Positions 1 to 64,000 of a DNA stretch of 64,000 nt are shown here, one piece after another (the first letter of the stretch is position 1; each line of letters begins with the position of its first letter). The notes beneath the pieces were generated by a model. It searched no databases and had not been told where the DNA came from. It saw only the letters and a program-made list of their open reading frames with translations. The stretch is from Trypanosoma brucei. Its lineage: Eukaryota. The position numbers and the translations under genes were made by a program. The stretch covers positions 1,184,001 through 1,248,000 of the forward strand of contig CH464491.1 in assembly GCA_000002445.1 (NCBI GenBank), given 5' to 3'.

Positions 1-1106
1 TCCGGAGTAACGGGTCCAGCGTGCCGCCCCGCTGCAAGCCACTGTGTCGTCACTTCTGAAATGCGCGATTGGAAGTGGGCAAAGCTCTCCCAGTTCCCGA
101 CGCAGATACCCAAGAAAGCAGTGGGATTTTCCCGTATCATCGACCGGATTAGAAGGTTACCGAGCCCGTGGGTCCCGAACTCACCATCGTTGGGTGGATT
201 CCCCCTGGTTGTGGAGGCCAGTTGGCCAAGGAGGCTGAGGATCAAGCCATCGCTTACAATTTCGTCTTCGTCAGCTTCGGTTGTGTTGTTTTCGTTGCTG
301 TGTGGTGCAGCGGCGTCCGCCGTTCGACCTGCGTTGTGTTCGGAAGAACGATGGTTCCCACTGATTTCGGATGTCGGCTCGACGTGTGTGCTTACACTCA
401 ACGACGGAAGATAAATACGTCTCCCCAACCGTTCGAGACGATCCGGCAGCTCGTCAAGATCGTTCGTCGTCACGTGCAGATGAATATGGAGGGATGTCGG
501 CTCTGGAGTGGAAGAGTTGCGGCCAATGAGAACACGAGTCGATTGGTGGTGTGTCTGCATATGTTGCTGTCCTGCCTGAGGTTCTTCCTGTGGCTGCTGG
601 GATTGCTGAGTTTGATTTTGGGATTGAGTTCGAGTTTGTTGCGGAGTTTGGGTCCCTTCAAAACGACTAAAGGCCTGAACAGCTGCGGGAAGCATTGTCC
701 GAGCAATTGACATCATTACGGGCACACCGTCGCGCGCGTTCCCAGTGGAAGCATTCCGTATATCCGGTATGATATTTGTTAAGAACTCAGTGAGACCTGT
801 CGGGGACATGATGCTTGCGGTGATATCCATCCCCCCACTCACTCCACGTCGAGCATCACCACTGGTGTTATTATTTGCGGCCCCTGGCGAAACCACTACA
901 TGGACAGTAGTGCCATCTTGCAGGAAGGAGCTTAAAGGGCGTGATCCATCGATAAGCTGGCCCATGTGGATGAGGCGTAGCTGCTCCGGCGGAGCCCCGA
1001 GTCGCTCTCCTATGCGGCGGCGCAGGCCCTCAACACCTTCTTCGACATCAACCTCTAAACCATTAATTGTGTGTTCGGGTCGTGCACCGGAGACGTTGAT
1101 GTGCAT
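1..1106 (-). CDS. Ubiquitin-like (UBL) domain protein, N-terminal part; the C-terminus runs off the left edge. It is not in the ORF track because no stop occurs inside the window.
   Basis: Manual reverse-complement translation from the ATG at 1106..1104, which is preceded by an in-frame TAG at 1127..1125. It reads MHINVSGARPEHTINGLEVDVEEGVEGLRRRIGERLGAPPEQLRLIHMGQLIDGSRPLSSFLQDGTTVHVVV, a ubiquitin beta-grasp pattern comparable to MQIFVKTLTGKTITLEV...[36 protein letters not shown]. A Q-rich low-complexity stretch (QTPQQTRTQSQNQTQQSQQPQEEPQAGQQ) follows. I count about 368 codons with no stop through position 1. Confidence 0.6.
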   Translation of the reverse strand, partial: MHINVSGARPEHTINGLEVDVEEGVEGLRRRIGERLGAPPEQLRLIHMGQLIDGSRPLSSFLQDGTTVHVVVSPGAANNNTSGDARRGVSGGMDITASIMSPTGLTEFLTNIIPDIRNASTGNARDGVPVMMSIARTMLPAAVQAFSRFEGTQTPQQTRTQSQNQTQQSQQPQEEPQAGQQHMQTHHQSTRVLIGRNSSTPEPTSLHIHLHVTTNDLDELPDRLERLGRRIYLPSLSVSTHVEPTSEISGNHRSSEHNAGRTADAAAPHSNENNTTEADEDEIVSDGLILSLLGQLASTTRGNPPNDGEFGTHGLGNLLIRSMIRENPTAFLGICVGNWESFAHFQSRISEVTTQWLAAGRHAGPVTP

Positions 1107-1449
1107 TATGCCCCCACACACACACTAGCTGCTATTTCCCTACTAACTTTACAGCGGATTCCTACTTTGAAATTCGATCACTATCGTACAACGAACGATA
1201 AGCATAAAAAATGAACTGACATGTGCGTATACGCGGTATTGTGTCACATCGTGTGGGGCAGAGAATAGAGAACAAAGTAAGTGGAGGAATTCAAAACGCG
1301 TATATATCACCGCTATAACAATAAGTGGAAAGAGGAGGAGTCCTCTGCGCACTGCCCACTAGGATCCGAGTCGTGGGCACTAGCAGCACGGGGCCACACA
1401 AATACGTGCATCATCCCGCATGGAGAAGCTGTGAACACGGCCCCATCGT

Positions 1450-2091
1450 TCAATCGAGGTCATATTCAAATTTAATCTTGGAAGCGCACTCCCGAACCGC
1501 TTCAATCTTGGACGCCACACACTCAGTCATCCAACCGCTTTCGCGCACCAAGTGTTCCGCATCACTGATCATCAGTTCACCAAGATTTAAATGCTGCATC
1601 ATAAGCAAGCTGCCATAATACGGAGCGTAGTTGATACGCCGTTCCCCCATCGTCAACCTTCTGACGATGTAACGTTTTTTCGCAGCATCCGAAAGCTGAA
1701 GAAACTCATGCAGTGGAGTCTCCTCGTCATCTGGCCAGTTGGGCAACCTGTCACACCTATCCTTTTCGTCTAGAGTCGCGTGTTCCTCAACCTCAGCATC
1801 GAGAGCAGCTTGGTATCTATCATGCATGCCAGGCTCATAGTGCACACGTCCAAAGAAGGCGTTCTCCCAACTCTTCGCCATGCGCCGGCGCTCCTCCACC
1901 GTGGCTTTTGATGCCTTCGGGGTCTCTCCAGAGTCACCGCTGCCACCACTATTTGCGCCACTCGTCTCATCCCCTCCGGCACCACGCCGATCCCCAGCGA
2001 AGGTTGAGTAAAAGGAAAATGACACTAATCCACGGTTACATCCGCAATATGCCCGCCCTCGTACCGGTGCCCTGCACGCAGTGGAAAGCAT
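1450..2091 (-). CDS. hypothetical protein, 213 aa (Gly/Ser-rich N-terminus, conserved-looking C-terminal half)
   Basis: Long minus-strand ORF in register with the gene cluster. I see no recognisable family signature. Confidence 0.5.
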   Translation of the reverse strand: MLSTACRAPVRGRAYCGCNRGLVSFSFYSTFAGDRRGAGGDETSGANSGGSGDSGETPKASKATVEERRRMAKSWENAFFGRVHYEPGMHDRYQAALDAEVEEHATLDEKDRCDRLPNWPDDEETPLHEFLQLSDAAKKRYIVRRLTMGERRINYAPYYGSLLMMQHLNLGELMISDAEHLVRESGWMTECVASKIEAVRECASKIKFEYDLD

Positions 2092-2489
2092 ACCACCTCC
2101 ATTCCCCGCGCGGGTTCGAAAACAGAATTCAGCGAAACGAAAAAAAAAAGAAGAGTGAGGAAAATTTTATGAAGCCCCACCAGAAAATAATTGTACACTA
2201 GCAGAAGGAGGGGAATCTCCCTTCACCCGGCAGTAAGATGAAATATTTTCAGAGGCTCCGTTACTGAGAACAAGATCTCATGAAACAGGTCCGCACGGTT
2301 TTGCCAAAGGGTGTCCTGCTTGATCTCCCACAGAATGCGGGCCACACAGTAGCTAGGGAAGGCGTCTCGCCTCTTGTTTCCTGTGGCTTCGTCCGCAAGC
2401 AGCACCTCTTTTGCACGCCTCTATCGCAGACATAAACACGCGACAAGACGTGATATAAACTCACGATAAAAAATGATGTCACAAATTTC

Positions 2490-4415
2490 TCAAATCTCAC
2501 CCGTTTCACCATCGAGCGTCACCATGACAGCAGTTTCCTGCACATCATCCACCAAAACAACTCCTTCCGCCCCCTCACCAAACATACCGCGGTTTACCCT
2601 CAATCGAAGCGCACCACTCGCGTTATGAGAGAGCGCATCTACCTTCCGCGGGCACATATACAAGGCACCTCCGGCGCTAACGGGGCACCCTTGCCCTGCT
2701 GCTGCAAAGCACATCGCGCGGTCGGAGAGCCAAACGAATACTTTGGACTCACAATTGTCCGTTGTAATGAGTAACGGTTCGTCCTGCCCCACAGACGTAC
2801 TCGCGGTAGACCGACTTCCATCACCGCAGGACGCACTGCCACCCTGCGCCACCTTTCCCGTACCATCATCCCTCCCATGCCGAAGCGGCTGCATGTAATG
2901 GCGGCGCTGGAACTGCCAGTATTTCGAGTGTGGTGAAGGCGGCCAGTATAGTCCCACTGCATTCGCGCGGTGACATAAAACCGACAACACTCTCTGCTGA
3001 ACAACGTCAATCACAATAACAGTGCTGGGCCACAGCGGTAATATAACAGCTGCCAACTTCCCGGATGCACTGATTGCTGCCAGACCGGCAGCACCGAGCT
3101 CCTTGTCATCCCCAGCAGCTGCCCATCCGTCATACTTCCCTAGACACGCAACATCACTCGAGTTCCGCTTATCCCCTCCACTCAACTGTAAGAATTCCAC
3201 AAAAGACTTCTCCGGTGACGAAGGTTCTTCCATCACCGTTAGCTCCCCCATTTTAAAAGGAAGCACAACGTCAGAATCAAAAAAGATACGCCGTAATGCC
3301 ACTACCCGCTTCTTGGAAGCGATCACTGCACGGCATGCCCTTCCGAACACAATAAGAAGCACATTGCCACACTTCGAAGCAGTCACATTTCGCACACCCG
3401 TTGGCTCATAATGTAGCAAACGGGTGCCATCGTAAGTTGTAAGCGCAACGGAGCCTTGAGTGTAATCTACTAACGCGATACCTCCTTGAAGTGGAATGCA
3501 GTCCGAAACACAAGGTACAAATTTGGCAATTGAGAAGGCGTGAAGCCCCTCATGTGTCGTGGCCGACAGCACAACAAGCCACTCACTCCGCCTCTGAAAA
3601 CATTTAGAGTCGGCGTTAGTTTGTTCCATGGCCGCCTGTGACTGAAGAGCATCTTCGCTGGATGCCGAATGCACCGAATCCTTTTCCGCATGAACTGCCG
3701 AGAGTGGCGAGTGCAGTAGTTTCGGTGTTACATAGAACAGGAAGCGATGACACAAAGAGAACCGGATTAGGGCAGCCTCGCTGACAGGTTTGCCTGGCCA
3801 CAAACTACCGCCACTTCTATCATCACTTCCGACTTTTCTACCACCACTGCGAGAGCGGAGTGGCGACGCATTACGCTGTCCTTGTGACGGTACAGTCAGC
3901 CGCAGCCCTGCCAACTGGGCGGAGTACTTCACACCTCCCGGTAGTTGCATTAGCTGACTATCCAGGAGAGAAAACACATGCGCATGCAAAAGGCCAACCC
4001 AATATACTGCACGAGACGACGGGTGCCAATGCATAGCGCGGAGTCCCACCACCCCGGCATCCACGCGAGCTACGCAGATCTTTCCATACACACTCACAAT
4101 TTCTATAATTCCTCTTCGCGCCAGCAATAAGGCCACAAGCGTACTGTCAGGTGACCATTGAAGTTCGTGTATTTCATCGAGAGCTGTGTATTTTGATATG
4201 ACCGAATCGTTCCGACACGCGGGGGGCACGACATCACCGTTTGATACAGGGGGAACAACATCATTGGGCGTCGTGGCGGTTTCCCCCTTCAGCTGGCAGG
4301 TGCGGCGGACGTAGTCAATAAACACAACAACCAGACCCTTTTTGACTATTGCGTAAAGACTTCGATTGGGTGACAGTGCGCATAGTTTACCGTTGTCCAC
4401 AGCTAGCACGCGCAT
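2490..4415 (-). CDS. hypothetical protein, 641 aa, possibly beta-propeller/WD-like
   Basis: Long ORF with non-repetitive composition. Stretches such as WSPDSTLVALLLARRGIIEIVSVYG and HWHPSSRAVYWVGLL resemble WD/propeller blades, but no clean WD40 repeats are visible. Confidence 0.55.
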   Translation of the reverse strand: MRVLAVDNGKLCALSPNRSLYAIVKKGLVVVFIDYVRRTCQLKGETATTPNDVVPPVSNGDVVPPACRNDSVISKYTALDEIHELQWSPDSTLVALLLARRGIIEIVSVYGKICVARVDAGVVGLRAMHWHPSSRAVYWVGLLHAHVFSLLDSQLMQLPGGVKYSAQLAGLRLTVPSQGQRNASPLRSRSGGRKVGSDDRSGGSLWPGKPVSEAALIRFSLCHRFLFYVTPKLLHSPLSAVHAEKDSVHSASSEDALQSQAAMEQTNADSKCFQRRSEWLVVLSATTHEGLHAFSIAKFVPCVSDCIPLQGGIALVDYTQGSVALTTYDGTRLLHYEPTGVRNVTASKCGNVLLIVFGRACRAVIASKKRVVALRRIFFDSDVVLPFKMGELTVMEEPSSPEKSFVEFLQLSGGDKRNSSDVACLGKYDGWAAAGDDKELGAAGLAAISASGKLAAVILPLWPSTVIVIDVVQQRVLSVLCHRANAVGLYWPPSPHSKYWQFQRRHYMQPLRHGRDDGTGKVAQGGSASCGDGSRSTASTSVGQDEPLLITTDNCESKVFVWLSDRAMCFAAAGQGCPVSAGGALYMCPRKVDALSHNASGALRLRVNRGMFGEGAEGVVLVDDVQETAVMVTLDGETGEI

Positions 4416-4430
4416 GTCCCGGTCTAAACG

Positions 4431-4550
4431 CTAAAACAAACAAAGTGAAAAAAAAGAAGCAAAAATGAGGAGGAAAATGAAGCTTAAGCAAAGACTAACA
4501 GAAAACACGACGTGAAAAGAGCGACTTCCAAGAGGAAACAATAAGGGACT
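4431..4550 (-). promoter_or_regulatory. Polypyrimidine tract region (purine-rich on the + strand) directly upstream of the 2490..4415 gene; candidate trans-splice acceptor and upstream polyadenylation signal
   Basis: The + strand reads aaacaaagtgaaaaaaaagaagcaaaaatgaggaggaaaatgaagcttaagcaaagactaacagaaaacacgacgtgaaaagag, which is a pyrimidine run on the coding strand. Kinetoplastid mRNA processing uses such tracts. Confidence 0.45.
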
Positions 4551-5067
4551 CGTGCATAACCATTTAGAAGCCACCCTCAGCACTGGTGCAACGTGCCAAA
4601 ACCGGCAATACCAGTGGGGGAAGGTACAGCGTCGACAGGGTCTGCGCATTCTGAGAGTGTGTGTGTGCCCCCTTCCCCTCGCATACACACACAATGACCT
4701 GGTTCCGCAACGGATTATAAATACCAACCGAGGAAGAGTGCACTCAGATGCTCCTCTCTTTTTTTAAAGAAAAAAAATCCTCTGGGAATAAACCCATGCA
4801 CCCATGTTTGCGTTGGTCCTCAAAGAGTCACAAAACCACCGGTGGATCAACGCTCCCGCCATTTATGCATCAGACCACACCTTACTAAACCCCCTTAGCT
4901 ACCGTTGACATCCTGATACTACAAGCCGGTTGAGCTTACCCTATATCCACACATGCGCGTAAACACACTTGTACATGCGTGTCACCCCGATCCGTAACCT
5001 CGTTGACAACGTGTTAACAATTCAGAAAACTCGAAGCCATCTGTCTCTGTCGGTTTGTCATCCGTCA

Positions 5068-8000
5068 TCAGTATCCACAAATAAGGGGTTCTCCACTGTT
5101 ATCTCCAGTTCCACCACACGGTAAAGGTACCAGGGGAGTGGCACAAGTCTCTACCACATCACCTGTTACGGTGGCAAACAGGGAAGCACACCCCGAGCCA
5201 TCGGAATCCCAAACTTCATGATATGTCACGCGGTGCTTAAGTAATGCGTTGCCTCCCATGAGGATCACCATCGCCTGAACCATGCACTGCATTTCAATCT
5301 CTGTTTGCTGGAAGAAGATCCCCAAATCAGTGGAGTTGTCGACCTCGTACGCCTCGCGAATGAAGTGTTGGGAGAGCCGCCCCACGTAACGTTTGATAGC
5401 CTGCCCCGCAACAAAATCTTGAGATGTAAATATCACAACAGGGTCTCCCGCCTCCAGTTCTCCCGGATCAGACGGAATTCGGCGCATTGGCTCATGAAGT
5501 AAATATCCACCACCCGCAACTTCCGACGAAATTGGTGTGGTCTCACACTGTTGGGCGTTAGACCTCGGTCGCCTATTTGTTTGGCTCCCCGTGGGTTTTA
5601 AGATATTTCCCACGAAAGCTGTGACTTTTGAGGCAAAGGTTCGTAGTTTGCGCCCTATGACGCCATGGCGCCTTCTGTTGTCACTGTAGAATTCAAACGC
5701 ATCGGAGGGCGCAGAAACTGGTGCGACGATCCTCTCGTTCCACCATTGAGCGGGATTTACTGCATCCACCTTGAAAACATACGGAAGCGTATAAGGTGCG
5801 TTGCTCATCGTAAAGACTCTCGGCTCAGCGTCCTGTGGCGCAGGCCCAGCCCCGCAGCTACTGCTTCCAAGTGGCGGAGAACGAAGTCCATCCACCATAT
5901 GTGTTTCTCCATGACTGTTCGAGCCGTGATCAACAGGTTTTGTGTCGGCGTCTAAATAACGCATGCATTCGCTGAAGGAGCGTTTCTCTAACTCCATCAA
6001 GCGGATTTGCTGCTCAGTCGTGCACGTCATGAGACATCCCTCCATTCGAAGATGTAGTTCTCCCGAATTCGGCTCGAAAAAGAAATCACACGCGTAACTT
6101 GTAACACAAAGTCTAGACAACGAAGAACGGCCACAGCGGCGTAGCGCCGCCCGGCACACTGTCTGGACATAGGAACGTTTGGCGTTAGCAACACATTCGC
6201 TAACAGTTGCTACCGCTGTGGCACCGTGATATGTCCGAGGAAGTGCGAAACGGGTGTTTAACACAACACGCTCCTGGGAACCGTACATATTTGCTGATTC
6301 CGGTACATACGGTATCGTAACCATCAAACTATCTTCAAACGATAGATCTCCGATCATTCCAAGCATCATCTCTGCCTCTTCTTCATCATCGATCTTGACA
6401 ATATAGTCTGTAGTTTTATCGGCTTTCCCAGCCCCACCAGGTTCGTGGTTGCTGCAAGACCCACCAAAAGATTCGTTGTCATCCCAATGGTCAGACATGA
6501 AATCATCCGCACAAACCTCAAAAGGATCGCAGGAAGAGTCTGAGCCACGTAGGTTGCTGTTAGCGAACCGGGCGCCAATGTTCATTGCGAGGCCACCCAG
6601 ACGATGATGCCGACTACGCCCAAGCTGCTCAGCTACAGCCTCGAGGCGAATTACAGACTCCTTGTTTCGTATTGCAGGGTCAAGCACCTCCACACGAGGG
6701 GGCGACGGCACGGGAAGACCCACAAGGCAGCAGCCCGTCCCCGTCAGCGTTCCAATAATGGTGTCGTGTGAAATGCTAAGGGTGATGCGAATACCAAAGA
6801 CGGCATTCAGTTTTTGGAACTTGAGATTGAAGAGAAGTTGTTTGTGCAAAGAATACTCAATGTACGGCAACGCTTGCGACACAGCAAGAGCGAGTCCAAC
6901 ACCACGAATTGCACTCTTTTCCTTCGTCACAACGGCCTGAACGAGCCGCGGTCGTTCTCTGTAAATGAGTTCCTGCGGCATCGCACATGATGTAAGAAGT
7001 ACTTCGGGTACCAACCTAGAGTGGCAGACATTGCACATAAATTGGTTTGCGTCCTCCTCTGTTGCATCCTTGTATCGCACCACTGGAGCGTATAGGTGGA
7101 GCAACGAGCACGCCTTTCTCGCGGCAAACCTTTTCCTCACTGATTGGTACAGAAGTTCCGGACCACAGCGAAGCGGGTGAAGTGTAAGATTAAGCATGAC
7201 AGCCGTGCCGAAAAGTGATAGCACCACCACGTCTTCGTGGTATAGCACCGCCTCCTCATAACCGATAACGACATTACAGTGAAAAGCACGAGCATTGGCC
7301 CTCAGCTCTTCCCGCAGTTCCATCCACCATGCATCGCGTTCTTGAGAAATGAGGTGTCTAGATTTCATCTTGGCTACGATCTTCACGGACATGGCACTGA
7401 TGTGACCACCGACGTGCTCTACGGTTCCGCAAGGCAGGTCCTTTACGGTCAATAAAAGGACGTTTGTTCGCATCCCCGTGGGTGCCGGTGGCAGCGACTC
7501 CATAGAAGGATTGTCTCCTCTCGTAGCGCCTGGTGAGTTGCTTTCATGTACGAAGGGTATGAGAGCGCTCGTCCCGTGAAAACTTGACGTCTGCTGCGCT
7601 GCAGTGGAGATGCCTAACCGTTGCTGTTGCGGTTGCTGCGCTGCTTGCACTGCTTCCTGTTCAAGACACCGGATATTCATGGCGACCACATTGTTACCAG
7701 CTAGGTCACCATGTCCAACAGCTGGTGGCATTTGTAGCGGTGTCGGCATGGAGCAATGCATAGCAACAGGCGAATCGCTCATGGGGGGAGTCAGCCTCTT
7801 CACTACCTGTATTTGTGCCGCTGGCACCGTATCTGCACCCCCTGGATCAACGAACTTCACTGCGGAGAGAACACATGGAGTGCCGTAGGCACGTACGATT
7901 ATACCGTTAGCCTCCATGTCAAACTCCTCTACGTAACCAAGTACTGCGTTGCACTGCATTTCCACCACCTTACGCGCCAACTGACGCCTAACTTTTCCAC

Positions 8001-8775
8001 TCAACTTGTACAGTTGAATGATGCGTGCTTCATTAGTGGATCGTGTGCTTCGCAGGTTCGTGAGTTTGGAATGCTCGGGGTCTGCCTTCACGATTAACTC
8101 CTCCACCATTGTAAGCATAGTCTCCACACGATACACGGAAGGGTCCAATCTCCACGCAGAAAAAATAAGAACTCCCTCATCCCCCATGGTGAAAGAGGGA
8201 TGTTGCGCCCGCGCTGCTCGCAGTGGTTCCAAATCGCTTGACATTTGCATAAAGGCGGCCGAAGGTACAGCTTGTGGCTGTTGACTGGTCTCCCCGCGAG
8301 TGTGGGGGCTCCTCGTGTTTTGTGGTGAAGGTAGTTTGCAGACGTACCGCTTAGGCAGACGCGGGGCTAGTGGATTCTCCGCTGTGTGAAACTTTATCTT
8401 TAGCGTAAGGCGAATCTCCCCCCGTATGCCTTCAGTGCTAGTGTCAAAGAGAGGGAACCAGCCACTCATGGAAGCATTGCTCTTCAGGACCATAGAATTG
8501 AGGTCCACAAAGGTGTGTCCCACGATGTCGTCGCGACTGAAAATGTCGTGGTCATAGACGCGCACTTCGAGCGGGTCCTCCTGCAAAACAAGCAGGTCCG
8601 GCGTGTCAAAGCGGAAAACTCTGTTCCATACGGGATGGCACGACATGCGGGAAATATCTGTAGTGTATTCAAGGTCATCGAGCTTCACCACAACGTAGGT
8701 ATCAGCGAGACCCGTTGTGCGGTCCATGACGGGGAGGTCACGCGCCTCATGTACGGTCACCGTCAGTGTTGCCAT
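5068..8775 (-). CDS. C2 domain protein, 1235 aa, with three YbjQ/DUF74-like repeats in the C-terminal half
   Basis: The N-terminus, MATLTVTVHEARDLPVMDRTTGLADTYVVVKLDDLEYTTDISRMSCHPVWNRVFRFDTPDLLVLQEDPLEVRVYDHDIFSRDDIVGHTFVDL, is a classical C2 beta-sandwich. Three repeats carry the YbjQ-like pattern: KVRRQLARKVVEMQCNAVLGYVEEFDMEANGIIVRAYGTPCVL, ELREELRANARAFHCNVVIGYEEAVLYHEDVVVLSLFGTAVML, and HFIREAYEVDNSTDLGIFFQQTEIEMQCMVQAMVILMGGNALLKHRVTYHEVWDSDGSGCASLFATVTGDVV. Confidence 0.8.
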   Translation of the reverse strand: MATLTVTVHEARDLPVMDRTTGLADTYVVVKLDDLEYTTDISRMSCHPVWNRVFRFDTPDLLVLQEDPLEVRVYDHDIFSRDDIVGHTFVDLNSMVLKSNASMSGWFPLFDTSTEGIRGEIRLTLKIKFHTAENPLAPRLPKRYVCKLPSPQNTRSPHTRGETSQQPQAVPSAAFMQMSSDLEPLRAARAQHPSFTMGDEGVLIFSAWRLDPSVYRVETMLTMVEELIVKADPEHSKLTNLRSTRSTNEARIIQLYKLSGKVRRQLARKVVEMQCNAVLGYVEEFDMEANGIIVRAYGTPCVLSAVKFVDPGGADTVPAAQIQVVKRLTPPMSDSPVAMHCSMPTPLQMPPAVGHGDLAGNNVVAMNIRCLEQEAVQAAQQPQQQRLGISTAAQQTSSFHGTSALIPFVHESNSPGATRGDNPSMESLPPAPTGMRTNVLLLTVKDLPCGTVEHVGGHISAMSVKIVAKMKSRHLISQERDAWWMELREELRANARAFHCNVVIGYEEAVLYHEDVVVLSLFGTAVMLNLTLHPLRCGPELLYQSVRKRFAARKACSLLHLYAPVVRYKDATEEDANQFMCNVCHSRLVPEVLLTSCAMPQELIYRERPRLVQAVVTKEKSAIRGVGLALAVSQALPYIEYSLHKQLLFNLKFQKLNAVFGIRITLSISHDTIIGTLTGTGCCLVGLPVPSPPRVEVLDPAIRNKESVIRLEAVAEQLGRSRHHRLGGLAMNIGARFANSNLRGSDSSCDPFEVCADDFMSDHWDDNESFGGSCSNHEPGGAGKADKTTDYIVKIDDEEEAEMMLGMIGDLSFEDSLMVTIPYVPESANMYGSQERVVLNTRFALPRTYHGATAVATVSECVANAKRSYVQTVCRAALRRCGRSSLSRLCVTSYACDFFFEPNSGELHLRMEGCLMTCTTEQQIRLMELEKRSFSECMRYLDADTKPVDHGSNSHGETHMVDGLRSPPLGSSSCGAGPAPQDAEPRVFTMSNAPYTLPYVFKVDAVNPAQWWNERIVAPVSAPSDAFEFYSDNRRRHGVIGRKLRTFASKVTAFVGNILKPTGSQTNRRPRSNAQQCETTPISSEVAGGGYLLHEPMRRIPSDPGELEAGDPVVIFTSQDFVAGQAIKRYVGRLSQHFIREAYEVDNSTDLGIFFQQTEIEMQCMVQAMVILMGGNALLKHRVTYHEVWDSDGSGCASLFATVTGDVVETCATPLVPLPCGGTGDNSGEPLICGY

Positions 8776-9120
8776 GTACCGATTCGCAAAATAGCGAACA
8801 CTAATAATGTCACAATTGTTACAATACCTTTTTTGGGGGTGTTTATTTTTGTTTGCCTATCGTCGATACCGAAAAATATGCACGGCACTCTGTAAATTAT
8901 GACTTAATCCCCTTACCAGTAGTACCAACACCTTGAATATCGCAGGCAAGCGAAGATTATGCGCAGTTGATGTACTGGCACCAAACGTAGATAGGAAAAC
9001 GTACAAGACAAATTTTATGCATTCGCATAGTTTGCGCAAGAATAGAGAGTGAATTAACTTGAAATACAACACAAGGAATGGGCATCTTTTTTTTCTTCCT
9101 GGGGGGGGGGGGTACGATTG

Positions 9121-9235
9121 AAGGAGACACGCGGCAACCAAATGATAGCTTAAACAAAATAAGGAAACGCAAAGGCGAAAGCATCTCCCCACAAAGAGAA
9201 AATGGCAATAATTATAATTAGGAAATCTCTGCACG
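9121..9235 (-). promoter_or_regulatory. Polypyrimidine tract (coding strand) upstream of the C2 gene, adjacent to a G12 homopolymer
   Basis: The + strand is purine-rich: ggagacacgcggcaaccaaatgatagcttaaacaaaataaggaaacgcaaaggcgaaagcatctccccacaaagagaaaatgg. It lies about 350 to 450 nt upstream of the start codon at 8775. Confidence 0.4.
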
Positions 9236-9542
9236 CGGTCTCGAGGTAAAACGGTACTGGTAGACACTGAACTTGTGTTGCAGAGGAGATCCGATAATAC
9301 GCAAAGACGGCACGCCTCGGCACACACTGTAGAGTAACAAACGTAATACAGACAGCAAATGAAATAAAATTAAAAAGGGGGATGTTAAAGTGTAAAAACA
9401 CCAAGACTCCTGACATAATCAAGCGGCGGCAATGTAAAATAGAGATAACATCACGGTCATCTTCCTCTCCCCTCTTAAACCCGAAAAAAGCTAATGCCAC
9501 AAAAGTGGTTCTATTTCTCCCTACTTGGCCACACACGCGCCA

Positions 9543-9566
9543 ATATATATATATATATATATATAT
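9543..9566. repeat. (AT)12 microsatellite abutting the DUSP stop codon
   Basis: atatatatatatatatatatatat seen directly. Confidence 0.9.
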
Positions 9567-11095
9567 CAACTATTACGCTCTCCATAATTTAGTCGCTCCC
9601 GGGTTATTCGCATCCACATGGAACGCAACTCAGCGAGGAAGCATACCTGTGGATTCACAACGGGCCGTGCCCTCTGTAGACATTGCAGCAAACTCGAGAA
9701 GGAGAACACATGCATGTCACCATTGCCTGATTCGTCGCCAGAAGGAGCTGCATTGTTTGTAGGATCATCTGAATGTAGGGAACCTCTTTCACCTTCAACC
9801 ACCTGCTGCAAAGGTGTGCGAATCCGCCCCGCACATCTCCGTATGTAATACGCCATAATTATGCTCGGACTACGTGAAACGCCCTTTAAGCAATGTACCA
9901 ATACACCTGGGAGCACACAAAGGGTTGCTCGCAGAAAATCACTTGGTTCCAAATCGTTGCCTAGCAAAAGTACGAGTGGTTGAAAGCCGTCGCCGCGAGC
10001 AGGCCACGCAACATTGCTACTAATCTGTTCAGCTGCCTCAGTACAATCATCGTTGCGGGCAGCCGCAGTTTTGACAGCTCCTCTAGGTTCTTGCTTCTCT
10101 CTTGTTTTCTTCACCATCACTTCGGTGAGCCTGTGAAGTGCAACCAGCGCCTCCTTGGCAGCCGCGTCGTTGGGCTCAGAAACATTTTCTGATAGTTGGG
10201 ACCCGTTCGCGCCAACAGTGTTGGCAATATGAACGAGACACTGGAGAATAACCGTCGTCTCCATTACAACCGACGTCGCAGCATCGATAAGAAGATGCAT
10301 AAAATCCTCCACAACGTCAACAACGTCGGCTATCCGCGATGTGGCGTTATCTTCCATGGATATAGCAAAGTAATAGATCGGGACCGAAAGTACCGGAAGC
10401 TCCCCATCGAAAAAAAACTCCTCTTCCCTCAAGGGACTTGTCACAGTGTTGCAATCACTCCCGTTGTTGTCACCCTCAGAGCCGGCAACAGATTTTTCAG
10501 CCCTTTCAAGAGCGACTCGTCGACGCAGCAGCGAACTGATGCATACCAGTAAGCTGCGCAGGAATGTTCGCTCATATTCCTCCAATATTTCTCGAAGGTT
10601 GCGACCCCCACCCGCAGCCGTCAGGTTCCTATCAGAGTTGGGAACAAATGTGGGAAGTGACACGGGAACCACACGCAGCTTCAACTGTGCCAACGGCGTA
10701 TTCTCAAATAACATGCGGCTGTTACTCCTCTCGTCTACGAACACCGATTCCTTCGGCATCAACGGCGTACTTGAGGTGATGAGTACCCCGCGTATCCACC
10801 GATCCCTTGGTGATGCCACAGTTCCTGTTTGCTCTCCCCCTATGGAACATTCTACCGGACTCGCAGCCTCATGGAAAAGCAATCGCTCCGTCAAGTTACC
10901 ACTTTTTGCACCTGCAGCGCTGGTGAGGAAAACCCCTCCAGTCGAAGCTGTGGGGCAGTCGACCTCTTCCTTAAAGAAGGTGGAGTTCACAGCGTCAGAT
11001 ACATCGACAATACTGTCCCTGCGTTGCGACTCCAGCAACCCCTTAACAAGCTGCATCTGTTGCTCGTTCAGTTTACGATCATCGTCCCCCATCAT
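9566..11095 (-). CDS. dual-specificity protein phosphatase (DUSP-like), 509 aa
   Basis: VHCLKGVSRSPSIIMAYYIRR matches the CX5R catalytic loop (HCxxGxxRS) of the PTP/DUSP fold. Upstream acidic residues (NDLEPSD) are compatible with the general-acid region. The DUSP domain is C-terminal, with an N-terminal extension of about 380 aa. Confidence 0.8.
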   Translation of the reverse strand: MMGDDDRKLNEQQMQLVKGLLESQRRDSIVDVSDAVNSTFFKEEVDCPTASTGGVFLTSAAGAKSGNLTERLLFHEAASPVECSIGGEQTGTVASPRDRWIRGVLITSSTPLMPKESVFVDERSNSRMLFENTPLAQLKLRVVPVSLPTFVPNSDRNLTAAGGGRNLREILEEYERTFLRSLLVCISSLLRRRVALERAEKSVAGSEGDNNGSDCNTVTSPLREEEFFFDGELPVLSVPIYYFAISMEDNATSRIADVVDVVEDFMHLLIDAATSVVMETTVILQCLVHIANTVGANGSQLSENVSEPNDAAAKEALVALHRLTEVMVKKTREKQEPRGAVKTAAARNDDCTEAAEQISSNVAWPARGDGFQPLVLLLGNDLEPSDFLRATLCVLPGVLVHCLKGVSRSPSIIMAYYIRRCAGRIRTPLQQVVEGERGSLHSDDPTNNAAPSGDESGNGDMHVFSFSSLLQCLQRARPVVNPQVCFLAELRSMWMRITRERLNYGERNS

Positions 11096-11215
11096 GGACA
11101 GATTTTTTTATCTGTTTCCCTTATTGGAAGGGGTTTCTTATTATCCACAACTGGAAGGCGTTGCTGTTGGCGAAAAGGCTGTAGAAGCATAAGCACCCCA
11201 TGGCAGACGTCAGTA

Positions 11216-11262
11216 AACAAAAAAAAAAAAGAGACAATGGAAAAACGAATTAGAGGATCATT
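11216..11262 (-). promoter_or_regulatory. Polypyrimidine tract (coding strand) upstream of the DUSP gene
   Basis: The + strand reads aaacaaaaaaaaaaaagagacaatggaaaaacgaattagagga, about 120 to 170 nt upstream of the ATG at 11095. Confidence 0.45.
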
Positions 11263-12530
11263 GCAACTGCAATGGTCGCCATGCAATGTGGAAAATGAAA
11301 TTATTGGAAGGCTCGTCATGTAACAAAGGAAACATTGACTGCGCCCTACACGCATATGCGCAAAAACAGAAGGAAAAGGGAACGTTCAAATTTGTTAACG
11401 GTAACATAGGTTCACAACAGTGGTTGAGACACGAGAACGTGATGAATTGACCCAATAACTCCGCATGACTCTTTGTAACTCCCCCTCACACTACTTGGAG
11501 CATCTTTTAATTACGCAGCGACTCATATATATATATATATTTCCCCCTCCTCCAAAACCCCTCAGCTTCCGGCACACGACCATCAGGTGGTAGTGAATTC
11601 AAATGCCAAAACTTTACAAACCCATATAGGACCCTTCACCAAACGGGAGAGTGGCAAAAATATTTCGGCGGTATCACGCAATACAAACACCTTGTAATTG
11701 TAATAAACCCATTTCCTCCTATCTTTGTTTTGTTTTTCACATATGTGACGACCTCCTCCCTACTTCCTCCTAGAAACTTTTTTTTAAAGGTGCTCATGAA
11801 TAAAAAGGCACAAAAAGAGGAGTAGAAGGATGTACGAACCACATTTGTGGAGAATTTTGCACAGCCAAGGGTAATGCGATAACCCTTTCATATTTTCAAT
11901 GTGATTTTGAATTGTAGAGAGTTTTTTTTTTTATTCAGGATTGTTATTTTGTTAAAAACGAGCGGCAGCAAAAGTCAAACAAAGAAAAAAAAAAGAGACA
12001 AAGAACACAAACACGAAGGAATAGCAGTGCGATCCATTCTATTCTAGGCGCACGCTTGGTCAATAGGTGGGGAACTTTAAAAACAAAACAAGAGATCAAA
12101 AGCAGCAACAAAAAAAAACCTCTCGGCTTCACTTGATAAAAAAGAGAAACAAATACATGATAAGAATGGAAATGAATTTAGCGAAGAAGCGAAATCCACA
12201 CGGAGAAGATGACGAAGTGTGACAGTTTGCGAATGTTACCTTCGCTCGGCCAACTGTATCGAACACAAAAATAAATACGCACATACACCATTTTCTCGTT
12301 CATCCATTCATATTCTATAGTGCGGCCGTGGAGGAAGCCGACAGCAACATCGATGACTGAAGCAAATAAACAATATTCCACACATTGGAAGTTTTTGTTT
12401 GGATGTTTTCATCAAAGTTAGCAATCGTGCACACAGCGTGAACAAAGAAAAACAAAACATCAATAACGAAAGCAAAAGAGAAAACAAACAAAGAACAGAA
12501 AATATTTTCAGTTTGCCCCTCTTTCCCATT

Positions 12531-12577
12531 ACAAACACAAACACAAACACACACAAATATATATATGTATATATACA
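12531..12577. repeat. compound microsatellite (ACAAAC/CA)n followed by (TA)n
   Basis: acaaacacaaacacaaacacacacaaatatatatatgtatatatac. Confidence 0.85.
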
Positions 12578-12985
12578 AGCACAGTTAAGTAATAAAACCA
12601 AAGGGAGAGTAACATAGGAGTAGAGAAGTAAAAGAACAGGAATGCGTGAGGTTGTGTAAGAGAGAAAGAAGAAGGGAATGGGATCAAACGTTGGGATATT
12701 TTCGGTGGTCCGCTTCCTTCCCCGAGCATCACTCCAACAAATCCAATACTAAGAAAAAGCCACTGGCTCAAAAATATACTCCTTGGCATTTCTTCTTGTG
12801 ATACAAATTTTGGAAATGAGACAAACGACAATAGGTTGCCGCGCCCTATGGCGTCACACCTCACCACAAAGAAACACATGTGTGAGGAGGAATTAGAGTA
12901 ATGTCACGGGAAACATACGAGTAAAGATAAGCAAAGATATCATTACACCTTAAGAAGACACTTAAGCTGTTAGAAATATGAGTGT

Positions 12986-13002
12986 CTTTCTCTCTCTCTC
13001 TC
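12986..13002. repeat. (TC)8 microsatellite
   Basis: tctctctctctctctc. Confidence 0.85.
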
Positions 13003-13982
13003 TGAAGAAGAACAAGGAAGTGAAGCCGCATTCCTTTTGTTGTTGTAGTTGTTTTCCATTCGTGTATCCATGTGTATGTTATGAATTTTTTTTTACACCC
13101 TTATACCGTTGCTTCTTTGAGTATTTTCCCCCACTTCTTACAACCTCACCTCACTACTTGCTCTTAACTGCCTTCATTATCTCCCTTTCCCTCTGAGGTG
13201 CCGCTGCTGTTGTTTGTCTTACCTCTGGCTCCCCAAGACACTCAAAACAAAGGTGAAAAGAAAGGAAAGGTGCTCAGTTCAAGTTAGAGGCCTCATGCAC
13301 ACATACAAAAAAAAACAAAATAAAAACACATTGCTTGCCATGTCACCACGCGGTACAGATGTCTTATCTTCCATATCTCATTCGTTGGAAATAATTTCCC
13401 AACTGTAAGTCACCTCACAATTTCCTTATTTGGTCATTTCCTTTACACCAGGTAGATGCGAGAAAAGGGAAAGTTGGCACGTATACACAACATTAGAGGG
13501 AGGGAAAGGCATACGTGCCCCCATCCCTTCTTCCCTTTTCCCTTTTTCCCTCCAAACCCCGAAAATAAGAAACGAAGTGTTACTACCGTCTATGTTGCTT
13601 GCGGTCATCACGCGAATGAACAGTAAGGACGCGTAACCGGGTTCGTGTGTGTGCGTGTTGTTGTTGATGTTTTTTTTTTTCATTTGTGACGTTTTCCTTC
13701 CCATACCCCCAGTACACCCCCAGGTAATAATAACGGTAATTATATATTTATTTATTTAAATATGTAAATAGACGTATGAAAATTCAGCTTTCTTCCCAGT
13801 CATTCCACTCAATTGCACATCCCCCCATCCCCCGTACACAAATCTCTCTATCCGGTAAGGAGAAAATGACGGGGAAATGTTAAGTGTTCGGAGAAGTGTA
13901 GAGAGAGTTCATTATCATTTTTTTAAAAAAAAAAGTAAAATAAAACAAAATAAAATAGATACAATTATGATTGTGTTGTGTT

Positions 13983-14000
13983 GCTGCTGCTGCTGCTACT
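13983..14000. repeat. (GCT)6 trinucleotide repeat in an intergenic spacer
   Basis: gctgctgctgctgctgct. Confidence 0.85.
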
Positions 14001-14301
14001 ATCTCTATGATTGGCTGCGGAAACTCCTGACCCCAGCAAGTTAGGCGATGAGGTAGGAGTACGCGCTCACGTGGCTCAAAAACAAGAAAAAACGTCCCAG
14101 TCCCCATAATCCATGGTTTTTCTTCCGGTCCTGATTATAACACCCGATTGGTTCATGTTTTCATACGTATATACGTATGTAGATATGTATATATCATTTT
14201 GTGTGTGTGCTTTTTCCTTGTATATATATATATATTTATTTATTTATGTTTCAAGCGGATATTGCACGTTGGGTACACTCTATTAACCGTCTCATCCGAT
14301 T

Positions 14302-15825
14302 TCAGCCAGTGTGTGCATCATTGTCTTGGTGGCCTCGGCCTCGGCGCTCCATCCAAATACGGCAGCGAAACTTGGAGAACATCACCTGCAGAAGTGCTCG
14401 GAAGTCCACGCGATCATCGCTTTCGTACATAAATGTCAGCTTCTGCCGATCAAACTGGTAGGCGGCTCCAACCACGCGAATAGTGAGCCCGAGTTGTTCA
14501 CACACATGACGGCATTCCTCCACCGCCTCGTTCTCCCTCTCCACAAGCGGTCCCTTCCAGTCCTCTACCTCTTCATCCAGGGCGCACCGCAGCACTTGCG
14601 CTGGTGCGGAGTTCCCGCTTGGTTCCGAGATCAACTCCTTCACATTGATCACTTCACCGAGGTCAACGCCACGGTCTGCTTCGAAAATCACATATTTGCC
14701 TTTGCTTAACCGCAAGCAGCATATGGCAGTCACATCACGGTGGCCGTGACAGCGCAGAGTAACAAGAAACTTTCTATCCCCACACTCCCCATGCGACTCA
14801 TTGTCAGCATGGATCGAAGAGAAGTTGGAGACAAACTTGTCGCCGTCGTGAAAGATGCAGTTGTTATTGTTGTTGTCGCCTTTCTGCTTGTTCTTCCCTC
14901 TTGACTGCCTTCGCTCCCTTCTGCGCTTCCCTTGCTCCACCTCCTCCTTATTCAATAGCTGTTCCTCTGTGCCATCGGAGATCATTTGTGGTACGTTATC
15001 AACACCAGGGAAACCAACGGTGACGAGCACCTTTTTCTCCTTTCGCTTCACCTTGTCACCCACCCTTCGCTTACTCTCATGCACATGCTCTTCGTATGCC
15101 TGCTCCAGCTCTATTGCGAGAGAGGTGGGTTTATCGTCTATCGACACCTTCACTGATGGTAGCGCTGCTGCTGCAGCAGATAGGACGGCGTTTGACACTG
15201 CACCGATCGCGTTATCGGTGGTAATCCCAGTTGAAGCAACGAAGTTCATTGGAGCGCTGCGCAGGTATGTGCGAGTGCAAGTTTCATCGAGGAGAGCACT
15301 GCCTGGCGTTGCGTGTGTGATGTACCGGCACACTGTGGCTGGCGAAGCGGTCATACCCATCCCAGAAGAAGGTGTTGGAGCACCAACAGAAACTTGCCGG
15401 AGCATCTGCGGTTTGTCAACCTTTTCTGGGGTTTGCATGGATGCGGAAGAATTGTTATAATATGCGGCGCGATTCTGCCCCTCGGACTCCGGTGGTGCTC
15501 TTTTCGACAAGTATGCGTTGTCCACAGGGAAGGCGGTGCTGCTGTTGGCACTCCCTTGGGTGCCGAAAGGAATAAATGGACTCATCCCGCTGCTATCGGT
15601 AACCAAGTCCACAAACTGTTGGTGGCGTGGAACTCTGCTCGGCCCGTACACGGGTTGCAGGGGTCCTGCCAACTGGGCAAAGGTGATGGAAGAAAGAGCG
15701 TCCATGCATGATTGGTTCCCCTCATTAGCCGCCATGAAGAAGTTGATGGCACCTGGAGTGAGGCCATGTGGTGTGCTTGGAAGACTTGAAGGAGCGCTGA
15801 ACGATTCCCTACTCCCGCTCATCAT
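14302..15825 (-). CDS. PSP1 C-terminal domain protein, 507 aa
   Basis: The segment LRCHGHRDVTAICCLRLSKGKYVIFEADRGVDLGEVINVKELISE...CRHVCEQLGLTIRVVGAAYQFDRQKLTFMYESDDRVDFRALLQVMFSKFRCRIWMER matches the PSP1 C-terminal conserved region (Pfam PSP1). The N-terminus is S/T/P-rich and low-complexity. Confidence 0.85.
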   Translation of the reverse strand: MMSGSRESFSAPSSLPSTPHGLTPGAINFFMAANEGNQSCMDALSSITFAQLAGPLQPVYGPSRVPRHQQFVDLVTDSSGMSPFIPFGTQGSANSSTAFPVDNAYLSKRAPPESEGQNRAAYYNNSSASMQTPEKVDKPQMLRQVSVGAPTPSSGMGMTASPATVCRYITHATPGSALLDETCTRTYLRSAPMNFVASTGITTDNAIGAVSNAVLSAAAAALPSVKVSIDDKPTSLAIELEQAYEEHVHESKRRVGDKVKRKEKKVLVTVGFPGVDNVPQMISDGTEEQLLNKEEVEQGKRRRERRQSRGKNKQKGDNNNNNCIFHDGDKFVSNFSSIHADNESHGECGDRKFLVTLRCHGHRDVTAICCLRLSKGKYVIFEADRGVDLGEVINVKELISEPSGNSAPAQVLRCALDEEVEDWKGPLVERENEAVEECRHVCEQLGLTIRVVGAAYQFDRQKLTFMYESDDRVDFRALLQVMFSKFRCRIWMERRGRGHQDNDAHTG

Positions 15826-16204
15826 ATTAGCACTTAGTATGGTATCGTTCGTTTACAGATTTTTTTTTGCGTGTGTTCTCTTGAGCTCCTCGCGGCTTCA
15901 GGTATGTACCTTATCTTTTTTTAAAAAAAGGCTGATATTGAAGCCAAATGGTTGCCTTTTCCGGTTTGATTCTTTTTCTTTCTTGCAAGTGCAGCGACAG
16001 TATATACCTATGTATATATCCACCCACGTACAAGAAAAAAAAGAAGTCGCACCTCCGTGTTTTACTCCCTTTTCTTTAACGCCTTCCTGATGCAGTCCAA
16101 TTATTCCTCTCGTGTTGCTTGCCTGTGATTGTTCTGTTCCTCGTCCTTTTTTTACTGGATCGTATGTGCCTTTATTTCCTTTTAAACTGCAGGAGCTGCA
16201 GCAG

Positions 16205-16280
16205 TATTGAGAGAGTTCCAGTGAGGAGAGAGAAAAAAAGAAAAAGGCACGCAAAAAATAGAAAGGTACGAAAAACGTGT
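16205..16280 (-). promoter_or_regulatory. Polypyrimidine tract (coding strand) upstream of the PSP1 gene
   Basis: The + strand reads gagagagttccagtgaggagagagaaaaaaagaaaaaggcacgcaaaaaatagaaaggtacgaaaaacg. Confidence 0.4.
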
Positions 16281-16872
16281 TGATCAACCTTAAAACACCA
16301 CACACCCCTCTGTGTTATTCCATCATGCACATCAATCGCAACCAGTGCCAGTTTTCGTAATGTTAAGAAGCAGTAGATCCACTCCTCAAAGTCATCTTTG
16401 GTACTATTAAGTTATTAACCGCACATTAGAATCATTACCCTCAATCGACACAATCCGGAGTTGCGGGGACGTAAATGGGGGTGGTAGTTTTGGTTGAGTG
16501 GCGAGTCCGTCCATACTATTTGGTTTACAGAAAAGTCTCAATATCAAAAACGTAAAAAGGGCTGTAAATTCTGGGTCCATTATGTTTTCATCACGCACTT
16601 ATCACATTTCCTATGCTGCTTTTCTTCCCACGTCGAGGGAGGTGTTAAAGCATCCTTGCAAGTTTAACTTTTGTGGCACTATAAACACACACAACTCCTA
16701 ATATAACATCTGTCCTCCTGCATGCAGCACCCAAATCCTCTTCCTCACTCCTTCATTGGGGTTTTCGGCTGAATTTTATCATCCCCACCACCACGGCGCC
16801 ATCTTCTTCCCGACAACCAACTCGTTTCCCACCTTACACTCAACATCGACTCCCACTATCCTTGAGTTCATC

Positions 16873-16884
16873 CCCCCCCCCCCC
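16873..16884. repeat. C12 homopolymer
   Basis: cccccccccccc. Confidence 0.9.
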
Positions 16885-17026
16885 ATCAACGAACTCCGCA
16901 GCTACATGTCCCACAATACCTCGTTGGATTGATGCCTTGAGAGAGAGAAAACAAAAGAGGAATAACCGTAGGGAAGAGCTTTGACACCCTACGGATGCTT
17001 CGACACACTCCTACTGTCGCTTATTA

Positions 17027-18643
17027 CTATCCTTCATCCTCCTCGTTACCGCTGCGCTTCTCAGCTGGTGCGTTCGCATCACCCACCGTTGTTTTTGAAC
17101 CCTTTTCAAGTCTCACCTTCTTCCGTACTGGCTGCTCACTTTGAGTAAATTCAAGCGGTTCGGCGAGGACTAACGCAACATCATCCGGAATTGTGGCAGA
17201 CATAACCTCTTCAGGAACAGCCAGAGGCTCCAACGGCGGAAGTCCACACAATACAGTTGCCCTCTTGGCCGACACAGCAACTGTTGCAGAGAATCTTGCG
17301 GTTATATACCGATCCCCCTTCACACGCATCACGGGAAGTGGGTCTATTACACCTTGTTTTCGAAGAACAGCTACTGCCATCCGGGCTTTGAGGGGATTTT
17401 CCACATGTTTCAAACTGAAGGGGAAACACTGGTGCTTTTCCGTCATTTCCTTCAAAGTAGCTTGTACGGACTGCACGCGGAAATCAGTTTGGAGGTCAAC
17501 CTCTGTGCGACGGAATATAACGGTTTCCTCGTCCTCAGAAGGGCGGACTTTATATGAGTTATGGTCTGTGAAGGCCACGTCAACGGTCCAAACTTGGTTG
17601 GCACCGATTGTACAGTCAGCAACGTCCTGCTGCGGCGCCTCAGCGACCACGCGGCGCGTGATGATACAATCCATTCCGTCCGGAACCCAACGCTTGGTGC
17701 GGTTTGACAAGACGCCTTCAAGAGCCTGAACGCCGTAGTGGTTGCCTACGCGGTGGATAAAGTCGGTGATGTCAGCATTCAGATTTCCAGGCTGCAAAAG
17801 ATGAATCACCCCGTGAAGTGCTACACGCGCCGCTTCAATGGCGTTGCTCACCCCCTGGGTTATGGGGCGAGAACCAGATTTGCTGTTGGCTCTGGAAGAG
17901 GAACCGTCGTTGGTTGCGCCGGCATCACTCGTGTTCCCCTCGCTGCTAAGGTCAAACGGCACAATAATCGTGCGAGCCGCGGAAACGGGATAACCGTCGA
18001 TATGGCAGCCCATGTGGATCTTCACCACATCACCACCACGAAGTGTTGTCGCCTTCGATTCCTCAAGTGGCGCATGATTACAAAGCACGTGGTTAACAGA
18101 AATGTTAGTAGGGTATGAAAGCCCTCGAATGATACGGTTCCCATCTGCATCTTTCTTCTTGAACATCCCCAGCACCCGCTGAAGTAATTCCTGGTCGCCC
18201 AAGTCACACAACTGCTTGGTATTTGTACCAGGGACACAAGCAGCGATGACAAGCCCGATGACCTCATCCACAGCACGTCCACCTGACTTGTACTTGGTCA
18301 TAACGTCAGGCTTCACGATGGTTTCGGCCGCGGCTTCATCCGGTTCAATGTGATTCACGAGCTCCTTCTCCATCTCAACCAACCTTTGTCGTATTGTTGA
18401 GGCAGAGCGAGTCCGCGACTTACTGACCTTCCGCTCAGTACTGGTTACTCGCTTCTCCGCCTGTGTGTCCTTGTTGTCCCTCGGCATTGGGGTTTGGGGC
18501 CTGGGCTTCTTGTTTTCCACGGGCGTGACAGATGAGGATTTAACAGAGTGCAACTTCTGCTGAAGCGACATCGACCGGTTTCGCTTCATGCGAAGCGTGG
18601 GTCGTAGGCTCCTACTACGACTGTTACTGTACCCTCTTCCCAT
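17027..18643 (-). CDS. PA2G4/EBP1-like protein (M24 methionine-aminopeptidase fold) with a basic N-terminal extension of about 130 aa, 538 aa total
   Basis: VMTKYKSGGRAVDEVIGLVIAACVPGTNTKQLCDLGDQELLQRVLGMFKKKDADGNRIIRGLSYPTNISVNHVLCNHAPLEESKATTLRGGDVVKIHMGCHIDGYPVSAARTIIV aligns by eye with human PA2G4 ([110 protein letters not shown]). The N-terminus is R/K/S-rich (MGRGYSNSRSRSLRPTLRMKRNRS...). Confidence 0.8.
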   Translation of the reverse strand: MGRGYSNSRSRSLRPTLRMKRNRSMSLQQKLHSVKSSSVTPVENKKPRPQTPMPRDNKDTQAEKRVTSTERKVSKSRTRSASTIRQRLVEMEKELVNHIEPDEAAAETIVKPDVMTKYKSGGRAVDEVIGLVIAACVPGTNTKQLCDLGDQELLQRVLGMFKKKDADGNRIIRGLSYPTNISVNHVLCNHAPLEESKATTLRGGDVVKIHMGCHIDGYPVSAARTIIVPFDLSSEGNTSDAGATNDGSSSRANSKSGSRPITQGVSNAIEAARVALHGVIHLLQPGNLNADITDFIHRVGNHYGVQALEGVLSNRTKRWVPDGMDCIITRRVVAEAPQQDVADCTIGANQVWTVDVAFTDHNSYKVRPSEDEETVIFRRTEVDLQTDFRVQSVQATLKEMTEKHQCFPFSLKHVENPLKARMAVAVLRKQGVIDPLPVMRVKGDRYITARFSATVAVSAKRATVLCGLPPLEPLAVPEEVMSATIPDDVALVLAEPLEFTQSEQPVRKKVRLEKGSKTTVGDANAPAEKRSGNEEDEG

Positions 18644-19572
18644 TTCGACACAGTGATACTTTGTTTTGTCGATAACAGTGCGACAAGTGAGAACTACAAA
18701 CTGACGCGGCTAGCCGAGAAAGAGACCTACCAGCAATAAGCGACACACGCACCGTTAGCTACACAGTTCAGGGGCGGTGAAATAATTTTAAAAATGGAAA
18801 GGGGAAAAAGCGGATGGCCGGCAGAAAAGTAACATACACCGACGGTGCTTTTCCAGTACAATATGGAGCTCGCATCGTTACTGAGTGTCTCTTAGAGAAA
18901 CACAACGAACACACGGCAAATCGTTAAGAGTTTAAATGATAGCGAAAGGGGGGAAAGAATGTCCATAGATAGAAAAATTGATGGAACACTGTCCGCTACG
19001 ATCCAGGAAGTATATTTTCTACTAACAGCCCTAGCCCCGCATCACAAGTGGCACGTCCAACGTCCCCAGCATGAATGGCTAACGCCGTGGTCACCTCCAA
19101 GTAGCATCACGCAACGAACCTCATTCAAAATTTTCATCATCTCATCAACAGAAACTAAATACACCTCCTACTGCTTTTCGTTATTTTCCACCCTATATAC
19201 GGACAGCTGAAGCCACTGTACATCAGCACATCTAACAAAGATATACCATATGACCTCAATATATTTTTAAAAGCTCCACTGGCATTCGCAAACGCATGAA
19301 GATAAACAAACATCCATTCATATACGTATGCCTGTTTGTGAAACCGTTCCTACGCAAATGGATGCCCCACTCGTTTGATCGGTCTATTCCCCTCTTCCTC
19401 ACCTCATTTCCGGTGCCGTTCCTCCCAATTATGCAACGAACAGCACACACACGCGCAAAGCGGTGCCTATAAGCCTCACTCTCACGCCCACTATGAGACA
19501 TGTCAACAATCTGTCCCACAATATTGCCCTCATAAAGCGAAAGAATTGGGCCCTCCAAAATCATAATAAGCG

Positions 19573-28759: not shown

Positions 28760-31700
28760 TCACGAGCTACGTGCTGCACCCTTACGTTGCTCCCGGAGCA
28801 CCATAAGCTGTCCCATCATATCACTCACTTGCTGAACAGCGGAGAGTTGTTGCTGTGCCGCTGCACCTTTCGCTACTTGAATGAACTGCGCGGGTGGTGC
28901 GCTTGCTGCCGAGAGGGAACACAGATTAACGGCACTTAACAAAAGCGACCAAGCATTGCAACTGTCAATGGGGCTCACAAAATCAGCTTCGTCGAGCAAG
29001 TTTTCCTCCTCTTCATCGCACCCCGCGCCACCTTTACCATCCTTGCGGGCGGCAGCGGCTTCCATGAGAAGCGCCTGCAGGTGGCCCTCGTCTGCCATGC
29101 CATTAGCATCCAAATCGTCATCACTATCCTCACCATCGTCGTCCCACTCATCATCATCATCCTCATCCTCATCCTCAGCGTTGTCCACCAGATCGTCATC
29201 GAGGCCATCATTACTCCACTCATCTTCGCCATCATCACCAAGCTCAGGTTTCTTCGCTTCCTCCTCAGCCATCACGAGTTCAGCATGGCTAAAGTCCGTC
29301 AGCACACTGCTCTGGAGGACACCGCAAAGTACCTCGGCCACACAATCAGACATCTGTTGGTCTTTGGCGCACATTATTTGTGTGACGGAAGCAACCGTCA
29401 TAATGAAGAGACGACGATCGTAAGACCGCAGCATCGCTTGCAATTCCTTTCCCTGTACCAACTCTATGTAGTTCGCAAACAGTGGTACCAAGGCACCGGC
29501 AGAAGAGAGGGATCTAATGGCAAGATCCGGATCGGCGAGAATCGCAGAGAAGACGCTGTTCACGAAAAGTATTGTGAAGGTGCGTCGATGCATTTGCCTG
29601 CACTGTGGATCGTTCAAGACTCGAAGCGCCGTCTGTATCACATACTCAACAAGTCCTCTTGCTGCAGCAACCCGACTTTCACCTTCCTCTGGGTTCTTCT
29701 GTTTGAGTGACCAAAGATTTTGCAGCATGGAATCGTACATCTTGGGCACAGCAGCAAGCTCACTCAGACGCAAATCGCTTTCGTTGTTAAGCACAGTGTC
29801 GCACATTATACTGACGAGTTGCGCAGGAGTAGAATCGGCGACACCTGCTGCGAATGTCGGCACCTCGCAAAGTTCTTTCATGGGAAAACACAAGAATTCC
29901 CGTGGGGCAACACAAACAAAGTTGTCAAGTGGAGGCAGCATCTGGCTAAAGTAATCCACGGATCCTTGTGATACTAATTGATACAAGCACAACAAAAGTT
30001 TCCAAGTGCCAGTGGAAACAGCAGTGCTTTTAGATAGCACGGTGGTGAGAAGCATTAGCGTTGCATCCATGAAACCAAAACAACTACCACCTTCTTGCGC
30101 TAACACAGCAAAGAGCATCGGAGCTGTACGCTCCTGTATTTGCAAAAGTAAGTCATCAACAGGCTGGGAGCCAGGCGTGGAAACATTTGGTTGCGGGAGC
30201 GATCGAACGAGCGTCACGAGGGTATCGAGCACCTCGTCGGCGGCCATAATAGAATCAGAAACAGTGCTCTCACCAGCACCACCGAGCGTTTTGGACGATT
30301 TTTCACTATTGCAAGCATCAAGTGATTCCAAAACAGAGTCCGTATGTCCTTCTGAAAGGGCACGTCCCAACATTTGCTCAAAGTGTTGAGCGAGTACGTC
30401 CGTAAGCTGCAGAGCCCATTGCGACAGTGTTCTGCGGTAGTGCCGAATCGTTTTCCGAAGTGTGCGTACCACACCCTCATTGTCCATCATCCGCATAGCG
30501 CTGAAGTAGTTTTGAATAACCTCGCCGATAACGGGTGTTATCACTTCATGTGCAAATGGGTGGCATATAAGTGGTGCAAAACTTGAGCAAGCTTGGATGC
30601 GCACTGGCGGCTCGGCGTCCTGCAACAGTCGAAGTACCACATGAACAACTCGCTGGTACGCCTGAGAGCTACTCCATTTAATCTTGGGGGCCAGCACACT
30701 AAGTACAAGCGCACATCGTGCCCGGAGAATACCAGCGGGGTATGCCGCTGCGGGTATGATGTATTCGGTAATGAGCCACTCCACCCTCTCATTGGGAAAT
30801 CCGGCAACATCCAGCATACCACCGAACTGGTAAACAGCAAAAAAGCATGCGTCCACCACGCGAGATTCCTCCACAGCTCCACAAGCGGCCGCGGCCGAGT
30901 GGGTCGACAACTTCTCAAGAACAAAGTGCATAAAGTTTGTAAGAGCCAATGCGTCGTGGAACGGTCGCGAGGGTGTAGTGAGAGCCAAAATGAGACTACC
31001 AGACACGACTCGTGCACTGTACATATCTTCTTGAGGGTCAGTCTGCCGCCGAACGTACTCCACGGGGTTCGTTGACCAAAGCTCAGCATCTACAGAGGAA
31101 AATGCAAGCCGAGGAAACAGCAGCTGTGTGAGCAACTCTCCTGCGTTCGGAAACAATATTTGACGGTACACTGCACTGTGCTCGACAGCCAATGTAATTA
31201 TCTCAAGTGCCAAAATGTACGCCTTAGAAGTGACGATGCGCGGAGAGGCATGCCACCGAATAAATTCAAGTGCTTGTTGAACAAGCGGCAGCAGGATGTT
31301 TTCACAGAAGTACTTTGCAGAGCCCCTAGCGCGCGATTCGCACTTCTTAGGAAACATGAGTTCTTGAACCAACTGATAAGAAAGTCGGGTCACCCACTTG
31401 AGTAACTTCCATACAGCCGATTCGTCCGTAGTGGCGAGATCTACCTCGCCGTTCTCATCGTCTTCACAGCTACTGATACGATGACGGTAGAGTGGTAGCA
31501 GTGTTGAGTATGCTGCTTCCGACAATTGCACCACACAAACCCGGCAGAAATGTTCCATCTCAGGTCTTTCACAAAGAAAACGAGGCCACCGCGAGGCCGT
31601 GAGCTCGTGGAAACACTTAAGCACAATACGCAGGCAGTCGGTTAGCACCGTATGCAACGGCGATATTTCAAACGTAAGTGGCACTCCCGTCTGACACACC

Positions 31701-32365
31701 GCATGCGAATGTTGAAGCAACTCCTGTCCCCACGCAGAGCCCAACAGCTCCGCCAGAGACACCAGCGAAGGACCAATGCGGTCAACGAAATCGTCCACCG
31801 CCTCTGCGTCGACATTTATTGGATTATTGTAATACCTGCAGCAAGCAAGCAAAACGCCTAGTGCCGCCCTAAGCCTGGCGGCTGCTGTTTCATAAGGTGG
31901 TGTCGCAACAGCGCCCACATCGCTGTTAAGTACATTCACGCATTCATCGAGGATAGATGTTAACTGGGGCATAAGTGTTGGCCAAGACGCCGGATAGTCA
32001 TATGTGATAAGTTCTTGTGTGGTATCCAAGAGCTGTCGACGAACCGCGGGTGGAACATGCGATGAGCACTGCAGCGGCACTATACAATCACGTACGTTAG
32101 CCTTTACATTCTCCGTGAAGTATGATTGGCGGTTCCAGTCACTGCGACCTACCACGTTGCGTACACGAATAGAAGCTGCGTGCTGCGCGACTTGTGCTGC
32201 CGCACCGGCCTGTCGTAAGTCGTTGCAGGCAAACCGAATAAGTTGCGGGATAATATTGGGGTCGTTGGAGAGATTCGCCAGTGCCGTCTCCGCTTCCTTA
32301 CGCGTCGCTTTGTCCGCAGAGAGCGTGGCAGTAAATATTTGCACCAGCGTCTCTTCGTCCACCAT
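28760..32365 (-). CDS. importin-beta family nuclear transport receptor (importin-7/8/Nmd5/Sxm1-like) with an acidic C-terminal tail, 1201 aa
   Basis: N-terminal importin-N domain: ETLVQIFTATLSADKATRKEAETALANLSNDPNIIPQLIRFACNDLRQAGAAAQVAQHA. HEAT-like helical repeats run throughout. Poly-D/E tail: EDEWSNDGLDDDLVDNAEDEDEDDDDEWDDDGEDSDDDLD. Confidence 0.8.
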   Translation of the reverse strand: MVDEETLVQIFTATLSADKATRKEAETALANLSNDPNIIPQLIRFACNDLRQAGAAAQVAQHAASIRVRNVVGRSDWNRQSYFTENVKANVRDCIVPLQCSSHVPPAVRRQLLDTTQELITYDYPASWPTLMPQLTSILDECVNVLNSDVGAVATPPYETAAARLRAALGVLLACCRYYNNPINVDAEAVDDFVDRIGPSLVSLAELLGSAWGQELLQHSHAVCQTGVPLTFEISPLHTVLTDCLRIVLKCFHELTASRWPRFLCERPEMEHFCRVCVVQLSEAAYSTLLPLYRHRISSCEDDENGEVDLATTDESAVWKLLKWVTRLSYQLVQELMFPKKCESRARGSAKYFCENILLPLVQQALEFIRWHASPRIVTSKAYILALEIITLAVEHSAVYRQILFPNAGELLTQLLFPRLAFSSVDAELWSTNPVEYVRRQTDPQEDMYSARVVSGSLILALTTPSRPFHDALALTNFMHFVLEKLSTHSAAAACGAVEESRVVDACFFAVYQFGGMLDVAGFPNERVEWLITEYIIPAAAYPAGILRARCALVLSVLAPKIKWSSSQAYQRVVHVVLRLLQDAEPPVRIQACSSFAPLICHPFAHEVITPVIGEVIQNYFSAMRMMDNEGVVRTLRKTIRHYRRTLSQWALQLTDVLAQHFEQMLGRALSEGHTDSVLESLDACNSEKSSKTLGGAGESTVSDSIMAADEVLDTLVTLVRSLPQPNVSTPGSQPVDDLLLQIQERTAPMLFAVLAQEGGSCFGFMDATLMLLTTVLSKSTAVSTGTWKLLLCLYQLVSQGSVDYFSQMLPPLDNFVCVAPREFLCFPMKELCEVPTFAAGVADSTPAQLVSIMCDTVLNNESDLRLSELAAVPKMYDSMLQNLWSLKQKNPEEGESRVAAARGLVEYVIQTALRVLNDPQCRQMHRRTFTILFVNSVFSAILADPDLAIRSLSSAGALVPLFANYIELVQGKELQAMLRSYDRRLFIMTVASVTQIMCAKDQQMSDCVAEVLCGVLQSSVLTDFSHAELVMAEEEAKKPELGDDGEDEWSNDGLDDDLVDNAEDEDEDDDDEWDDDGEDSDDDLDANGMADEGHLQALLMEAAAARKDGKGGAGCDEEEENLLDEADFVSPIDSCNAWSLLLSAVNLCSLSAASAPPAQFIQVAKGAAAQQQLSAVQQVSDMMGQLMVLREQRKGAARSS

Positions 32366-32934
32366 CTCACTCTTTCAACCTCGTTTTCCTTTTTTCCTTT
32401 GAAAAGAAGTAGGTCCCTATTTATCCTTCTTTTTTCCTGATCTTTAGCTTACCTACTGGGCTCTTTATCCTACCCACTCGCCCTCCTACACGTGCCGCCG
32501 GTTCGTGTACAGAGAGAAAAAAAAATGGAAGAAACGAAAAGGCAGATGTGCTTTTGGCATCCATTCCAAAACCGTTCACCTCCAGTTCCTCCCATATCCT
32601 TCCATGGGCCACTGTTTAACACCCTTCGTCCATTTAGTAAATTACACTACTTGATTCCTTCCCGGAAATAACCTCATATGGTTACCAAAAGACTCCCCTC
32701 AGGTTATAGTTTAAAGCAAAACGCTAAACAAGTACACACAACACCGAATAACGGCACGAAGGCGTGCGTCAACAGTGACCAGAAAAAATTAAACATGTGA
32801 ATTGCTGCTTCATAAAAGCGCATACCCTCATGTGCGAAGCAGCGCACACATAAAAATATACTCAGAAAGTTGTCTGTGGACCTCGTTTGCTTGCAATCAG
32901 TACTTGCCCCTTTAGTGGACCGACGCTCCGCCCG

Positions 32935-33606
32935 TCAAGGGGCAATGCCCATACTGCCCGCCTTTCCTTGTTCCGCTATTTCGTTCAGACGCAGAAGATG
33001 CGTAGAAATTTGACGCATATGTTCCCCAATAACGTTAAATTCCCCCTCTAGAATTTTAAAGTGTTTTGAAATATCTTGAAAGGGTCGCTCCGTGAGCCCA
33101 GCGTCTCTACGCCACGGCAAGGGTTGTTGATTCGTTACGGTGTTGTCAAACTCCATTCCACCAGGGACCTCACTATTGCGTGGAACTGATGCCGAGGAAC
33201 TAGAGTGTTTCATTGCATTACCGATATCGCTGTTGTTTGCCACGTGATTGCTTCTCTCGGCATCGTGACTACTATTGTTAAGATCAACTGATTGCCGGCG
33301 TTGCCCCTGTCCCTTGGGGGTGCCGGTGCCGCTGTTGTTGGAGCTGCTGTTGGTCACTGGACCGTGGGGTGGTTCCGCAGTGCTGTACATCATGGTACGT
33401 AACTTGTGATCCCCGGAGGCCTCAGAGTTAAGCAAGCCACATGTTTTATAATATATTTGTGTCTCAATGTCCGCTATCTTACACAGTTCGCGCACAAAGC
33501 CCTCACGTGTTGCCGGAGTGCCGAATGCGCTCATATTTCCTGATGTGAAATCCTGCTCAATCTCCCGCAATTCCATCTCTACACTATTGAACTCATTGTG
33601 ATGCAT
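32935..33606 (-). CDS. hypothetical protein, 223 aa (Ser/Asn-rich middle region)
   Basis: Minus-strand ORF in register with the cluster. No family signature recognised. Confidence 0.45.
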
Positions 33607-33627
33607 CCACTCGACGTCGCTGAAAGG

Positions 33628-34113
33628 TCACTCTTCCTCTGCAAACGCGTTCGGAAGAGCACCACACGATACTTGGGGGGAAGTGACCGCACGAGTGAGT
33701 AAAGAAATAGGTAGAAAGTCAGAGTAAGTAATGAACCAGCCAAATGAATTACAGCAAGTTTTACGGAGGGCACCTGTCTCATTCATGTGGTAGCAGCGTG
33801 AGCAAAAGGGAGGAAGGGCCTGATGAAGGAAAGAAAGCAGACGGCGTTCCGTCTGGTATTTAATCCTTCTCAAAACAGCAGTCAAGCAGGGAACGGAATT
33901 AGAAATATATGGGTGGGGGTTGGCAAAGCCGCAGGGGAACCGACCCCTTAGTGTTGATATGTCTCTCCTCCACTTGGTTTTGGTTCCTTTGTTGCGTGAC
34001 CAAAACACCATACTCAAATACATCGAGTTACATTCGCCAGTACACCCCGTGTGATGCTTCAGCACTTGGTATTTGAAAACACTTTCCACGTGCTTTGCTT
34101 TTACACCATCCAC
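33628..34113 (-). CDS. questionable short ORF, 161 aa
   Basis: Cys/His-rich with an odd composition. It may simply be UTR of the neighbouring genes. Confidence 0.15.
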   Translation of the reverse strand: MDGVKAKHVESVFKYQVLKHHTGCTGECNSMYLSMVFWSRNKGTKTKWRRDISTLRGRFPCGFANPHPYISNSVPCLTAVLRRIKYQTERRLLSFLHQALPPFCSRCYHMNETGALRKTCCNSFGWFITYSDFLPISLLTRAVTSPQVSCGALPNAFAEEE

Positions 34114-34203
34114 GTTGTTCCACTAATAACCCCGTCTCATTTTCTGCAGTAAATCGCACTCTGCGCACCCTCTGCTCAGCAATCACCTGTCTCTTCCTGC
34201 GAT

Positions 34204-34926
34204 CTATGTCAAGTAATTGTTCACATGTAGATTCGGTACTAACTTTTGAAGAAGCACGTGCCCCGCTAGTGTTTCATTTGTGATCTTATCTATGGTTGAG
34301 CGGAGTATATCTACCCGCATATTCGCCTCCTGTAACTTCGCCGCCCTTCGCTGTTCTTCATCTCCCTGTTGCTGAAGCTGGATCTCGCATAGACGCCGCT
34401 CCTTTAGCAGCTGTTCAATACGACCGTTCAAATCATTCAGCTCCGTGCGAAGAGCGGTTTGAATGACTTGATGCCGTTTGAGCAACTGCTCCACATCCTT
34501 CACTTCTTCGATAGCACTTTGCAACTCAGCACGGTACACATGCACACGGCGACTCGTGCTCAGTAGCCTGCGCGCCTGGCGCTCCGCTAACTCTGCGTCT
34601 TCTCCCGTGCAACTGTTATGGATAATTTCACGCACTTCCGCTGGAAGTGGCCCCTCCAGCGCTGCAAGCGCCGAAGACGACGGGACTGACGGGTCAAGCT
34701 GCGAAACGGTGGAAGGGGACGAGGGCAGACACACCACCGCGGTATTCGTTTGATTATTTTTGTTGATAACTGACGCCGCCGCTGTAGGTGGTGTGGAGGG
34801 CGCAAGAGAAGGAGAGGGGGACGGCGGGGATGACCACCGGCGCCTTATAGGTTTCTGCTGCACTGTTCGCTCCTGCCGTGAACGACCATGAAGGCCTTGG
34901 ACAGTTAAGCCAATCGGTTGTTGCAT
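34204..34926 (-). CDS. hypothetical coiled-coil protein, 240 aa
   Basis: The C-terminal half (AELQSAIEEVKDVEQLLKRHQVIQTALRTELNDLNGRIEQLLKERRLCEIQLQQQGDEEQRRAAKLQEANMRVDIL) carries heptad-like periodicity. The N-terminus is Pro/Ser-rich. Confidence 0.5.
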   Translation of the reverse strand: MQQPIGLTVQGLHGRSRQERTVQQKPIRRRWSSPPSPSPSLAPSTPPTAAASVINKNNQTNTAVVCLPSSPSTVSQLDPSVPSSSALAALEGPLPAEVREIIHNSCTGEDAELAERQARRLLSTSRRVHVYRAELQSAIEEVKDVEQLLKRHQVIQTALRTELNDLNGRIEQLLKERRLCEIQLQQQGDEEQRRAAKLQEANMRVDILRSTIDKITNETLAGHVLLQKLVPNLHVNNYLT

Positions 34927-35434
34927 TACAAGATGTATTTGGTAGGCTATGCGTTTGCAGACAAAAGAGAAGTGTAAAGGAGGTGCGGGTATTACCTTCT
35001 ACAAAAAATGGTGTAAACGAAACGTTTGTGCTTAAGTATATATACATGAGCGTAGCCCCGCACGTGAAGCTAGTAGTCATGGTAACAAGGACGTAGACGC
35101 GTGAAATACCATTTGCAAAGAGGGAATCCAATAGTCCGGCAACAATGAGAAGGATGGGGCGGAAATAATCACTCTCCTGGTCAATAATATACCTCAGTCA
35201 CACAGCCGCACAAAGCGAAAGAAACTAAACAATCACATCTTCCGTTGGTATACGGCGTTATTTTCACAACGCGCATACAATAAGTGTAAGTTTAAACCAA
35301 AATTAACACGAGAAGCACGAACACATGCACATCAACCCCGTGAAGCATCAGAATTAATTTAGATGAAAGAACGTTGTTTTTTGTTTTTAACGGGCGCCTA
35401 CCGAAGAACTTCCCTGATCAACATCTCTTTTTTA

Positions 35435-36184
35435 CTACACCTTTCCGTAGCGAGCAAGTAGTTTCTCCATTCCTCCAAGGAGTTTCATCTGACGATCAAT
35501 GGCTGCCCCATCGATCCGAGCCCTCTTGTATAACACCTGGCGCCGCCTCTCCGCTAGTAGCGTCTCCAGGGAGAGGCCCCGAACGGAATAACAATGAAAC
35601 ACCAAACCAACCCATACAGCGGTGTAAGCTATGAAGTAAGTCATGGGCTCCACAAGATTCCAGTCAAAAACGACAAAAACCCAGCGGAAGAGTACAATGA
35701 ACTGCACAATTAGTAATATAACAATCAAGTAGCGCAGTAACGGTAGATATAGGTTGTCAATGTAGTCATCAACACGGTGCTTCGCAATAACCTTCTGGGC
35801 AATCTCGTCGAGTTGGTGTCGCCAAGCACCTTCCAAATCACAAAGAACGCCATTTACGCCCTCCCCATCACTTTTAAATACGCCTTGGAGGACATTATTG
35901 AAAGCTGTAACGTCCGTTATCACTGCAATTTTTGACGCAGTGCCCGTGCCTGCCGCACGGTATGAGTGGAACAATGGCAACGATTTCTCTGTCAAATTAT
36001 CTTCAAGTACAAAGGAAAGACAATCTTTGTTAGTACCGCCACAAGCACCGGCGGTACAACCACCGACTCCAGTGCTACAGTATGCACGTGGTTCCAAGTA
36101 CGTGGAGAGAGACCGACGAATAACAAATAGTTTGGCAGTGCACCTCACACGGAGCCCAACAGCGCCGGCAAAAAGTGGGTTCAT
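35435..36184 (-). CDS. hypothetical membrane protein with two predicted transmembrane helices, 249 aa
   Basis: Hydrophobic segments LIVILLIVQFIVLFRWVFVVF and YFIAYTAVWVGLVFHCYSV. The hydrophilic N-terminal domain contains Cys and Gly. Confidence 0.5.
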   Translation of the reverse strand: MNPLFAGAVGLRVRCTAKLFVIRRSLSTYLEPRAYCSTGVGGCTAGACGGTNKDCLSFVLEDNLTEKSLPLFHSYRAAGTGTASKIAVITDVTAFNNVLQGVFKSDGEGVNGVLCDLEGAWRHQLDEIAQKVIAKHRVDDYIDNLYLPLLRYLIVILLIVQFIVLFRWVFVVFDWNLVEPMTYFIAYTAVWVGLVFHCYSVRGLSLETLLAERRRQVLYKRARIDGAAIDRQMKLLGGMEKLLARYGKV

Positions 36185-36439
36185 TTGATTCCTAATTATT
36201 TTTCTTTTGCTTCTATGATAGGCTCAAAAAAAAATAAAATGCAAGAGCACAAAAACGATCAAGGACACCCTACAAAAAGCATATACTCCACGGAACGGCA
36301 TACGACATCTAAAAGACGCCTGAGACGTCCACGGAGGGGAGGGAGAAGAAAGTGAAGACTCCATAGAAACAACAAAAGTTGCGCCCTCATGAACAATGGA
36401 ACAGAAGAGCAAAGGATGGGAATGATGTGTTTATGCCCC

Positions 36440-37273
36440 TCAAGAATCCAACTTCGCCCCCGAAATGGCACCAGCGCAAACAACGCCAAAGCCGAGGCCC
36501 ATGAAGAGGCGAAAGAACATACCCCCACTGTTCCACGTCAGCAGCATCCCTATGATGCCGTAGCCACCAAAACGACCAGAAGTTCGGAGCCACCGCTCCT
36601 CTTCAGGGGACTTCCGGAGACGCATGGCTGCGCTAACCAACGTATCCACCTGCTCCTTGCTATAGATTTGATAAAAACTGGGGTCGTGTACCTCCACCGC
36701 CTGCTTTCCAACACTTACAACACCATAAGGGTCTAAGAAATCTTCGTACGACAAAGTTTGAGCCTTATCATCACCAGAAGAGTGCCCACAACCACTCCAT
36801 GAAAACGTTAGCCTCGACCATAGCCAATGGTGCTGCTGCCCTTCAGCATTCTCCTTCTCCCTCTGCATCCGTTGATGTTGTCTCCATGCTACCATAGCTT
36901 TCGACCGTTCCCAAAGAACCGCGCGGGCAGCGCGCTCCTCGGAGCAGCCGCAGAAACCATCATAGTAGCAGGCGTAAGCAATCCCTCCGAGAATTCCTAT
37001 GGGCGTACTGTACCCGGCACTGGGGTAAAAGTAGTGATGCAGTTTAGAGAGCTCGCGGTCGGCAAAGGAGAGCCGCGGGCGGCGGTAGCCGTAGAAGTAC
37101 AAAACAGAAAGCAAATACCCAATAGGAACCACGCGCCGTACGCCCTGCATGGCCCGAGACTCCATGAGAATAGTGCCCGGTTGTTCCGTGCTGCGCGCAC
37201 ATTCCATGTACTCGGGGTAGTCTCGAGGGTCTATCTGGTAAAATAAGATGGATAAACGATCTAAACCGAACAT
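36440..37273 (-). CDS. hypothetical membrane protein with glycine-zipper-like segments, 277 aa
   Basis: IGILGGIAYACYYDGFCG and GGYGIIGMLLTWNSGGMFFRLFMGLGFGVVCAGAISGA are GxxxG-rich, as in Tim17/OEP16 or Mic10-type small membrane proteins. This is inference only. Confidence 0.5.
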   Translation of the reverse strand: MFGLDRLSILFYQIDPRDYPEYMECARSTEQPGTILMESRAMQGVRRVVPIGYLLSVLYFYGYRRPRLSFADRELSKLHHYFYPSAGYSTPIGILGGIAYACYYDGFCGCSEERAARAVLWERSKAMVAWRQHQRMQREKENAEGQQHHWLWSRLTFSWSGCGHSSGDDKAQTLSYEDFLDPYGVVSVGKQAVEVHDPSFYQIYSKEQVDTLVSAAMRLRKSPEEERWLRTSGRFGGYGIIGMLLTWNSGGMFFRLFMGLGFGVVCAGAISGAKLDS

Positions 37274-37489
37274 ACCGGCACACCCCGTTGTTTTAGGGGT
37301 ATTTCCGCTTAATTTGGTACTTATCCGTAATTATCCTCTGAAGAGGCTACTGACTGGGTGGTTAGGTTTATATATGAATATATTTATTTATTTACGTGTG
37401 TTTATGTGCGCGCAGACGTAAAAGAAACCACAGCGTGAAAAAATCTGTTACGCACAGCGCGTCATCTTTGTTGAATGCGTCACGCCACA

Positions 37490-37730
37490 CACAAAAAAAA
37501 AGGCGGGAATTGAAAGCACAGGGTGAAGAGTAAGAAGAGATAAATAAGGTAAGGAGCCGAGGGTAAGCAAGTAGCAAGCAAGCACAACTACACCACAAGC
37601 GACCAACCGCACGGCACCAAGTAGCGGCGTGACGGTTGGGGAAAGAAGCAACGACGGAAGAGCAAAAAAGAGAAAAAGATGTAGCAAAAATGATGAAGGA
37701 GATCACAACAAGAACACCCAAGTATTCCGA
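37490..37730 (-). promoter_or_regulatory. Extended purine-rich (+ strand) region, a polypyrimidine-rich region on the coding strand, upstream of the 36440..37273 gene
   Basis: The + strand reads aaaaaaaaaggcgggaattgaaagcacagggtgaagagtaagaagagataaataaggtaaggagccgagggtaagcaagtagcaagcaagc...gaaagaagcaacgacggaagagcaaaaaagagaaaaagatgtagcaaaaatgatgaaggag. Confidence 0.4.
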
Positions 37731-38923
37731 AGATCTCATTATTTTCGGTGCATCACACGTAACCTTCTCCATTTCGCGCAACTATTTTGTATATATGTTA
37801 CCACAACTAAACGCACTTTGATTTCTCGGCCCCCCACAGATACATTTATCGCTGCTTCTATGCTTTACAAACCCCTCATACACGCACATATATACACGAC
37901 TCAACGACGGGGCAAAACGAAGCTGGACCACCAGGGGAAAAGAGGAGGACAAAAACAAAACAATAAATAGAACGACGGCTATATCAATGCAGCCAACAAG
38001 ACACACGTATCCTACTCTCCGGAAACGGCGTGGGGAAGTTGAAATCGGTGTGAAATGTCCGAGGTACAAAATCAGAGAAAACATCGACACAGAAGAAAAA
38101 AAAACAAGCAGAGAAAAAAGTAACCATCGAGAAAGCAAAACGAAATAAGGAGTACGAAAATAGAAGAAATACGTATGTATATATATACGTATATATACAG
38201 GTAATTGAGCACTGTGGTGAAGAATGAGCTTCAGCTCACGCAACTGCACTCAACGGCTCAACCGCAACACTTTGTTAGAAGTTGTGCGCGTCATATCCTT
38301 CAGTGTTTCGTCCGTGTCCAAAATGTTAACCGAAGCCACTCCCTTCCGTTGGAGTTGAACCAACCGCTTAGCAAAAGCTCCGTGCACATACACACGCATA
38401 CGCGTCCCATTCCACTGTGCCCACTTCCCATCCGACAACTTAGATCCACGCACCAAACTATTTTCGGATGTAGCATAAGGAACGGTGCAACAAGGTAAAG
38501 GTAAAGAGAACGGAAAACCAAACAACAATGATACGTCCCCCCACCCCACATCCGCTCCCTTGTCCAATCAAAATTCCCTACGAGCACTCCCACGAGGAAA
38601 CGCTCAGAAGCGGGGTCAACTTTTTGCAATATACCTGTGCGTGCACATTTGGAAAAAAAAAAAGAAAATACAAATGAAAAAGCGACGCGCTTTTTTTCGT
38701 CTCTGCTTCCTCCTTCCCAACAAACAAACTTTACTTCTCCTTTCGCTCGTTACCGATTCACCTTTCCACTTCTTTAACCTTATGTCATGTTACACACTTA
38801 CTTCAATTCAGTATTTCAAAGAGAAAAGGGTCGCGCTTCTCCGCGTAGACGAACTCAAAAACGCGCACACACGCAAAATTCCTTATCGGTACCAAATCAC
38901 ACCCTCCTGATTATGCACAAAGT

Positions 38924-41900
38924 TTACTCCATATCATGGCAAAACCCCTTGCAGTACCGCTCGGCAATGGGGCCACCACGCCAAAGCGGAATAAACACCT
39001 GGCCCACCTCCTCATTAACAACTGCTTCCTCTATTATCCGAGCAAAGCGACTCTGCACCTTTTGGCAGTAACGTAAGAGCGCAGCCGTCTTCGCTCGCAC
39101 AGCCTCAACATCTTCCGCAACTTCATCCAGGACTGCCATGAGCCCGAAATCCGCCGCTTTCATTGTGTTACCACTGTCTTGAGAAATGAACAGCGGCGGC
39201 ACAACGTCGCCCTTCCCCGCGCGTTGAATGTATAGACCTAAAAGTATAAGCCACTGCATGCAGCGCTCCACACCCGTCGGGACGACACCATCAGTGGATT
39301 GAGATTGCTCTTCTGAGCGGGATAAACCCCCTTGTTCATCTGATCCATCGGTCGCTGATGCAGACAACTGGGCCGAACCGTTCTCCCGCTGTGATAAAAG
39401 CACGACAGAGCGCAACTGAGTAAGCTCGTTGTGTAAATCTTGCAAGAACGAGCGCCAGTCATCAACTTGTTGTTCCATGGCTTTGAAGTTATCCTTGTGA
39501 AAGGACCGGGGTTGCTCATCGCCGTGGAAAACTAAACCACTCAAGCACTCAAGGCACTCGAAGAGCAGGTGCATCGTTAACCGGCTCCAATACAGCAACC
39601 CACGGAGCCTCCCCGAATGAACATGAAGTTTTTCACTTGGGATAAGGAAGAAACCACCCACCGTTTCTTTTGGCACGCTCGGTGGCAGAGTCCATTGCGC
39701 ATCTCGAAACGACTCCCTCATGCGGGATGCCACTGACTCCAGCTCCAAACTCACGCTGACCATCCACGCAGTGCTACATCTTGGTGCCCCTTCAGCCACA
39801 GAAAACTGCCCACCGACGCTCCCATTTCGTGATCCCCCACAATTTGTAGACTCAGATGCTATCCATGTCCTGTCGCCTCTCAAAACATGAGCGGCAGCAT
39901 TTCCACTCTCGCTTATGCTCTTTTCGCCATCACTTTGGCAGTCATTGAAGTCAGAAAACAACGCCTCCGCAACCACCATGATGGACTCCCTCCGACACAC
40001 ATCAACCATTACCTGAGACCTGCGAAGATGCCACAGAACGGCGTACTGCATGAAGTCTTGAAAAAGATCCGGTTTCTGACCCCCCTCATATGGCAAGTAT
40101 ATGACTTTCTGCGTCTCTCCAAGACAGCACCAAAACTTTCCGACGTCCTTAACAAATGTTTCCACGAAGGCGACCTCGTCGCCAATCATTGTCATAATAC
40201 GCTGCGGCCGCATGGCCACGACGGAGACCTGACTGGGCCGAGGTGAGTGTGTGTGAGATGCGGCAAACATATTATCTACGCTGTTCCGAGTGCGATGGTT
40301 GCCACCACTAGCATATTGGGCCGGTCCTTGGCTTTCCCGCTCACTAGTTAATGCATTCACACTGCCATGACGCGATGCCTTCCTTGCAACGTCACAATAT
40401 AGGTGCTGCTGTGCTGATAGAAGGCGGGAATTGAGAGTGATCAGTCCTCCTATTGCCTCATTAATCTCCTTGGGGGAGCTTGAAACAGAGATCTGCTCCA
40501 CTTGTTGAAGCGCCTGATTGAGAAGTTGAACGTGACGGTCGCCGTAAATTGAATTGGACGCATCCCAGTTTGCCTCGGGTGGCTGCACCAACGTCGCATC
40601 TGCTTCTTCAAGCAACCTCTGTGCTTGCGTGCGAAGCGCCTGCTCTATGCGCGCAATACCATTAATAAACGCAGTATTCCGCTCGACAATACGTGCATTG
40701 TGCCGTTGTAGACTCTCCAATTGTCGTCTATGAGATTCCCTTTCCCCTTGCCCAGAACGTGTCAGTTGTGCCACCCAACGCAACAGTGACTCGGGTGGTA
40801 ACTCACAACCACTCATGCTTACAGGATCTTCCACCCTCGAGTAACTGTTGCTGAAACCCCTAACAGAATCGCGAAGCTTATCAACATCAAGGCGCGGTGA
40901 TGGGCTTGCACGGCCACTAACGGCATTAGTGGCGCTACGGCTGACACCAGGACGACGAGGATACGAAGAACTCTCCCCCCTCTCCGCAGCAACTCCCACA
41001 CTGCTTAACCTCAGCCGTTCCACAGCGGCGGCGATTACGCGACCCTCATGACTTTGGTACTCCTGCTCGATGGCATTTAATGCGGCACCATCGATCGCAG
41101 GGCCAAGTTGGTCACCGATGGCTAGCCGCGACACCAAACTATGGAGTTTAGACATGTCATCGAGAAGAAGACGCGATGATCGGGAAGTGGCGGAAAGAGT
41201 CTTGAAGTCCTCGAGTTGCTTCGCGAAGTTCGTGAGCATTGCCATCATCTCTGGTGACGTGCCAGCCTGCACAGGAATATTCCTGTCACCATATTTGTTA
41301 GTTGCGTTGTGCTCATTGTAACCTCTGCCTGCGTTAGACACGTGCGGATTATTGTTATTAAAACTGCCGTAGTAGAAACCAGATGACTCTACGCGTGTCG
41401 GCACAACAGCAGATGGACGCTGTGGGCAGACATTGCTCACAGTACTTTCCTCACGCACTAACGCGCCTCGTTTCTCTGTGGCAAAAACAACAGGGTGGTG
41501 AACAGATGAAGCCCCTTGGGGTCCGGCTCCCGTAGCAGCACTCGGAGAAGTTGCCGCCGGGGGGGGGAGCGTAGAAGCTGGAATTTGATGTGCAACCATT
41601 TGTGTGCGGCGAGTGTTCGGTGCATCTACGGTGACTTTTCGCTGTTGCGGAACAGAGGTTAATTGTCCACCTCTGCATAGTGTTTTTGTGTCCTCGTAGT
41701 TGAACACGGAAAGGTATCTGTCTGACCGTCCTTCCTTCTCCGCAATGACTATAAACGGGACGGCAGTTAGCAATTGTGCTCCAACAGAAGTGACGCTCCC
41801 ATCCAGTCCCATACCGCGGAAGAGCACCGATGGAGCTAGAGGATCACTTAAGTCTATAAGAGCGATGGACTCCTTGTTGCATTGCAATAGTCCTCCATAT

Positions 41901-43222
41901 CCCGTCACAAGTGCCTTGTTGTCTAAGAAGGACATGCTGCTCAAGCTCACCCCAACAGCACCTGTGACGGCACAGGTGCCTGGATCCACAATAACGAGTG
42001 TACGGTGCATTGCAACATATATGAGATCACTAGGTTCATAAAACTGAATGAAACGCATCTCCCCCTTCATATTAACCATATTTTCCGCCTTGTCATTTGA
42101 TTGGGTGTGCACCCGCACATTGTTACCGTTGGAATCAAAAACCCGAATATAATTGTCATTACTAATCGCCCATATCTGTTTGCGGGTGCTAACGTACACA
42201 ACACTAGAAATGATGGTGGCAATGTTCCGACTCTTGCTGCAACGTCGCGCCTGCGGATCCCACACCTTCAGCGCTTTATCTTTACCTGCCGTTAACACCT
42301 TCCCATAACTAAGAAACCAAACTCCGGTAATCGTCTGTGCGTGTGCATTGCGCAACACACCAGCAACGCTATAGTCTGAAAGATCGACGATAACTATACT
42401 ACCACGACTGACACCACACCACAGGACATACGACTCCTCACCCTCCACACCGTGATCAGGTTGGGGTTTAACGGCGGCAGAAACAACCGAGTGACTACGG
42501 TTGGAGCGGTGCTTTGGTGAAGACGTCTTAAATGTCACCAACTTCGCCGCTGGAACACGTACAACCGCCATCGCATGCACATGGGTTACGTCTAATTCGC
42601 GGTTAACCTCCAGCTGCACTCCCTTAAAGTCTAGTAGGGTGACAGGGTCATCGTCAACCGCGGCAAAAAATGACGCATTATCAGGTGCGACAACCAGCGC
42701 CCGCACTGCCTGAGTGAGAGACATGCGCGAAACGGGGCGCATAAGCTTAAGGTGATCCGGCACTTGCTGTTGGGCAACTTTCCTAATCACACTCTTGCCA
42801 TTGCTGGTTTCAGTTGCTGTCTCGGGTGACTGGGAACCGATGTGAGTGGAACTTCCATGGTCCACGAAGGTGTCATCATCATCTGCCGACACGGTCGCGT
42901 AGTGTGTTGTCGGCACTACAACAGTTGAAACCGCCGGGCACTCCGTTGATTTCACGCTATTCAAACTAGGCCTTGTGACACTGGCGGTGTCGCTGCGGTT
43001 GTTAGTTAGTTCGCCATCGCTATTCGAAAAATTCTCGGTCAAACTATCCTCCAGGTCGCGGGTCCGGTCGCCCTCCGGCACAGCCGCCACAGTGTATAGT
43101 TGAACACGCGACTCGGCCTGCACTGCAGCTGGGGGAAGACGTGCAAATTGTTCACCAACGCCCCAACCGCCACCTGTTTCGACAGAGCCGAGCGAAAGCT
43201 CAGGAATGAAGGGTGCTGCCAT
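38924..43222 (-). CDS. large WD40-repeat-containing protein, 1432 aa
   Basis: WD-like blades, for example GVWFLSYGKVLTAGKDKALKVWDPQARRC and IWAISNDNYIRVFDSNG. Long non-repetitive flanking regions. No stops over 4.3 kb. Confidence 0.75.
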   Translation of the reverse strand: MAAPFIPELSLGSVETGGGWGVGEQFARLPPAAVQAESRVQLYTVAAVPEGDRTRDLEDSLTENFSNSDGELTNNRSDTASVTRPSLNSVKSTECPAVSTVVVPTTHYATVSADDDDTFVDHGSSTHIGSQSPETATETSNGKSVIRKVAQQQVPDHLKLMRPVSRMSLTQAVRALVVAPDNASFFAAVDDDPVTLLDFKGVQLEVNRELDVTHVHAMAVVRVPAAKLVTFKTSSPKHRSNRSHSVVSAAVKPQPDHGVEGEESYVLWCGVSRGSIVIVDLSDYSVAGVLRNAHAQTITGVWFLSYGKVLTAGKDKALKVWDPQARRCSKSRNIATIISSVVYVSTRKQIWAISNDNYIRVFDSNGNNVRVHTQSNDKAENMVNMKGEMRFIQFYEPSDLIYVAMHRTLVIVDPGTCAVTGAVGVSLSSMSFLDNKALVTGYGGLLQCNKESIALIDLSDPLAPSVLFRGMGLDGSVTSVGAQLLTAVPFIVIAEKEGRSDRYLSVFNYEDTKTLCRGGQLTSVPQQRKVTVDAPNTRRTQMVAHQIPASTLPPPAATSPSAATGAGPQGASSVHHPVVFATEKRGALVREESTVSNVCPQRPSAVVPTRVESSGFYYGSFNNNNPHVSNAGRGYNEHNATNKYGDRNIPVQAGTSPEMMAMLTNFAKQLEDFKTLSATSRSSRLLLDDMSKLHSLVSRLAIGDQLGPAIDGAALNAIEQEYQSHEGRVIAAAVERLRLSSVGVAAERGESSSYPRRPGVSRSATNAVSGRASPSPRLDVDKLRDSVRGFSNSYSRVEDPVSMSGCELPPESLLRWVAQLTRSGQGERESHRRQLESLQRHNARIVERNTAFINGIARIEQALRTQAQRLLEEADATLVQPPEANWDASNSIYGDRHVQLLNQALQQVEQISVSSSPKEINEAIGGLITLNSRLLSAQQHLYCDVARKASRHGSVNALTSERESQGPAQYASGGNHRTRNSVDNMFAASHTHSPRPSQVSVVAMRPQRIMTMIGDEVAFVETFVKDVGKFWCCLGETQKVIYLPYEGGQKPDLFQDFMQYAVLWHLRRSQVMVDVCRRESIMVVAEALFSDFNDCQSDGEKSISESGNAAAHVLRGDRTWIASESTNCGGSRNGSVGGQFSVAEGAPRCSTAWMVSVSLELESVASRMRESFRDAQWTLPPSVPKETVGGFFLIPSEKLHVHSGRLRGLLYWSRLTMHLLFECLECLSGLVFHGDEQPRSFHKDNFKAMEQQVDDWRSFLQDLHNELTQLRSVVLLSQRENGSAQLSASATDGSDEQGGLSRSEEQSQSTDGVVPTGVERCMQWLILLGLYIQRAGKGDVVPPLFISQDSGNTMKAADFGLMAVLDEVAEDVEAVRAKTAALLRYCQKVQSRFARIIEEAVVNEEVGQVFIPLWRGGPIAERYCKGFCHDME

Positions 43223-43701
43223 AACTGCGTTAAAACGCTTACCTCAACCACAATAAAATCCCTACGTCGCACCACGCGCAATCCGCTAGAAATAAATCAA
43301 TCAGTCAATATGTATACAGATACGTATATATTTATGTATACTCTTATTAGCTTCTCTGAAGAGAGAGAGAGCAATTTTGCTACACCCCAGTACCCTCACT
43401 TTCAAGAGTACAAATCACGAAACAGTCCTCAATGGAAGGCAAAAGTTCACAATATCTGGGATCTCCTCTGCCAATTCCGTGGTTGCGTGGACCCTCCGCT
43501 TTGGAGGAAGCGACCGCGTGAGGCGTCGAAGGGAGGAACCGCGCGCACGGCTTTGATCAATTTTCCCTCCGTTGTGTGACGCCTCTCCTATTGAATTGTA
43601 ACTTTGTAGTCTGTAATGCAATTCCACGCCGTTAATTTCCTTTCTCCTGCCCCCCTTTCCCTCTATACTTGTTTTCTACCAGTTATCTAAGTGAGACCAA
43701 C

Positions 43702-43815
43702 AGTTACCAAAAAAAAAATAAACAATAAAAATAAACAGTAATGGCCATGATATCGGGAAAAAAAAACAAATAGGACACAACATGAAAGAATTGAGATAAC
43801 AAAAAAAAATATCTC
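43702..43815 (-). promoter_or_regulatory. Polypyrimidine tract (coding strand) upstream of the WD40 gene
   Basis: The + strand reads ccaaaaaaaaaataaacaataaaaataaacagtaatggccatgatatcgggaaaaaaaaacaaataggacacaacatgaaagaattgagataacaaaaaaaaatatctc. Confidence 0.4.
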
Positions 43816-44834
43816 GGCTTTACAATTTCCCTCCGCCTCCCCCTCTCGATGAAACACACTGTACACGCCTCGTAATGGCCATCGTTGGGACCATTACAAT
43901 TAATGTTGGTATTTCTACAGCTACTGTTATTCTCGCTTTTCCACATACACACACACACACACACACCAAATGAAAATTATCCTCCTCACGATATTACCCA
44001 CTGGACCTTTCCTTTTGATGCTACGGTTACCGCCGGTTTGTTTCCTCCTATGCCGAACTACCCAACTCCTTTGACAAAAAAAATAAAAAGAAAGATTTGT
44101 CTTCAGCACGATCACCCCTCCTCAGCGGGCCTCTCCTGGTGGCGGCTGCTTAGACAAATTCGGAGGCAATAAAGTAACATACCTTGAGATGAAGAAAGGG
44201 GGGAGCGTATATGGTGCTTTAGGGGAAGGGGAGAAAATGAACAGGAGAATAGAGAGTCGTTGACAGAGAGAAAAAGTGAGTAACGCTCAAAAAACGAAAG
44301 AATGTGAGAGTGGAAACAAAGGCAAGGGTTTCCACAGAGGCCGGAAACCACAAGGACTTTACTGAAGTAATGCATCGTAGACCCTTGTCACTCCTGATAG
44401 CTTTTGGTTTTTTGTTGTTGTAGTTTTCTTTTTCGTTTATATCACTGAATAAAATAATAAAGTAAACCATTTTAAGAGAGAAATGGTCTCCCTCCCACAG
44501 ATCGACGTCCTCAAAGAGAAAGGTCGGCAGACAAGTAAGAAGAGCAAAATCACAGAGGAATCGAGGGTTCAACAAGGAAAAAGGGAGTATCAATTTCATT
44601 GTTTAAACAACGAAAAATATCAATAAGCTCAGAAGAGGGGCACGTCCAAATGGAACGAGCTGTAATGGAGGACATAGGAAAACGTTTTCTCCAACATGCT
44701 CCACCACCTCAACAATACAAACACAAACATGAAGCTCCCGCCCCCGTACTCCCGAGGTACTCTCTCCTTCACTCATGTGCCACAAACTCCTACAAACTCC
44801 AGTGCTGATGTGGCTGCCGCGACAGTTCACTACA

Positions 44835-45269
44835 TTACTGCAGTTGCGACAGAAGGTAGTCAAGAGCCTTTGTGCGCTCGCCAAAATCCCTTACAGCAAG
44901 GCAGGAACACTTCAACGTCTTCCGTACCGAACCGTCGGCGGCCATTCTGGTGAGTCCTGCCCATTGAGCGAGTTTCTCGCGCTCGTCCATGCTTACGAGG
45001 TCAATGTTGTTTTGTTTGGCGAGAGCAGTAACAAGCTTTTTGTATTCCTCATCCTCGCAATCATCAGCAAGTACACAAAGGTGAGCCGTGCGGCGGTCCA
45101 AGGCCCGTGTCACCTCTGAAAGGCCGCAAATGAGGCCATTCGTCTCACGAGCTTTCATCAACACAATCCGGAGAGCGTCTTCGAGGCTGTCCGGCATTGC
45201 ATCTGCGACGGCATCAATCACCGCTGGCTCTGGAACCTTATCTGCAACCAACGATGTCTCCTCTGCCAT
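44835..45269 (-). CDS. RPS12: 40S ribosomal protein S12 (eS12), 144 aa
   Basis: GLICGLSEVTRALDRRTAHLCVLADDCEDEEYKKLVTALAKQNNIDLVSMDEREKLAQWAGLTRMAADGSVRKTLKCSCLAVRDFGE matches the eS12 consensus (LCVLA.DC, KLGEW.GL, RKVV.CSCV.V.DFGE). Confidence 0.9.
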   Translation of the reverse strand: MAEETSLVADKVPEPAVIDAVADAMPDSLEDALRIVLMKARETNGLICGLSEVTRALDRRTAHLCVLADDCEDEEYKKLVTALAKQNNIDLVSMDEREKLAQWAGLTRMAADGSVRKTLKCSCLAVRDFGERTKALDYLLSQLQ

Positions 45270-45689
45270 TATTTCTTAGATGTTTACCGTTGTGGGAAAG
45301 GACGCTAGTCCCACACACGCACATACGAAGATGTAATGGAAGCAAAAAAAAAAAAGTTAAAAAAGAGGAAGAAACGAAAGACGAGTGGTAAGGGCAACCT
45401 GAAACGAAGGCATGGAGCTTAGAACAACAGGACTGATCGTCGCCGGGCTCACCACAAGTAAATGCGGCAGCTCCCAGACCGTCTGTGGGGCTGGCCGGGA
45501 AAAAAAAAAATGCGTTTCCCCCTCTGCTCATTCTTCACTAGTAACGGTTGGAGAAATAGTGCTTGAAATAACAAAACATCAAAAGAATATGCGACACCGT
45601 GCGTGTACAAATGACAACGAACTCCCTCCAGGGGCTCCACACTTCCAACCACGTGTTGCTGCCACAGCATTTGATTCCAGCGGTCAGAA

Positions 45690-46271
45690 CTACTTGTGAC
45701 GGAAGGCGTGACGCCGTTTGCTCGAGCGCTGCCTTTCCTTTCCACGTGACGACACATGCGGTTTCGCGTGGCTTCCAGGAACACCTGCAGCACCAAAGTG
45801 TTTCACTGATTCGCGTCCAGACTTACGGCCACGGAGCAACATCGTGTTTTTCCCCGTCGGTGCCATCATCGCAAGCTGATCGAAGGTTAAGCACTCGCCA
45901 CCAGCACCAGTAATGCGCTCGCGGGCGCTCTTCGAGAAGCGGAGGGCGCAGATACGGAGGGCTGGAATGCGGGTCATGCGAACATCATCGAGCACGTCAC
46001 CAACAATGACGGCAATTGGTGACTTCTTCCCCTTCTTAAGCCACACGGTGCGGCGCCTCATGCAGACAGCAATGCGGCTGAGTGAAATGGGCGCACGGTT
46101 GTTACGGCTCTTCAGCAGACGCTTGTGGATAAGTTTATTGAATGGGGAATTGGTACGCTTCCCAAGGAACTTGTACAGCTTGATGAGGAGCTTTATGTAC
46201 GGGTTCGTCGAGTAGGTGTGGTGGCGCACCACCCGCTTCTTCTTCTGCACTCCGGTGAGGTCTACGCCCAT
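45690..46271 (-). CDS. RPL18: 60S ribosomal protein L18 (eL18), 193 aa
   Basis: MGVDLTGVQKKKRVVRHHTYSTNPYIKLLIKLYKFLGKRTNSPFNKLIHKRLLKSRNNRAPISLSRI is a typical eL18 N-terminus (MGIDL...KK.R....S.N.YL.LLVKLYRFL.RRT...FN..I.KRL..S..NRPP.SLSR). Confidence 0.9.
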   Translation of the reverse strand: MGVDLTGVQKKKRVVRHHTYSTNPYIKLLIKLYKFLGKRTNSPFNKLIHKRLLKSRNNRAPISLSRIAVCMRRRTVWLKKGKKSPIAVIVGDVLDDVRMTRIPALRICALRFSKSARERITGAGGECLTFDQLAMMAPTGKNTMLLRGRKSGRESVKHFGAAGVPGSHAKPHVSSRGKERQRSSKRRHAFRHK

Positions 46272-47045
46272 TGTCTGGTCTGCTTACCCAAAGTGACAAT
46301 TAGGGTGGGGAAGTTCCGAACACGCACACAGGCACTACCATCATTGTACACGTTGTTTAATAAAACAACAGTTTAAGACGAGGAGGTAAAAGAGAATGTT
46401 GGATAATCAGCAAGAGTGTAATGCAAATAACCAGAAAGTAGAAAAAAATCAAGCACAGAAACGTGCACACGCATGTAGAGGTAGCGGGGCAGGTAACATC
46501 TCCCCGCCCTTCACTTACAGCTTCCCTGTCGCTTGCAGAACCTTCAAATCCAACAACCACACCATCCCACATCTCCATATCATCTGCCGTGGCCGTTGTC
46601 CAACCCCGTCTCTCACCGTGAACAACAAAGTGTGAATGTGTGAAAAGAGAAAAAGTTAACGCTGTTACGTAGCCAGTATCCCACAATATCAATAAACCAG
46701 TCATCCTCACTTTCTTTACCCCTCCCCATCAACCGGGGGAAATGTGCACATGTGTGATGATTTTGTCAATAAAATCCGGCCCCCCACACCCATCCCATGC
46801 TCCGAGCAGAACTCGCGTCCGTCAACTAAATATATGCTGTTACACATAACTGACCTTCCCAACTTCTCCCTCTTCGTGTTAGTGGGCAACCTCATTCATC
46901 TTCTAGGAGGAGCATACATAAGCGGTTTCCCCCGCTCCCACTATACCTCGGGCCTCCCCTTCATTCCTTCTTCACTTCCCTTATCCCCACGTAATTAGTT
47001 AGCACCGCATATGGCTTTCCGCTAAACTTCCTCCCTTCGAGGACG

Positions 47046-48473
47046 CTAAGCATCTGGTGGTGCATGCATGAAAGGCTTTTGGTTACCGGCCATAGAGGCA
47101 AATGGCTGACCCAACGCACTGTATGCCCACGCCCACAGTGACGCACGACGCCAGCGATTCCTCTCTTCCATAGACGTAGCAGACGGTGCTTCATTACCTT
47201 CCCCTGTGGGTGACGGATCTGAGGCTACTGGTGAAGGACCATGCGTTCCCGCAAGGCGTGCAATGGTGAATACAAAATTATCCAATGCCGGATCGTCGGT
47301 GCTCCCGCTTGCAGCCACCCATGTGCCAGACTGCAGCTCCCCCTCCAACTGTTGAACTCCCCAACCACTAAAACCACAGATCACAACAATATCTTTTGGG
47401 TCTGCGGTGCCATCCTCAATTTTTTGTTGAAGAGTGTCATAACTCCCATCGATCCATAAAGAGTGGGATAACGGAATGGCATCGTCAACATCAGGAATTC
47501 GGTGAAGTAACAACATAGTAGAGTCGAAGGAGCCACGACTCACAGGCCCACCAATCATCACAGTATGATTGCATAGATGTTTGGCGAAAAGCGGATGGGC
47601 GCTGCTCAGCCTCATGGTCATACTGACAGGCATCAAAGCACCCTTATCGTTCTCCAGTGGCTTATTCAACACCAACGCAGCCGATTCATTCGGTGTGACA
47701 CGCACGACGATCATGACGGTATAACGAAAAAAGTCGTAGAGCTGTGGGTGTGCCAACAGCAACTGCGCTTTCTTTGGAGTGTCAAAGGTAGCCTTCTTGT
47801 TGCTGCTCCTATCGTCACTTTCCTCCTCGCTTATCACACCTTCCTCACTGGAAGTATCCTTCGTTTCTGCCTTTCCCTCTGTATGTACGTCCTCCTCTGA
47901 AGTCCGGCTCACGCCCATATCTTCGTAAGGGACACCCTCCAAAACCTCGGACAGTCCTCTAGTAAGCGACAGGTGATGCATTCCCTCAACGGCACTAACC
48001 ACAGTGAGCTTCGGCGTGGGAACGGACCTCACTTCCTCTGGGGGTGGTGCAACAGAATTGGAGTATTTCACAGCCGTATCAGTCACGTTGGCCAACTCCC
48101 TCAACGCAGCAAAGGCATTGCCAATCTGCGTTGAGGTGAACGGTGTGCTCTCAAAGCTTTGTCGCAGAATGTCCACCATCGATGGTGACTTTGCTTCCAT
48201 TCCAGTGTTGTTCGCATCACCACCACCGTTATTGGCGAGAGGAATGAAGAACTCCCTCCCACCATTCAACCGCCGTACGAGTGCATCGACAAACACACGA
48301 GTTTCATGCCACCCAGAGAGTTTCGCTACATCCATAGGCACCCACTTTCCACAGCGGTGATCATATACACGACGTGGAGAACATGTGAGTGCAGTGCGCA
48401 TCGCTACATCCTTTTCCACCTGCGACGCCTTTTTGTACAACTGCTTGTATACAGTGCGAACAATTTTCTCCAT
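47046..48473 (-). CDS. protein with a C-terminal DUF179 (YqgE/AlgH, UPF0301) domain, 475 aa
   Basis: LVLNKPLENDKGALMPVSMTMRLSSAHPLFAKHLCNHTVMIGGPVSRGSFDSTMLLLHRIPDVDDAIPLSHSLWIDGSYDTLQQKIEDGTADPKDIVVICGFSGWGVQQLEGELQSGTWVAASGS follows the bacterial AlgH/YqgE pattern (LVLN.P...GGPV....F.LH....GYAGW..GQLE.E...G.W). An acidic serine-rich region and an N-terminal domain of unknown type precede it. Confidence 0.65.
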   Translation of the reverse strand: MEKIVRTVYKQLYKKASQVEKDVAMRTALTCSPRRVYDHRCGKWVPMDVAKLSGWHETRVFVDALVRRLNGGREFFIPLANNGGGDANNTGMEAKSPSMVDILRQSFESTPFTSTQIGNAFAALRELANVTDTAVKYSNSVAPPPEEVRSVPTPKLTVVSAVEGMHHLSLTRGLSEVLEGVPYEDMGVSRTSEEDVHTEGKAETKDTSSEEGVISEEESDDRSSNKKATFDTPKKAQLLLAHPQLYDFFRYTVMIVVRVTPNESAALVLNKPLENDKGALMPVSMTMRLSSAHPLFAKHLCNHTVMIGGPVSRGSFDSTMLLLHRIPDVDDAIPLSHSLWIDGSYDTLQQKIEDGTADPKDIVVICGFSGWGVQQLEGELQSGTWVAASGSTDDPALDNFVFTIARLAGTHGPSPVASDPSPTGEGNEAPSATSMEERNRWRRASLWAWAYSALGQPFASMAGNQKPFMHAPPDA

Positions 48474-49102
48474 CCTTTTGCTTGGTCCTTTTCCTCACAC
48501 AACCTCGCCAGTCACCTACACTACTTGAGCAGAGGGAACCTGGCAGTTCTGCACGGTGGGGACATAAACGCCAAGTGGAGCGAAAAGACCACAACAGATG
48601 AGAAGTACGCCGAAGAGAAAAGGTACGCGTGCCACAATAAGTAAAGAGAAGAGCAGAACCGCTGGAAACGCCAGCAGATCACATTTCATAAAAGGAAAAA
48701 ATATGTGATGATGAAAGGGACTACATAAAGTAGCAAAGGTGGAATAAACCGCAGAATCCCGCCCTCCCAATCCCCTTCTTTCGCTCTTGATACCGTAGCA
48801 AAGGCACCCCATCAACAAAAAGAAGCACCAACGGTACGGTGTCCATCCCCGGAGCCCAGAACAGAATGTATTTATTTTGACGCTGTTGATCAGGTCGCAA
48901 GAGGTAAAGGAAAAAAACAAGTAAAAACAAAGTAAAAGAGACCACGCAGGAAGTACACACTAAATTCTGGCGGGCGCACCTCATGCACATACACCTTCAT
49001 AACAACGGACAGCACGTAGACCCTGATTCAAAATGTTGAAAAGCCAATAAAAATCCTGCTGATTTGGGGAATATAACGATCCCTCGTATCTGCACGACGA
49101 AC

Positions 49103-49702
49103 CTAAACCATGCCCTCCGCAGGTTCCTCGGCTTCCTCATCGTTTACAACTACACGTTTAACGACTAAATTCATTGGATTGCCTTTACGCGATTCGCGTA
49201 TGCTCGCGGCATTATCAATGAACCGCTGCTCCTCCCACGCTGACTCCAAAGAGCTCCAAAGCCGCCATGTCACAACAGCCATCATCGGTCCCACCGGAAG
49301 GAACATGCGATTGTGGTAAATGGTGAGGTAGAATCCCATTGCAGTAGATATGGAGGAAACACCGGTTAGACCAAAAATACTCCACTGATACAAGTAAACG
49401 CTCCATGAGGCGCTTGTGTGCTCCTTTAGTAGCCGCGTGGACCCCTCTTTCGAAAGCGGGCCCCCCGCAGCAGCAGGAATCACATGTACATCAGTTCCCA
49501 AAGCGCTTGCTCTGGCGACACGTTGGCGATGATCCCGTTGACTGGTGAAATCCTCAAGAACGGACAACCGTGCCGCTCGCCGCACCTCCTCATACGTCAG
49601 CTTCGGTGCTGCAGGTCGTTTAATGGAAGGCGCAGGCGGAGCGCTGACGCTCATCTGGGAGGGTTGCTCCATGGCGTCACTGCGATAAACTTTTCGTATC
49701 AA
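49103..49702 (-). CDS. hypothetical protein, 199 aa, with one or two hydrophobic segments
   Basis: ORF in register with the cluster. Hydrophobic stretch WSVYLYQWSIFGLTGVSSISTAMGFYLTIY. No recognised family. Confidence 0.45.
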   Translation of the reverse strand: MIRKVYRSDAMEQPSQMSVSAPPAPSIKRPAAPKLTYEEVRRAARLSVLEDFTSQRDHRQRVARASALGTDVHVIPAAAGGPLSKEGSTRLLKEHTSASWSVYLYQWSIFGLTGVSSISTAMGFYLTIYHNRMFLPVGPMMAVVTWRLWSSLESAWEEQRFIDNAASIRESRKGNPMNLVVKRVVVNDEEAEEPAEGMV

Positions 49703-50406
49703 TAGTGGGTAGAGAGCGGGGTGGGTATTAGGTAGGTGATGGAAGGGAACGAGTGACGGTTAACCGAGTTAAAGGGCAACGCGGAAGCAAGCATAGACAG
49801 CCATGTGCTTCATTTTTAAAATATTACACAGAATACATTTCACTTCCACTGATCACAAAAAGAGCGTATGAATTCATACACGTCCGTAACAGCATGTTGT
49901 GCTTCCTCACCAATACCACTAAATCACTCGACAGATTTGTTTGCGGTTGAACCCTCCTCAATCAGTCACCCCCATACATGGATGCGCTTCTTTTTTCTCA
50001 TTCGCTTTGGAATGTGGGTTGCTACACGGAGCGCAGCGGCACCACGGCACCGCGACTCGATCGTGAATTTTCCGTAGGCAACACAGCACACTAGCGCAAA
50101 CCAAACGAAACATGAGTTATGGCTGAACCCCACGCGAGATTCACCTAACAACATACGCTACCGAGGTGCCACACAACCAAAACCCGGTACATACTTGTAC
50201 AAAGAAATAACCACCAGTTGAATGCAAAGGTCTTCGTTATCCACATTGTGGTACCGTACAGTGGTCCACACCATTTATTTTAGAAAAAAGCACAAAACCG
50301 CACCTAATAAACCCAAACTCCTCACTTGTACGGAACGGTGAGTCCTTCCCACTGGGACTAACGGCAGTGCTAACCGTAGCCGTAACGTCCCACTTTCGTG
50401 TAACAT

Positions 50407-53232
50407 CTACGGGTCAAAGGCTTGTGCAGTGAGGCGGCTCCCCTGCAGAAGTATGGCCTGCTTTTGTTCGAGATCCTTCTGCAGTAAGGCGAATTCCGAT
50501 CTGCGTTCCACTACAGTCCCCAATTCCCGCTTAAGGTGCTTCATTAGCTCCTGCACCTCGCCACGACGCCGCTGCAAGAGCTCGAAATCGTGACGCAAGA
50601 TTGATTTTGCCCCTTCCAATTTTGCTATGCACAGCACCGCATCCAGCTGCTGAGACATCGTCTTCTCCTGCTCTGACATAAGTGATAGCAACTCCTCAAA
50701 TAACTTCACCCAACGCCCATCCACTCCCCGCCGCGCCGTTGTGACACGCACACGCTCCTTCTCCACAGCATTATAGACATTGTCCCGTTGGCTGCGCAAT
50801 GCCGCAAGGCGAGTAGCGAGGGTGTGACCCTTGTTAGCAATGTTTCGTAGGACACAGACGTTAGTTGAGGCGACAGGAAGCTGGGTCTGCCCAACCCCCG
50901 CGTGATCAGAACCTATACCGGTAGCGGCAAAGTCACCGATCAATTCTTGAACTGAAAGCTCCTCGAAACCCCACTGAAGCAGTTCCCTTTGTTCATGTTC
51001 CCACGCTGTACGTGTAAGCTCTACGCTGGCTACGCGTGATTCCTGTAAAACGTGGTGCTGCCGCGCGCACTGAACAGCTTCTTGTAGCTTCTCACTGATT
51101 TGCTCGCGGAGCTCGCCACAACGTAACCGCGTGCCGCTCAACTCGTTTTGTCGTCTCTGCGTATCGTCAAGAAGCGACAAAACAACAGCCTCCTTCTCTT
51201 GTATACCCATGCGCAGATCAAGCATATCATCCATTAGTAAGGACATCACACCCTCCGCCTGAGAACGAAGGGTTTTGTTCCATAATTTTTGACCTTCAAG
51301 TTGTTCTCGTATGGAACTCTCCAACTTCCTGACGGATGCAACGACAAAATCGGCCCTGGATGTGCATATATTTTTTATTTCTTCCTTTTTTCTTGAAGTT
51401 TTGCTCTCGGAGTCACGCAGCCGGCCCAGCTGGTCTCTCAACGTGTCCAGCTCCGCGCTATGAAGTTTCTCAAGACAACCCAGCTCCATCCCACAACGGC
51501 TCTGTTGCTCCACATATTGACTCCGCGCAACGCTGTCGTCGCTGGCCCTCACTGCCGCAGCCTTGCGATCGGCACATTCAATAGCTTCTAGCGTTAATTT
51601 TTGAAATCTCCGTGCAGCCTCATTGGCTTTTGTTGAAATGTCGTTCATGCGAGATTCCATTCGCTGTTTGGCAAGTTCACGAAGTTTTTCAGTCGCCTGC
51701 CGAAGTCCATCGCGTACCTCTGTGGTTCTTTTGGACCTCTGCTGGGCGCGGTTGTTGAAAAAATCGAGGTATGTCGACGCCATCTCTCGGAAAAAGGTAT
51801 TCAGCAGTTCCTTTCTCGCGGTCGCGTCCTGCAAATATGACAGCGTGTGATTATGTCGTACCTCACGAGCCACTTCATTGGTTTCTTTATGCAAGTAATC
51901 AACAACACTACCTGCAATTGACGCGAGTCTCTCCTTATTCCACTGCTGAAACAGACGGAGGGCGGCAGATATTTTCACCTCAATGTTGGTACCACCACCC
52001 GCCTCACTTTCGCTGTCATTAGCATAGCTACTAGCAGACATTCTGTCCTCTTCATCAGTAAGGGCAACTAAAATTCCCTCCTCATCGAATCTATGGTTTT
52101 GTAGCAACAGCTCTCGCTGCTGCTGCATACGCTTTATTCTTTCTTGAGTGTTTTCTATACTGGTTGCAAACGATTTCAACTGACCTTGATACACTTCACT
52201 TGTTGCAACAGTTATCTCGTCAGATTGCTGTCTCAGTAAACGTATGGTATTCTCCTCAAGAGATTCAATGCGTTTCCGGTTCTGTTCCTCCAACGTTTGC
52301 CGTTCAGCAACCAAAGAAACCTCACCTGATTCAAGCTGCATTTCCTTCTGGATAATCGCAGTTTCCAGCTCTATTAGTTCAGTGTCTGACTTTATTTGAA
52401 GCAGGTTTATTTTACTCTGAACCTCACGGAGCTCGATTTCAACCGCGTCCAACGACGCCAGAAGATCCCGCTGTTCAGCTCGCCGTCTTGCTTCTTCTTT
52501 GTTTACCTCCACAACTCCCTCTTCCTCCCCCCACTTTGGTGCTTTTCGAGCCTCGGAGGAGGTTGATGTAGTTGGTTTCCGCCTAGACGGTACAGGACCC
52601 TCCAAAAAAGCCAAAGGGTCATCATCGTCGATATACAATGTATCATTGTTTCCAACGCCACTTAGTAGAGACGCACCCCCTTCAGCACGCGTCGCCGCTC
52701 CTGTTGTCGACATTGGGGATGCCTGCCACCTTCCAGCTGTTGGGGCGAGAAATGACAAAGAATCTTCTTCCCTTTTAGTTGCTGACGTTTGTGGCAGGTC
52801 GTCGTCTAATTCCCATGGAAGGGATTCCTTCGTCACCGCTTTCGCACCAGCTGTGGATTGGGACGCCACCTCCGACCCTTGTTGCCGCCGTCCAGCTCTT
52901 CTGCCAACTCGATTCTCCTCTCCAACAAAAGAAGCGCTTGCTGCAGCAGCGGATGTCTCCAGCGTTGGCACAGGTGTGGTGACTGAAGGGTTCGGTTGCT
53001 TTGCTAACGGTTTCGGCATCTGTGCCATCACGGCTTCAAGCGATTTCAGGTCATCCGCGAAGAGATCGTCAAAGTTCATCGTCAGTCCCACCAAACCGCG
53101 GACCTCTAGACAAACAGCTATGTGAAGAAATAAAAGAGAGGAGGAGAGATTCTTTAAAAATAGAAGACACCTGGAGGTGAACATGCAACCGTGTTGCGGA
53201 AGTAAAACTTCTAGGAAAGCATAGCACAACAA
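50407..53232 (-). CDS. long coiled-coil protein, 941 aa for the longest ORF; the likely true start is at 53079 (MNFDDLFADDL...)
   Basis: Extended heptad-rich sequence with Q/E/L/R-rich segments throughout. The first 51 codons of the longest ORF are hydrophobic junk-like, so the downstream ATG is more plausible. Confidence 0.65.
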   Translation of the reverse strand: MLCYAFLEVLLPQHGCMFTSRCLLFLKNLSSSLLFLHIAVCLEVRGLVGLTMNFDDLFADDLKSLEAVMAQMPKPLAKQPNPSVTTPVPTLETSAAAASASFVGEENRVGRRAGRRQQGSEVASQSTAGAKAVTKESLPWELDDDLPQTSATKREEDSLSFLAPTAGRWQASPMSTTGAATRAEGGASLLSGVGNNDTLYIDDDDPLAFLEGPVPSRRKPTTSTSSEARKAPKWGEEEGVVEVNKEEARRRAEQRDLLASLDAVEIELREVQSKINLLQIKSDTELIELETAIIQKEMQLESGEVSLVAERQTLEEQNRKRIESLEENTIRLLRQQSDEITVATSEVYQGQLKSFATSIENTQERIKRMQQQRELLLQNHRFDEEGILVALTDEEDRMSASSYANDSESEAGGGTNIEVKISAALRLFQQWNKERLASIAGSVVDYLHKETNEVAREVRHNHTLSYLQDATARKELLNTFFREMASTYLDFFNNRAQQRSKRTTEVRDGLRQATEKLRELAKQRMESRMNDISTKANEAARRFQKLTLEAIECADRKAAAVRASDDSVARSQYVEQQSRCGMELGCLEKLHSAELDTLRDQLGRLRDSESKTSRKKEEIKNICTSRADFVVASVRKLESSIREQLEGQKLWNKTLRSQAEGVMSLLMDDMLDLRMGIQEKEAVVLSLLDDTQRRQNELSGTRLRCGELREQISEKLQEAVQCARQHHVLQESRVASVELTRTAWEHEQRELLQWGFEELSVQELIGDFAATGIGSDHAGVGQTQLPVASTNVCVLRNIANKGHTLATRLAALRSQRDNVYNAVEKERVRVTTARRGVDGRWVKLFEELLSLMSEQEKTMSQQLDAVLCIAKLEGAKSILRHDFELLQRRRGEVQELMKHLKRELGTVVERRSEFALLQKDLEQKQAILLQGSRLTAQAFDP

Positions 53233-53807
53233 AAGTACACCGTGACGCCCCCAATATAACGTCGCAAGCCCTCATACCGTGAAAAAGAACGAACCTCCTC
53301 GTCCGTCCTCCCCCGAGACTGTCCATTACACGCCCACTAATGGAGGTGAGGACACCGATATCTACATACTCACATATTCAACATTTCATATTGTTTGTAC
53401 GTATGCAACACATTTCCTTTCATTCAAGTCATTCAGTGTAAATCCACACACACAGACAGTGTGGGATGCCCTTCAGCAAGATACTGGAAGAAGATCAGAT
53501 GATTAAAATGCCATGAGTGATTGTTTGAACATAAGTCGGCAGCAAAAATAAAGCATGACGCAGAAAACAACAAAAAACAGAATAAGGGGAATAAAATAGT
53601 GAGTGTCTCGAAAGGCAGTGTACAAAGCAGTTTGGGAAAAAATGTCACATCAAACACTTCAGCACACTACCGTAAGCGTGAACAGAGTGAGGGAACATCA
53701 TCTAAATATAACGGCAGTAAGGCGTTCATAGCATGCAAAGGTGCGACCACGCAGCGACAATACTTTATAAACTCACTCACGTGGGTGTCTCCTGGGAGAT
53801 GGAAGCG

Positions 53808-55529
53808 TCAGTTAGCTGTGACTGGCTCCGGTTCATCGACGTTTTCACCACCGGTCTTAGACAAAGGCTGATAACATGTCTGATTGATAAAGAAGAGCAA
53901 CGCTTTTATTATCTTTTCCTTATCATCCCACGACAGGTCGTTCAAATACACCCCCTTACCGTCTTCGCCGAGGTTTATGTGTAATCTGCTATCCACGTTC
54001 TCTACAGTACCTCTAACGGGTGCGTCCTGCGTTGGCTTGATACCATTACTATGGGCACGCCGCAGAGGCGCAGGTCTTTCCTGTCGGGCCTGCTTCCCAG
54101 CGGCTGAAGTAGCGGATGCGCAAACCTCCTGAACAGGAGGTGGGGGTGCAGGAACGCACGGACTATGTGGCTGCAATCTAGTCTCTCCTGTGGATGCAGA
54201 CAAAACCGCTGAGTTCCGTGAACTTAGGTTTGGCTCCGCTTGCTGTGCCTTTTGAGGTGGGGACAGTTGCGGAAGTTTAGAGCTAAAACTAGCGCACTGT
54301 TTCAGCGTCGAGTTAGAATGCAGCGACATACTTGGCGACGTGTGGCTTGTTGAATGTGGCGTGTTCCCCCTATTTTTCGAAGACTTTGTACGCATCTTGC
54401 GCACATCATTTAACGCAACATAGAAAAATTTTTCCAAGTCAGACCTCTGTTCTACAATTTTTGACGCAGCATACCTCATCCGCTGCAGCTCGGTTCGGTG
54501 GCATCGCAGCGAGCTCTGTGTCTCCGCAAGTGCCTTTTCCAGCGCCTGAATTTTCCCCTCATACTGGCGGGAAAGCTCTTCACGAAGCGATTTCTTCTCC
54601 TGCAAAAGCTCCTTCACGTGCTGTTCCAACCGCTGTGTCTTCATTTGCATTTCACATGAACGTTTGTTGCTATTAGCAATGCGCCGAAGAGCCTCCTCAC
54701 ATGCGTGCTGATGCAAGTCCCCTTTTCTCCGCTCGTCCACAAACTCTGCAGCTTTCATCGTTGTCAACTGCATCAACTCGTCAATATCCTTGACGAGACG
54801 GGTGCGCTCCTCCTGCAGTTCCCTGTAGTTCTTCAAAAGTTCATGAGATTTCTTCTCCAACAGCAGCGAAGATTCATGTTCCACACGCGCCTGATGGGAC
54901 TCACGCATCGTCTCCTCAAGTGCAAGTAGTCGCATTTTTCGGTCGACTGTCTGAAACCGGAGAGCTGAAAGTTCGCTTTCGTGCCGAGCGGTCATTTCTT
55001 CTATTTGGTCACGCAGCCGCTGTACCTCCAAGCGGCTCTCTTCGCGAAGGTGTATGCTCCGTGCACAGGCCCGCATCTCAGTCTGTAATCGCTGCGTTAG
55101 TGCTGCATACTGAGCAACCTGTTCGTCGCGCTCACCCAACATCTGAGTATATTGCCTCCGAACAGCCTCCGTAGCTTCATTACCCTCGTGTTGGAGTCGG
55201 TTTATTTCATTCTGTTGCTCCATCACAGTATTCCGTGCCTCTTCCAACTTTTCCTTGAGGTGCTCCACCACCTTGATAGACTCCTCTTCCTGCCTCTGCA
55301 ATTCCAACCGTAGCTGCTCATTCTCTCGGGCCATAACCTCACAGCTGCGGGCGTAATCATTCATTGCCGCCTTAGCAACACGCAGATCAACGTTGGCAAA
55401 AGTGGAGATAACAGTATCGCCGCTTGGAACTGCATTGGTGCGCTGCGGAGCCTCCGGCGTGGAGAGTCGATTCCGCCGCCCCGAACCCGGGGATACTCTA
55501 GACTGCATTGTCTTGTTAACAGAATTCAC
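53808..55529 (-). CDS. coiled-coil protein, 573 aa
   Basis: The central 300 aa run as a continuous predicted coiled coil: ENEQLRLELQRQEEESIKVVEHLKEKLEEARNTVMEQQNEINRLQHE.... The C-terminus is Ser/Pro-rich. Confidence 0.65.
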   Translation of the reverse strand: MNSVNKTMQSRVSPGSGRRNRLSTPEAPQRTNAVPSGDTVISTFANVDLRVAKAAMNDYARSCEVMARENEQLRLELQRQEEESIKVVEHLKEKLEEARNTVMEQQNEINRLQHEGNEATEAVRRQYTQMLGERDEQVAQYAALTQRLQTEMRACARSIHLREESRLEVQRLRDQIEEMTARHESELSALRFQTVDRKMRLLALEETMRESHQARVEHESSLLLEKKSHELLKNYRELQEERTRLVKDIDELMQLTTMKAAEFVDERRKGDLHQHACEEALRRIANSNKRSCEMQMKTQRLEQHVKELLQEKKSLREELSRQYEGKIQALEKALAETQSSLRCHRTELQRMRYAASKIVEQRSDLEKFFYVALNDVRKMRTKSSKNRGNTPHSTSHTSPSMSLHSNSTLKQCASFSSKLPQLSPPQKAQQAEPNLSSRNSAVLSASTGETRLQPHSPCVPAPPPPVQEVCASATSAAGKQARQERPAPLRRAHSNGIKPTQDAPVRGTVENVDSRLHINLGEDGKGVYLNDLSWDDKEKIIKALLFFINQTCYQPLSKTGGENVDEPEPVTAN

Positions 55530-55794
55530 AAGCTTTCTACCACTCCTATTTCCTTCTTAACCCGTGAAGCTCCCCTGCTATTGTTCTGCTTTCGCTTTTG
55601 CGTGACTCAAATACGTGTTTTCTCCCCTTTGAAGCACCGCTTCCGCGCCCTCCTTTACAGATCCAAAAGGGAGAGACCTAACTGAAAAAAGGTAGAATCT
55701 TTCTCGCACCAACACAATGGGTGCAACCACCACAAACTGCTTTTGTAGAATTCCTACGCACACTACCACACACCTCGTAATTCAGGCGCAAATA

Positions 55795-55955
55795 ATAAAG
55801 AATTGACGCGCGAAGGCGTGGCACCATCAAGCAAAAGGAGAAGTCGGGAAAATGGACGCAAGAGGAAGAAAGGGTGGGAAAACAAAGCAAGACAACGGAT
55901 GCAGGGAACCACTAGGGAACACATGCAAAGGGGAAGGGAAAAAGGAGAAGTGGTC
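55795..55955 (-). promoter_or_regulatory. Polypyrimidine-rich region (coding strand) upstream of the 53808..55529 gene
   Basis: The + strand reads gcgaaggcgtggcaccatcaagcaaaaggagaagtcgggaaaatggacgcaagaggaagaaagggtgggaaaacaaagcaagacaacggatgcagggaaccactagggaacacatgcaaaggggaagggaaaaaggagaag. Confidence 0.4.
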
Positions 55956-56664
55956 ATGCTCCTTTTTCAAGTATTCTTTTGCGGCAGTAAAATAAGTGAA
56001 CTGATCCATATTCCCAAAAGTGGATGTAAAAAAAAAAAAACGTAGTCGTATCGAGGGAAGAGCTCCCCTAGGACATGAGAACAACAATTAAAAGAACGAG
56101 AAGGCTAAAGTTGATTTTTAAAAAAAGTATGTAACACTTGTTACCCCCTCTTTTCAGCTGCTCGCACTCACGCCACACCCGCCTTATACATTTCTTCTTC
56201 CCCGCCTCCCCCTCCACGGTTTTTTCCTTAAATGCCGCTGCCCCACTTCCAGTGTGGAGGCCGTCACCTTCTGCCATGAACGGGATCTGCACCGGTGGCT
56301 GTGTTACTACCTAATTCGTTTTCCGTAATTCTTACGATGAAGGTATGGAAACAATAAGCGCCTTTCGTCGGAGCCTGTGCCAGTGGGTTCCAAGGCTGTC
56401 AGAGAACCTTATTTACCATAGGAGGTATCGCAATGCGTTAATCTTTTAACCATGTTGCCCTGGGACCATTGCAAACACCATTTCAGTATCCCGACGGGGG
56501 TGGTGACACCTACCCTTCTTCCTCGTGAGCACATTACGGAACCCTATGGCACTACAATGATGTGTCACGGGTCGTCAGGATCCCACTACATTACACTAAT
56601 GGATATCAACCCCCCCCCCAAAAAAAAGGAGCAACCAGCTCGGTTTACCTTAACAGTGTCGCGT

Positions 56665-57438
56665 TTACTGACCACTATCCTCTTCTTCGCCCTCCTCATC
56701 GTCATCACCCTCAATCCAGCGCCGCTCCTGCTCAAGTCGGTCAGCGGAACGCCTCTCGTTGCGTTGCACAAACGGGTTCGATGGATCCTTCTGCCACATC
56801 TCCCACAGTAAATCGTTGTACTGCGAACGTCTCAAACCAGGTCGCTCCTCTCGTAACCTGGGAAGTTGTTCCTCACAGAATAGCCGGTAAAGGACGCGAG
56901 CGCGCTTGCCAATATGACGGTCCTCGGGCACCACCTGTTCCCCCGGATTCCGGAGTTGCAGAGCCGAGAGAGCTTCATTCAAGGGACCCTCAGCGACCGC
57001 ACCACCTTTGCTCCAGTCTCCTGGTTTCTTCAAATTCCCCGCTGAAGGGTCGCCGGCGCCTCCAGCCGCAAGTTGACTTTGGTTCTCCCTTGGTTCCACC
57101 TGCTTTTTCCTATCGTAATCTGCGAGCACCTTCGACAGGTCCTTTTGCATCTGGCGCCGTGAAACCTTCTGTGGCACTTTTGCACTGAGTTCCTGTTCCT
57201 CCTGTAGAAGTAACTCTTTTTTGAGCGCACGCTGCTCCGCTTGGCGCTGAGCCTTCTCCTCAGCCTCACGTTGTTTTGCCTGCTTCTTCAGTGCTTTGGC
57301 ATCACTTTCAGCCCACAGCGCATCCTCCTCTTCCTGTCGCTTTTTTGCTTTAATTTGGGCGCTGCGCTCTTGTTCACGCTCACGGGCCTCCACAGCGTGG
57401 CGGTTCATAAATTTGTTAGCCTTTGCTCCGCTCGGCAT
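56665..57438 (-). CDS. CCDC124/Lso2-like protein (ribosome-associated), 258 aa from the ATG at 57438; the longest ORF extends to 57618
   Basis: N-terminus MPSGAKANKFMNRHAVEAREREQERSAQIKAKKRQEEEDALW, a basic coiled coil. The C-terminus EDRHIGKRARVLYRLFCEEQLPRLREERPGLRRSQYNDLLWEMWQKDPSNPF matches the CCDC124 C-terminal signature (HPE.R.KAA...FEE..LP.LK.E.PGLR.SQ.....K.W.KSP.NP). The 60 codons upstream of MPSGAK are hydrophobic and non-protein-like. Confidence 0.8.
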   Translation of the reverse strand: MPSGAKANKFMNRHAVEAREREQERSAQIKAKKRQEEEDALWAESDAKALKKQAKQREAEEKAQRQAEQRALKKELLLQEEQELSAKVPQKVSRRQMQKDLSKVLADYDRKKQVEPRENQSQLAAGGAGDPSAGNLKKPGDWSKGGAVAEGPLNEALSALQLRNPGEQVVPEDRHIGKRARVLYRLFCEEQLPRLREERPGLRRSQYNDLLWEMWQKDPSNPFVQRNERRSADRLEQERRWIEGDDDEEGEEEDSGQ

Positions 57439-57645
57439 GATGAATATCCAATACTTTCGTCTGAAGGATGCATCATCAAAGAGATGGAAAAGACTGTGCA
57501 AAAGGGCTCGATAATTACAAAGCACAAAAGAAACACAGTAAGAGGTGAGTATCGAAGGCCAAACACGTGACAGCACGCAATGAAAAATCAACGCGATCAG
57601 CAGTGGCACGCCCACCATACGGGGATGTGCGCACGCTCCCCCATT

Positions 57646-58392
57646 TTAACGGTGCAAACGCACTGCAAGCACACAACCGTCGTGTACTACAGGTCGAAGA
57701 TAGAGTCCTTGGGCTGCAGCCGCACGACAGCTCTCCGCTATGACACGCACGAGCTGAACTCCATCTGAATCACTGTGGTACAGTGAGGAGCGCCGATTTA
57801 GAAGCGACGCTGCTGCGTTTTCAAGTATAACTAATGAAGAGGGAGTTAAAGGAGACCGGGCTGTAGTACCCGTTGGGTACGCACAGAACACCATCACCTT
57901 CCCCACGGCAGCGCTTCCACGGTGCAATTCCGGCACCTCGTGGCCATCGTACAGATGCATGGACTGAATCACGTCATCAACTCTGCGGTGAGCGCTGCGA
58001 TTCCGCTCCGAGGCGTCAAAAAAACTTGTCTGTATTCCAGTCACATCAACAAGACGACGCGAACGAAAAGAGGCTGGCGTGGCGGAAGTACTCTTTACAA
58101 CAACATCACCAGGGTAGAGAGGCGGAAGTGAGGCAACACACGATGCAGGTAACTTCCTTCCAAAGCGCCGTTCATAGTAACTATTGCCGAGAAAAGTTAG
58201 CGGGGTACCGCAGTGGTTTGTGCTGTCCTCACTTCCCGTCAAGGGCATATACACAAGTGAGCCTGCAAACCCACTTGGCTTTCCCCAGTAACATCGGCCG
58301 CTAAGCTTTACGGGAACATTCATGTAAAGCACTGACGCCAGCTTTGCAAACAAAGAAAAAAGAATAGAACAGAATCGAAGACATGTAAACAC
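57646..58392 (-). CDS. hypothetical protein, up to 248 aa (start uncertain; an internal Met gives MNVPVKLSGRCYWGK...)
   Basis: ORF in register with the cluster and not low-complexity. No family recognised. Confidence 0.45.
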   Translation of the reverse strand: MFTCLRFCSILFSLFAKLASVLYMNVPVKLSGRCYWGKPSGFAGSLVYMPLTGSEDSTNHCGTPLTFLGNSYYERRFGRKLPASCVASLPPLYPGDVVVKSTSATPASFRSRRLVDVTGIQTSFFDASERNRSAHRRVDDVIQSMHLYDGHEVPELHRGSAAVGKVMVFCAYPTGTTARSPLTPSSLVILENAAASLLNRRSSLYHSDSDGVQLVRVIAESCRAAAAQGLYLRPVVHDGCVLAVRLHR

Positions 58393-58789
58393 GCTCTCCT
58401 TTGAACGAGTGTGTGCACACAGCTAAGTGATATCCTGTCAACTAATTTTTCCTCAAAAGCGGTGGGATGCAAGCAGAGAAAAGCGTTGAACCTCTCCCTC
58501 TTACGCAAATGGTCGCCAACAACAACTGCAATACGCAGAACAAAGATAAGTGCCCGAAGTAACGACGATAGCACCGGGCGCATGCACGTCCATATACCTG
58601 TAAAGACTTAGCCACACACGTACGCGCGTAATTCCCACCTGGAACCCAAGTCGTCGCTGATATCACTGCATATAGCACCAGCTCCGGTAGCACTGAAGCA
58701 TTTAAACAGGGGAGCATAGGAACTGGTATCTCCTAACACACCATACTGCAATGCTGATTTCGGAATTTCGCTCCCCTATTTTCCACTCC

Positions 58790-58815
58790 ACCCCCCCCCC
58801 CCCACACACACACAC
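58790..58815. repeat. C14 homopolymer followed by (CA)6, about 25 nt downstream of the helicase stop codon
   Basis: cccccccccccccc acacacacacac. Confidence 0.85.
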
Positions 58816-58840
58816 GACCACCTTAACAGCGCACGCTGAC

Positions 58841-61800
58841 TCACTCGCGAGATGGGACCGAGACCCTAAAGTTGTACTGCTGATCTAGCCCAACGTAGGA
58901 ATCACATACAACGTACAGACTAAGGGGCACCGAGCCGTTTTCTGCAAAAGAGGTCCAATCGTCGTCCCAATCAAATCGAAGTGTTGTCGCTGTTGTGGCA
59001 TTACCCATCAAGCGGCCCACACGCTTCATAGCAATCAACTCTCCTGTATGCTCACTTCCAATAACCAACCAGTACTGCTCATCCTTCGATTTAGTAAAGT
59101 GGGGTGCGACAACATGCCGAATAGGCGTGGAAAGCCTTGTGAGGTACGCCGTCAGCTCATAACCATCCCCCTCTTCGTCATCGTCCATCCCATCACCTCT
59201 CTTGACCATCACCTCTTCAGTTGCGTGACCATCATCAACGACCGTACGAGACAGGCGTATATGCACATCGATCAATGGAAAGCTGCGCACCGCCTCCATC
59301 GCTTCGCGGACCTCCTTGTCCCCAAGACCACAGTGGTCGCACAAGGTCTCATGGAGTTTCGTAAGGGCCGACAGTGGACTGTTCACCAATTGTGATACGT
59401 GATGGAGTCCGGCACAGTGCTCCGCAATAATAGGAAGCATCGTGTCGGTCACGTGAGGTATCTGCAACAGTGTGTTGGAGTGCCACCACAATCCTTGCAC
59501 AATACACTGTAAGAGAGACATACAGCGGAGCGACGTGTGTAAGTGGCCATTATTTGCTGTTATGTCAACCATCGCCTGCACAACACGCATGGCGTTGTCG
59601 AGGGTCGATTTTTGATCGGTGTAGTAGTCGGATATTGGCAGGTTGCAACGCTCAAAGTGAGCCTGGAAGAGAAGAAACGCTTTCACGTGCGGAGAGTCCG
59701 CATTGTTTGCTTTGATGGGGAGTGGAAGGGCTTGGCTCAAAGTAAGATTCAGTTTGTCTTCATTGTGCCTCACGGGAAGTTCTTCAAACTCATCCGCTTC
59801 ACATAGTGCCTTCAGGACATCCACGTGGGTGCTATTTTCATTGATATTTGTATCGAAGTAATAAACTGTTTTATGTGAAAGATAGTAGTAAGAACACAGC
59901 TTGCCAAGCACAGTGTAAGTCAACGCATTGGGATCAGCATCTGCGTCGCACCCATCGCTTTGGCAATGCTCGATACATCCACACTGCTCAAGTTCGTCAA
60001 GAACGTTGGCGACAAGGGTGGACATAAAGATCGTTACCGACGCTGGTGACCGATCCGAAAGTCCATAATACGACGGATTCTTCACGATACGACGAAACAT
60101 ATAGGTCCACGTCAAGTAGTCTACAGCGTCTTGCCGGGTCTTAATCGTTCCTGACACGATTTCAGCATTGATGTGAGTGTGTAGTTGTCTGTGAAGTGCG
60201 CTCTCAACTGGGAAAGGGTCGTAGAGAAATTTTCGGTAGAAACCCTTCTTCGGCTCGTGACAAAGCACCTGCGCCACACCCTCCGTATCGAACTGAGGCC
60301 TTCCCGCACGGCCAATCATCTGTAGTACGTCAGTAATTGGGAAGTCCACATATGTTTTTGTCTTCCCGTCATAATACTCCGTACCCTTCACAACCACCAT
60401 ATGTGCGGGGAAGTTGACTCCCCACGCAAGTGTGGAGGTTGCCACTAGAACCTGTAGCTTGCCCTTGAGAAAAGCGGACTCCACCACCGTGCGATCACCC
60501 TCCAGCAAACCGGCGTGGTGCACACCAACGCCAAACTGCATGCAGTGCTTTACGTATGGGTCGCTTACTTTTGCCACGTACGCGTTGACCTCTTCCACAT
60601 CCATACGTACAAACTTGGCAGTATTCTGTTCCATCACCAGAAAACCGATTAGTGCCATTGCCGTAAGCCTCGTTTGCCGACGGGAGGAAACAAAAACAAT
60701 GACGGGCTTGTTTGGGCTCTTCTCGCAGATGGCGTTGTAAACAGGCTTATTCATAGCCGCCATTCGAGGACAGTAATTCCTGCCATGATACCCCGCAATA
60801 TGTACCCGCATGGGCACCGGCCTCACCGACGGGTCGAAGTTGAACACTGCCCACTTGTGCGAAACGCCCAACCACGAAGTAAGATCTGCGGGATTAGCGA
60901 CAGCAGTAGAAAGGCCAATGAGACGAATAGGAGCATTGCGATGCCAACCAATAAAGCGCATACGACTTACAATCACTTCAAGAATAGGACCACGGTCGGA
61001 CCCAAGCATGTGTATTTCATCAAAAATTACAAGCCGCACTGCTGTGACGTAGCGCCTTACCTGCCAACTCCGTGAAAGCCCGTCCCATTTCTCTGGAGTT
61101 GTGCACAGTATGTCTGCCTGCACAAGTGCAGTGATATCAGGTGTAACATCGCCAGATAATTCCAAGACACGCCGGCCCAAGCGCCGAGAAAAACGGGCCA
61201 TCCAGTCCTTCACCCGCTCTTTTACCAGCGCCTTAAGCGGCGCTATGTACACAACCTTAGATCCTACTGGATATTTCTCGAAAAGGCGTAGTATAGACAT
61301 TTCAGCAGCAATAGTCTTTCCGCTTCCGGTTGGAGCTCCAAGGAAGATGCTGCTGTCGGTGTGATACATGGCGTGAAACACTTGCGTCTGTACAGGGTTA
61401 AACTCCCGGAAACTCTCATAGATGGTATGGTACTTCTCCGGTATCACCTCACGGCGAAGCGGCGCAAGAGGAAGCAGGGGTGTCGTTTTCTGAGAGTCAT
61501 CAGGTAGGTGCAGATGGCCAATAGAAAAGGAGTATTCCTCCTGAGAACCGAGCCACCGGTCGCTGTAAAGCCGAACGGAATACATATCATACTCGGCTAC
61601 GATTGGAACAGAGAGATTCACGACCTGTGGCAGGCCAGCCTCCACCTCTTTACGTTTTAACGAGATAAGCTCGTGATGGAAAATGAAGTGGTTGTCCTGA
61701 TCTTCAACCAGTAACCAAAATGGTTCCACGGAGCCGTGATATCGACTATTCCACGAGAACGTTGCAGAGATTGTCACCTTAACACGGAGAATAGTACATG

Positions 61801-64000
61801 TAATGGGTTGAATGTCAACCGCAAGTGAGACTGTGGGGAAGGAAGCAACGAGTCGAGCAATCACATCACCAAAACGCTGATTCTGAACCAGAGAACCTAT
61901 GTCACTTGCTGACATTTCCTGGAGAAGGGACATACTGGGCCGCTTCTTTTCAATATTTCGGTAAACAGCATCTGTCATGTCCACGCCAAACTGCAAAAGA
62001 GGGTGCTCAAACTCCCAGCGACGTTGCTCCAAGCACTTGCACAGCGAAAGGAAAACGGCAGTTGTGAGTGGATGGCCGCGCTGCATTTCGATCTCGAATA
62101 GAGATCGTGATATGCGAGGAGCATTCTGTACAACATAATTCACATCGGATGCAAGGGAATGCATGTCAACATTGATGCGACTAATGTAAGACTTCATGAG
62201 TGTCGTTACCTTCCACTCTACAGATGTTTCGTCGGCACTTTCACCCACAATACCGTAGTGTTGCACCTGTCTAGGCAGTAAAGCGTGCAATTTCTTGAGT
62301 TCATCGAGCTCTTCTTGGCGGACACGCAGCTGAGAAAATTCATCAGCACACGCTACGACGTTCATTGCAGCTCCAAGATCAAGGCTGTCAATCCATGACT
62401 CATCCGGTCGCCGCATTTTTGTGTTAAACGTAGCGATAGATTTGTAAGAGATGTAATAATGGCTCGCGATACGCCCCAAATCGGTGGTGTCCACAGCACC
62501 TGTTTGGGGGTTGTAGCGTATCATACCGGCATCCGCCAACTCTTCAGCTGCCTTGCTGACAATTTCATAGCGTATTTTCTTCAACTTTGGGTCCTGCCGC
62601 GCATCCGATACCTTCAAACCGTACATCAGCGGATTTACCCGTAGGCGCTGCCACAAATACGTGTATTCCAACCATCCGGAACCCTCCACAATGGATGATA
62701 TCGTCCCGGCGTGTATCTCCGCATTGAGGTGATCACACAACCCTTCCTGCAACTTGCTTTCTATGGGCAGGGCGCAAGCTAGTAAACGGAGATAGCGACC
62801 AACCTCCTTCTCATCTGATATGATGGTACCGTGACCACTAGTATCATACTGCGGTCTCCCCGCTCGGCCAAATATTTGCATTACGTCAAGCACCGACATG
62901 GACACAAGACCACCGCGCTTCGGGTCGTAGATATGAGTTCCCCGAATCATCACCGAGTGGGCAGGCAGGTTCACTCCCCAAGCAAGCGTGCTGGTGCATA
63001 CAAGCACCCTTATAAACCCCTTACGAAACAAGTTTTCCGTGGACGTGCGATCGTAACGGATTAGACCAGCGTGATGAGCACCAAACCCCGCGGCAAAAAG
63101 ATTAGAAAGATCTCTCCCCTGCAGGCTGCAACCCAGCTTCTGTGCCTCTTTGGGTACCGTTTCGTCCTGTTTAAAGAGGGCCTCATGTCCACGAACATTT
63201 GCCTCCTCCATAAAAAAGCGAGCCAGTGCAACAGTTTGCTTGCGTGAGTGCACGAAAACCATAACCTGATGACCCTCCCGTACGTTGCGGACGACTTCCT
63301 CGTAGGCAAGTTGGTCCATACGGCGTTCCTTGTCCTTTAAACCCATACGAAGACCGATGAAAGACTGCTCCAACGGCACGGGCCGGTACTCTGCCCCAAA
63401 CACCTTTAATCCCTCGGCAAGATCCACTCGCAAAAAATTTGCTACGTCCTTATAGTTCGGTAACGTTGCGGAAAGGCCGACTAGACGGGTACGGTGTTTC
63501 TGCTCTGAAGCGAGCTCGCCTTGGCGAAGCGTGCGAGCAACAATAGCCTCTAGCACCGGCCCACGGTCCTCGTTCAGCAGATGTATTTCGTCAATGATAA
63601 TAAGCCTCACTTGCGTAGTGAGCTCCTCGTTAGCCTGCTTCCTCGTGATGACATCCCACTTCTCCGGGGTTGTTACAATCACCTGAGTTTGCGCGAGTTC
63701 CCGCTTCGTAAGTTGCATGTCACCCGTAAGTTCACGAACCTCCATCGCAAAAGGAGCCAGTCGACGGGAGAAGTTTTCCACCATTTCCTGCGCAAGGGCC
63801 TTCATGGGGGCGATGAAAATTATCTTGAAGTTTCGATCCAACACACCGTCAACACGTTGTTCTTCAATGCAGCGTAACATCACCAGTAGCCCGCAGACGG
63901 TTTTACCAGCCCCCGTAGGTGCGCACACGAGCATGTTTTGCGATGTGTGAAAGGCGGTCCTAAACAGGGAGGTCTGTATGGTATTAAGATGGGTGATATT
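58841..64000 (-). CDS. Brr2-like (U5 snRNP 200-kDa) or ASCC3-like Ski2-family RNA helicase with tandem helicase-Sec63 cassettes. Only the C-terminal 1697+ aa are in the window; the 5' end lies beyond the right edge.
   Basis: Cassette 1 carries [72 protein letters not shown] and [19 protein letters not shown]. Cassette 2 carries [50 protein letters not shown] and [11 protein letters not shown]. A Sec63-like segment follows each cassette. The C-terminus [12 protein letters not shown] matches human BRR2 (GCDQEYKFSVDV). The reading frame stays open upstream of the first Met to position 64000 ([34 protein letters not shown]), matching BRR2 ([31 protein letters not shown]). Confidence 0.85.
   Translation of the reverse strand, partial: [1719 protein letters not shown]

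What the first reader, a model, noticed from the sequence alone, without database searches (positions are those of the whole stretch)
5068..8775. C2 domain fused to three tandem YbjQ/DUF74-like repeats
The N-terminus is a clear C2 beta-sandwich. The C-terminal 700 aa contain three segments with the YbjQ (DUF74) pentameric-fold pattern: a charged helix, then ..CNAV.GY.E......G..V...GTAV.L. YbjQ domains are mainly bacterial proteins of unknown function. Pairing them with a lipid-binding C2 domain in a 1235-aa eukaryotic protein suggests a membrane-recruited oligomeric scaffold. The architecture may correspond to the C2CD5/CDP138 type, but I cannot confirm that from memory.
Basis: partly seen in the sequence, partly recalled or inferred. 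Interest (0 to 1): 0.5.

Follow-up and report, generated by a model that had tools for sequence, protein, structure and literature searches.

The report
Trypanosome C2CD5 (CDP138) orthologue
This gene encodes the Trypanosoma brucei-group version of C2CD5/CDP138, an old eukaryotic membrane-trafficking protein with a calcium/lipid-binding C2 domain followed by five (not three) YbjQ-like modules; the architecture is already in Pfam, so the finding is correct but ordinary.

The parts
5068..8775 (-). Complete intronless coding sequence, 1235 aa plus stop codon: the T. brucei-group C2CD5/CDP138 orthologue
   Evidence: ORF list. 100% identical to P0001, T. equiperdum 'putative C2 domain protein'; same 90% cluster as T. 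b. brucei TREU927 XP_828493.1/Q386A0 and T. b. gambiense XP_011779621.1. The N-terminus aligns with the homologues from Met1.
8449..8769 (-). C2 domain (residues 3-109) with the calcium-ligand positions D18, D25, D75, D77, D83 (and S80)
   Evidence: Pfam C2, E 1.3e-23. The alignment to synaptotagmin-7 C2A places these Asp on the Asp of the loop motifs. D18, D25, D75 and D77 are at least 90% conserved in 50 homologues. That the aligned synaptotagmin positions are the calcium ligands is from my own knowledge.
7861..8175 (-). YbjQ-like module 1 (residues 201-305), with a flexible internal loop
   Evidence: Pfam YbjQ_2, E 2.2e-22 on the fragment. AF2 shows strand-strand-helix-strand-strand with pLDDT about 90; the loop at 238-241 is below 50.
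8008..8025 (-). Residues 251-256 (RIIQLY), the position of the RxRxxS motif of animal C2CD5 (fish RQRLIS197); the motif is absent here
   Evidence: Family alignment. The motif is also absent in Dictyostelium, Saprolegnia and Capsaspora. That Ser197 is the Akt2 site is from my memory of Xie et al. 2011, which could not be read.
7471..7803 (-). Pro/Ala/Ser/Gln-rich linker with low predicted order (residues 325-435)
   Evidence: pLDDT below 50 across construct residues 136-246; composition; no conservation in the alignment.
7189..7467 (-). YbjQ-like module 2 (residues 437-529), the best-conserved module
   Evidence: Pfam YbjQ_2, E 9.2e-27. Invariant V464, W484, E486, R488, E490, C500, Y506, E508, G523. 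A family profile of this module has bacterial YbjQ 1y2i (E 0.06) and 2gtc (E 0.7) as its two best PDB sequence hits, with the signature aligned in register.
7024..7110 (-). Conserved Cys/His cluster between modules 2 and 3: C556-x3-H560 ... C581-x2-C584, a candidate metal (zinc) site
   Evidence: All four residues are at least 90% conserved in 50 homologues. Animals and fungi have CxxCH...CxxC at the same columns. The region is modelled with pLDDT 67-88. The geometry of the four residues could not be inspected.
6724..7011 (-). YbjQ-like module 3 (residues 589-684)
   Evidence: Pfam YbjQ_2, E 1.1e-16. AF2 pLDDT 92-96.
5947..6408 (-). YbjQ-like module 4 (residues 790-943): divergent, no Pfam hit, at the position of Pfam YbjQ_3 in other eukaryotes. 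It has an acidic IDDEEE lead-in and an extra C-terminal helix.
5437..5946 (-). Mostly low-confidence Pro/Ser/Gly-rich region (residues 944-1113) with a few predicted helices
   Evidence: pLDDT mostly 34-58. No similarity to any module (segment X). No Pfam hit.
5146..5430 (-). YbjQ-like module 5 (residues 1116-1210)
   Evidence: Pfam YbjQ_4, E 3e-65, 217 bits. hhalign to module 2: 87% probability, E 4e-6, 93 columns. The equivalent fish module matches both YbjQ_2 and YbjQ_4.

Best explanation
The gene encodes the kinetoplastid orthologue of C2CD5 (CDP138), a cytosolic peripheral-membrane trafficking factor that predates the split of the major eukaryotic groups. Shown here: an N-terminal C2 domain that keeps all the calcium-ligand aspartates of calcium-dependent C2 domains; five YbjQ-fold modules in a fixed order, joined by long linkers of low predicted order; and a conserved Cys/His cluster between modules 2 and 3. 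Inferred: the five modules pack into one rigid body, most simply a single-chain pseudo-pentamer that copies the homopentameric ring of bacterial YbjQ proteins. A rise in calcium would make the C2 domain bind acidic phospholipids and bring this core to a membrane. There it would act as a platform at a late vesicle step (insertion/fusion or endocytosis), as reported for mammalian C2CD5. In trypanosomes that membrane would be the flagellar pocket, where exo- and endocytosis take place (background knowledge). Regulation must differ from the mammalian insulin-Akt2 route, because the RxRxxS motif is absent.
Against: Nothing was tested in trypanosomes, and no paper in the library links C2CD5 to kinetoplastids. 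Even in mammals the molecular role of the YbjQ-like part is unknown, and the GLUT4-fusion role was not reproduced by one group (PMC3744946). Module 4 is linked to YbjQ_3 only weakly by sequence (39% hhalign probability). Calcium binding is inferred from conserved ligands, not measured.
Confidence: 0.6

Rival explanations
1. The YbjQ-like modules do not form an intramolecular ring. They act as beads on a string that pair with modules of other copies, giving an intermolecular oligomeric lattice on the membrane.
For: Bacterial YbjQ subunits associate between chains. Long flexible linkers (111, 56 and 170 residues) separate some modules.
Against: pTM 0.74 for a single chain with 31% low-confidence residues implies that the ordered parts are confidently placed relative to each other within one chain. 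The module number is fixed at exactly five from Discoba to animals, whereas a simple multivalent string would tolerate variation in number.
Confidence: 0.2
2. The YbjQ-like core is mainly a ligand- or metal-binding sensor, and membrane trafficking phenotypes are secondary. Pfam calls bacterial YbjQ_1 'putative heavy-metal-binding', and related folds bind selenium.
For: The Pfam YbjQ_1 description. The same fold class includes a selenium-binding pentamer, 2jz7. A conserved Cys/His cluster lies next to the modules.
Against: The metal-binding label for YbjQ is a prediction without experimental support in anything I could read. The Cys/His cluster sits in the inter-module insert, not in the YbjQ fold, and looks like a structural zinc site. 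All published C2CD5 phenotypes concern vesicle or receptor trafficking.
Confidence: 0.1
3. The protein is not an orthologue of C2CD5 but an independent kinetoplastid fusion of a C2 domain with YbjQ-like domains acquired from bacteria.
For: PF01906 is mainly bacterial. The kinetoplastid proteins lack detectable YbjQ_3, and their YbjQ_4 scores are far higher than those of animals (217 against 23-38 bits).
Against: Collinear alignment over the whole length with position-specific module orthology: each module HMM finds exactly one cognate position in every lineage sampled. Shared non-repeat features include the Cys/His cluster, the IDD motif, the DPEH...R..R..NEAR loop and the VPEV motif. Euglena bridges YbjQ_3 and kinetoplastid module 4.
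Confidence: 0.02

Closest known systems
C2CD5 / CDP138 (human Q86YS7 family; Pfam PF00168 + PF23025 YbjQ_2 + PF23028 YbjQ_3 + PF23128 YbjQ_4)
   Same: Same domain order: C2, then five YbjQ-like modules with the Cys/His cluster between modules 2 and 3. Conserved C2 calcium-ligand aspartates. Conserved signature loops. Single copy per species in the hit list.
   Different: Module 4 is too divergent for Pfam YbjQ_3 (no hit at E<=10). Module 5 fits YbjQ_4 very strongly rather than YbjQ_2. The RxRxxS motif (fish RQRLIS197) reads RIIQLY. The metal cluster is C-x3-H...CxxC instead of CxxCH...CxxC. The low-confidence linkers are longer (1235 aa against about 1000-1040).
Bacterial YbjQ / UPF0145 / DUF74 (PF01906; PDB 1y2i, 1vr4, 2gtc, 3qkb)
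   Different: The bacterial proteins are single-domain chains of about 100 aa that assemble from five chains. Here the five diverged copies are in one eukaryotic chain with a C2 domain. PF01906 itself does not score on this protein, and sequence identity is only 10-20%.
Calcium-sensor C2 proteins of membrane fusion (synaptotagmins, ferlins)
   Same: The C2 domain is most similar in sequence to dysferlin, myoferlin and synaptotagmin C2 domains (E 5e-17 to 1e-12), with the same aspartate ligand pattern.
   Different: A single C2 domain, no transmembrane anchor (none was noticed; not formally tested), and a completely different non-C2 part.

Membership tests
C2CD5 / CDP138 | N-terminal C2 domain | tested here: met
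   Pfam C2, residues 3-109, E 1.3e-23, 83.6 bits against a cut-off of 22.
C2CD5 / CDP138 | YbjQ_2-type modules (PF23025) after the C2 domain | tested here: met
   Three stretches, 219.9 bits in total against a cut-off of 29.1. Fragment E-values 2e-22, 9e-27, 1e-16.
C2CD5 / CDP138 | Divergent module at position 4 (PF23028 YbjQ_3) | tested here: inconclusive
   The Pfam model does not hit. A module with the YbjQ fold is present at the right position. It is linked to YbjQ_3 through Euglena and by a weak hhalign match (39%, E 3e-4). Feature present; Pfam criterion not met.
C2CD5 / CDP138 | C-terminal YbjQ-like module | tested here: met
   PF23128 YbjQ_4, residues 1116-1210, E 3e-65.
C2CD5 / CDP138 | Full-length collinear homology to named animal C2CD5 | tested here: met
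   Animal C2CD5 proteins are hit at E about 1e-84 to 1e-70. Five cognate modules are in the same order in 108 of 124 homologues. A reciprocal search of the T. brucei proteome was not possible.
C2CD5 / CDP138 | Calcium-ligand aspartates in the C2 loops | tested here: met
   D18, D25, D75, D77 and D83 are present and align with the synaptotagmin-7 loop aspartates. They are conserved across the family. Actual calcium binding was not tested.
C2CD5 / CDP138 | Akt2 phosphorylation site (RxRxxS, Ser197 in mammals; site identity from memory) | tested here: not met
   Fish RQRLIS197 aligns with RIIQLY256. The motif is also absent in Dictyostelium, Saprolegnia and Capsaspora, so it appears to be an animal-lineage regulatory addition, not a family-defining feature.
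C2CD5 / CDP138 | Role in regulated vesicle or receptor trafficking | not testable with these tools
   Only mammalian data exist. There is none for kinetoplastids.
Bacterial YbjQ / UPF0145 (PF01906) | Significant match to the PF01906 profile | tested here: not met
   No YbjQ_1 hit at E<=1 on the trypanosome protein. Fish C2CD5 reaches 27.9 bits. A module-2 family profile hits 1y2i only at E 0.06.
Bacterial YbjQ / UPF0145 (PF01906) | YbjQ fold | tested here: met
Bacterial YbjQ / UPF0145 (PF01906) | Five-fold ring assembly | not testable with these tools
   There are five modules and a high single-chain pTM, but no access to coordinates or predicted errors, and the AlphaFold database library was unavailable.

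The most novel reading that the evidence does not exclude
C2CD5 proteins, including this trypanosome one, are single-chain pseudo-pentamers. Five anciently duplicated and individually specialised YbjQ modules would close into the same ring that bacterial YbjQ builds from five identical chains. The ring would be stapled by a zinc site and tethered to membranes by a calcium-sensing C2 domain. The fixed five-module order across the lineages sampled would date this before the last eukaryotic common ancestor. I found no publication describing it; only one paper in the library holds both 'C2CD5' and 'YbjQ', and only in a domain legend.
Probability: 0.5. Interest if true: 0.4.

Novelty: already known. 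Interest (0 to 1): 0.2.

Why it matters
It matters little as a discovery. The family, its C2 + YbjQ-like architecture and this very protein's Pfam domains are already in public databases (one search lists PF00168, PF23025 and PF23128 precomputed for it). What it adds is modest. The T. brucei gene, annotated only as 'hypothetical / C2 domain protein', can be named a C2CD5 orthologue. A Pfam-invisible fourth module is recovered. The five-module count, equal to the bacterial pentamer number, and a conserved Cys/His cluster give testable structural hypotheses for a mammalian metabolic-disease protein whose non-C2 part has no assigned function. A genetically tractable single-celled organism with all exo- and endocytosis at one site (the flagellar pocket) and without the insulin-Akt layer could help find the core function of the family.

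Tried and rejected
(2) The Foldseek search against AFDB50, meant to compare the global arrangement with human C2CD5, was unavailable. (3) A YbjQ_3 HMM built only from non-kinetoplastid homologues did not find kinetoplastid module 4. It cross-hit module 3 weakly instead, so plain HMM evidence for module 4 failed and I relied on the Euglena bridge, hhalign and structure. (4) NCBIfam gave only a chance-level hit (XapX, E 0.02). (5) The founding CDP138 papers (PMC3172579, PMC5879461) are not held, so the Ser197/Akt2 site and the five-aspartate mutant rest on my memory. (6) Searches for the T. brucei accessions or for C2CD5 in kinetoplastids found nothing. (7) Independent bacterial acquisition was considered and rejected on position-specific module orthology. 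(8) No tRNA genes or other non-coding features bear on this locus.
Full report
**Observation.** The interval 5068-8775 is one uninterrupted ORF on the minus strand: ATG start, 1235 codons, then a stop. Every ORF of 250 aa or more in the 64-kb window is on the minus strand, and there are no tRNA genes. This layout fits a trypanosomatid polycistronic unit. The protein is 100% identical to a T. equiperdum 'putative C2 domain protein'. Its 90% cluster also holds T. b. brucei TREU927 XP_828493.1 (UniProt Q386A0, 'hypothetical protein, conserved') and T. b. gambiense XP_011779621.1. So the window comes from the T. brucei group.

**Domain content by profile.** Pfam gives C2 at residues 3-109 (E 1.3e-23) and YbjQ_2 with three stretches (220 bits in total). 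[quoted passage not shown] It also gives YbjQ_4 (PF23128) at 1116-1210 (E 3e-65). Scanning fragments places the YbjQ_2 copies at about 201-304, 437-529 and 589-684, with E 2e-22, 9e-27 and 1e-16. The modules also recognise each other profile-to-profile: 1-2 at 96% probability, 1-3 at 89%, 2-3 at 80%, 2-5 at 87%. PF01906, the bacterial YbjQ_1 model, does not hit this protein at E<=1. NCBIfam adds nothing.

**The missing module.** Homologues outside the kinetoplastids also carry PF23028, YbjQ_3. Fragment scans of a fish C2CD5 show that its four YbjQ_2 stretches are modules 1, 2, 3 and the C-terminal one. YbjQ_3 is the odd module in position 4. Canonical C2CD5 is therefore C2 plus five YbjQ-like modules.

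In the trypanosome protein, residues 685-1115 have no Pfam hit at all. An AlphaFold2 model of residues 190-1235, built on a 50-sequence family alignment, has mean pLDDT 72 and pTM 0.74. It contains five strand-strand-helix-strand-strand modules at about 203-305, 439-528, 579-682, 791-943 and 1114-1211. Nearly all low-confidence residues lie in the linkers: 325-435, 732-787 and most of 954-1111.

The sequence links for module 4 are weak but consistent:
- A YbjQ_3 HMM built from non-kinetoplastids misses module 4.
- A kinetoplastid-only module-4 HMM hits Euglena P0030 at 726-810 (E 2e-4). This overlaps the 749-836 stretch that the non-kinetoplastid YbjQ_3 HMM hits at 5.5e-11.
- hhalign aligns 81 columns in register at 39% probability, E 3e-4.

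**Family and age.** The hit list runs from Trypanosoma (53-67% identity) through Leishmania, Phytomonas, Bodo and Euglena. It continues to Dictyostelium, oomycetes, a labyrinthulid, a dinoflagellate, early-diverging fungi and Capsaspora, and ends in animal proteins named C2CD5. HMMs for each of the five modules find one strong cognate position in each of ten lineages sampled. Across all 124 retrieved proteins, 108 show the order 1-2-3-4-5. The other 16 lack one or more modules at the threshold used (several are labelled partial or variant), and none has extra or reordered modules. These HMMs were built from 50 of the same sequences, which is a caveat. The five modules thus look individually orthologous across the sampled supergroups, so the duplications probably predate the last eukaryotic common ancestor (inference).

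**Features bearing on mechanism.**
- **Calcium ligands.** The C2 loop aspartates D18, D25, D75, D77 and D83 align with the loop aspartates of synaptotagmin-7 C2A and are conserved through the family. That these are the calcium ligands is from my knowledge of synaptotagmin C2 domains.
- **Akt-type motif.** The RxRxxS motif that ends at Ser197 in fish C2CD5 (RQRLIS) reads RIIQLY in Trypanosoma. It is also absent from Dictyostelium, Saprolegnia and Capsaspora. From memory of Xie et al. 2011, Ser197 is the Akt2 site; I could not read that paper. The insulin-Akt input therefore looks like an animal-lineage addition.
- **Candidate metal site.** C556, H560, C581 and C584 are at least 90% conserved. 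Animals have CxxCH...CxxC at the same columns. This is a candidate structural zinc site between modules 2 and 3.
- **One rigid body.** A pTM of 0.74 with 31% of residues at pLDDT below 50 means the ordered parts are confidently placed relative to one another. My rough estimate is about 0.2 for independent modules and about 0.7 for one rigid body.
- **Pentamer precedent.** Bacterial YbjQ/DUF74 proteins crystallise as homopentamers (PMC2954204; PMC4092069). Five modules in one chain therefore suggest a single-chain pseudo-pentamer.

[quoted passage not shown] One group found no effect of CDP138 knockdown on GLUT4 translocation (PMC3744946). I found no paper that assigns a function to the YbjQ-like part. 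I also found none that mentions the family in kinetoplastids.

**Verdict.** There are five modules, not three. They span residues 200-1210, not the last 700. The assembly is probably intramolecular rather than an oligomeric scaffold. The architecture is already captured by Pfam, and this protein already carries those precomputed domains in public databases. The finding is a correct identification of a known family member, so interest is low. The residual novelty is the unrecognised module 4, the conserved Cys/His cluster and the untested pseudo-pentamer idea.

Noticed in passing
window 7024-7110 (-), residues 556-584: A Cys/His cluster, C556-x3-H560 ... C581-x2-C584, is at least 90% conserved across 50 eukaryotic homologues. 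Animals have CxxCH...CxxC at the same columns. It looks like a zinc site inserted between YbjQ-like modules 2 and 3, and none of the Pfam models that hit this protein covers it.
   Followed up: partly
window 9566-11095 (-): The upstream neighbour (509 aa) matches the dual-specificity phosphatase model only over a 24-residue active-site stretch (VHCLKGVSRS, an HCxxGxxRS-type motif), at 31.3 bits, below the Pfam cut-off of 33.5. It is either a very divergent phosphatase or a protein with large insertions.
   Followed up: no
window 19573-21270, 23811-25703 and 27109-28524 (all -): Three genes further along the same transcription unit are also membrane-traffic or modification genes: a legume-like (ERGIC-53/VIP36-type) lectin, a U-box protein and a DHHC palmitoyltransferase. 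Gene order in trypanosomatid polycistrons is not normally functional, so this is probably coincidence. The lectin ORF is listed with a GTG start, so its true ATG probably lies downstream.
   Followed up: no
window 2490-4415 (-) and 28760-32365 (-): Two long ORFs (641 and 1201 aa) have no Pfam family at E<=0.001. They are probably kinetoplastid-specific proteins.
   Followed up: no
window 12001-14000, and about 9150-9570: There is a GC trough (0.395 against about 0.50) between genes. A short simple repeat also translates as IYIYIYIY in the intergenic region upstream of the C2CD5 gene. Both are consistent with trypanosomatid intergenic sequence, and the short ORFs listed there are artefacts.
   Followed up: no
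Pfam PF23128 (YbjQ_4) scores: this protein against homologues P0051, P0047, P0034: YbjQ_4 scores 217 bits on the trypanosome protein but only 23-38 bits on animal, Capsaspora, slime-mould and oomycete C2CD5. In fish, that last module fits YbjQ_2 better. The model behaves as if built mainly from kinetoplastid sequences, so YbjQ_2 and YbjQ_4 overlap for module 5.
   Followed up: partly
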